This document shows positions 1-64,000 of a stretch of 64,000 nt of DNA, piece by piece. This DNA is from Eledone cirrhosa. Lineage: Eukaryota. Numbering within the stretch: the stretch's first letter is position 1; each line of letters begins with the position of its first letter. The notes under the pieces were generated by a model. It was not told the DNA's origin. It searched no databases and was given only the letters and a program-made list of their open reading frames with translations. The DNA lies in contig OZ024741.1 of assembly GCA_964016885.1 (NCBI GenBank), positions 140,740,001 to 140,804,000 of the forward strand, in the 5' to 3' direction. The translations under genes were made by a program, and so were the position numbers.

Positions 1-924
1 ATGGTTGGGATGGCTTATGCTTGATCTAAGTTGACACGTTTGTAAAGAAATATGATCTGAAATGTTCATAAAGATAACAATACTTTCAAAAAATGTTCAG
101 TGGGCTGTAATATTATAAATGCAGAGTAGTGTTTGATTAAGATGCGAAGTAAAACAAAAAGTTTCTCGCTTCGCTTACGTACATTATTCCGATTAGATAT
201 TTTTAATATAAATCAAATAATCTCAAAATAATGAAAACGAATAAAACATAAGATTGCAATATTATAATAGCTTGTTCTTTTTTTACGGTTTCATACATAC
301 ATATTTACTAAACCATAATATAGCCGTCAGCTGGAAGCATGTAGATCTAATAAGCTATTTACTTTATAAAATCCGAATGAAATATTCGGAGGAAAATATA
401 CAGAAAACAAACGTAAGTGTTCGTGATGTATATTTTCCATTGTCTGTTTATTTTCTCTATCAATGCTTACACTCTATGGAAAATTGCTTCATTTTTCTGA
501 AAGTATACTGAATTGTTTGAGGCACTGAAGCGTAATACTGTTCAGAAGCTTATTTTTCACATCAATTGTCTCTCATATGTCTTGCAGCAAAACTAAAAAA
601 AACAATGAACATATATAGTATAAACGAAAGTTGTTTCAAAAATATGAGTTCTAGAACAAAACTGAGACAAACGAAAAGGTGATTCATTATGAAAAAGTAG
701 GTAAAAATACTTGGAATGTAAGGCTGCTATATTTTTCTACATACAAATATATGTTTGACGATAAGAAGTTAGTTAAACTTTCTTTAGATGTCAATAACAT
801 AGCAGAGTATTTAGTGGCTAGAATGTACAAAACAAAAATTGCAATTTGAACTCAATTATGTTTTTTTAATGCGGGTTTTAATCTTGGTTACTAATTCAGA
901 AAATAGGCTAGCGATTGGGGAGGA

Positions 925-1100
925 TAAATTGATTACAACAATCTGCTTGACAGATAATTTATTTTACCGAACACGGAGGAATAAAGAGCGAATTGATTTC
1001 GGTTAGATTTGGACTGAGAAGTATAGAGTTGGAAGAAATATGGCAAAGAATATTGTCGGGCGCTTGAATGATTCTGACAATCTACTGCCTCTTTGGCTCG
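925..1100 (-). mobile_element. Degenerate tRNA-derived SINE
   Basis: Weak similarity to the reverse complement of the SINE at 7396-7584 (e.g. aatttattttaccgaacacggaggaataaa; tctactgcc). Confidence 0.4.
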
Positions 1101-1211
1101 TCGGTATATATAACAATATGTTTCAACAGACGTTTTCAGATGATAAACCTTGCAAAACAAATACAAAAACTATCCCGCCCGTCCCCTCAATCTATCTTAT
1201 TTCTTATTCTT

Positions 1212-1247
1212 TCTTCTGATGAGGGACTAGCGTCCGAAACGTTAAGA
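1212..1247 (+). ncRNA. Minimal type I hammerhead ribozyme in a PLE pLTR-like fragment
   Basis: tctt-CTGATGA-GGGACTAGCGTCC-GAAA-CGT-T|aaga. Stem I tctt/aaga, stem II GGAC/GTCC, palindromic stem III ACGT. Confidence 0.7.
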
Positions 1248-2716
1248 CCCTCTTCCTGCTATATCAAGCGTTAACCTAATATATCCCTTCCATATACTGT
1301 ACCAATTGTGTTATTTCTGTTTACCTTTTACACATATATATATTCTAGGGCGGGTAACATTCCCGAGATCCATGGACGAGTTCTCTCCAGCGGTCTCTGT
1401 CCCTCATTATCGCTGCCATGTCCTGCGTCTCCAACAGACAAGTGTCTGTCCTTAGGGCATCAGCATACGTTAACCTTGGTCTTATATTATGTTTGTGCAG
1501 GGTGTTGTTTATGTCCCATAGCTTAGTGTTTCGACAAACAGAAGTCTATAAAAAAGTACGTTGGTTGATATAATCGTTTAATGTGGTGTTTCTGCAGGAC
1601 TGCGTAGTCTAGTAACTGAAACCAGTAGAACAATTTTCAAATAACACCAAACCCAATTGCATATGTTCGGCATTATTATATAGTCTCCATCTGCAGGTTA
1701 ACTTTGATTTAGAATTACACTGAATCCGGCGTTATCCTTCGGAAAAAATACGTTTATAATTAAGCTCGCAATCTTATGCTTACATCTGAAAGGACGATAA
1801 TATGAGATTTTTTTGTCTGTTTAATTTGGTTGCTAACATGCTCAAACGCTTTGCTCGTTATTTCCTGCTACATTTTGTCAAGCATCATGACTGCAAACTG
1901 GTTTTATAATTTCCCAATTGTATTTTGATACTGTTACGAAAATAGAGTTCATTAATTAAAAACATAAAGAACGTGGTATCAAACGTTTTTTGCCTAACTG
2001 TAATATTTTTTGTATTTTCTCTAGAGGGAATGTTTTACTAATCTCTCTTAAAGTACTTCTTTTAGTTTATAAAATACGTCGCAAACATTCACCAATAGTT
2101 CAAACTGATCTTTTAAGTTAATTAAAGTTAATTTATTAATGTAAAGGATTTGACAAAAAACTAATTACACTATCCCCACGGAAGGGAAATTGAAATGCTG
2201 TGAGCTAAACTGAGCAAAGCATGGCGGCTTTATTATGTTTAATCAAATTTTATTGTTTGATCATCATGAAAAAATCCAGAGGAAAAGCTAATCAATTTCT
2301 GATTCAGTTATGTTAGCTTGCTTTCATTAAATTTTTCCAGTCATCAACCAATTTATTCTAAATTCTTTTCACGCTGAAGTTTTCTTTTAACTGACCCCCT
2401 TAGTGTACATTAATTATGCTTTGTTTTTGAGAGCTTGTTGTTGCTGTAATAATTATTATTTGATTCGTTGAGATGAAATTATCAATCTGTGAAAATGTAT
2501 ATTTAGAGGCAGAACGTTAAAGGGACAAATATAATTAAACTATATTATAAACATAAAGTGATGGTTTAGCAGCAAATCTAACGGTAACTTCATTTGTCTA
2601 TCTCAGTTTTCTGTAGTGGATAAATGAAATGGAAAGTAACATTACAGGTATATATGCATCTAAATTTACAATCAAGTAGATATATTCGAAATGGCTTACG
2701 GGTGGGATTATTATTA

Positions 2717-4703
2717 CACTGGTCAACAAAAAAATATTCATTTCATGGTTCGAGTATAATTTAGTATGACTCTAGGGTAATCAAGTGTGCATAACCTGGA
2801 TATGACAACGATTAAGCTGTATCGGGTCTAGTTTTCGAGAACCAGCATATCCATGTTTATGACCCATAGCTATGCGGCTCATATTACTTCATCCAATTGT
2901 ATCCACTATATTTAGTTGTTAACTAATTTATACTTACTTCTTTTGTTTCAGATCACAGAATTGTAACCATCCTCAGCTATTCTTGGATAATTCACAACAA
3001 CTTTGACTAGTGGGAGAAATGGGACGCCGGAAATATGTAAATGACCCGGACCGATTTTGCTATATTTGTGGACTCTTTACCCCAGAAAGCATAAAGAAAC
3101 CAATCACAAAAGCAGTTCGAGTAAACTACAAATGCTACTTCAAATGTCCATTAGGAGACCAGGACAAGAAATGGGCGCCTCATATAGCGTGTAGGTCATG
3201 TGTTAATCACTTAAGTGAATGGAAGAATGGGAAACGAAGCTCTGGTTTGCCATTTTCCGTACCAATGGTATGGCGAGAACCAAGAGACCACAATAACGAT
3301 TGCTACTTCTGCCATATAAACATCCAAGGAATAACTGTGAAAACACGAACTACACTTCAATACCCCGATATCTCGTCAGCAATCCGACCTGTACCTCACA
3401 GGGACGAATTACCTGTTCCAGTTCCACCTGCTGAACACGAGCTAATCTCTGATTCCAGTAGCACCCCTATTGATGATGACTATCAAGACGAACATGAGAC
3501 AAGTGAACCCATACCATTTAACCAGGAAGCTCTTCATGATCTCATTAGAGACCTACATTTGTCTAAAGAAAAGGCAGAGCTCCTGGGATCAAGACTGAAG
3601 CAATGAAACCTGCTGGAACCTGGCGTCCGCATTACAACCGCTCGTCATCGTCATAAGCAACTTAATTAGTCTACTTCTAGGTCTTCAGACTGGTTACACA
3701 AAGCATATGTGTATTCTATGTTTGTGGAATAGTAGAGCAGATGCGGAGCACTACAGGAAGAAGGATTGGCCAACAAGACCAAAGGATGCACCCGTAGATT
3801 CAACTGTTTGTACAAACCTCTCGTGGATCCAGAAAAAGTATTCCTCCCTCCATTACATCTCAAATTAGGCTTGGCCAAAAACTTTATTAAAAGCAGGGAT
3901 CATACATGTAATGGGTTTCAGTACTTGTGTAAGTAATTGGGTAGAGTGGTATCTGAAGCAAAGTTAAAAGCAGGGGTTTTGAATGTTCCTCAGATTCGTA
4001 TGCTGGTTAATGATAGTGAGTTTACAAAAACACTAAACCCTTTGGAGACTAATGCAAGGAAATCATTTGTAGGTGTGACACAGAACTTTCTTGGAAACCA
4101 CCGTGCAGACAACTATAAAGAAATTGTTGAAACCATGATATAAAATTATCGCGCTCTGGGTTTTCACGAATGTCGTTGAAGCTTCATTTCTTCCATTCTC
4201 ATCTGGATTTCTTCCCAAGTAATCTAGGAGACATCAGTGATGAATATGGAGAGAGGTTTCACCAGGACATTGCGATAATGGAGAGTAAGTATCAGGGTCA
4301 GTTCAATCCCAACATGATGGGCGACTACTGCTGGACACTGCAACGTGAGGAGGGCCAGCAAAACAAGCGTAAAAGCAAAATCCAGAAATTTTTTTAGAAA
4401 TGATTTGAAATATTTTGTTATGTTCAGAATGTTGTTCAGAAATATTTTGTTAATATACAAAAGTGTTGAAAAAAAAAAAAAAAATGTTTATATATTTTTA
4501 TTAATAAGTTAATATGTTTATACCTAAGTCATCATATGTTACACAATGGATAAATAATGCAATACGAGGAACATATTTTCGATCTCATATTAAGGCATTC
4601 TGGTCCGATAGCAAAAAATGAATATCAAAACTGAATTTAGTGCTATGAAATTAGTAAGATGCACATATTCACATGTAAGAACCATTTTGGCTGTTGACCA
4701 TTG
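2717..4703 (+). mobile_element. CMC/Chapaev3-type DNA transposon, internally deleted
   Basis: TIRs CACTGGTCAACA (2717) and TGTTGACCATTG (ends 4703). TTA flanks both ends (2714-2716, 4704-4706). Transposase remnants inside. Confidence 0.85.
3010..4397 (+). pseudogene. Chapaev3-like transposase pseudogene
   Basis: Motifs FCYICG, GDQDKKWAPHIAC, PMVWREP..H..DCYFC, LLGLQTGYTK, PPLHLKLGL, MSLKLHFFHSHLDFFP, SDEYGERFHQDI. Stops, frameshifts and a central deletion near 3665. Confidence 0.85.
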
Positions 4704-6378
4704 TTATAGATGTTTCCGTAATCTCTTGAAAAATATATCAAAAATATTTCGGCGTAATTGCTTTACTTTTGGGAAGAATACGTTGTTTACAATTATAAAA
4801 CATAAAGAATACGTTGTTTACAATTATAAAACACACAAGAACCTACCTCAAATAAACATGTAAGTGTTAGAGAGTGTTACGTCTATGAAGAGACTAGGAA
4901 AACTATGGAAATGGAATGTAATACTTCCACATTAATATTTGGTGAATTATAGCTACGCATATATTTTAGATTTATTTATCACTGAACTTGCTGAAACACT
5001 GTTTTGATTGATTCATTCTTTCATATTGACCCCATTCCTTCTTTTTCTTAAATCTGGTATTTATTTTATCGATCTAATTTTGTTAAGTTTCGCCACTCAC
5101 ATACTTACAAACACTCATTCATACACACAAAAACATTCCCACAGACATATACACAAGATACGCTTTGTTTCACCCAAATCTAGTGTGGAGGATATTGTGT
5201 CGCGCAGCGTAATTCAAGTCAGAAACTTATGGTTGCGATGAGAATTCCTTATCTTAACTGCAGCCGTTTGGAAACATCCACAATCATGTATCATCCTTCT
5301 GGATACCATTGCACACCTGTTTTTAATTATCACTGAAAAGCTATTCCATAATATTCGCTAAAAGGTAATTTTGAAACCGTAAAGAGATCTGCTCAATAAT
5401 CGAAGTGAATGAAAGTATTTTCATTTGCAAATAACTACTACAAGCTCTAACGATAAACTATACCTCTCCATATTATATAATTCTATAAAGTTATATTGAG
5501 CCATTCAAAAGTAAGAGAATTTACAGGTGATTTAAAGCGACGCCATCGGCTCCTCAAACTATAGTTTGACGCTGCATCGAACAGGACCTCTTACCAATTT
5601 TTATATTGATGACATCATATATTGAATTAATAGAATATTAGTAATTATTTATTTTTACTGAAAATAATACACACATTCAGATCTAAAATTGCGTGTTAAT
5701 AAACTGTATCGTACAGATACGTTAGTCTTTCGTGTGTCGTTCCTTTAAAGAGAACTTCAGAAAATAACAGGAAGTTTTAAATATACAATAAAGCAATCGA
5801 TTGGCAATTGTATCTCTTTGAGATGATAAAATAACCGTAGAATGACAGCGCCTCTTCAGTATAATGGCTTTTCACTCTATTTATCTCTCTGATTTTCGTG
5901 AAATTGCCAATTGACTAACGAAATTGCATTGCTTTTTACGCCGGATTTCTCTGACATTTCATGTTGCATTATGCTTCTTGGCGATGACTGTTTTATAGAA
6001 TTTCTTCAGGTAATCTAGGAAATTAAGTCATATTATTTACCTTATTAAAATTTGAAGCGCATAACATGATTGGCAGCCGTATAAAATAAATCGATATAAT
6101 AAAATGAACACCTATTCCTTTTATAAGTTTCAGTTTGGATCGCGAAATGAGGTAATTTTGCAAGTGATTTCCAAAACTAGCAACACCATCGCCATTTTCT
6201 AAATAACTATTTTCTTTTCCAAATAAATTCTCTCAACCTATTTAAGATTTGTCTGGTTTAGTATTTCTCCAAAATCACATGCAGAAGGAAATATTTACTT
6301 CTCAAAATTGGGTGACATTGATTACTTGTTATATTTGTTCATTACATGCAATATAACATTATACTATTCCGTTAAGAT

Positions 6379-6491
6379 ATAATTGTTTCTGCATTTGGCA
6401 CAAGGCCATCAATGACCCAGTACATTACTGGTACTTTATTTTATCGACCCCGTAAGGATGAAAGCCAAAATTAACCTCGGCGGGATTTGAA
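6379..6491 (-). mobile_element. tRNA-derived SINE, 5'-truncated
   Basis: Reverse complement of the SINE 3' half (ttcatccttacggggtcgataaaataaagtaccag...ggccttgtgccaaa). Confidence 0.85.
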
Positions 6492-7395
6492 TAATGATAT
6501 ATTTAAAAGACAACTACGTTTTCCTTATGGTATTTTATTCAAATAATATGCATTTTATTCAAATAATATAATTTTACAACTGAGTAAATAGAGACGTATA
6601 TAATGTCACATATCCAGCTGAATCTTTGGTCAGCGTTGGAGTTGAAGGTATCATTATTCATCATACATTATTTGATATATTCTTGGCATGACATGCTTTC
6701 AATTATTCAAGGTCAAGTGAACTGAATCGATTTCAGTAAAAAATACGTTATGTTAATATAGCTTATTTTGCCAACCACATAAGCATTAAAAACAATTGGG
6801 ATTGGAGAGTGTAACAAATAAATTCAGAAATACATTTGATTTGGGATCTAGAAAATAATTATATTGTAAAACGTTTCGGATTCTAAAACGTCTGGCTTGT
6901 GTAAATACATTTATTAGTGAGATATGTACAGCTTAAATGCATTATATAGTTGGTTTCTACTTTTGGCACAAGGCCAGCAATTACCCAGTGCACTCCTGGT
7001 ACTTTATTTATGGCGATTATTTTCTTTCGAAAGCATAATATGACGAAGTTTTGAATGGGTCGTTGTAACAAATATGTCTTGGTTATTTAAACAGGATGGA
7101 TATCATCCCAAACCAGATCCGAAAACAGACTTATTACACCAGACAATTTGAGTGCTCGTAAGTGAAAATGATAAATATCGTGAGGAAGATTTGGGCACAG
7201 TTCTGGATTGTTAGGTAATTTATCAACCTCAAAAAGAGGAAACATAATGTCGAACTCAATAATATTTGAATATCTGAATTCGAAGCCTGTGATTGGTTGT
7301 TTGGTTTTTAGTGCCACTTATTCACTGATTGAGGAGCAATGTGAACAAAAGCATCCCAGTCGCAATTATATTGTCATTATTTCATCATCATCAAC

Positions 7396-7584
7396 GGCAG
7401 TGAATTGGCAGTATCGGTAGAGAGTCAGACGCCATGCTTTTAGCATAGTTATATCCCGTTATGATCTGAGTTCAAATCCCCGCGAGGTTAACTTTGCCTT
7501 TCATCCTTACGGGGTCGATAAAATAAAGTACCAGTAATTTACTGGTTAATTGCTGGCCTTGTGCCAAAATGTAGAAACAATTAT
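7396..7584 (+). mobile_element. tRNA-derived SINE, full length
   Basis: A box TGGCAGTATCGG, B box GAGTTCAAATCC, central tttcatccttacggggtcgataaaataaagtaccag (Meta-domain-like), flanked by attatttcatcatca repeats. Confidence 0.9.
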
Positions 7585-7991
7585 TTCATCATCAGCACAC
7601 ATGGAACATTTCTTCCAATAGTCTGTCTTGAACACCTTTAGAGGCCAATTCAATTTCAGAGGTTTTATAGATAAATTCCTTCAATATTTTGACGGATTTG
7701 GGTTTCCCGATGGTTTTGAGACTCTTCGCAGCGGTATTGGATTTGACCGCTGTTGTGGGACCCACGTCAGTGGCTCTCAGCTCATTGCGAAATTTGACTG
7801 CAAATAACTGAAAATTAAGGAAAGAAACGAGTAATTTCTAAATCATTATGTTCTGCTTTTAATGTAACGATTACATCACGTCTGTTCCTTTGGTAATTTA
7901 GCTTGGAGTCTCATTATTTATCTGAATAGAAACGATAATCAGAAGAAGTTAGAAAATAGTTATTAAAATCGTGCCATCAACGACCTTAGCT

Positions 7992-8029
<38 letters not shown>

Positions 8030-8034
<5 letters not shown>

Positions 8035-8421
8035 GGAAAAAAAGAAATTTCATTTCTCACTCTTAGTACGGCTGATACTTAAATATAAGTATGTATACGA
8101 ACATACATATATGTATACAGACGTACAGTAGTATGTATATACATACATGCACACATATATATATATTGACGTATGGGTTTACCGAACACTTATTATAATA
8201 TTCGGTTTGTTTGTAAACAAACAGCACGATAATAAGCCGTACAGTGTTCGGCAATCATCGTTGGCCTTTTGTTCAACACTGACAAAGGAACGATGAACTA
8301 GTCACTAGCTTATTAGCTGTCAGCAGCACCGTTTACCTTCCTGTCTGTCGATTGAACGTTTGAAAGTATATATTTTCCTTACACCTATTAACGGTTGAGC
8401 AGCCTAATTTGCATATCGAGT
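8030..8421 (-). mobile_element. Old copy of the HHR-bearing non-coding repeat family at 55325-56550
   Basis: Shares tttcatttctcactcttagtacggc, tttttgttcaacactgaca and ctgagcagcctaatttgcatatcgag. HHR core decayed (ctgctgac...gtgactag). Flanked by (TA)n. Confidence 0.8.
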
Positions 8422-8439
8422 TATATATATATATATATA

Positions 8440-9760
8440 ATAAAGAATTAGAAACCAGGATAATCCATCTTCAGTGGTCTACTAGACATCATAGGTATTT
8501 CTTCGCATTACAGACCATATACTTCCGCCTACGGCCATACAATAACTAAATTAAGTTATTGGGATAAAAAGAGTTGGGTGAAGAAAGAGAGACAGGTAAA
8601 CCAACAGAAATGGTGAGGCAACGTAAAGAGAGGAAAAAATGAGAAAATCAAGTCAATGATTCCTTTTGAACATAAGAACGTGCGAATATTGACGAGAAGG
8701 CAAAAGACACATCTTGGCCGTGTGAATGTGAGCGAGGAAAGAATTTCGTACGATGTGGGACGATGGAGGAAGTTATAGAGAGGGTGAGTAGCAGCGTGTG
8801 AGTGAGTGAAAGTGTGAGGAAGAGGCTAGCAGAGAGAGGGTGACTAGCAGAGGGGATGAGTGAAAGTAAGAAGGAGAGGGATAGAGAAGGGGGAGAGAGA
8901 AAGGTGATAGCAGTAAGAGAAGAGAAAAAGACAGTTCACAGTTGCGCCTCACCATTCGTGTTTGTTTATCGATCTCTCTTTCTCCACCCAACTCTTTTTA
9001 TCCCAATTACTTAATTTAGTTATTGTATTGCCCTAGCCGGAGGTATATGGTCTGTAATGCGAAGAAATACCTATGATGGCTAGTAGACCACTGATGATGG
9101 ATAGTCCTGGCTTCTATTTCTAATTCTTTATTATATATATATCATATTAGCAAAAGCACAGCTCGCCATTTTACATTCATATATGCTTACCCCTTCGCTG
9201 TGACCTGTCTTTTTTTCTTCCCTTACTGCTATCCTCTTTCTCTCTCCCCCTTCTCTCTCCTTCTCCCTCTTACTTTCACTCACCCTCTCTGCAAGTCACC
9301 CTCTCTCGGCTAGCCTCTTCATCACACTTTCACTCACTCACTCTCTGCTACTCACCCTCTCTATAACTTACCTCATCATCCCACACCATACGAAATTCTT
9401 TCCTCGCTCACATTCGCACGGCCAAGATGTGTCTTTTGCCTTCTCGTCAATATTCGAACGTTCTTATGTTCAAAATGAATCATTGTCTTGATTTTCTCAT
9501 TGTTTCCTCTCTTTGCGTTGCCTCACCATTCGTATTTGTTTACCTGTCTGTCTTTCTCCACCCAGCTCTTTTTATCCCAATAACTTAATTTAGTTATTGT
9601 ATTGCCCTAGCCGGAGGTATATGGTCTGTAGTGCGAAGAAATACCTATGATGGCTAGTAGACCACTGATGATGGATAGTCCTGGCTGCTATTTCTAATTC
9701 TTTATTATATATATATCATATTTGCAACAGCACAGCTCGCCATTTTTCATTTATATGTAC
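8440..9760. mobile_element. Non-coding PLE-like pLTR element: inverted arm plus partial tandem
   Basis: 8440-8945 is the reverse complement of about 9190-9710. 8944-9180 repeats about 9520-9755 in tandem. (TA)n flanks. Confidence 0.75.
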
Positions 9761-9849
9761 ATACAGAATGGCTTAGCTCTGATCTAGCTGTCGAAACGGC
9801 TGGAGCTCAGCCGTCGGTGTCCTGACTCGTTTCCTATATATATATTTTT

Positions 9850-10300
9850 AGATTATTATATAAACATTTAGATATAGTAAAATATTCAATTGCAACACTG
9901 TCAAGATATCTTGTTTGCGTGGACCGTCGATGAAATAAAACATTACTGCAAAAATATACTCGACCATAGTCTTGTAGGATTAAAAAAAAATGCCTTCTCC
10001 AACAGAATTGTAATATCAAATCCATTGTATATGAAGCAGCGATTACACACAACAAGAGAGAAATTTCTTGTGTTTGCGAAAGATACGTCGGTATGGGGAA
10101 AGATCTTCTTAAACAGCGTTTTTATTCGCATCTCCATCCTTCGGGAATGCTAATATGAAAACAGTATAGCCCTGGAGAAAAGGTTCTGGCAATTAACGGA
10201 CAGAGGAATCACACATAAAGTATCTTGGAAGTTAGTTGAAAGTTCCAGGACTTACACCAACGGTACCAAGAAATGTTGTTCGTAGATTGAGGAGGAAGGG
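9850..10300 (+). pseudogene. Naiad-type PLE GIY-YIG fragment
   Basis: Frameshifted translation CLLQQNCNIKSIVYEA...FKQRFYSH...LEKRFWQLTDRGITHKVSWKLVESSRTYTNGTKKC parallels the 27040 ORF. Confidence 0.7.
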
Positions 10301-10543
10301 TCTTCTGTTCGATAGATACATAGATAGATTTCTTTATTTACCATAAAGGCATAAAAAGAAGAGACAAATACAAAGGGGGAGTTTACATATAATCGAGTAA
10401 AAAGGGTGTAACATGAAAATAATCGAAAATAACCTCAAAAGGGAGGGGACGTGATGGGGGTTGCACACACCCCCGAAAAAGTGTGCAATCCTTTGCCCGG
10501 GGAGCACATGGAGAAGGTGCTCCCCTCTCCTTTACTTCTTTAC

Positions 10544-13500
10544 CTACAGGATGGTATACAGAGAAGGCCCATTTACACGAGCCATTCTCGCCACTATCAC
10601 CCACCTTTCATAAAACTTCCTGTGGCCAAGCACCTCTCTCTCCATTCTTATCCTTCTTCCGAAGTGATATCCGAAGAAGTAGACCAGACTATGGCCAGAG
10701 AGGAAGTTGCCTGACCTCAGACCTTTCAATCGTGTCCACCAAACAACCTCTTTCAACATGGCTATTACGCACAGAAAAACCGCCTTTGCTTCCTTCGTGA
10801 AGAGGGGAGGCGGTTTGATTGTCATCACGGACTCGGCGGTCAATTTAATCGGCGCCACCCGCGACAGCAGTTGTTCGGCGTAGCCCCACAGATCAGCCAC
10901 GCCGGGACATTGCACCAATGCGTGCGCAACGGTTTCTTCGTGACGCACGCATCTAGGGCAAATCTTTTTTGAGGGATAACTGCCCGGGCGCCCGTGTCTG
11001 TAGAGCCTCTCTCGAACGGGTAGAGCCCCCCGGTAGCACTGCCAGGCCAGTGACTTCTGGAAGTTGTCCATTGGTCCTGGGCCGAAAGTCCTACCGAACA
11101 GGCTGGCCAGTTCGTCTTCTTCCATGTCCAGCGACTCTCCAAGGGTGTCATCGCCCCTGCTAGCCACCAGCCCTCTATAGAATGATGAGGTGGATTCTCC
11201 ACCGATGGCCTCGCCCGCTTGCCAGAGAGCCCAGAGCGCCTGAGCACACTCAGTGTGCCAGTCTCCCAGTTTTCCGGATCTTTGCTTGACCCAGGACTGT
11301 AGCTCGGTGAGCGAGACGAGTCTCGGAAAGGCTCGTTTCACGAACGGATCCCACACCGGTTGACCAGTGAGGAATACCTGTAGGTGCCGTAGCCTTAATG
11401 CGTGCCTACGCATCATCAACCACGGCATCCCCAGCCCTCCTTTCGAAGGTTGTTGGCAGCAGATGGATCTTCTCACCATAGGAGGACGCTTCTTCCAAGG
11501 AAATTGGAAGAGCATGCGTTCTATGGTGGTGAGTGTTTCCTTAGGGCAAGGCACGACAGTCAGGCGGTAGTAAGTGACGGACGCTATGTAAATGTTCGCC
11601 ACCTCCGCCCGGCCTTTTAGGGACAGCTTACACTTGGCCCATTTCTGGGTTAGTGCAAACACCTTGTTCGTAACCTCGTTCCAGTTCTTTTCCACCTGGA
11701 GGTCCGGTCCAAACCAGACCCCAAGCAACTTTACCGGGCCCTCCGTCCAGTGTCCGACGACACCGTCAGGAGGCATCGGTCTGCCTCTCCACGTTCCGAG
11801 TTGCAGCCCGATGGATTTTTCCCGGTTCAGTTTCGCTCCTGACAACCTTTCGTACTCCTCCAGTAAGGTACCGATCGCCTCGATCTCCGAGTCGGTTGAT
11901 ACCATTACTGTTACGTCATCGGCGTAGGCCGACACCGCTTTGCTCAATCCTGGTTCCAGGGGGATACCCTGCAACAACTCCAACTTCCTCAGTAAAGGCT
12001 CGAGAGTCAATACGTACAGAAGGGAGGAGAGAGGGCACCCCTGTCGAATGGATCGTGTGATTTCGAACGGCTTCGAAAGGTAGCCGTTCACCTTGATCCT
12101 AGAACAGATGTGGTTGCTATGTAGGGCAGTGATCCAGCCTCTGAAAACAGGACCGAACCCAGCCGCCGCTAGCACCGCATCCTGGTAACCATGGTCGACC
12201 CTATCGAAGGCCTTAGACTGATCCAAGTTGATCAGGGCCCCACCGAAGCCGGGTTTGTTGCCAACCCTCTCTATGATGTATCGCATGAGGTGGACGTTAT
12301 CGTGAATGGACCTGGATGGGATAGCACATGTCTGCGCATCTCCCACCAGGCCACCCACGACAAGCGCCAACCTCTTTGCTAACACCTTGGCCAAAATCTT
12401 TAACTCTGTGTTTAGCAGGGTTATGGGCCGAAAATTATTTATACTATCCCCCTTGTTCTCGTCCTTCCTCACCAGCGTGACTACGCCCTTGGCTACAGAA
12501 CAAGGAATTCTCCCGTTCTGCTGCCAATTGCAGTAGACCGCTTCGAGGAGTTCGGAGAAGAAGACCGGCATTGCTAAATAAAGTTCGTAAGGTATACCAT
12601 CGAGACCTGGAGATTTGCGTCTGCTGCATTGGCTCAGCGCATCTCCGATCTCATCAGCCGAGATTGGTCCCTCGCAGGACTCTGCCTCTTCGCTCGAGAG
12701 ACGCGGCAGGCCGTCGAGGTATGGACCGAAATCCACGCCCCGCCCGGACCCTCGCCTCCCCCGAACAATCGGGCAAAGTGCCTTTGAAAGGCCTCGCACA
12801 TCTGCTTAGGCTCCCGGATCACCCGTCCATCTTCGTCTTGCAACGACCGGATGGTGGATCGATTTCCACTCTTAGCTTCTGTCACGCGGGCCCATCCAAC
12901 GGCTTTGGCCCCCTCATTACCTAGAGCACGTATTTTACTTCGAATGACGCAGCCTTCGTGCTTTGCATCGAAAAACTGGTTCAAGGCCGTCCTCGATGCC
13001 AGCACTCTGGCCACATCTTCGCTCTTGATTGCCTCTTCTAATTTACCTGTTAATTCTTTCTCGTTTCTATTCCTATCGGCAGCTAACATCTTGCTATAAC
13101 TTATTGATTCTGTTCTAATCTCTCTTTTGAGAGATGCCCACCATCGGTTGTTGACGATTGCACCCGTCAACCTCTCCTTAACTAATCTGCTAATCCGGTT
13201 TCTGTAAGTCTCTTTTGCCGGTAAAGACAAATTAAGTTTCCAGTAACCGGGACCCTGTCTATGTGTTTTCTCGAGATTGACCACGCAGGTCACTAATTTG
13301 TGATCCGTGTAGCCAACCGTGCGCATTTCTGGACAGCTTAATATGTCCCTATCCTTACTTCTAACTAAGAATCTATCTAAGTACGATCTAGATTGACCAC
13401 TGTGGTTTCTCCAAGTCCAGGTAGGCACAGTTGGAAAATCTAGTCAATATCTATCGACCAAGTTAAAACGGTCGAGTAACCCCTTGAGGCTGTTACACCC

Positions 13501-13979
13501 CCTCTATTAGGACATGCTCCTGCATAGTCCCAACGTGCATCCAGGATGTCATTCCAATCCCCCGCTAGAAGCAGGGAACGCGACGTTCCCAGAAAAGTCT
13601 CCAAACGCTGGAAGAAGTCGGGCCGTTCAGCTCCGAAAGGGGAGTAGACGGCGACCAGTCTCAAGGCCGCACTTTCACTACTGCCAACGTCTAGCACCAA
13701 CAAACGACCCTCCGGGTCCGAGTGCACAACCTGTATGGCAAGACCCAGGTGTTTTTGCAGCAGTACGACAACCCCACCCCCACCTCCAGGTTGACAGAGA
13801 GATGCATGCACCTCAAAGTCATCGAAGGTGGGGGCCAGCTGCCGCACGACGCTGATTCGAGTCTCACAGATAACCATTACATTTATACTACATGACCTGA
13901 GGTCATTTAGAAGCTTTGCTTGCTTCCAAGTTGAGCCCAGGCCACGTGCATTCAAACATCCTACTCTTAACACATCCAT
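10544..13979 (-). pseudogene. Tx1 ORF2: APE endonuclease, RT and C-terminal zinc finger, with two frameshifts
   Basis: LNARGL, LAGDWN, SYLDRF, TDHK, GPGYWKLN, KSPGLDG, RPITLLN, DQSKAFD, RQGCPLS, YADD, CPRC..EETVAHALVQC. ORF pieces 13440-13979, 12634-13428, 10544-12799. Confidence 0.93.
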
Positions 13980-14012
13980 GTGGGCGGCAGAGCCAAAGGA
14001 GAGTGTAGAGAC

Positions 14013-15913
14013 CTACCTTTCCGCTTCCCGGGGTTCGGGTTGCACGACTTCCATGGGGTCGGGGGTGTTGGGTGAAGAGGTGTCTTGTGGTTGTGTGGGG
14101 TCGTCAGTGTGTGGTGGGGTTGGGGTGTTTGGAGTTGTGTTGGGGAGGGGAAGGGGAGGGGGAAAGCTTTTTAGTAGGACGCGGTTTATGGGTTTGACAG
14201 AGGGTGGTCCTACGTCCTCCTTAAAATCCTTTTTTAGTTTTTGGTAGAGGTTCATTGGGATCTTTATTAGTTTTAAATGTGGGTAATTTTCTGACGAAAC
14301 AAAGTTTACACCTTCGGTTTGTACCGAAGGATTATTGTATATGAGCTCATTTAATTTATTATTGTTTCTGTTGATGTAAGTATAGTGTAATGTCTTTTTT
14401 CCGATGGTGTGAGTGTTTCGAAGAGGGGAGGGGCAGGTTTGGTTTTGTTTGTTGCTCGAGGGGTGTTTTCTGTTTTGTTGGATTGTGTTGAGATTTGGGT
14501 GGGGGTTGTTTGTCCTTGTGTGTTTTGCACATGTTTTCTTTTTTTCCTTTTAATCTGTCTGAAGGACTCCGTTTCTTCCTCCGAATTCGTTGGGTTATCT
14601 TCAGTGTTGGAGGGAAGAGGTATGTTTGCTGGTAATGTTTCCGTGTTGGTTTTCTTTGTGGGGGAGATGGATGTCACTATGTTAGACTGTGTTGTGTGTT
14701 GTGTCTGCGGTGGTTGTGTTGTTTTATTGAGTGAGAGGTTGGGTGGGCCTGTATTTTGTTTTGGGGTAATGTGTTGTGACTGTTTGTGTTGTGGTGGTGT
14801 TGTGGTTTTACTGAGGGACGGGTTGGGTGGGACTGAGTTTTGTTGTTTGTTTATCTGTTGTGGTGGTGGTGGTGGAGCTGGTGTTGGTAGCAGGGTTTTC
14901 TGTTTGTTGAGTTGGGGACAAGCGGCCTTCAGGTGCCCTCTGCCTGCACAGATATGGCAGGACGGCCTTCTCCCCTCCACGCTAATGTTTATATACCCGT
15001 GGTCCTCTAATAGGATTCTGTCGGGTATTTGGGCGATGCGTTCAGGCTTCATTTGTACTACCAGCTCTATACCTGTTCCACTGAACGCATTGCCTGTGGT
15101 TTTCCCAATGGAAATCACGTTGTCATTCACTGGATCGATGAAGCCAGCTATGAGCCAGCAGTAGTCCACATCTGGCATCATTGCATCCAGCCATATGCGT
15201 TGAGTTCTTTTCCCCATATAAGATGGATAAAAGGTGAAATTTTTCGAACGAATCGGTGACAAAGCACATTTTTTTGCCGCCGATTCGTTCTTCATGATAA
15301 TTGCTAGGCTTCCATACAGTCTGTCTTTTCTTATGAAAGTGGTTTCATTAAGTACTTCTGTGAGTACTGTTTTGATATCTGCTTGAGAAGGCTGTTCAGG
15401 TTTTTTTGTACTGTTGTTGATGGTCCGAAACTTGACCGTTCGGCTTTCAATGTCTTTCGTGAATTCTTGAGGCATTTTTACGGATAAAATACCATTCTCT
15501 CCTTCACTTATGTATTGTTTGGCGTCCGTGATCCTTCGTACCACATCTGAAATGTTTTCCGCTATATAAGTCAAAGATTTCTTTGTTTTCTGTGCAAATG
15601 AAATCTTGTCGTCTGCTTTGTTTTCTGATATGGTGTTATTTTCAACTGTTATTTTTGTGTTTGTTGTGTCTTTGTTTGTGTTATTAGTATTGTCATGCAA
15701 TTTTTCAAATTTTTTTTTTTCGTTGTTGGAATCCAAGTCCAGATTTGTGTTTTCGTCATTTAATTTTTTCTCCGCAGATTCGTCTGTTTTTATTTTAATT
15801 TTTCCTTCCTTCTCTATGACGTTAGTTGGGAAGGAAGGGAGGACTAAAGCGTGCGAGCTTACAACTCTTACCGCTGTCCCCCCACCACTATTTTCGTTCG
15901 CTGCGTTTAACAT
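14013..15913 (-). pseudogene. Tx1 ORF1, gag-like with CCHC zinc knuckle, broken near 14300
   Basis: CHICAGRGHLKAAC knuckle followed by a Pro/Thr/Gln-rich region. Lies directly upstream of ORF2. Confidence 0.85.
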
Positions 15914-16145
15914 TTCTGTTAGACGATTGAAATTTTTTACACAAAATTTTTTAAAACAGGTTTTTCACCTCTAGGAGGGGTGAAGATGAGCTGACCCACC
16001 GCCTGACAGTTCAGACGGAGGGTCAAGCTACACAATTGTATCAAAATTAAGTTTGAACTCACAAAATTTCCTCAATAAATTTGAACAAAACTTCTGTGCG
16101 AAGTGAATGACATCCACACTGTAGAACAGACGACAACTAGATTGA

Positions 16146-16465
16146 TTCGATAGATACATAGATAGATAGATAGATACAGAGATACAGCGATAGATAGCTA
16201 GATACAAACACACATACATACATACACACATACATACATACACGCATGCATACAGACACGCACGCATGCATACATACATACATACATACATACATACATA
16301 CATACATACATACATACATACATACATGCATACATACATACATGCATACATACATACATACATACATACATACATACATACATACATACATACATACATA
16401 CATACATACATACATACATACATACATACATACGTATATACATACATACATATATACATACATAG
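16146..16465. repeat. (GATA)n/(CATA)n compound microsatellite
   Basis: Read directly from the sequence. Confidence 0.95.
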
Positions 16466-19040
16466 AGAGCAACTTCACACGACACCAGGAAGACCTAAAG
16501 AAAAGTTAGAGAGACGATTTGGAAATACAAAAATTAAAATTTGAACTCCAAATTACCCCAGTTGCAACAACAACTCACAGCTACAACAGAAAGACTAAAA
16601 TATAAGTCAACAGCACATAAACGACAAGTGCTAAATAGATTGTTTGCCAGAGATTCTAAATCAGTTTATCGCAGCTTCGGTGGCAAAAGCACAATCCCTG
16701 TAAATTACACCCCTTCAAAAGACCAGGTTGAGAGCTACTGGAGATCTGTGTGGGAAACGGATGACGGATTCAACAGACAAACTAATTGGCTAATAGAACT
16801 GAAACAGGACTACTGCCAACATGTCCAGACAAAACAATATGACATAGATGGGTCAATACTGGAAACAGCTCTACAGAAAATGTCGAATAGGAAATCACCA
16901 GGCCCAGACCTCATTACAGGATAATGGTTGAAGAATGTCACTTTCTATCGGCAAGATCTCATACGGCTGTTTACAGAAACCATTAAGGGCACACAAGAAT
17001 TTCCCAGATGGTTATCAACTCCCCAAAATAGTCAAACCGCCCAATAGCCTGCCAGAACATCATGTATAAATTATATACTGGGTGCCTTAACCTGTTCTTA
17101 CAGGATCACTGTGCTACCAACAGCATCATAACACCTGAGCAAGCTGGTGGAAAGAGGGAGGTGTGGGCTTGCATAGATCACCTACTAACTAATAAAATGA
17201 TTCAAGAAAAACAACAAAGAATCGCAGAAACATGACTGTGGTGTGGCTGGACTATCAAAAAGCATTTGATAGTGTACCTCATGGGTGGATTGTTAAGGCT
17301 TTACAGTTAGCCAAAGTCCCACAACTACTGGTAGCTGCTGTTGAACGTCTGACCAAGAACTGGTACACCAATTTGATCCTTAGAGGTGAGAAAGAGCAAG
17401 TTAAGACTGATACGATACATTACCAGAAGGGCATCTTTCAGGGTGACAATACAACCTCTACAGTCAGGTGACAACTACAGATATCTTGTACAGCGTGAGA
17501 ATGTCAGATATGATGGACTCATAAATAAGGAGAGAACCAGAACTGAATACCTCAGAAGAGTAAAAGAAAATATGGTCATCAGAACTGTCAGCGTACAACA
17601 AATACATTGCCCACAATACTTATGCTGTGTCAATTCTAACGCCAACATTTGGCCTGCTGAACTGGTCATTGCAAGAACTAAGTGAGATGAATGTTAGAAC
17701 TCGCAAACTTCTCAGTGTTACTGGGAACTTTAACATCAATGGTGATGTGGATAGGCTATACTTCTCACGCAAGGAAGGTGGCCTGGGTCTAAAATCCATA
17801 TTAACATCTTATGAGACCCGGATAGTAACACTGAAGCAACACCTTCAACAGAGGCAAAAGGTTGGCAACCATCTGGCCCAGGTTTATGAGCATGAAAAAA
17901 AATATATCATTAGAATAGCCACTGATCTGGAGGAGAGATATGGAATAAAGCCTGATATAAATCTCTCACCCAGAGAAATCGGAAGATCCTATTCAATGTT
18001 CAAACAAGATGAAAAAATTGACCAATTTACAGAAGAAGTTGTGCATGGATACTTGAGACGTAAAACTCAGACCATAGAGGGGATAAACCACTCAAAAAGC
18101 CTGGCATGGAACTCCGACAAGTTTATGACATCACACCTTGAGGGATATCTCTATGCAATACAGGAACTCCCTACCAAATATCTGCTGCACAAAATGGGAG
18201 GGCCATTAGCTGACAATAAATGTAGGCTATGTAAAACAAAGATCGAGGATGTAAGCCACATTGTTGCCAGCTGCGAAAGAATGTCATCTCGCTACTACCT
18301 CCCCATGAGACACAATGGGATAGCTAGAACCATCTGGAACGCACTTCGGAATACAAAATTAACAACAAACGAGGAAGAATATATTGAGACAGATGGCACT
18401 AAGGAATACTGGTGGAACCTGAAAATAAAAACTGCCACCAAATTAAAGCACAACCGGCCTGATATTGTTGTTTGGGACCACACATTGAAAACGTGTTCTG
18501 TTGTGGAGATCAGCTGCCCACTTGATGTAAACGTTGTCAGAAAAATACAGGAGAAGGAGGACATCTACGGACCATTGATGAGGAGTTTACAAATCCAGTA
18601 TCCAAGATAAACCTTTAGCTTTATACCCATCATTATTGGAGTTATGGGTTATATACCAACCCGTTTGGACCAAAGTATGACTGAACTTGGATTTGCGGAC
18701 AAAGAGCGCAGCTCCCTAATTCATAGTCTACAAATGGCTGCGATAGCTGGCACCTTCAAAATTTGCAAAACATTCTTGCGATTCAAGGGATGACAATTTC
18801 TTTTCTTTTACAACCTTGCCACAAGGAAGGTGGCCGGTCAAAAAAATATACTCGAAATTTTGAGAAAGAGATGACATACACATTTTCACCTGTGGTTACT
18901 AGGACCCTGTGATATATTATTAACTGCCTCAGTACAAATCTTGAAACAGAAAGAACACAACTATTTAGGAAATTACAAGTACAATCCATTAATGGAACAG
19001 TAAAAATATATAAATCATTCCAAAAATTCTGCATCTAATA
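16466..19040 (+). mobile_element. R4/Dong-like LINE with restriction-like endonuclease, 5'-truncated and decayed
   Basis: KSPGPD, WLDYQKAFDSVPH, KGIFQGD followed by a deletion removing the YxDD region, RLY..RKEGG.GL, CRLC..EDVSHIVASC, RH, HNRPDIV, EISCP. 3' boundary approximate. Confidence 0.85.
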
Positions 19041-19989
19041 ACTGAATGTACAGATACAAAATATATGCATATGCACACATATAACTCGAAACAAACACAT
19101 CCAGACATACACAAATATCCATGCCCGTACACACACACACGCATGCAGACAAGCATACATATCTACATAGTCGATATCTAAATTAGAATGAAAGTGATTG
19201 TGACTTGTAGAAACCGACTTTCTCTCTCTATTGGTAAACATATATAAAATTATAAAACTAAAGAACATATATACGTACATAGATGTGTAAGTGAGCATGT
19301 GTTCATGTTCCGGAACATATCGCCACGTCAAAAAGAATTTGATATAAAAGACGTGAAAGAAAAAACGTCATTGGGTAGACATGTTCGTCTAAATCAAGGC
19401 TGTGGTTTAATTATTAAAACAGTAGAATAATCACCTGATATTTAGGCGCATAGGGTGCAACGATATTTTACATAGATAATACTTTACATACTCCATGTAT
19501 TTACATAATAAAGAGTATGGATCTTTTTGTTGATAGTTTGTCTATAAAGAGCTATTTTGTCGGAACGGTGTTTTACATAATCCATATATTTACATAATAC
19601 TGAATAACAGATATATATTCAATCTATTTCTGTAGAGAGCTATTTCGTTACCAAAGATAAATTTGATTGTGATTTATTGAAAGAAGAGAAGGAATTCAAA
19701 CTTGGCGATTATTGAAAGCAAACGAAAAAGAAAACAAAATGAATGCTGGGGACGTTTACGTGAGTAGGTTTAAACTGATCAGTAGTCGGGTGATATTCCC
19801 AAAAGAATCAGTTATTCCTCCTTATATCGCCAACCAGCGCCACAAGATATACGTACCACATTAACATATACGATGAAATATGTCAGCTTAGAAATGTTGC
19901 ATTGTTTTTTTTATATCTGCAGTTGATTTTTTTTTCTCCTTCGAATGTTGCTTCTTCGTCTTCACCTTCTTAGTCTTGATGAGAAGGAG

Positions 19990-20014
19990 TATGATGATGA
20001 TCATCATCATCATC

Positions 20015-20078
<64 letters not shown>

Positions 20079-20086
20079 TAGTAGTA

Positions 20087-20156
<70 letters not shown>

Positions 20157-20170
20157 CACTGCTACTACTA
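19990..20170. repeat. Compound trinucleotide microsatellite (GAT)(CAT)(ATT)n(AGT)n(ACT)
   Basis: Read directly. Explains the poly-I/S/L/V ORFs. Confidence 0.95.
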
Positions 20171-20389
20171 CTTTTACTACTAGACTGTTATTCTACTTCG
20201 TCTATCACTACAACGTTTCATTCCACTACTTTTCTATCTTTTTTCTATTAATATTAAAAACATATCATCCTAATGCGATGGAACTGTTTTCCACTGCACA
20301 ATATTTCAATAGGATTTGACAGGATATGTTAAAAACACGATAGAATATAAATAACTTTTAAACAGGGGTGCGCGAGCGTGTGTGGGTTG

Positions 20390-20740
20390 AACATCCGTCG
20401 GTTACAACGATGAGTACCTTGGTTATTACGGTCAACAGAAAAGACTAACTATAAAATCAAATGCCAGTGGCTGAGCATTCCACTGAAACATGTACCTATA
20501 TTTTCGCTCTTTGGGATATTCACGATGTAGCAAAACCCTGGTCTGTTGGATTATAGGTACAGCAACATTTTTTATAGCTAAATAGATTGAATTTACGAGA
20601 ATAAATTGTCTTACTAAATGGATTGAATTGACGAGAATTGAATTGTCTTACTCAAGAGGAAAACGCCCGGCTGGGAATTACACACAAGATCTTATAATCG
20701 TATGACGAACACGCTAACCATTAAGCTACACATCTTCACA
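20390..20740 (-). mobile_element. Old tRNA-SINE of a second family
   Basis: tgtcttactcaag...gggaattacac...gctaaccattaagcta is a reversed tRNA-like head. Similar remnants near 46030-46260 (+) and 63795-63900 (-). Confidence 0.5.
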
Positions 20741-21404
20741 CGCAGGGTTTAACCCATGCTGTGACAAGGATGTATGTAAACAAAAACATTTGTGTATGTT
20801 AATATATTCATATCATTATTTCGTATACCAAGAAAGATAATAATTTCATATATATATATATATAAACGATCAAATATTATCGCTAGCAACACCGCTACGC
20901 ATAGTATATGGCTACACAAAAGAATTTAGGATATTCGGATTAGAAAATGATGTCAAAATTATGAGAATCATTGAAAAAATTAGAATTATTCAAGATAAGG
21001 TAATGTTAGTAGATTAATTAAACCAATAGAAACTTCAATTTCTTGTGACCAAATGACTAGGAAATATTAAAGTGAAAGAATATTTTTCGAAAGAATAAAG
21101 TAAACACCGTTACAACAACGCATACGAAGTCGTGATAAAATAATCCACTGAAGTACAACAAATTTGCTATAGACACAGAAGGAATCGCTACACTGGCTGA
21201 GGTAAGCAAGTCTCAATGCTATGACTGGAAGATGTTTATCGTGGCACATACTCAAAATCAATACATTTGAAGCCTTCTATATCTTGTAATGAATCAAAAT
21301 ATATTATTCAAATCTAGAATAAGAGACTGGTATGATAAAGAAAGTGATGGGGTTGTTTTGGCAGCTATCTACAGATATTGAGGTTTGTGACAATGCTTCC
21401 CACT

Positions 21405-23065
21405 TTATCACATAGGTCGCTGCCAGTTTTGTGGGCTACTTTTGGCTTTAGGTAGCCACAAGTTGCAGATATCTAGATGGTGATCAGCACGTCTCTTAAC
21501 ACGAATATGTAGCACAGGATCATAAAGATCAGAGACAATTGCAAAATCAATTATTGGTTTCTGTCCCTGATTCCCCTTATACCGTGTATATTTATGGATG
21601 TCTCTGTGCTGGAAGAAGGTGTTCATAATAGAGAATCGATTGCTATGACAGAAGTCTAGCAAGGCCTTTCCATTCGTACATAGATGAGGATCGCCATTCA
21701 ATCCAATCATTCGTTTCCATGTCAGGTTATCAGTGCCAACATGTGCATTGAAGTCTCCCATTAGAGATGCACCTCTCTTCAGAGATGTGCATCCTCGTGA
21801 GGTGGAGATAATACTTTGCTAATCTCCTAAACCCGATCACAACATCTTCGGGTGTACACTAGGTGCATCTGGGAGCAGTGACTAATCTCTCGGAGGCTGG
21901 GGTCGCATGAGCAGTTAAAGAGCTCAAATGTGGAAAAGCCGCTGGGCAAGATGTAATCCGGTCCGGGATGTTAAAAGCCTTAAATAGAGAAGGAATTATG
22001 TGTCTGACTCGTGTGTGCCATGGATCTCTGGAAGGACACCTAAGTAATGGCAATCGGGAGTGATAATCCCAATTTTCAAGTGGTGTGACGAGAGATTGTT
22101 TGAATTGCAGAGGGATCTCCTTGTTAAAACTCTCCGTAAATATTTGGCTAGGTGTACGGCAAAGAGATACAGGAAGACTTTCGAGTCCAAGCTCGCTGAT
22201 GAATGGTGTGGCTTTCACCCCGGATGCAACACAGCCAACGAAATATTCACACTGCGGCAGATATTCGATAAATTGTGGGAGTATTGCCAAGAAGTATATT
22301 TTCTTATATTGGCGACCTCGAGAAGGCATATAACCGCATTCCCTGGGACCTGCCGTGGAGGCTATGCAGGAGTATGGGATTGATGGTCAGTTTCTTGCTG
22401 CCCTTATGTCTCTATGCGAATGCCTGAGTATTTGTGTTCGGATAAATGGTGCTAAATCACAACCATTCAATGTGGGAGTCGGACGCCGCCAAGGTTACAT
22501 ACTGTCTGAATTAAGTGCAAGAATGTCTGAATAGAGTGCAAGATTTATATAAGATGGCCCAGCAATGCGCCAGCTTCAGCATTCAGTAAACAGAAGAAGA
22601 GAGGTAGGTGTAAAAGCCAAACTCGCTATCTTCAATTCGGTTTTCGTGCCAACCCTTACCCATGAATATTGGGTAATTACCGAAAGAATACGATCGCGAA
22701 TACAAGCGGCCGAAATTGGTTTCTTTGGAGTAACGCTATTCCATAAAGTGCATAGCTCTGAGATAAGAGAGTCACTCCAGATAGAGCCGCTGCTTCGCCG
22801 AATTGGGAGATTACAGCTCCGAATCTATGGGCAAGTGGTTAGAATGTCTCAAGAAAGAATAACTGTACAGATTTTATGAGCAAGACCAGCCGGCAAGAGA
22901 CCCAGGGGTAGACCACGAGCAAGATGGTTGGATAACATCCGAGAGCTTGGCTGGTCAGCTGGAGACGATTGATTTCTTACATGACCCGCTTGAAGGAGTG
23001 TTTGAGTACTCTACCCCCACGACCCTCTCAGGAATAAGTGGGTGAAGAGGAAGATGAGAAGACGT
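21405..23065 (+). mobile_element. RTE-clade (Rex3/Expander-like) LINE with an inverted 5' segment
   Basis: APE fragment on - (MGDFNAHVG, IMNTFFQH, IDFAIV). RT on + (GKAAGQD, NCRGISLL, CGFHPG, KAKLAIF, TERIRSRIQAAE, GKRPRGRPR). Many disablements. Confidence 0.85.
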
Positions 23066-23550
23066 GTGTGTCAATAGTCTGTAATACCAGCGGATTGAAG
23101 TCACTTTAGAAAATATATCACAAATAAGCTGCGACCTCAAGCGTAAGGACACCAAGGTTAAGCGCTGAATAATGTTGTAAATTTTGACCTACAGATGATA
23201 ATGTATCTTTAAAATATATAGTGATATTGCCTATTATCCATTTATATACATTTTGGAATAGAGAATACTAGGTGGTGGAATCTTAAAAGAGAAACATTCC
23301 TGATTATAAAAGAGGCTTTGGAAAGATGTAGAAAACGTGCAGACACGTAACTTAAAACGTAGACTTCTGTCACACTTGCAAAATAAAAAAGAAAAAACAA
23401 TGCACATGGCCCAGCTACAAAATATTTCTCTCGAGCATACTGTGAAAGTTAACAATAAAAACGACACTCCTTAGCAAAGATAATAATGAAAATAATGAAA
23501 ATGAGGAGGATTATAATAGATGTGAATAAGAATCGGACAGGTAAAAAATT

Positions 23551-23797
23551 AATAATTGTTTCTACTTTAGGCACAAGGCCAGCAACTACCCAGTACATTA
23601 CTGGTACTTTATTTTATCGACCCCGTAAGGATGAAAGGCAAAGTCGACCTCGGCGGGATTTGAACTCAGAATGGAAAGAGCCGTAACTCTATGCGTCAAA
23701 GCATGGTGTCTAACCCTCTACCGATACTGCCAATCCACTGCACTTGTAATTAATAATTGTTTCTACTTTTTGGCACAAGGCCAGCAATTACCCAGTA
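23551..23797 (-). mobile_element. tRNA-derived SINE plus a partial second 3' end
   Basis: Reverse complement of the SINE consensus. 3' end repeated at 23752-23797. Confidence 0.9.
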
Positions 23798-25170
23798 ATA
23801 ATGAAAGCTAATGACACAGGACAAAAATATAATTAGAGAAAAAACAATTCTAATTTAGCTGCATAATTATTGACATCATATTCTGTGTTGTCACTCAAAG
23901 AAAATATTGTCTTTGGTTGGTGCGATAATTATTATTACAGTCTCCGGCATCAGGTGTTGGATTGCAGATAGAAAACTTTTGTTGTTTTCATCAGCAGAGC
24001 TGAACTTTGTCTATCGTCATAGTTGCTATATTCATAAACAAAACCAGGAATCATTAACAGAATGTCATTCATTCATTAATCATATTTTAATTATCTCGTC
24101 AAGAAGGATACTACTTGTTATGTGGAAAAAGTGCAAATGAGCCGATCATGCGATCAAACAAAGGAAACAAAGTTTCCATTGTTCTTACCCTTGTTGATAT
24201 TATTTATCGCTCACAATTTCAGAGCAGGTAGTAGTTAAACACAGATCGCAAAGAATCCGTCCCATTTTACCATTTCACCACCCCTGGTGCTGTAAATTAT
24301 CAATCGGCTCGGCAATTATAAAATGCCGAATTGATTACGGTAGTATGAACAAATATTGAGTCATATTAATCTGACACTCTGAGGCATCTGCCATTTCACA
24401 GCATGCGTATATATACATATGAAAGGCCAGAATAAAACACTGCAGGTACCCTAAGAAATACCTCAAAGCTGTCCGCCCAAAATATCAGGTGGCAAGAAGA
24501 TATAAAAATACAAGGAAAGAAGCAATAATTATGATTAGAAAAGAATATAAGAAGAGAAGATATATCTTAGAAATCAACGCACAAATCTCACAAAATTACA
24601 CAAAATTATATAGAGATATACACAGGAAAAACACAGAAAATTAAATGAAAATTAAATAAAAATGAAATGCAGTGCTCCCCCAAACGTACGATAAGAGGGC
24701 CTTTACACCATTGCACCTCAGCGGAGATTTCTAATTTTTTAACGATAGAAACTGAAGTCAAATCTTACAAAGCACCGGTCAAGGATTCAGTAAATGACGT
24801 TTTGGTCGTGCGTTTGTATATATAAAGAGAGTAAGAGAGGGAGAGAGAGAAGAGAGAAACAGAGAGAGATGGAGCGAGAGAGAGAGAGGGGGTTACAAGA
24901 TTATGTGCGCATGGACACATACAAATTGTATGTATATGTATTTATATATATATAAAATATAATCAATTCATTTAAAAAATTTTCCGCAACATCCTATGAA
25001 GAAAATATACAATCGTGAGTCATTTCGGGTATCAGACTGGAACTAGCTGTTGAAGCGGCAAGAGCTGAGCCGCCGGGTCCCCACTCTTTATAACATAGCC
25101 ACCCTCTACTACTCGAAGCATCATGTTGTCTGTTGAGTAATGGTCTAATTAATTTGAAACTGGTTATATC

Positions 25171-25211
<41 letters not shown>

Positions 25212-25266
25212 TCGTATATATACATATGTACATATATATATATAAATATATATATATGTACATATA

Positions 25267-25527
25267 TATAAACGTTTGTATATGTATAATAAAGCCAAAA
25301 CAATGCAGGTATGGGCATAGAATAAAGGATGCAAATGCAAAAGATATTGTTGACAATTAGTCTTTTACCTTAGAATAAATCTAAGGTAAAAGACTAATTG
25401 TCAACAATATCTTTTGCATTTGCATTCTTTATTCTATGTCCATACCTGCATTGTTTTGGCTTTATTATACATATACAAACGTTTATACCTCATTACACAA
25501 TGCTTCAAGTGAACTATAACCTGCTCC
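25267..25527. mobile_element. Fold-back mini-PLE: 108-bp arms, 5-nt loop, 40-nt tail
   Basis: 25267-25374 pairs with 25380-25487 with about 2 mismatches. Tail 25488-25527 is nearly identical to 33702-33741 (rc). Embedded in (TA)n. Confidence 0.85.
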
Positions 25528-25580
<53 letters not shown>

Positions 25581-25629
25581 AAGAATGAATAATAACAGGT
25601 AGACATCATAAAAAGGGATAATCCTATAC

Positions 25630-25710
<81 letters not shown>

Positions 25711-25714
25711 GTAC

Positions 25715-25745
<31 letters not shown>

Positions 25746-25772
25746 CATACATATATATACGCTTATATGTAC

Positions 25773-25847
<75 letters not shown>

Positions 25848-25929
25848 CATATATATATATATATATATACATTTATATATATAATCATATATATATATAC
25901 ATATATATATATATCTATATATATATATA

Positions 25930-26668
25930 CGGGGTAACAAATAATGGTTAAATGCAGTCCACTTAGGTATAGTCCAGTTATGGTATTCCAGGTAGTGGAT
26001 GATATTAACGCTAGGCTTGGTTTGACTCAACAAGGCGCTTTCATAGTGATGCTGCGGGTATGCCGTAATTCCTATGTTGTAAACAATTGGAGTAATAATA
26101 AATCAGGAAAGAAGGTTGACATGGTTTGCTATACAAAAAAAAAGGTTTTTAATCTCATAGCTGACAATTGTTTCTCTGAACTGGTAGGTCTAGAGATCGC
26201 TATTCGCTTATTTTCACGTTACTCGATCGCCAATACAAAATTATAACCAGTCAGATCTTCGGAGCATGCGAGAATGAAGAGAATACACAGGCAAGGAAAG
26301 AATATACAGGCTACTATATGAAGTAGTAATGGCATTCAATTAGAACAATAACAACAATTACAACAATGCTATTAATAAATTATTTGAGGAGACCCTGACA
26401 CTATTTAGGTGGGGGGGTATAATGTATCTAACATTACGGCGTGTAAAACTAGCTGTCATGAGGCAAAAGTAAGAGTTTGGCATGTACAGAGTATAGAAGT
26501 GTGTATCAATTTTAAATTATAAAGATAAGCCAGTGTTTACAGTCTTTCTTTTCATCTTCAATAGCATACATGAGTGGGACAACACTGTCAAAGCTAAATA
26601 GTTGTTGAGTTAATACAGAGGTTAACGAAGTAATATACGCATATATTTACACACACACACACACACAT

Positions 26669-26726
<58 letters not shown>

Positions 26727-28600
26727 GCATGTGTACATAGACACATACATACACATCAATATACACTCGTACAAAAATATACATACATGCAAAGAGATAA
26801 GCGTGCTAATTGTAATTATGGCAAAAGGAAGGTAAAGTTACATTGTAGTAGTGATTTGAGAAAAACTAGGATTTAGGATCAAAGGATGGCAGCAGCTGAG
26901 AAGGAATAAGTTTGTGGGTAGATGAGGTACTTATAGACATTTGTGTGGTATAGACTTGTGAAGGATATAGTATACTTAATGAATATATTTCTGTGGGGAG
27001 TAGGTATCCTAGTTTAAAGCTATGTTGTGTTGGTTCGATTCACGGAGGTTTAAATCTTATGAATTTAGTGGCAATTCTATGTCTGCAGAAGATAGATCTT
27101 TCTAACTTATTGTTAAGTAGCCTTTTTACATTTTTGAGGATATACAATAGCTCAAGATCACATAGCCCGCAGTGGGACATCCCTGTACTATAGGTTTTAG
27201 CAGCCGACAACTTCGACCAGTTGATACTGTAGTTAGTGCTGCTGTCCTTCAGTTCCCATATTTTTTTGGCGAGGGTTGTGGAACCCATAAGTGCACGGTT
27301 TTTCATTGAGTGTCTGTGCACATACCATCTTTTTTTAAAAGAACCCGCGGTGGATCCTATGTAATTCCAGGTGGAGTTACCCGAGATGACAGTGCACATG
27401 TACACTAGGCTCGAATCGAGACATCTGTTCGCCAATGGGCACCTATCTGGTAGGTGACAGTTACAGTTTGAGGCGCTATTTTGTGCAGCTTTTACATTCC
27501 TATTTAGTACTCTGTTATAAGTGGGTTGTGATATATGCCCAATGGGGTTTTGCTGCTGCGCGTTTGTATGCGCTTGTGGTTGTGATGTTGTGATGTGTTT
27601 GTGCTTATAATTTGGTGCTACGTTATGTATAGGTGCAGTTGATTTACTAGAGATATTTCTTGCGTATGTGTGATTCTATGTTAGCTGCTGTTGAGTATGA
27701 GAGTTTTATAGTAGATCTATTGAGTATTTTGTGATATCTATGCGAGATAGGGAAGTGTTTATCTATTAGTTTAAAGAATGTAGAGGGCAGTCTAGTTTTT
27801 ATAGAGGAGTTGAATATTGGGTTGAACCATAGGTATTTTCTTTGTCTGTTTCTTCTATTGTTTCTTGGGTTTACGTTATTAGTGTTTTGGCCGTTTACTC
27901 CAGGTGTTACGTGTCTAACCCTATGTCTAGTCAAGTTATTTCTATTATTATGTGATCGGTTGGAGTAGTAATTACTAGGATTGTTTACGTTGTCCTTATT
28001 CACTATATACTGCAGTTTATCTTTATGACCGGCCCTACGTAATGCTGCATTATAATAGTCAGCATGCTCGTTAAAGATTTCTAGGTTTGAGGATAAGCGG
28101 GATATTCGGAGGGATATACTACGTGCTATGGATCTAATTATGGATTTGGGGTGATTTGAGTTGTAACTAATGTAGGCAAGATTTTCATTATTTTTGTGGA
28201 AATGTTCTATTAATCCAGTATTTAGATTTAGAGTCACATCTAGAAAAGTTACCTTCGTAGATAATAGTTAGTCCTAGTTTTTTGAAGAATATTCTAATAT
28301 TTTTTCTTAGTCTTTCCATGCTCTGGTTGTTTAGGTTCCTAGCTATAAGTAACGTGTCGTCCCTATAAATTCCTCCTTGGAGGTTACTGAATTCCTTATG
28401 TAGGTTGTGTGCTATGAATAGCCCCACGATATCTGTGATTTGCGAAGAATCATTTGATTCCATTGTTATATCGAAGCTATTTATTCTATCCTTTCTTACC
28501 CAGTAGCTATTTTCAAATGTTATGATAGTCCTTCTAGCCGCTATTATTATTTCAATTTCATCATGGGTAAGATCAGAGTTATTTTGGGCAAATATAAAAA
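25930..28600 (-). mobile_element. Naiad-type Penelope-like element A, 5'-truncated and frameshifted
   Basis: FDITM, GGIYRDD, SNHPKSI, LWFNP, NCNC..CPL..RC, YIGST..FKKRW..H, CGLC, CRHR. Long 3' region ending at (TA)n. Boundaries approximate. Confidence 0.85.
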
Positions 28601-28619
28601 TATATATATAATATACCAC

Positions 28620-31600
28620 CTAAAAATACATATGGAACATTATTGATTAATAGTGTCAACTCTTTTATCAATAGAGTGAGATGGAGGACATTCCATTACG
28701 ATTGAAACCGATCAAACAAAAACAGAGATACAAACAACTTCGACTTTTACCGCTTTAAAATGTTTAAAAGCCCCCCCCCCCCCTCACAACACCTTATTAA
28801 ACTCTTTTGAACATGATATAATTAAATAAGTTGAGAACATAAGGTACAAAAAACATCCTAATAGAAACAACACCTTCTTAAACAACCTTAACTCCACTAT
28901 TAAAGGATTTAATAAAAATTAAAAAATTCTAGTACATGCAGATAAAACTAATAATATATATAGCTTAGATTACGATACATATAGAAAATGTATATATAAA
29001 GAACTGCATATGAGCTATAAGAAAACTACTACTAAAAACCTAGAAGATATAAATATAGAAGGCCGTAGTATAGTGTGTAAATTGGGACTTCAGAGACATG
29101 GACAGCCATATACCCCTAACCCCTCAAGATTCTCTCTGAAGGACCATAGAGGAGACATCATTAATACCCCTTCGATAAGACTAGTTTGCCCTTCCAAATT
29201 TGACATTGGTATTATAAGCAAGAAGATATTAAATAGAATCATCCCATAATTTAAGCACAAAATATATCTTAACCAATGGGGAAATACAGATGAAGTTATT
29301 GAATGGTTCAAGGATATTAAAGAGAATAAAAATAAAAAATGTATACAATTTGATATCAATTCATACTACACCTCTATTTCCCCTATTCTATCAAATAAAG
29401 CTTTAATTATGGTCATGAGCAACAGTGACCTGACTAGATCCCAAATTGATGTCATACTTGCGGCCCGTAAAATCATAATTACATTTGAAGAACAATTATA
29501 GACCCGCAAGGATATGCATAACAATTTCGACATAACTATGGGATATAGTGACTCGGCGAAGGTGGATTTGGTGAGCCTATATCTACTAAATGAAATTCAT
29601 AAGAACCTACCCTACCTCAATGGTCGTTTATACCGCGATGATGCACTACTCCTTATAGACTATAAAACATTTAATATAGAACGAACTAGGAAACAATTAC
29701 ATAAAATTTTCAAAAACTTCAACTTAAGTATCACCTTAGATAAAAACACTAAAGACGTTAACTTCCTTGATGCTACCCTTTGCCTGGACTCTAAAATATA
29801 TACACCTTTTCATAAACCAAACGAAAAACTAATTCATGTGAATACCAACTCTAGCCACCCTAAATCTATATTAAACTCAATTACTAAAGGAATATCTAAT
29901 AGAATCTCTAATCTATCATATAACGAAAGCATATTTAACAATAATTCACAATACTATAATGAGGCCCTAGCTAAATCAGGACATAAGAATGGGATTGAAT
30001 TCATACCTATAAATTCACATAGTTACAACATTATTTCTCACAATATGGCCATGAGGAAAAATAATAAAAGTACAAGCCACTATAACTCTACTATGAAGGA
30101 GGGTAATATCAAACTTAACTCGCACCAAAGTAAACACCACACTAATAATATAAATAGGAATACAAATAAATACCTAAAAAAACATTACAAAAGACAAAAA
30201 TAGAAGAACTAATACATTCTTCAATCCCCCTTTCAATCTAAACGTCTCTACCAACTTGTCTAAGGCTTTCTCCTCAATCTTAGAAAACAACTTCCCATCC
30301 AGCCACAAGTACCATAATCTCATCAATAAAAATACCATTAAAATCTCTTACATCCACACCTAACATCGTACACCATATAGCTAGTAGTAATAAAAGGAAG
30401 ATTAATAATTATTTCCAACTAATTAAAACACAACAGGAGGTAAACTTAGTACCTATAAATCCTAGTAGTAATAATAGTAATAATGGTAATAGCACTAATG
30501 AAATCAATAACAATAGGAATGACAACCATCATTACCCTAATGCTATCACTAGCACCCAGACTTCTACACAACATAGTAGCCGGCAAGCAAACATCCAGAA
30601 TAAATGTAACTGTAGAACTAATAGAACTTGCCCCTTGGGTAATAATTGCTTAATCAAAAACATCATTTACTCATGCACGTTCAACGCAAACAACTCTTCT
30701 AAAACTTATATCGGCTCTACTTCGAACTGCTTCAAGACGAGATACAACTCGCACCTCCACTCTTTCATAAAAAATCAATCTAGCCAACTCCACTTCTTTA
30801 TCTAGCTAGGCGCACTCTCTGAAAACTAGGATTAGACCATTTACACTTCAATGGGAAGTAGTAGGTAGGGCCACATCGTATAAACCACCGAATAAATTGT
30901 GTAACCCCTGTCTTCTAGATACCCGTGCTATAATATTTTCGAAATTTGACCTCCTAAATAGAAAATCAGGTATTTTCCTCATGCCAGCACCACTACCGAC
31001 ACTCGTTCCATAACTTTAAACCATGCTGCTAGTATATGACAATTTCAGATTTTAATTCCTCACCACCATTAGCACTTCAGCTCTAAGACTTATCAGCCCC
31101 CACAGCAACACACTCTTTAATCAGCTCTTTCCTATACACAACTCCTATTTATTTCTAACCTTATACTCTATAATAACTATTAGAAATAAAAATAAAGTTA
31201 CCACCTTTTAATATAACTACTATAGCTTAATTATATTATATACAGTAATGGATATATGATATGTAGAGACATTTATTGTAATATGTAATAATAGATTATA
31301 TATACATTTATAATTAAATATTTAAATTAATAGCATTGTATATAAGAGATTTACTTTTAACACAATATAATAATAATAAATTATATATATATACATTTAT
31401 AATTAAATATATAAATTAATAGCATTATATATAACGGATTAACTTTTATCATAATAATGTATATTATTACACAAATGATTTAACTATTTGGACATGTAAA
31501 CAGCTATACATTTTTCCATATCTTATATATTGTACAGTAAAGGATAAATTAACAATCTAATGAGACCTTTAATGTATTATAGGGAAATAGACTGTATTTA

Positions 31601-32450
31601 AAATTAAGTATAAATATATAACATTATATAATAGAGATTCGGTAGAGAGTCGGACGCCATGCTTTGCAGCATAGTTACGTCACTTTACGGTCTGAGTTCA
31701 AATCCCGTCGAGTTTAACTTTGCCTTTCATCCTTACGGGGTCAATAAAATAAAGTACCAGTAATGCACTGGTTAATTGCGGGCCTTGTGCCAAAAGTAGA
31801 AACAATTATTTAATAGAGATTCACTTGTATAACAATATAATGTGTATTAGAGCAAAGAATTTAAATAATTGAATTTAATTAGCCAGTTACCTCCCCTTAC
31901 GCATTAGCTCCCCTTAATCTTGGATCTCATACTCACTTCCGGAAATTAAACAGTTCAACAACTCTAATCCATGAATAAGAATACAATAAGACCAATTTAC
32001 AATCCATGGCTGTAACTAACTTAAAACATTCAATATAAACATTAACTAAAATATAATTTAACATATGCAATGGAAAAGACTTTGATTTTCTCAACGCACA
32101 CAAATTTCTACACTCTAATCATATTACATCCGCCATAAAATTCTAATACATTAACACATTTGCTTGCCATACAGTTTTTATCTATTTATCTATATATGCA
32201 TTATACCTTTGCTTATTTCCTTCTCATATATATTACTAACGCATGTGCATATATATTACTAACGCCTGCATATGTACTGCTAATGTACTCATTCTTTCTC
32301 AATGCCCCTTTAATTATTAGACTATTCTCTTGTATTATCTGTTGCATGTATTCCATTCTGTGCTTTTAATTTTAATTTTAATTTTTGTACAATTCTCGTA
32401 TAATATATGTGGCATCCATTCCACCCTGTAAATACGAAACTGTTGTTCAC
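28620..32450 (+). mobile_element. Naiad-type Penelope-like element B, near full-length and decayed
   Basis: SFINRVRWR, ADKTNNIY, LKDH, RLVCPSK, NQW, FDITMG, LYRDD, FLDATL, SSHP, FNPPF, CNCR..CPLGNNC, YIGST..FKTRYNSH. 3' end approximate. Confidence 0.85.
31641..31810 (+). mobile_element. SINE inserted into the Naiad B 3' region
   Basis: SINE consensus with a 12-bp TSD taatagagattc at 31629-31640 and 31811-31822. Confidence 0.9.
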
Positions 32451-32744
32451 AACATCAATATATATGTATCTATATGATTGTTCAGTTGAATAGGAGGTTA
32501 ATTATATGTACAAACATTGCTAATGCTCCATTGACACCAAACGAAAGTTCGGAAGAAAAGATTGTCAGCATTTAAATGATTTGAACATAACTTTGATAAT
32601 TGTGTAATTTATATTCCTGCTCTGCAAAATACCTGATGTTCTTACATTGAGCTATTTCTCTTACTGGTAATAAGGTAGTAGAAATTACTGACCTTTCCTG
32701 TTTATAGTTGTTCATAGTATATACATAACTATAAATAGTATCAT

Positions 32745-32824
<80 letters not shown>

Positions 32825-32827
<3 letters not shown>

Positions 32828-33395
32828 CAATAAACATAAATGAAGCAATAAATGAAGCAATAAATGAGACAATAAACATAAATGAACTCCAACCAAAATT
32901 AAATAGAAAACATGAATGGAATAGCAACATCACAACTTACAATTAAGGACAAAATGAAAACACACACACATAGAACAAACAATCAACCAGAAACATGTAA
33001 ATAAACAAATAAATAAACAAATATAAACACACACAGACGCCCGGATGTATAACATGCGCAAAAAAAGCACCAAACACACATAAAAACAAGATGGCGTAGG
33101 ACAGAACAAAGGAGAGGCACACAAACAAAAAAAAGAATCCCCAGTCACTGAAGAGGTCACGGAATGTGTGACGAAAAACTTTGACAATATATGAACAATC
33201 GTCTGGTTGTGGAACCAACCAACCAACCGGTAATTTATAAATTCTTAAATTTATAAATATAATTTATAATAAATTGGAGTGAAAGCAACTGGTGCGTGTG
33301 TTTCTTAATGGCAACATGACCCTCCCAAAGCATAACAATATCGGTTTCAACACACGTTTTCAGATAAAGAATCTTGCTAAACATATTCAGAAACG
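32825..33395 (+). mobile_element. Non-coding PLE pLTR with HHR
   Basis: Lies between (TA)n tracts. Homologous to 60955-61220 (rc), 57822-57870 and 1108-1170. Confidence 0.75.
33144..33185 (+). ncRNA. Minimal type I hammerhead ribozyme
   Basis: gtca-CTGAAGA-G-GTCAC ggaatgt GTGAC-GAAA-AACTT|tgac. Stem I gtca/tgac; stem III is weak. Confidence 0.65.
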
Positions 33396-33428
<33 letters not shown>

Positions 33429-33453
33429 CATACACACACACACACACACACAT

Positions 33454-33576
<123 letters not shown>

Positions 33577-33577
33577 A

Positions 33578-33701
<124 letters not shown>

Positions 33702-33862
33702 GGAGGAGGTTATAGTTCACTTGAAGCATTGTGTAATGAGGTATAAACGTTAGAATATGTGTAATAAGGCCAAGACAATGCAGATATGGACATAGAAAAA
33801 AGAATGCAATAGTGAGAGATATTGATGAGAATTCGTCTTTCACCTTGAATTTATTTAAATGT

Positions 33863-33897
33863 CCTTAATTTTCGAGATAATATCTCTTCTTCGGAGG
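33863..33897 (-). ncRNA. Hammerhead-like motif, U4C core variant
   Basis: cct-CCGAAGA-A-GAGAT att ATCTC-GAAA-ATT-A|agg. Palindromic stem III AATT. Same sense as the ORF. Confidence 0.6.
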
Positions 33898-34282
33898 GAA
33901 GTAAAAGTCTCAGACCAGCGTCTTAAATTTCCAATGAAGCCATGCTGACCGGAAATAGTATAGAGTTCTAACTTTAATATCAAATAATTAAAATTAGGTG
34001 GGTAAAGAGTAGTCTCCCTTTAAGAGGGGTTTGTTTATGTTTTTGTTGTGTTTTTTTAAATTTTATATGCGTGCCTGTATATGTGTGTGGGAGAAAGCAT
34101 GAAGGTGTAGGTATGTGGGTGTGTGTGTGTGTGAGTGTGGGAAGATAGGTCTAATCGTAAAAGTGGGGGGTAGGTGTTATCTAGTGTTAGAACTGGTTTT
34201 GTGTGTGTGTGTGTGAGAGAGAATAAGTGGAGGTGTGCGCGTGCGTGTGTGTGGGGTGCGTCAAGTGGTGCTAGAGGCCCTA

Positions 34283-35842
34283 TCAGGTTATAAATTGGGT
34301 GTTGAGCTCTAGTCTATTATTGATTGGTGGATGTGTTCTATCTATAATGAATGCTTCCTTGATTCTAAGATTGCCGAGGTTTCTTTCTTTAGTTTCTATC
34401 CTAACTGTTATGTTTTTATCAGTGTTTTTGCATTTAACTAGGTGTTTCTTAAATGAGGAAGCGTTAGTATTGAGGTGTTCTTTTATTCTTATGTGGAGTG
34501 GTCTGGTGGTGCTACCTACGTAGAAGTTGTTGAATTTGTCACACTCTAGTCTGTAAACTACGTAAGCCTGGTGGCATAGGTCTGTGTCGTTGATGGGGCA
34601 GTTGGCTAGTCTGCAGCAGTTGTCATGTCTGGTGGAGTGTCTCTTAGCTAGCCGTCCACGCAAAGAAGGACCCGAATGGGCCAGTTGAATATCCAGACCT
34701 TCTCGTCTGATGGCTCTGCGGATGGCTGTTGTTGTTTCTTCACTGAAGTGTGGGAGCTTCAGGAAGCAAGTGTTAGTGCCTCGGGTGTGGTGTCCTCTGT
34801 TCTTTCTGGCACGGTTTGTGGTGGATGTCGTGTATCCGTTCAGTTTGAGTACTTCCAGGAAATGTGTGGTGTGTGTGTCTCGGTCTCTGGCGCCGGTGCA
34901 TTTGTTCTTGATACGTGCCAGTTCGTTCTTTATGTATCCGAACTTGGCACCGAGTGGGAGGGCCGATCTGAAATGTACGAACAGGTCCCTGCTGGCGGAT
35001 TTTTTATAGAAGCAGGTGTGGATGTTGCCTTCCTCTGTTACCCTGAGTTGGAAGTCCAGCAGGGATAGGGATCCGCGGTCATCGGGGTGTTCTATGCTGA
35101 ACTTTATACTGGCGTCCATGCTGGAGAATGTTGTGTATATTTTCTCTGCCTCTTCACGGGATGATGTAAGGATGAGTATGTCATCTACATATCGGGTGAA
35201 GAAGGCATGGGAATGGCAGGTGTTGAGGGCTCGGCATTCTAGTTGGTTCATGTAAGTGATGGCCAGCAGGCCAGAGAGGCTGGATCCCATGGGTAATCCT
35301 GTTGTCTGTCTGTATGTGTGGTGGTGGAAGGTGAAGAACGTGTTGTCTACTGTGAAGGACAAAAGTTGGTGTATGTCCGTCGGGTGGAGGCCGTAGCAGT
35401 GGATGTTCTCTGCGACCACGTAGTCCGTCAATAAATCGACAGCTGGGTGAGCGGGGACTGTAGTGTAGAGGGAGACAACGTCGAGGCTAAAAGCGTATTT
35501 ATTAAGTTTAAGTTGTTCTGGCTGGAGTTGGTGTAATCTACGTATAACTTCGTCGGAGCTACTGACATGTCCGGGGAAGGTGGAGAGTAGAGGCTTGAGG
35601 ACCTGGGAGAGAAGCCAGGAAATTTTGTATAGGGGTCCTTCTATGCTAGAGACGATGGGTCTTATATGCGTCTTAGTGCTATTCTTGTGGGTCTTGATGA
35701 GGTGGTAGAAAGTGGGCAGTCTGCTATTTCTAGTGGTGTAGTTGAGTTTAATTTTATTCGGGAGTTGTCTTCTCCTACAGATATCGAACCAAATGGAGTT
35801 GGTCTGTTTTTCGATTTGGGCTGCGGTCATGTCCGGGATCAC
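34283..35842 (-). CDS. PLE reverse transcriptase plus GIY-YIG endonuclease (N-truncated; possibly Nematis-like)
   Basis: LIKTHK, RPIVS, SLDVVSLYT, GLPMGSSLS, RYVDD, LSLLD, VVY..C..YVGSTTRPLHIRIKEH, KEAFII, P.IN. Confidence 0.92.
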   Translation of the reverse strand: MIPDMTAAQIEKQTNSIWFDICRRRQLPNKIKLNYTTRNSRLPTFYHLIKTHKNSTKTHIRPIVSSIEGPLYKISWLLSQVLKPLLSTFPGHVSSSDEVIRRLHQLQPEQLKLNKYAFSLDVVSLYTTVPAHPAVDLLTDYVVAENIHCYGLHPTDIHQLLSFTVDNTFFTFHHHTYRQTTGLPMGSSLSGLLAITYMNQLECRALNTCHSHAFFTRYVDDILILTSSREEAEKIYTTFSSMDASIKFSIEHPDDRGSLSLLDFQLRVTEEGNIHTCFYKKSASRDLFVHFRSALPLGAKFGYIKNELARIKNKCTGARDRDTHTTHFLEVLKLNGYTTSTTNRARKNRGHHTRGTNTCFLKLPHFSEETTTAIRRAIRREGLDIQLAHSGPSLRGRLAKRHSTRHDNCCRLANCPINDTDLCHQAYVVYRLECDKFNNFYVGSTTRPLHIRIKEHLNTNASSFKKHLVKCKNTDKNITVRIETKERNLGNLRIKEAFIIDRTHPPINNRLELNTQFIT

Positions 35843-36026
35843 TGTGTACAGTTAACTGTCGCTTAGGTGTTCGAAGTCTAGGTTATTGTATGTGGCTTGA
35901 GAGATGACGCAGAACTCTTTACCCACCTAATTTTAATTATTTGATATTATAGTTAGAACTCTATACTATTTCCGGTCAGCATGGCTTCATTGGAAATTTA
36001 AGACGATGGTCTGAGACTTTTACTTC

Positions 36027-36061
36027 CCTCCGAAGAAGAGATATTATCTCGAAAATTAAGG
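36027..36061 (+). ncRNA. Hammerhead-like motif (U4C) in the inverted pLTR copy
   Basis: Identical to 33863-33897 (rc). Confidence 0.6.
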
Positions 36062-36175
36062 ACATTTAAATAAATTCAAGGTGAAAGACGAATTCTCATC
36101 AATATCTCTCACTATTGCATTCTTTTTTCTATGTCCATATCTGCATTGTCTTGGCCTTATTACACATATTCTAAC

Positions 36176-36262
<87 letters not shown>

Positions 36263-36274
36263 TATATAAATATT

Positions 36275-36309
<35 letters not shown>

Positions 36310-36352
36310 ATATATAAATATTTATATATATATATATATATACTTATATATA

Positions 36353-36396
<44 letters not shown>

Positions 36397-36499
36397 GAGA
36401 AAATTGAGGTTGGTAATGGCACATGGAATATATAAGAGACAGAATACTTTTTTGTGAAAAAACATAATTTTATAAGGTAAGGAAATAATAAAGGCTATA

Positions 36500-36549
36500 A
36501 AAAATGACCGGTTTCGATGGGTCTGCAAAAGCCATCTTTTCAAATGTTG
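36500..36549 (-). ncRNA. Hammerhead ribozyme (U3-A8 variant) in the inverted pLTR copy
   Basis: Reverse complement of 41669-41716. Confidence 0.7.
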
Positions 36550-36910
36550 ATTAATATTAAGAAAAATTAATAATACGAAGAGTTAAAATTTGAGATTTGA
36601 AAATTCAAGTATAAAATTCATTGTGGGATTTCATAGCAGTTTTCATCTAGGTAGCAACAACAGGTTGACTGCTGTGTCCCTTTCTGGTAGTGAATGAGAA
36701 GTTATTTGGGGTGTGGGTTATTTTATAAAGGTCAGATTTAGCAATCGCCAACTGGCCAGCTGCTGGTCAGTGAGGGGGTGGAAGCAATATACATACACAT
36801 ATCTTCCTGTGGTGGGTAGGAGAGTGGAGCGTGATAGAAAGGGATTTAGTGCACTTACACCTATATATACACACATACCTTCATCCACACATACATACAT
36901 ATACATATAC

Positions 36911-36951
<41 letters not shown>

Positions 36952-37008
36952 CACACATACATACACACACACATACATATACATACACACATACACATAT
37001 ATACACAT

Positions 37009-37075
<67 letters not shown>

Positions 37076-37148
37076 TATATATATACATACACATACATCC
37101 AGATACACACATACATACACACACACACACACACATATATATATGCAC

Positions 37149-37190
<42 letters not shown>

Positions 37191-37274
37191 CCACACATAC
37201 ATACACACACACACACATATATATATACATACACACATACAAAAATACACACACACACACATATATATACACAT

Positions 37275-38425
37275 ACCCAAACCACCACACCGACTGACAA
37301 CCAAATTTATTTAAACGTTCAAAACGTATGCAACTCCATCGAAAAACTTATGAATACCAACACAGAACAAACGACATTGCTCCATATCAAAAACCAAATG
37401 GGACACCTCTGGAAAAAACATCTAAAAACCAGAAAATTCACTTTCTGGAATATGATAAAAAACCTCAACAAAGCTGGAATTTATCAAAAATGGATTAACT
37501 CAACACCGATAGTTTTACCACGTAAATTCCAAATAAAGCATATTACAAACGAACCTGAACCAGAAAGAAAACTCCGTGAACAAATGTCACTCACCAGGAT
37601 AAACATGGAAATAGAACTCCTAAAATTAAGGGCCACCTCAAACGAGCAAGAGTATAAGGATACTGATAAAAATATGGAGGAAGAATGCACTAAAAAGGCC
37701 GAGGGAACAACCCTACAAAATTTAATCAAATCGTGGAAACAGGACTGCGAGAATGCAGAAACTATTTCCCTCAAACGGTGGGAAAATCCGAAAACTGGTT
37801 CCTCAAATATGAAGAAGACTTTAAAAGGACGCACCAAACAGGTAACCCCTTTATAAAGCATTTGAACATAACAAGAACTACAACAGACACATTTACACCA
37901 CCAAACCCAACACACACTAACCACAGGCACATCCCCCACCAACACAAACCAAATACGGCCAACTACACCAAAAGAAACACACCCAACCACCACAACACAG
38001 GTTTCCGTAGAAATGCCCCCTACATAAACCAACGACGAAATAACATAGATCCAACTCACAACACACACACCACATTCCTCAGAAGAAATCCACCCAGACC
38101 ACTTGAAATCACAACAGAACTTACCCACAACCACACCAGACATCACCCTCAATCCAACAAAAGACAACTCCCCAATCTCAACACACTGTACCACAGAAAT
38201 AACGCACCCAGACCACATGAACCAACAACAAAACCCTTGCTCATCAACAACCACAACACATACCACCCCCACCATCACATTCACCCTCATGAAACAACAA
38301 GCTACAGACCCACACGCAACAGACCAACAAAATATAATCACACACAAAACTACATTCCTTTTTTAGGGAAAAGCCTGAAATACCAGGATACTCGATGGCC
38401 CCCCCTCAGGAGAAACCAAAAATAA
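37275..38425 (+). pseudogene. Upstream ORF1 of the Neptune element (helical part, then N/T/H/R/P-rich tail), 5'-truncated, 1-nt deletion near 37785
   Basis: Non-microsatellite part of ORF 36831-37856 ([16 protein letters not shown]...LPRKF...EIELLKLR...WKQDC) continues in the 37733-38425 frame ([13 protein letters not shown]). Confidence 0.7.
38359..38387 (+). promoter_or_regulatory. Candidate -1 programmed ribosomal frameshift signal
   Basis: T TTT TTA (38359-38365) in ORF1 phase followed by GGG. The -1 frame is open from 38338 into RT. cctg/cagg hairpin 8 nt downstream. Confidence 0.65.
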
Positions 38426-40671
38426 TCAACCTCTCAAAGACACCTCTAACCAACACACAAATCAACATTTTAAGTAAGGGCCTGAAATTTACACCTACAC
38501 CACGTAAACCAAACTTCCCCGAAATGAAGGATGACATCATGGAATACTGCCGAAAGCTGCGACTAACGGAATTCTTCCACAACGACACCACCACTGAAGA
38601 CGAATCACTGGTTAGAAATAAAAGCAATTTCTTCCCACAAAAGGGAAGAAATAAAGCACTGGACACGTACTGCGAACACATCACCAACTTTCCCTATGAA
38701 AAAATTACAAATAAACACACGAAATCAAACCTATCTACACACGAATGGGAAGAATTATTCACACTTAGAAACAACCCTGAGATAACTATCAAAGAAGCCG
38801 ATAAAGGCAGTACTGTTGTCATTATGAATACGGACTACTATAGGAATGTCGCACTTAACATTTTAGAAAACAACACATACTATGAAAAAACAGAAAACTA
38901 CAAACACACCAAAACAATGGGGAACCTTTTGACCTTACTGAATAAATACCGCAACAGCTTAACCACAAAAGAGTTTAACTATATAAGCCACTTCAAATGC
39001 AATACAAGCTCTTTTTACGGCTTACCGAAACTCCACAAATGTAAACCCATAAACGATGCATGTGACACCTCAACCAACAATTACATTGAACTAACACCAC
39101 CAGAAGACCTAAAACTCAGGCCAATTATAGCAGGCCCTACATGTGAAACCCACAGACTTAGCAAGTTTCTGGACATCCTACTGAAACCCTTTCTACAACA
39201 TATACAGAGCTACATACGAGATGACCTTGACATGCTGAAACACCTCCCTAAAACAGTAAGTGCAAATATAATTCTTGTCTCCTTTGACGTAATAAACCTC
39301 TACACAAACATACCTCACAACTATGGAATAACAGCAGTCCAATACTGGCTTAACACACACCCATCAGAAATACCGACACGCATCAACGCAGATTTTATCA
39401 CTGACGGACTCCGCTTTATCCTACAAAATAACTACTTCGCATTCAATGGTTCAACATACAGACAAGTATCAGGTACGGCAATGGGCACGAAAGTAGCACC
39501 CACATATGCCAACCTAGTCATGGGATTCCATGAACAACAAATATACAGTCAGTCCCTTCTCTTATTTGGAGACTCTTTCCACACACACCTCAAAGCCAAT
39601 TGGAAAAGATATCTAGACGACTGCTTTATCCTATGGCAAGAAGACATGAACTCACTTACTACGTTTAAAAACATGATAAACAACATAGATAATAACATAC
39701 AATTCACAATGGAATCCAATCCTAAGGAATTAGCCTTCTTGGATATTCTCATCTCTGTAATAGACGGGAAATTAGATACAGATATATTCTATAAACCCAC
39801 AGATTCCAAGCAATAACTCTTTTTCACATCAAGTCACCCAAAACATACAAAACTTAACATTCCTTACAATTTGGCCAAACGTATATGTGCCATAGTATCA
39901 GATCCACCTAAACGGGAGCAAAGACTAAAGGAACTAAAAGACACCCTTATCTTAAGAGCCTTTCCACTTGAAATAATCAACAATGGAATAGACAGGACAA
40001 AACACCTAAATCCCCATCAACTTAACAATCCAAAACAGAAAACCACACTCAACACCCTGCCATATGTATCCACTTTCAACCCCAGAAATACCGAAATGTT
40101 TGATCACCTACACAAAAACCTCCCCATCCTACTTAAAGATGTAAAAATGAAGTCTATTCTTGAAACACACAAGATCCTTAAAAGTAAAAGACAACCCAAA
40201 TCACTTAAACGCATTCTCACTGGACCAAATATACCCAAACCAATACTCAACCATACAGTTACCAAATGTGGTAGAACAAACTGTGGAACGTGCCTCTACC
40301 TCACTGAAGGACAAACATTTACATTCAAAGATGGCCAAACATTTACAGTAAAAAACAATTTCACCTGCAACTCGGAGAACTTGATTTACGCAATAACTTG
40401 CGGTGGGTGCAAACACAACTACATAGGACAGACGGGCACCTCATTACGCAAAAGAATGACCATCCACCGCCAACAAATCCGGGACGCTAACACAAGAAAA
40501 ATCCCCTTGAGCAGCCATATTGCGAACTGCGCAGGAATGACACTACCCAACTTTAAAATATTCCCCTTCTACAAGTGCTCAGATTCGTTCACACAGCAAC
40601 AAAGAATAAACAAAGAAAATCTATTCCTTAACAAATTTAAACCAAAACTAAACGGGTTATCACCCCAATAG
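38395..40671 (+). pseudogene. Neptune RT, zinc finger and GIY-YIG with one premature stop (39814-39816)
   Basis: IINLS, LSKGLKF, KEADKG, YGLPKLHK, RPIIAG, FDVINLYT, GTAMGT, RYLDD, FLD, CGRTNCGTC, LIYAITC..C...YIGQT..LRKRM..H. Confidence 0.93.
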
Positions 40672-41056
40672 AATTGTCATAAAATATAAACACACATACG
40701 CACGGAATCACTACTATTAAAGACCAGAGACCAATTCTGTAGAATCAGGTTTATTCGTTGACAGACCATGCCTTTGTGTGACCAATACATCCATGTTAAA
40801 CCCTGCACGTGCACACACATATATCTCTCTATATATATGCGCACACAGAATTCACCACTGTCGGTTGCGGGGCCCAATCTACATGAAGAACTCAATGTGA
40901 TCAGAATGACTTGTATTTTAATTTCACTGTCCCAACTTCTTATATTATGGAAAAAATATATGTGTCTGTATGTATATATATATATATATTTGGAGGCCAT
41001 TTCTCTGTGTGTGGGTGTATGTATGTGTATGTGTGTGTGTGTATGTATGTCTGGGG

Positions 41057-41090
<34 letters not shown>

Positions 41091-41153
41091 GTGTGTATAT
41101 ATATATGTGTGTGTATGTATGTGTGTATCTGGATGTATGTGTATGTATATATA

Positions 41154-41200
<47 letters not shown>

Positions 41201-41257
41201 ATGTGTATATATGTGTATGTGTGTATGTATATGTATGTGTGTGTGTATGTATGTGTG

Positions 41258-41322
<65 letters not shown>

Positions 41323-41668
41323 GTATGTGTGGATGAAGGTATGTGTGTATATATAGGTGTAAGTGCACTAAATCCCTTTCTATCACGCTCCACTCTCCTA
41401 CCCACCACAGGAAGATATGTGTATGTATATTGCTTCCACCCCCTCACTGACCAGCAGCTGGCCAGTTAGCGATTGCTAAATCTGACCTTTATAAAATAAC
41501 CCACACCCCAAATAACTTCTCATTCACTACCAGAAAGGGACACAGCAGTCAACCTGTTGTTGCTACCTAGATGAAAACTGCTATGAAATCCCACAATGAA
41601 TTTTATACTTGAATTTTCAAATCTCAAATTCTAACTCTTCGTATTATTAATTTTTCTTAATATTAATC

Positions 41669-41716
41669 AACATTTGAAAAGATGGCTTTTGCAGACCCAT
41701 CGAAACCGGTCATTTT
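41669..41716 (+). ncRNA. Type I hammerhead ribozyme with compensatory U3-A8 core
   Basis: aacat-TTGAAAA-GATGG cttttgcagac CCATC-GAAA-CCGG-TC|atttt. Palindromic stem III ACCGGT, GUC triplet. Confidence 0.72.
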
Positions 41717-41865
41717 TTATAGCCTTTATTATTTCCTTACCTTATAAAATTATGTTTTTTCACAAAAAAGTATTCTGTCTCTTATATATTCCATGTGCCA
41801 TTACCAACCTCAATTTTCTCTATAACCTTCGTTTTGTGTAGAAAATTACACTTTTCATATATATT

Positions 41866-41956
<91 letters not shown>

Positions 41957-43249
41957 TTATATATATATATATAAATATATATTTATATAATATATATATA
42001 TATATATATATATGGGGGGGGGCGTGCGTGTGCGTGTGTGTGTATAAAATACATGTACTGTTTACGTTTACCTGTAGGGCTACAAAATATCAATCTGGCC
42101 AACATAAGGTATAATATTAATCTAAATTCCTGTGTTATCTTTTACCTTCCGTCGTAGATAAAACAACAGTAATCTGTTGGATTAGTTTCACTGAGTTCTC
42201 TTTAGGCATGAAAATTGGCTGCAGTCTGAAAGCTGATAGAAATGTTATCGTCTATGCATGTTAAATATTTTACATCTGCAATGTATATATTTAATTGCTC
42301 AAATTAGGCACTTCAGCATATGTTAAAAGGATGACAAGAAATAACATTTTCATTAATCTTTATTTACATTGTAATGGATGTTTACATATGAATTATTTTC
42401 AAAGGAAATCAAAATTTTCTTTTAATAAAATCAAGGAATTATCTTATCAAAGTTTTTTCCTCGAATTTCGGATGCCGAAAACGTTACATTGTTCGGTATG
42501 AAACAAAGACTACAGACGTTCGAGTACAATTGTTTCAGAAGGTTGCAAGATAATTCGTACACAGCATACAATCAGGGTACAAACCAATAAATATTCCCGT
42601 GGGTAAGAACTACTCTTTGCAACAGTAAAAACAAATCCGTGTGCCTAGTAGTGATATATAGACCAACAAACCTTCAAGTCCACAATTTTCCCAGACTTAT
42701 TTGCAGGAAGGCACAGAAGAGGCAAAAGAAATCCTAATCCGACGGGGTAAACAAAAGTTTGCTCTGTGCATAGGAATAATACACATCAGACCTTCCAATC
42801 TCTAAAAACCCAAACTGGAATTACCATGAAAAACAGTGCTCCAAACCGGGAGGATATGAAGCAAAGTGGGGAGATTTTACATAATGAACGCTATACCAAT
42901 TTTCACAACAGAAGACAACTCTTACCCATGCCAAAGTGGGCTGGAGATCTTCTCGTCGGAAGGGGTGAGATTTCAGTCTGTTATTTACAGGGTTGCAAAA
43001 AAAGAAGCAGAGGAAATCCTCCCCCCCCCCTCCCCCCGACAAAAGTAAACAAAAGCTTGTTCTCTGCATGGGAATAATATATATAAACAGCCGTAGTCAT
43101 AGCCAACACATTATTCTTGATATTTAATATGCTGATAAAAGATCTTCCATGATTCTGTGATGTAGTAAATTTATTTTGATGATAGTTACCTCCTAAATAG
43201 AAGCTAACTAATTAGCTTTTAAATGTAGCGGCATTTGTACGTAGACAGC

Positions 43250-43546
43250 AGGGCGTCGAGTGAGTTGAAATGCTTAGAAAATGTAGAAATTTTCAAACGC
43301 GGGAAATAACTGAATAAAATTGATTGCTAAAAGTAATAGCTTAAAAAATGTTACAGGGTATTGAGCTGGAATTTGTGAGGTAAGCTGTTCGATTATCTGT
43401 AGCAGCTGCTCGCCACGCTTTGCGTCTATAGGGGTATTTTACCCGTCTTCCTAAGCTATCAGTTATATGAATCATTTGTGGACATAATTACTTCCTGTAT
43501 CCCACATTCTTACATTTTCTAAGCATTTCAACACGCTCGAGGCTCT
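43250..43546. mobile_element. MITE-like element with ~35-bp imperfect inverted ends
   Basis: cgtcgagtgagttgaaatgcttagaaaatgtagaa versus ttcttacattttctaagcatttcaacacgctcgagg. Confidence 0.55.
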
Positions 43547-43567
43547 CACATTTATTGTAAAATATCG

Positions 43568-43608
<41 letters not shown>

Positions 43609-43684
43609 ATCGGTGTGAGATGCTTAAAGCGTCCGTATGGGGTAGGCCGTTTGAGCAATCGATGCTCTTACAGAGCAGAGTATA

Positions 43685-43875
43685 ATATCACATAAGAAAC
43701 GGAGAATCAGTGGTGCGATATTAGAGTGTTGCGATATTACAAATCGTTTCTCTGGCGACCAGCTCGAGGCACGATCGATGCGATGATAGAACCTGAGTCG
43801 GAAATCGCCAGAGAAACGACTGTAATATGTCCAATAAATTTTAATTCGTCGCACCACTGATTCTCCGTTTCTTAT

Positions 43876-43882
<7 letters not shown>
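43685..43882. repeat. Fold-back element in (TA)n, PLE-like
   Basis: Outer 34-bp perfect inverted repeat atatcacataagaaacggagaatcagtggtgcga. Inner inverted repeat tcgtttctctggcga/tcgccagagaaacga. Confidence 0.7.
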
Positions 43883-43943
<61 letters not shown>

Positions 43944-44081
43944 GGTATATCACTAGCCGTGTAGTATTACGAGTACATATTAATGCTAACTTACGCGTTA
44001 TTTCTCCATTGCTTTATTATCGTACTCACAACTCTCAGAATATTTATTGTCGTAGAAGAATGTTATTAAGTTCCATTATAG

Positions 44082-44580
44082 GGCCGAGGTTAACTTTGCC
44101 TTTCGTCCATACGGGGTCGATAAAATAAAGTACCAGTAATACACTGGGTAATTGCTAGCCTTGTGCCTAACGTAGAAACAATTATATATATTATAGGGCG
44201 GTGGATTACCAGTATCGGTAGAGGGTCGGACGCCATGCTTTCCAGCATAGTTACGTCCCTTTGCGGTCTGAGTTCAACTCCCGCCGAGGTTAACTTTTAC
44301 TTTCATCCTTACAGGGTCGATAAAATAAAGTACCAGTAATGTACTGTGTAATTGATGGCCTTGTGCCAAAAGTAGAAACAATTATATATATTATAGGGCG
44401 GTGGATTGGCAGTATCGGTAGAGGGTCGGACGCTATGCTTTCCAGCAGAGTTACGTCCCTTTACAGTCTGAGTTCAAATCCCGCCGAGGTTTACTTTGCC
44501 TTTCATCCTTACGGGGTCGATAAAATAAAGTACCAGTAATGCACTGGGTAATTGCTGGCCTTGTGCCAGAAGTAGAAACA

Positions 44581-44614
<34 letters not shown>

Positions 44615-44805
44615 GGCGGTGGATTGGGAGTATCGGTAGAGTGTTGGACGCCATGCTTTGCGGCATTGAGTTACGGCCCTTGCCATTCTGAGTTCAAATC
44701 CCGCCGAGGGTAACTTTGCCTTTCATCCTTACGGGGTCGATAAAATAAAGTACCAGTAATGTACTGGGTACTTGCTGGCCTTGTGCCAAAAAGTAGAAAC
44801 AATTA
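44082..44805 (+). mobile_element. Head-to-tail array of four SINE copies (first truncated)
   Basis: Units start near 44082, 44197, 44397 and 44615. Spacers attatatatattatag or (att)n. Confidence 0.92.
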
Positions 44806-45747
44806 TATATATTATATACTTCTATAAGACCCAGCTATGTAGTAAATATGGCATAACTGTTTTTATTTATATGATAGTGTCTAGTTAACGTGCTAGAAAT
44901 TGAAGCTATCGAAAACACATTAGTGTCGATTACCTTCAACGTTTTTATTGTTCTATAGAATCTTTTCATATACACCACGACAAGCTGTGTTAGTTACAGA
45001 CAGAGAAAGTAAGTGTAAGATAAAACACTCTATGTTATGAACATTTTAAAGACACGAGTTAACAGTAAGATAATCATATTTTGGTGAAAATCTTATAAGC
45101 TCAGTTCACAATGAATATTATTACCTAATGCATACCGTAATGTAGCCATGTTGCACGTCTATGTGTCACCATTAAGTGTTTCCGGTACATATATATATAT
45201 ACAACCGAGCACTACAGACACCGTTTGCTATAGAATTCCATTTATATGTGAACGATATAGATTTTTAAAGAGTAGCAGTGCTCATAGAAATTGCCATGTT
45301 AAAGTGATTCCAAAAAAATAACCAATTTACTTAATGGCTTTGGAATATGAAAATATTAATCCAAAAAACAAGTTGAACACGAACTTTAGTTGTTCTGTTA
45401 CATCAAAACATATGTTTCATTGTGAGTATTCAATGATGTACTGCCGTTTGAAATTATTATTAAAATTAGAAATATATTCACAATACTACTGCCACTCATA
45501 AAATTTGGAAGTGTGGATTATTGTCCGTAATTATAGTCAAGGTTTTGAAATCATTAACAATTAGAATAGAAAACGTATATTGATTTAATGATTAGCTTAA
45601 ATGTATTTTATTGAAGGTATCGTTTTATTACATTAATCATTAATTAGTTTTCTAAAATTAAAGATAGGTCGTTTAGATAGAATGAATAACCTCTAAATTT
45701 ATAGCCGTTTGCTCTTGTACTAGATTTCTATCATTACGACCTATTGG

Positions 45748-45975
45748 GGTGGTGAATTAGCCGTATAGGTAGAACGTCAGACAACATGCGTTGCGGCATA
45801 TAGTTACGGCACTTTACGTTCTGAGTTCAAATCCCACCGAGGTTAACTTTGCATTTCATCCTTACGGGGTCGATAAAAATAAAATACGAATAAGGCACTG
45901 TAGTTGATTTAATCGATCCCCCACTAAATAAAAAAAACATTGATGGCCTTGTGCCTAAATCAGAAATCATTATTA
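45748..45975 (+). mobile_element. SINE, older and longer subfamily
   Basis: Same head and core plus an extra gttgatttaatcgatccccc segment. Confidence 0.85.
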
Positions 45976-46699
45976 AGACCTATCTGTTTCATTGGTAGTT
46001 TGTGTGATTGTATTCCATCATCGTAAATATACGTGATGTAGGAGTTAGAATGTTCAACTCAGAAACGCACGGTTGTGAGTTTGATTTCCGACGCCGAGTT
46101 TTCTCCTTGTGTTAGACATTTTATTTTGTGTTGTTTCAATCACCTCTACGAAAAGTGACTTTTGTCATTTAACGGTTGATGTGTTAGTGGAATGCCAGCC
46201 ACCTGCACGCTAACATTCCGAGCAAGCTGTTCTATTCGATCAAAAGTCGCCGAAGCAAGGGACGCAGGATTAATAAATGCTTAGACGCACAGCCCTATTT
46301 CTTCATCGAAGAGCTAAATAGGAAAATTGAAAAATGTAAAGAAATGATTAGTTAAAACAACATTTGTTTCGTGAAGTTTACGAGCTGTGTTTTCTGTCTA
46401 TACACAAACTGAAACGCTAGTCGTGGGAATCGGTGAAAGACCAATTTTTCCTCTCATACAAATTTACATGAAGGCTGTCAAGTTTATGTTTGAATCTTAG
46501 ACGTGGGAACAACGATAAAAAGTGAAAAACATTGCCTAATAATCATATCATGCAGGCTAATATACATACATTTTATAAATAGTGGATTTTAAAGATTCTA
46601 GCTTCAGATCCGAAAACACATCGACTCATTTAATTATACTGATATAACATCAATTCTATAATTTACATATACGTTCGTTTATATATATATAAATGTATA

Positions 46700-47700
46700 T
46701 GACCTGGGCTGATCAAGACATTAGATTGTTGACGATCACGATACCTTTAGGAAAGGCTTGACAGTCACAAGCAGTGAATGTGCTTATTTAAGCAACGTTT
46801 CCCTGAAGACAGTTTTAAAAGTATATTCCATTTCTCCGAGTTACACAGCTGGCAAAATTTCATCCTATTGACGTAGATGATGGATTTTTCCAGTATCCTC
46901 AATTTAATGAAGAACACCATGCCATTATCTTTGAGGTTCCACACACAGTTTATGAGCTGAGTGGTATATTGCTGGTTAGGATCACTGAAGATTGTTTTGG
47001 GGTTCAGGAAACAGTTTTGAATCGGCTCTCAGATATTTCCACATATGTCCAGGCTTCAGTTTAGTGATACTGATTGGTAGAGGTCACGTCTGCCTCATAT
47101 AACCGCTAGAGGGTTACACTGTTGATCTAGACGGAATGCTTCTGGTCTTTTGCACGAGCATCTGTAAGGTGAAAGGCTTTGCGTTTGTTGGTGATGTGAG
47201 ATACCAGCTTCTTGGTACGAGAGTAACCTATTTTCACTGTATGGCGGTTAAATATTTGCCGGTATTTATGGCCTACAGGGTAGCGAAAATCTAAGAGGGC
47301 TAGGAATGTTCTACATCCATTAGTCTTACCGTTGAGCGCTAAGGGTAGCCCAGACCACACGACGGTTTTATGTCTGGATATTGTGTTTCTAGACATAGGG
47401 TAGTACTCTAGTGATTAAGAGATTATCTCGAAGAAGAATCTGTTGCTTTGGACTGCGTTGTAGTAGGGCGTGTCCCTGTCAAACATAGCTTTGCTATAAG
47501 AGAAGTTGGATAACTTCTTGCTGATGGTGTTAATGAGATTTATAAAAACTATAGTGAGGTAACCATAGTCCTGTGAATGTATCTATGTTTTTCACTTGGT
47601 TTGGGGAATGATCGATATGTGCGTGTACGTAGGTAGAAATATACCACAAGGCTGCTTAAATATGCGCCTCGACTGGTTCACTAGCTGTCGTTATAAAGCA
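46700..47700 (-). pseudogene. Highly decayed Naiad-type PLE
   Basis: VVWS..P...KTNG.RTFLALLD..YP.GHKYRQIFNRHTVKIGYS, with GIY-YIG remnants downstream. Confidence 0.7.
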
Positions 47701-49337
47701 AACATTGTTCAGAAAAGAATGGTCTAGACCAGAATAATTGAATTTTTCTTCTACTTTTCAACTTCAGTGCTGGGCTCCCTATGAAACAGAAGTTGCTAAC
47801 CTTGAGCTTTTTTCTGATAGTTACCTCCCTTCTCACTTACATTGTTTATAGTATTTGTCTATTTATAAATAGTTTCGTGATTATCTACTCTTAGACGTCT
47901 TCTATACTTTCTAAAACGTCCATGGTGGGAAACCATTTTAAATTTTATGACAAACTGAATGAGTTGAGATATATAATCCAACGAAACCTAAGTATCTGAA
48001 CATGTCACTGTTGTAACTAATTATAATTATATATGTGTGTGTTTTGCGTGTGTGCTAAAGAGGCTGTTTACACACAGTAGACAGGAAATCTTGAAACACT
48101 AACCGAATCACTGAATGAGCACACAATACAGATGCAAAGAGTGTACTATTTATTTCGAGAGAGGGGAACTGGAAAAGATCTAACTGAATTTAAAGTGCAA
48201 ATCTGGCAAGAACAGAAGGTATGGTCCCAATAGGCACTATAAAAAATGAAGGGCGAATATAAGTAGAACATAATTAAATTAAATAGATAACTAGTGGAAA
48301 AGCTCAACAGCAACAATACAAATAAGAACTATGTATCTTTCACAGATATAAACAAATCAGGATTCTAAGTCGGAAGTAAATTGAATTACAGTTTAAAGCC
48401 TAAAATCTGTCACAGAGAATTTTGCTTTTCATCTATGCAGGTTGATGGAATGTACTTTGGTAGATTAAATATAATATTTTAATTATATTTGGTGTGATAT
48501 CATCACAATATAAGAAGTTATACTTAATAACCAGCTAAAACATTCTGAACAACTCGGAATAATCTAATCAAGCCCCAAAGAAATTATTCAAGAATATCTT
48601 TAATTGTAAATATTAATTATTCTAACAATATTTTACATAACTAAATTCAGTCCAGAAATGTCTATTATATTCTTTATCATTTATAGTGGAATTTTCTTAG
48701 GAGAAATATGTCTAGAACTTGGAAATATATGCATTATAAATATTCAATATTCGCCAACTAATAAGATACGCATTATATATTACACGGTCTCTAATTCAAG
48801 TTTGTGTGAGATTAAAATATATATTGCACATTCAAACTATTTATGTAAATGCTTGCATCTGATTAATTGTACTGATTAACAAGTAATAAGTAACAACATA
48901 TGCAGCAGCACAACGAATGAACTTATTATCCGCAATATATTTGGGAGAGCATATCTTCAATAATGAATTTGGAGAACGTGTCAAATGTAGCATATTTAAT
49001 TCTAGGAAAGCCTATGCGTGTCGCTATCTAATAAGTATGTTTCTCCTATTAATTGAGAGTCATGTTAATACACGCTCTCTTATGTTAAAATAAGAATATC
49101 TATTTGGTTGAAACATGTTTCCTCACTGAGATCAAATCCTTACTGGTACCAGAACGTTTGTGATAGTTAATTTCAATTGATCCATCCTACATGTTATGTA
49201 TTATTTCCTATTATGCCTATAAACTAGGAGTTAAGACTTATTCAACCATATGTCAAGCAAATTGAAAATATGTTGGTGATAGAACAGATGGCATAAATTG
49301 TAAATAATACATGCATTTATGATTTATACCATATAAT

Positions 49338-49524
49338 TGTTTCTATTTTTTGGCACAAGGCCAACAATTACCCAGTGCATTAATGGTTCTTTATTTTATC
49401 GACCCCGTAAGGATGAAAGGCAAAGTTAACTTCGGCGGGATTTGAACTCAGAATGGCAAAGGCGGTAACTCTATGCGTCAAAGCATGGCGTCCAACCCTC
49501 TACCGATACTGCCAATCCACCGCC
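49338..49524 (-). mobile_element. Full-length SINE with a 19-bp TSD
   Basis: atgatttataccatataat at 49319-49337 and 49525-49543. Confidence 0.92.
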
Positions 49525-52500
49525 ATGATTTATACCATATAATGCCAGTATTCAAGTTGTAGTAAGATGCTGATCCCACTATTCTTTTACGAAGAAAATA
49601 ATTCAAGATTCAGTGGTTTAGTTAAGTTTACTTTGCATTAAACAATTAATAGGAAAGCAGACTGAAGTCCCCCCCCCCCACACTTGTATGATAAAACTGA
49701 TTACGTGCAAGTGATTATATTTATCTAAAGCATCTTCAATTATAATTACATCTAAACATGATGTTACGTTCCAATCATCCTCTTTAATAGTTGTACTAAA
49801 TACTATTCTTAAAATTATTTTAATACTATCAGCATTGTTTTTATCATAAATATGTTAATAAAAGCTTAAAGGGAAGTGATAATTCCTCCACTTTACTGAA
49901 GGGAAATCCTAAAGCTAGATGAGAACCCTAAACATGTAGGGATAAATGTGACAAGGAAACATGCGAATGTACTAGATGACTGTAGTCCGTCAAAGTAGTT
50001 TACGCGTACTGAATGATGTGAATAATCTATAAAAACTGACATGAGATACTCCAACGAGTGACTAAATATTTAAATTTATCCTTGTAATCTCTAAGCACTG
50101 TGGCAACTTGACACATTGCATAGGAATTGATAACAGAAGGCCAATGATATAAGAGAATATTATAGAAGATAATATATAGGAGAATATATATTAAGCATGA
50201 AATAATTGTTTCTACTTTACTTTCTACTTTTGGCACAAGGCCAGATTAAGCATGAAATAATAGAGGCAATTGGAATAGATATTTTTAAATGCTGGTTTTA
50301 ATAAGCACTCGTGATAGTTAAATTTCAAATCAACCTGGTATAGAAATACAGATTATTCAGAAAGGGATGAAGTGGTTGGAGTTAATGGGCATTGGTCTCA
50401 GATGATACGGGATAAACACAAGAAGGATTCAGATATCATGATTGTCACTTCATAATATATAATTAGGAAATTAATCCACATTTAATCGACAGGTGTATCA
50501 TGTTTCGTAGTATACATCAGTAATCAACGGGAAATCCGGAACATTTCCTGCTCTGAGCTGTTGGAATATATATAAATGAAATCATAAGGGTTACATATAC
50601 ACACAAACAAATTGCCTGAAGATTATGATCCCATATATGTTTCTGAATATATAAATGAAACGGGAGGAAGGATTCGCAATTTCCTGGCTTTTTTACGCTT
50701 CATCGTTCCTTATATGCATAGAGATGGCAGAATTATCCCTGGTTCTATCAGTTTGTTACAGATACTGCAGTACTCTACGGTTTTGTAGGGTAGGTAAACA
50801 AATGAAAGTGAGAAAGGATCAGATATATGCTGTACAGAATTGTAGGGAGCAAAGGGAAAGTTAAAAGAGTAGCAGTTTAGAAATGGTTTCCATTATTGGA
50901 ATGAAGCCTTGCTAAACCACTTCTTCGGCGATTTTAGCCAACTATATCTCCATCGTATATAAACTGCAAATAGTTCTTCACATAGGAACGCTTTTAATGT
51001 GTTTTTACTATTTATTGATACGATTATCTGTAACCAATTTCTATTAAATCACTAAATTTTGTGACAATGGGTCCTACATAGCGGGATTCAGAATAAAAGA
51101 ATGTATGTGCATATATACAGTATGATATGTTTAATCATGATAAACATTCATATATTCTTGTTTTTATATGTTGTATGTATTTCATTGTATACAATCCCAA
51201 ATTCATAATTTAGCCCGGTTTGATAAGTGGCATATCTCTATGTTAACGGTGTGATCAGGTCCCTCGACACGTAAAACGTATTCTCAGTATGTGCATTATT
51301 ATTTCTTCATTAGGTCACTTCTGTTTCTAATATCAATTTTGTGAAAGCAAATGTTAATAACAAAAAGGTCTGATTTCTTTACATTCTATCGAATGCACAG
51401 ATTCTGTAATCAGAATAATTAACAAATCCATAAAAGGCAACGAAACTGTGCTTTGCATGAAGCAAACAAACACCACGGCAGACCGAGATATTTCTTTTAA
51501 AGATGATGGAATGTAAATATCGATGGTGCCAGTAGCAACCATTTTCTTAAAGGTTATCAAAACAAGTGACTGTTTATCGTGTTGAAAATGATCTTATTCG
51601 TTCTTTTCGATTTATTGACTTTTCGGGATTTTTGTTTTAGTTTACAATATTTTTCTGTCTTGCAAGCGTCTAAATTATGTTGGCCGCTAGACTATTAATT
51701 CTAATTCAAAGATATCCATATGTTTGTTTTCTCTCGCAATCTGACTGTTACCCGGTCTGAAACCAAGCAACTGAATACAATTCAGATAACTTACCATTCA
51801 AATATAGTATTTTCTAATATACAGATTGGCTATGAATTCCGACAAAATATTCATAATGTATTTTCTACAGCTTAACAATTACAGAACAACAGTTATAATA
51901 GATTTTAAATAAAAAGATGTTTCAGTGTTAACTCCTCTGATAATGATGTAGAGAACTTTTGAAATGTGTAGTGATTAGATCTAGACGAAACACAAGCGAA
52001 ATTTACATCGTGAATACACTACACACAAGTCTCTGGTAGCTAAATGGTTAAAGGAGAAAGAATGATCCCTGTATATACAAAGGAGAAATAATTATTACTT
52101 CTTCGGTAGTTATATAAACGTTCATACAGGGTGTTTCAAAAACACTGATATCAGTAGCCTGATACCAAGTGTATCACATTAAAAACATATTGTGAATTAG
52201 TGTCATGAGGTTGACAACTTTTGAGAAATAAATGTTACGTTGTTCAACATTAAGCCTGCTCTGTCTCGTTGTCCTAGACTTTCTGAGATATTTACTTCTC
52301 AAATGATATAAGGCTTTGAAACATCCTATACAATGACCTTGAATATACCAGACCCAAAAGAAAAATTGTTGGACCGTCAGAGATCTACATCTTTTTATTT
52401 CTCTGTTGGGCTTACGGAATCTCAGGTCCTTGTTCATTCATGTGTATTGCTGCTGACCATGTACAATATTTAATAATTCTTTTCTTATCTCGGTATATCC

Positions 52501-54886
52501 CGCCCCACATAAATTGTAATAATATAAGCATTAGTTGTATAAAATTAGCTGAAACATTTGAAAATCAATTAAATGGTTTAAGAAATATATTTTTGTCATT
52601 TCAATCTGTTGTATATTGTCTGTGTCGCTTATTTCCTCTATTGTTTACTTAACATATCTTTCCTAATTTCAATATGGTATGGTGTGGTCCTGGTGGAGTC
52701 ATAGAGGAGCCGTAGTGGCATACAATGTTTCTTGAACATCTTAAGCCTGGCGGAGTCCATCTCCCCTCCAGGTCTGAATACAGCAGATTTCTTCTAGGTA
52801 GTAAGGGAAATGCGAAATGCGAAATGGATATAGAAGAAGAATCGCCCCCACTAATACACTTTTCTCGAAGGGAGGAAAGGCAAAGTTGACCTCGACGATG
52901 TTTGAACTAAGAAAGAATACTGCAAATCAATCTATCCAACGTTTTAATGACTCTGCCAATTTGCCGTCATGATTTATATATATACTGACAAAATCCTATT
53001 GTCACTACACAGCGGCGTCCTGCTTAAGGGTTGGTTCAGATCTCAATGCCAAAGTTTTGTGGTAGCACCACAGCAGTCTTCGCTCCTAAGAGTAGAGTGT
53101 TACATTTTTCAGCCTCCCCTCGGATCTCATCTCCTTCATTTGGTCAATCTCCTTGTTGTAACTTCGTTGGATTGCTTCAGTTTCTTTGCTTAGATTGATA
53201 TTGTGGGGCAATCACAAGTGATAGTAATAGTCCAGTCGGTTGAGTACAAATGTTAGAAATACGGATGACGTTATCTTTTTCTCCAGCCATGCTGTAGATT
53301 TTGTAACTCCATTTTCGTAATTTATTTTAAATAAATGCACGTGTTTCTTTATTTGAAGGTTTACAACGCTAATTCATTTCATTTTCCTTATAATTATATA
53401 ACATTTCCAAATATTTTACTATGTCGTTAATTTCAATGTATATTTGCTTTGGTTTATATTTCATACGTGGTTCCATATACTTAATATAATTTATTTTTTG
53501 TTACTGAGACTAACTTCTATTACAGTTTTCAATATTTACTTCTTTTTCATTGATTTTGATTTCAATTCTACCAACCGGTTCTATAAATATATTATATTCA
53601 GGATTCACAATAACAATTCAATTAACGCCGGAATATTTTTTCCAACATTTTTATATTTTGAAATTGAAGCCTGCAGAAACAATATCCATTACAATATTTT
53701 GCATTGTTGTTTATTTTTCTATATAACAAATCATATGCAGCATTATTTACTACTTTATACACGTTTGTAGTTCTTAATTTTGTAACAAAATTGTTTTTCA
53801 GCTCTTACTTTAAAAAGTAATGAAATATGTATGATAATATCGAAGAAAATACATGCAATATGGGATATGAGCAAAGTAAGAAAACCACATAGAAACATTA
53901 TTGGATATCTGTGATTATTTTACAACACTTGAAAGAATTCTTCTCGCGTGTTAGATGTTAAAATTACGAGGCAGTCTATTTTTCAAAGCAAAGCAATACT
54001 TGCTAATTAGATACTGCAAAGTTTCACTCAAAAACTACCCAAAATATATACCTTTTTTAAAGTAATCTTGAACGTCCTAACGAAGAAAATAACTAGAAAT
54101 AAATACGAAGTTTGAATACAAAATATTGAAAACAAATGTGACAGTTTCAGGCATAATTTTTCAATTCTTTACATAGTTTTATTCTATAAATTTGATAGGA
54201 ACCCACATCATTAATGTATATTATATCACATATTTCCCCGCCGAATATGTACAATCACATTTTTTTTAACCACCTCACTATGCAAAAAGAAGTATATGCT
54301 ACAGCCTATACATTATTTCTATATTCACCAGTTGCAACAACACATTTTAGTTGTATAAAGTGTAAAACACAATTTAATTTATGTATACACATATATGTAG
54401 GGCATTGCTTGCCATATAAATATGATTCCATACAAACCTGGGCGCATGAATACAAATAATAGAAACACACAATAGAAACCATGGAAAACAAAGTGCTCAG
54501 ATGAATCTTCATTGGCGTGAAGCGCGTAGCACATACATAACACTGGTTCTACGAGATAATGCTCTCATTACACTCCTTAAAGTGCTTGTTGACAGGAGAA
54601 ACAAACAGCTACAGAGGCTACGTAAAGAAAGTGTTGGGGTGAGGGGAGACTTGAGTTACCCGAAATCTCGACAACCTCACTATTTGTGGTGCAACGTTAA
54701 AATACACCCAGTACACAGAGTGGTTGGTAATACGAAAGGCATCCAACTGTAGAACAAGGAAAATCCAGAATATATAAAGTACGAAAACAGAGTGTGCAGT
54801 TCACAGCGGGACTGAGACGAAACCGGGGTTGTATATTGAATCATATAAAAGATATTTATGTATAATATACTTCCTTGAAAATCTCA

Positions 54887-55282
<396 letters not shown>

Positions 55283-55547
55283 ATATATATAAATGGAATA
55301 ATTGTATTGTGTTGTGTATTACACATAGTTGAACGTTCGAAAGTATATACTTTCCTTATGAAAATTAACGGCTGAGCAGCTTAATTTGCATATCGAGTGA
55401 GTTAAATCGGTCAGGCATGCCGAAAACGATAAGTTGAAATAAAATGAAAACGAAATTTCATTTCTCACTCTTAGTACGGCACTTACTTAAATGTAAGTGT
55501 GTATGTATACGCACATACATATATGCATACAGACGCACAGTAGCATG

Positions 55548-55627
<80 letters not shown>

Positions 55628-55778
55628 CAGGTACACATACATATATGCACGTATCAGTTTAGCGGACGCTTATTATAACGCCGCTTTGTTCGTTTGTAAA
55701 CAACCTGAACAGCCTGAATTTATGCCATACGGTGTTAAGGCAACCACGTCACCTTTTTGTTCAACACTGACACAGGAA

Positions 55779-55819
55779 CGATGGACTAGTTTCAAGCTTG
55801 TTAGCTATCATCAGCACCG
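55779..55819 (-). ncRNA. Type I hammerhead ribozyme (GUC)
   Basis: cggtg-CTGATGA-TAGCT aaca AGCTT-GAAA-CTAG-TC|catcg. Stem I 5 bp, palindromic stem III ACTAGT. Confidence 0.78.
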
Positions 55820-56007
55820 TATACCATTCTGCCAGATAGTTGAACTTTCGAAAGTATATACTTTCCTTATGAAAATTAACGGCTGAGCAGCCTAATTTGC
55901 ATATCGAGTGAGTTAAATCGGTCAGGCATGCCGAAAACGATAAGTTGAAAAAATATGAAAACGAAATTTCATTTCTCACTCTTAGTACGGCACTTACTTA
56001 AATGGAA

Positions 56008-56048
56008 CAATGTACTAGTTTCAAGCTTGTTAGCTATCATCAGCACCG
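56008..56048 (-). ncRNA. Type I hammerhead ribozyme (GUA)
   Basis: Same motif ending ...GAAACTAGTA|cattg. Confidence 0.75.
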
Positions 56049-56266
56049 TATACCCTTCTGCCAGATAGTTGAACGTTCGAAAGTATATACTTTCCTTATG
56101 AAAATTAACGGCTGAGCAGCCTAATTTGCATATTTATTTCAACTTATCGTTTTAAGCATGCCTGACCGATTTAACTCACTCGATATGCAAATTAGGCTGC
56201 TCAGCGTTAATTTTCATTAGGAAAGTATATACTTTCGAACGTTCAACTATCTGGCAGAAGGGTATA

Positions 56267-56307
56267 CGGTGCTGATGATAGCTAACAAGCTTGAAACTAG
56301 TACATCG
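56267..56307 (+). ncRNA. Type I hammerhead ribozyme (GUA)
   Basis: cggtgCTGATGAtagctaacaagcttGAAActagTA|catcg. Confidence 0.78.
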
Positions 56308-56457
56308 TTCCTGTGTCAGTGTTGAACAAAAAGGTGACGTGGTTGCCTTAACACCGTATGGCATAAATCAGGCTGTTCAGTTTGTTTACAAACGAACAAA
56401 GCGGCGTTATAATAAGCGTCCGCTAAACTGATACGTGCATATATGTATGTGTACCTG

Positions 56458-56497
<40 letters not shown>

Positions 56498-56547
56498 TGC
56501 TACTGTGTGTCTGTATACACATATGTATGTACGTATACATACATACT

Positions 56548-56579
<32 letters not shown>

Positions 56580-56583
<4 letters not shown>

Positions 56584-56871
56584 AATGAAGTAATTCCGTC
56601 GGAAAAGTCCAGGAAAAAGGAGTGCTCTATGTAGGTAACAGATGTATTACTTACCACGCGTGTCTGTTCGTCTACCCGTCGTTTGTATCGCTGTCAACTC
56701 TATAATAATCTTTATTATTATTTTATTTTTTCATATATATTTTTTCTTATATTTATTTGCGTGTGTGAATATGTAGAGGAGTGTATATTTTTCTAATTTT
56801 GTACATGTATATGTACGCATTTATGTACGTGTATGTATGTACGTGTGTATATATATGTGTGTGTATGAGTG

Positions 56872-56966
<95 letters not shown>

Positions 56967-57196
56967 ATGATTTTGTGTGTGTGCGTGTTTGTGTGTGTGT
57001 TTGCATGAGTGGTTGTATTTTATTTTTCCTTTCCTTCTTTCTCCAACCTCACTTTCATATAGATTGCATTTTTTTTTTTAAAATCCAAATTCAATAAACA
57101 GACCAGGATTTTTTCATTCTGAGGATTGAAAGCAAAATCTTTTGCTTTTAAGAAACCACTGGTAAATGGAATAATTGCCTTATGTTGTTTATTACA

Positions 57197-57200
<4 letters not shown>
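56580..57200 (+). mobile_element. Non-coding PLE derivative: inverted tail plus HHR-bearing arm
   Basis: 56585-56650 resembles the reverse complement of 58325-58388. 3' part is homologous to 58275-58316. Confidence 0.7.
57112..57171 (+). ncRNA. Canonical type I hammerhead ribozyme
   Basis: tttcatt-CTGAGGA-TTGAAAGCAAAA tc TTTTGCTTTTAA-GAAA-CC act GG-TA|aatggaa. Stem I 7 bp, long stem II, stem III 3 bp. Confidence 0.85.
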
Positions 57201-57237
<37 letters not shown>

Positions 57238-57314
57238 CGAAGGAAGTGTGGTAAGGAACCAGATGGACCATAATGAACCAGAGCACTCAATACTTAGGGT
57301 AGTAGAGTGGGTAA

Positions 57315-57563
<249 letters not shown>

Positions 57564-57579
57564 CAACACAATAGAAATA

Positions 57580-57651
57580 TTCGATTTACCAAAGGTTTCA
57601 GGATGACAGGTGAGCTGAACAGAGACGTATGAAATCGTTCATCAGAAAGAA
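57580..57651 (-). ncRNA. Hammerhead ribozyme, inverted-arm copy (diverged)
   Basis: rc: ttcttt-CTGATGA-acg...cct-GAAA-CCtttGG-TA|aatcgaa. Confidence 0.6.
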
Positions 57652-57870
57652 AAGTTTAATATGGATGTATGATATGAAATTACAAACAAAGGCTATTACA
57701 ATTGAAAGCGAGACTGAAATAAAATAAAAATTAATAATATAAAATAGAATAACTGGAAAAATATACACACTGAGGCAGAACGTAAGGTTAGTGGGTAAAA
57801 ATAAATGCATATATATATATATATTGTTATACTTTGGGAGGGTCATGTTGCTAAACAAATTCAGAAATGA

Positions 57871-58016
<146 letters not shown>

Positions 58017-58023
58017 GTATGTG

Positions 58024-58064
<41 letters not shown>

Positions 58065-58220
58065 GTATTTATTTTTACCCCGTAACCTTACGTTCTCCAT
58101 CAGTGTGTATATTTTTCCAGTTATTTTATTTTATTTATTTTTTTTTATTTTATTTCAGCCTCGCTTTCAATTGTAATAGTCTTTGTTTTTAATTTCATAT
58201 CTTACATCCGTATTAAGTTT

Positions 58221-58292
58221 TTCCTTCTGATGAGCGATTTCAGACGTCTCTGTTGAGCACGCCTGTCTTCGTGAAACCTTTGGTAAATGGAA
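58221..58292 (+). ncRNA. Type I hammerhead ribozyme with extended stem II
   Basis: ttcctt-CTGATGA-GCGA...TCGT-GAAA-CC ttt GG-TA|aatggaa. Confidence 0.78.
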
Positions 58293-58467
58293 TAATTGTG
58301 TTGCGTTGTTTATTACGTATTTAAATAGGTCTGTAGCATACTTAGAGCACTCTCCTTTCCTTTAACTTTTCTAAGGAAATACTTCATATTTACACACACA
58401 CATACACACATACACATATATATATACATATATACATATATACATATATATTTATATATATATACAT

Positions 58468-58536
<69 letters not shown>

Positions 58537-60954
58537 CGTGTGCGTGACAAAGAAGTTATTTCAATTTCAGCTATTGTCCTTTATCACAGAAGTTTGGAAA
58601 TAATTTTCTTTATATTGATCAATTCTGCTGATGCATGTATTCCTGCATGTAAATACAACTGCAAAGTTATTGTCACTGAATGTTTCAATATATTATAATA
58701 TTTTGTTACAGCTTCATTAAATTTCATTGTATGAAAACACTTTAGAGATCAAGATAATCAATACTTTTATATCACTGTCAGTTGGGAGTAGGTTTGTTTC
58801 ATATTTCATATTTAAATATTTATTAATATCCTTTTGATAAAGCTTTATTCATTGAACCTAAGAATGAAATATAGTATTGAGCGACTCGAAATAATTGCAT
58901 TGAAACTAGAAGTAACCCCGTTTGTATGCCATTTATTTCCAATGAAAAAATAAGCATTAAATTGTATAAGATAAATATATATTCTAAAAATTATATATAC
59001 AGTAGAGAAATCATATAAATCTATAAATGTATTTCAATTACATCAATTTCAATTTACTAGAGTCTTCTATTTTGTTCTTAACTATATATATTATCATTTC
59101 GTTACACATTTTTCCCAATATATATCGAAGCTCAGTGACATGAGACAAGAGAATTGATCTTGCAGAAATATTGAAGTCAATATTAGATTAATTTACTCTC
59201 TTCGTGTGACTACATTTATTCATCGATCAGGTTCAACTCTACAGGGAATAAACGATGTCAACATACCTGTGTTGTAGCTTTTGTTCAGCAAATATGCTTA
59301 ACGAACGTCGAAATAATTTATTGCAGTAAAAAAGCAGTATATATAACAATGGATGTTAAATAAAACAGAACAGTTTTTTCCTAACATATATTTAATTTAA
59401 TTAATCGAATAAGCTAGTAATTGGCTGTCTGTCATAACTTGGAATGCTAATTTTCATATAAATTACATATAGTAAACGAAAAGAAAATGCGAATTAATTG
59501 AATGATTAGGTTAAATAGGGAAACGTCATATAACTAGATGTGGTTGTGTAACACGAAACCATAGTCTCCTAGCATTTTCCAATAAAATACATGATGGTAA
59601 TTATATACTGTTTAGCAATATAAAAATATAAAATTAGACAACTTTGATAGTTTTCATTGCTGGCACTGCGTTTTTTATCAGTAACACAATATAGGAAATT
59701 GAATACGAAAGAATTTACAGTCGTCATTCTTTGTCATAATACCATTATGATAAATGTCACGATTGATATATCATCTTCATATTTTATTACATATAATTAC
59801 ATTATAAATATTACTTTGATGTGTATCATGTCATTGCTTGCTGAAGTTGTAAAAGTGCAGGTGTAGATAAAAATATCCCTATACTTAGTGTAGAAATATA
59901 TCCATTGATAGTAATATGAAATAGTTGTAGTGTTTCTGCTCGGTGTTATCTTGATACCTAAATAAGGACATAATAACAGACATAGCAGGCGTTTGTTCCA
60001 GAAATATCCACACGCATATATTTCAGACTTATTCATTATGGAGTTTTCTATATGACCAGTTGGGTAAGGCAACCTTACTATGGGCTCGGTTTGATTGAGA
60101 GTAGAATTTTGTAGAGACAAACAGCAATAACCCCTCGAACATAGACACATACATACGCGCGCACGTGTAAGTTTACGTATCCCTGCATCCGTTTCTAAGG
60201 TTACCTTGATATATGTGTTTGTATTTAAATGTTTGACAAAAAAGACATTGAATAAATACTACGCATCAAAAGATAATTACTGGAACAAATACAAAGAGAA
60301 AATGAATGGTACTGTCATAATAATATCTCTACATATTAACCTACCTATTAAATATATTCCAGATAATAATCTCTGTAGAAAAAACAAAGCCCGTTGAATG
60401 TCTACAGTTTTGCAAAGCCTGAAGTAATGTATAAGGCGGTGAAATGTCAAAATCTTTAGAATGTTGTTTAGAATGATTTTCGGCCTTCCCCTCGATTATC
60501 TGCATTCACAAATCAAATTCCGATTCGAACTATGCATTCGATTCGAACTATGCATTCACCCGTTCGAGGTTGATAATTATAGTAGCATTCCAGATGAAAG
60601 AGCACCACCTTTCTCTCATGATTAGCTATTGCCAATGACCCACCACTAATTTTGTCAAAACATGCTGATTTGGCGAAAAGGAGACGTGGTCCTTGTATGC
60701 CATTTCCTGTGTACAGGCCACTGATGATATCCATGGATTCAGCTTTATATCGAAATCATCGCAAGTCGTATACACACTTTATATGATATTAATCAAAGCA
60801 AAGGTTGATAGATCTTGACACCTATGTCGTTGCAGCTGATGCACAATATATATATATATATATATATATATCATATATAGTAAAATATGTGAAACCTCTG
60901 GTGCGTTATGGTCCATCTGGTTCCTTACCACACCTCTTTCGTTATATATATATA

Positions 60955-61220
60955 TATTGTTATACTTTTGGAGGGTTATGTTGCCAATAAGAAACACACG
61001 CACCAGTTGCTTACACTTCAATTTATTATAATAAATTTATAAATTTATGAATTTATAAATTTCCGGTTGGTTGGTTGGTTCCACAACCAGATGATTGTTT
61101 ATATATTGTAAAAGTTCTTTCGTCACACATTCTGTGACCTCTTAAGTGACTGGGGATTCTTTTCTTTGTTTTTGTGCCTCTCCTTTGTTCTGTCCTACGC
61201 CATCTTGTTTGTGTGTGTGT
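60955..61220 (-). mobile_element. Tail-less copy of the 32825-33395 pLTR family with a mutated HHR at 61108-61150 (core CTTAAGA)
   Basis: Direct reverse-complement similarity to 33075-33340. Confidence 0.8.
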
Positions 61221-61559
61221 GTGGACAACGTGTGAAAAATTCATTTCTCGTGTTTAGGCAATCACTATGAATTTTTCACACGTTGTCCACACGTCGCCAA
61301 ACAACTATTGCATAACTACAAAGCTCCGGACTGATTCCTTGTAATTTTAATTTCAACTAAAAATGTTCGGACTTTCGCAGTTATCTCCCTTACACCTCTC
61401 GCAAGCATTGTAGTATTGCCTGTGGGAGGTGACCGCGTTTCCGCGCATGCGCGTTCGTACTGTTGTTCTTCCTGCTCCTATAATCATGCCCATTACGAGC
61501 TGAGGATCCGTTAAGGTGAAACGATTGTTCTCGGTATGGTGAACTAACTGTTGTGTAAC

Positions 61560-62489
61560 CACTTCTATATATATATGTATATATGTGTGTGTGTATACAT
61601 GCATGTATATATGTGTGTATGGGTATGTGTGTGTATGTGTATTTATGTGTATGTGGTTGTGTGTGTATACCCTCTATTTTATATGTATGTGTGTGTTTGT
61701 GTGTACATATATGAGTGCATATATATTTGTGTATATGTGTGTGTATGTATTTATGTGCCAGTTCGCATTTCCATGTAGACGCAATTACGCTTATGTGAGA
61801 AAGTATACGTCTACGTACTATTACGTATATGTGCGTGGTTGAGTGTGTGTATCTTTATGTACTGGATATTTATTTATATATTTTTTCCCTTAATTCCATT
61901 TTTAGTAGTAGTGTGCCACGTTGTAGTAGGGTGCCGTTCTGTCAAAGATTGGTTTATTAGAGGAGAGGTTATAGAATCTAGTACCAATATTATTCACGAA
62001 GTTTCTAAAAACAGTAGGAGGGTGGCATGAGTGCTTGTGTATGTAATTAAGTTTTTCATTTAGTTTGTGGCAGGGTCTGAAGGTGTGGGTGCGAAGGACT
62101 AAATATATGTCTAAGTAATCTAGGGAGATTGGTAGCTACCGTTATCCTCAGTCCTAACTCATTAAAAGTTGAAATTAAATCTTTTTTAAACCGGTTCAGG
62201 TCGTGACCACTTTTATGGCTCGATAAGTTCAGACGATCGTCCACGAATCTAGTACGTAATATATCTAAAATAAATAAGCCAACCAAGTCGCATACATTAG
62301 CACTATCGAATAATCCCATTGAGACGTCGAATAGTTCTGAGGTAATTGATTCTTCGTACGGGCTACTCCGGTTTTGAAGAGGAGGGTTTTCCGGCAATGT
62401 GCGATGATCTCCCTGTCTGAATCATGGACGGTAGTGTAAGTGGTAGCAAAGTCCAACGCCTTCTTTAACAGGGTCACTGAGATCAACGG

Positions 62490-62490
<1 letters not shown>
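61560..62490 (-). pseudogene. Naiad-type PLE RT fragment
   Basis: ISVTLLKKALDFA, IIAHCRKTLLF, FDVSMGLFDSANVCDLVGLFIL, FNELGLRITV. Confidence 0.8.
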
Positions 62491-62530
<40 letters not shown>

Positions 62531-62536
<6 letters not shown>

Positions 62537-63300
62537 TATAAAACTGAAATTGTCTGTGTGTATGTGTGTCCTAATTTTGGCAAAGGCTACAAAGGCTATA
62601 CAAAACCACATTTCTACTCCGATTGACTTCAAACTTGCATTTATATATATCTTGCGGTCTAAAGATATTAACTGCAGGTTTTATTTTTCAATTTTCTGTT
62701 GTTAAATCCGTTTTTTTTTCACTAAAACCTTAAGCCCTTTTTGTCAGTGCAGTTCGGCGGTTTGTCTACAATGTTCAAGAGAAACAACTCTTTAGTATTT
62801 TGAAAGAGTTACCTCTCTTTATAGGCTATATTATCTCTACTTAAACGTACATCCCTTGAAAATCTTGATGGTGATCCCAATAGTTACCCCGAAGCGTTCT
62901 GCATCCGATATAACAGTTCGGTCTATATCAGATTGGGTAGATTTGTGTAACCTTAAAAGTATCCAACTAAATTCCTTTATGCTTTCCACCATTGCAGTCC
63001 CACATGCTTACTGCTGTGTAACTTGCATTGTACCATAGCACAACAAATAGATGTTCGGTTTGTCGAATGCCTTTTTACTTAACCCTTTCGTCTTGGCTTT
63101 CGTGGGTTGAACATTTTACTCTCAGGCACCCAATTAAGTTAAACCCCTGGTAATCTACGACGAATTTTGTTTATAAGCAGAAAATCTAGACACCATTCCC
63201 AGGCTGAGGTATTCCGTACTTCTCTGTACTGTTTCAGAAAGGAGTGATAAACATTGCAATCTATGTTTAGAACCCCGAGCAACGCCGGGCCATTCGGCTA

Positions 63301-63301
<1 letters not shown>
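62531..63301 (+). mobile_element. Non-autonomous Helitron
   Basis: 5' atatataaaactgaaattgtctgtgtg. 3' hairpin cccgagcaacgccggg (63274-63289) followed by CTAG|T (63298-63301). Confidence 0.75.
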
Positions 63302-63349
<48 letters not shown>

Positions 63350-63647
63350 AAAATGAGGGTTTTTTTTAAATGAAAAAAAAACGAGCTGTCCTACACGAGT
63401 TTTAGTATAAGGAAAAAAGATGAACTCGAAAATTCAGCTGAAGTCTTTTTAAGAATATTTATTTGTTTCCATTACCTGTTTCACAGTTCTCATGGTTTTC
63501 AAAATTAGAATTGAGTTGGGGGGGGGGGGGGGTTCTCGCATCTCAATTCTACTTTTGAAAAGCATAAGAACTGTGAAACCGGTAAAGAAAACAGATAAAT
63601 ATTCTTAAAAAGACTCCAGTTGCATTTTCGATTTCATCTTTTTCCCT

Positions 63648-63718
<71 letters not shown>

Positions 63719-64000
63719 TATACACACACCACATACCTAAAATGTGTTATTGTCCAAGCGAAAGACCAAGACACATACAACTTATGTCATTGTAAAGTAA
63801 AATGTCTTGCTCAAGGATAAAAATATCAGGTGGTCAGTGCATCGAACTCCAGAAATAACAATCGTGATTCCAGCACGATCAAACTAAGCCCTGCACTTTC
63901 CCACGAAGAGGGCCTTTTTTATGGAAAGTCCTCGCATAAATAGAAAATCCTAACACAAATTCAATTCATTGGTCTAGCATCAAAAATCAGGTTTCAAACA

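Follow-up and report, generated by a model that had tools for sequence, protein, structure and literature searches.

An ancient, phase-locked predicted slippery heptamer in the overlap of two reading frames in a Neptune-like lineage of Penelope retrotransposons

Canonical endonuclease-bearing (EN+) Penelope-like elements (PLEs) are described as single-ORF retrotransposons in the accessible part of PMC8557442. In a killifish Neptune element ORF1 is short and does not overlap, and the available portion of that report mentions no frameshift (PMC12602865); the legend to Fig. 1 of PMC8557442, which names no clade, refers to PLEs in which ORF1 is set apart by a frameshift that has a pseudoknot. The -1 frameshift sites described in the available sections of the literature usually carry a stimulatory structure. 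The heptamer U UUU UUA is the site of HIV-1 and SFV, where a shortage of its Leu-tRNA also makes it slip, and slippage driven by a slowly decoded second codon is a route known from these sites (accessible parts of PMC6547452 and PMC6771820). No account of a conserved heptamer in endonuclease-bearing PLEs was found in the literature searched; no such site is reported in the accessible parts of PMC3846280, PMC5408684, PMC6515669, PMC4209133 and PMC6431247, and Arkhipova 2006 or 2017 (Terminons) may already describe one for Neptune.

The window analysed here, a stretch of 64,000 nucleotides from Eledone cirrhosa, contains a broken copy of a young, two-ORF, Neptune-like Penelope retrotransposon, damaged by a 5' truncation, one deletion and one premature stop. 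The copy, on the plus strand, is truncated at 37276 and lacks about 38 ORF1 codons including the start. Its 5' end is replaced by a pseudo-LTR-like, minus-strand copy of the element's own 3' end (36393..37275), found by comparison of the inverted arms, which are 826 nt long (36393-37218 and 40999-41824) and 91% identical; BLAST stretches the arm to about 37280. The conserved helical domain of ORF1 (37276..37879, plus strand), delimited by homologs, dN/dS and AlphaFold2, contains the 1-nt deletion that the first-pass annotation had proposed to repair. The deletion is present, near 37783, but is private to this copy, being absent from all 24 other copies that span the position, and the premature stop at 39814-39816 is likewise absent from 28/28 others. 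A low-complexity basic tail rich in T, P, N, H and R follows (37880..38425, plus strand), with 26 K+R against 8 D+E, and ends at the ORF1 stop at 38423-38425. The RT frame, closed upstream by a TAA (38335..38337, plus strand), opens seven codons before the heptamer T TTT TTA (38359..38365, plus strand), the predicted -1 frameshift site, and overlaps ORF1 by 88 nt. Within the overlap lie, on the same strand, a 4-bp hairpin, CCTG-N6-CAGG, 8 nt past the heptamer (38374..38387), an ATG in the RT frame (38395..38397) and a C7 run (38399..38405). ORF2, in the -1 frame (38338..40671, plus strand), encodes RT, linker and GIY-YIG endonuclease, with domain matches to RVT_1 (E 2.9e-7) and GIY-YIG (E 2.5e-6) in that order. 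A Cx4CxxC Zn-finger-like motif of Neptune/Nematis type, recognised in the sequence and by comparison with an alignment by eye, lies upstream of the endonuclease domain (40267..40293, plus strand). The 3' untranslated part (40672..41863, plus strand) carries a TA/GT microsatellite and is followed by (TA)n; its end at 41863 is common to many copies, and its final 39 nt or so have no counterpart in the inverted arm. The positions given in the first-pass annotation for the heptamer and its ORF1 phase, the opening of the RT frame, the ORF1 stop and the hairpin were all confirmed.

Several other features lie in the window. A second, unrelated, 5'-truncated PLE of a different family occupies 33742-36182 on the minus strand, between 269-nt inverted repeats at 99% identity, with a 522-codon frame (34283-35851) whose RT is 27% identical. 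A LINE-type element, recognised by eye, lies on the minus strand at 10544-15964, with a 537-codon frame containing a CCHC knuckle (14351-15964) and, after it, frames resembling endonuclease and RT whose overlap, near 12634-12805, is out of frame. A plus-strand frame of 348 codons at 17564-18610 resembles the C-terminal portion of a protein from another non-LTR retrotransposon, and three to four tandem copies of a unit of about 200 nt lie at 44048-44816.

The element was filed as Neptune-like on several features. Its RT is followed by a GIY-YIG domain with CCHH, the two Cys falling between its GIY and YIG counterparts and the two His downstream of them. The linker motif CGRTNCGTC (CX2-5CxxC) stands 24 residues before the EN cysteine, a long spacing which, judged by eye against the alignment in Fig. 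S2 of PMC8557442, is like that of the Neptune rows and unlike that of the short Nematis rows; RT motif 4 also resembles the Neptune rows, again by eye and in the same figure. Pseudo-LTRs, tandem or inverted insertions and a short tail are present. In one respect the element departs from the canonical single-ORF EN+ PLE, in that it has two ORFs. A hammerhead ribozyme was sought in the pseudo-LTR and gave neither an Rfam match at E<=1 nor a core by a simple pattern, which minimal variants can escape; the Rfam search returned only microsatellite-driven miRNA matches below the cut-off.

The first-pass annotation had described a gag-pol-like layout and had named a copy-specific indel as a possible cause of the frame offset. 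In the 3.0-Gb host genome the junction stretch had 692 candidate matches, and the 40 that were scored were all 98-100% identical. Both ORFs are whole and in the -1 relation in 8 of 14 copies examined, the ORF1 product being 421 aa long and the RT-EN frame 777 codons. Since the initial copies had been chosen by their likeness to the junction, flank-anchored patterns were used as a second sampling. Among the first 100 of 178 flank-anchored matches, 94 have T6A, five carry substitutions, one has T5 and none has T7. The comparison of copies thus supports the two-ORF layout as the state of the family and not as an indel of the window copy.

Besides the window's family (A), five further families (B-F) were found in the host genome via divergent ORF1 proteins. 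T6A in phase is present in 13 of 16 distinct copies of family B, 29 of 32 of C, 7 of 8 of D and the single copy of E, and in F by inspection; a family C element (locus L159, 140730000-140734600) lies about 6 kb ahead of the window. An RT alignment devoid of ORF1 or junction sequence yielded 23 outside loci, from which 12 were dropped where the RT N-terminus or the upstream DNA was missing. All 11 that were kept carry, upstream of RT, a frame that RT overlaps at -1, and in each of them six T stand in phase, as T6A in six, T6G in three and T6C in two; six of the upstream frames match the ORF1-core profile, three are too short and two are long with no match. Those RT relatives that are named come from molluscs (Octopus sinensis, Mytilus and Saccostrea). 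The same RT alignment search of viral contigs gave no match, nor did the ORF1 homolog P0010 when searched against metagenomes. Two contigs from bacterial genome bins (L234, L235) carry animal-type PLE RTs and are probably host DNA in those bins.

In every one of the 17 lineages a single run, exactly six T in length, reads T TTT TTN in the phase of ORF1 and lies inside the overlap, the N being A in 12, G in three and C in two. In the other two phases six-T runs occur in 0/17 lineages, the expected number being 0.025 per window and phase. The heptamer lies 45-132 nt ahead of the RT motif PKIIN, and at locus L221, where the entire overlap is 19 nt, it stands at the start of it. RT N-terminal identity among the 17 lineages is 22-77%; they are related, and four pairs are 61-77% identical, so that they amount to about 13 distinct groups. 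The conservation of heptamer and phase, which the first-pass annotation had proposed to check, and that of the overlap extend far beyond the family. On neither side of the heptamer are 5-mers shared more often than in shuffles. In two distant lineages, L225 and L226 (22-36% RT identity to the rest), the run reads T TTT TTC and lies 132 nt ahead of the RT motif, and the long ORF upstream gives no match to the ORF1-core profile.

The site could also be followed in proteins. Among the 150 listed of 514 ORF1 homologs, 72 shorter than 330 aa were left out and 78 kept, and 66 of these 78 have Phe-Leu (FL) in their last 70 residues, against 7.6 expected and a maximum of 17 in 500 shuffles; in the preceding 70-residue window FL occurs in six. 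In 23 of the 66 (within P0002-P0150) the protein stops exactly 10 residues past FL, which suggests a common spacing from heptamer to stop. Taken together, the DNA and protein comparisons identify an ancient, phase-locked predicted slippery site in a two-ORF, Neptune-like lineage.

ORF1 itself is a conserved protein. Its residues 1-240 have 514 relatives at E<=0.001. In the comparison of family A with family F, residues 71-240 show a dN/dS of 0.08, residues 1-70 of 0.21, the tail of 0.82 and RT of 0.11. Within family A shared variants give 0.14 and rare ones 0.79, on few changes. The ORF1 core is thus under purifying selection, which answers the dN/dS check that had been proposed. AlphaFold2 predicts an all-helical ORF1 core with five long helices (pLDDT 91); structure comparison returned generic helical bundles only (best Z 8.9, rmsd 6.2 over 124 residues), and fold searches among pdb and viral structures found nothing at E<=0.001, nor did the Atlas yield a usable match. 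No Pfam family recurs in more than one of 103 ORF1 members and none was credible for the window ORF1; the 514 representatives make up a new conserved domain with no Pfam family. No CCHC zinc knuckle is present in the 421-aa ORF1. The term gag-pol-like is therefore apt for the layout, which is shared by the whole copies and all 17 lineages; for ORF1 neither a knuckle nor a specific capsid match was found. A protein of fusion length is absent from the 150 listed ORF1 matches (longest 546 aa) and from 6,811 candidates of 875-2,495 aa, the latter being a weak test. The two longest RT relatives, P0257 (1,213 aa) and P0258 (957 aa), carry different N-termini and lack the ORF1 core.

An X XXY YYZ heptamer in the 0-frame phase thus lies within an overlap with an open -1 frame, and we consider the RT-endonuclease frame most likely to be reached by -1 ribosomal frameshifting at the six-U heptamer. 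Most ribosomes would stop at the ORF1 stop and yield an abundant helical protein with a basic tail. In a minority, tRNA-Phe on UUU and tRNA-Leu or -Phe on UUA, UUG or UUC would re-pair on UUU UUU, and the product would be an ORF1-RT-EN fusion of about 1,170 aa. Frameshifting is favoured because re-pairing needs a strict codon phase, which neither splicing nor polymerase slippage does. Several points weigh against it, namely the lack of a predicted stimulator, the noncanonical UUG, an acceptor-like TTTTTTAG at 12/17 sites, the C-run fusions and the gene model P0162. To our knowledge U UUU UUG, found in three of the 17 lineages, is not a canonical heptamer.

The hairpin that the first-pass annotation had pointed out is not supported as a stimulator. 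It is weak, at -4.9 kcal/mol, and loses one pair in the sister family F. The region in the window folds no better than shuffles (z +0.91, +0.73, -0.18 and +0.59), and across the 17 lineages the sequence 3' of the site likewise folds about as stably as shuffles do (mean z -0.17 over 75 nt and +0.09 over 150 nt), with a median best 3' hairpin of -3.5 kcal/mol and none at all in three. A simple pseudoknot scan found none in 12 of the 17 and chance-level candidates in most others, the best being that of L217 (5/100 shuffles). A stimulatory 3' structure is thus apparently absent from these predictions. With no conserved stimulator the rate of frameshifting is likely to be low and set jointly by the heptamer and the speed of decoding at its second codon.

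The least improbable alternative, which we still regard as very unlikely, is polymerase slippage, in which an extra U or T is put into the run, by RNA polymerase or by the RT of the element, and in-frame mRNAs or copies arise. Transcriptional slippage is mentioned for the HIV-1 site in the accessible part of PMC6771820, and runs of seven T were encountered in the old copy L205 and in one contig of run X4. However, that contig has a depth of 4.86, and an extra T seen in a single contig at a depth below 5, in a run of unrecorded kind, may be an error, while T7 was absent from all 100 listed family copies. Slippage by a polymerase has, moreover, no need of codon phase, yet the run is in one phase and exactly six long in 17/17 lineages.

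Less likely still is that RT is translated on a start of its own, the ATG at 38395 or another close to it, which ribosomes would use after reinitiation or leaky scanning. An in-frame ATG does occur in families A and F and at locus L218, but these are three of 17 lineages; in the other 14 there is no Met between the opening of the frame and PKIIN, and in several the first Met comes about 100-139 residues into RT. The ATG is thus not a feature of the lineage, and such a start would leave the heptamer unexplained.

Splicing, which the first-pass annotation had itself named as a possible refutation, was weighed in the form of an acceptor at TTTTTTAG joining an upstream exon to the RT frame. The acceptor-like sequence fits a 3' splice site, introns occur in PLEs, and one of 106 RT relatives, the Mytilus gene model P0162, bridges ORF1 and RT. 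That model, however, skips the heptamer and loses the IINLS motif. The AG is absent from the site in five of the 17 DNA lineages, so an acceptor is not lineage-wide, and in 24 of the 66 proteins the residue following FL cannot start with G. Splicing would not fix the phase of ORF1, yet FF[RS] occurs in 0/78 ORF1 homologs, and the two AG|GT donors in ORF1 are of phase 1 and would return to the ORF1 frame. Four sequencing runs of unrecorded kind carry no weight either way, none of the eight listed joints being GT..AG or ending at the site. We therefore consider splicing very improbable.

The C run in the overlap offers a last route. It varies from about 5 to 22 bases among copies (the window copy and L161-L200), with 51 of 100 listed copies off the modal length, mostly in older subfamilies. 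Of the 100 copies listed first among 166 matches, 60 retain the -1 relation, 19 would fuse the frames and 21 break them. Most copies with long C runs belong to older subfamilies, about 1-2% from copy L032; among those that are shifted, a few are young (0.3-0.7%). In single copies (L141, L142, L144 and L145) the two frames are fused and open throughout, over 1,157-1,289 codons. Two of 68 family copies had no junction pattern and were left out, leaving 66 aligned. That RT comes from such rare copies, fused in frame by homopolymer slips, with the -1 copies as passengers, is as improbable as splicing, for although fusing lengths and open fused frames exist, runs longer by at least four show no preference for any of the three phases (11/13/16, p 0.62), no variant common to at least three of the 66 aligned copies unites the fused ones, and the heptamer is retained in lineages devoid of the C run. 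We read the fused copies as slips in individual copies, which could still supply some RT. Given the fixed phase, and the failure of a shared acceptor, start or hairpin, the site is most likely one of the HIV-1/SFV kind that works with no stem-loop of the usual sort.

That a PLE ORF1 can be joined by way of a frameshift has, as a general idea, been published before, in the accessible part of PMC8557442. Added here are the breadth of the site, an ORF1 family under selection and the apparent absence of a stimulator. Since endonuclease-bearing PLEs are treated as single-ORF elements, annotation or cell work on them would miss half of the coding plan of this lineage. Hundreds of natural variants of one -1 site, constant only in six U's and their phase, make stimulator-free slippage on a heptamer, and what else tunes it, directly testable. 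It is possible, though we hold it as doubtful, that an ancient and still-amplifying animal Penelope lineage uses a bare six-U heptamer whose enzyme output is tuned in trans by tRNA supply or by ORF1, with ORF1 as a new family of retroelement structural proteins.

ORF1p, the upstream protein of LINE-1, is abundant, has no enzymatic function and contains long helices and basic residues, and ORF1 of the present element resembles it in position, helices and basic residues by analogy, with no sequence or fold match between the two. On this analogy with LINE ORF1p, ORF1 is likely to be the RNA-packaging part of the element. L1 ORF2 is not known to be produced as a fusion through frameshifting. The PLEs with a frameshift and pseudoknot are, we presume, the rotifer Athena/Terminon elements. 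As far as the legend in PMC8557442 allows the comparison, they share with the present lineage a coiled-coil-type ORF1 upstream of RT, joined to it by a frameshift; the present lineage differs in having an endonuclease, a genome-wide spread and no predicted pseudoknot. With the Neptune PLEs of the accessible part of PMC8557442 the element shares the RT, the Zn-finger-like linker, the GIY-YIG domain with CCHH, the inverted terminal copy with its short tail, and (TA)n; it is set apart from the canonical single-ORF EN+ PLEs of the same source by a separate, conserved ORF1 that overlaps RT at -1. In contrast to the HIV-1 gag-pol site, the present one has no conserved stem-loop and no Gag feature, and UUG or UUC replaces UUA in five of the 17 lineages; what the two share is U UUU UUA in the 0 frame, encoding Phe-Leu, with GGG following here.
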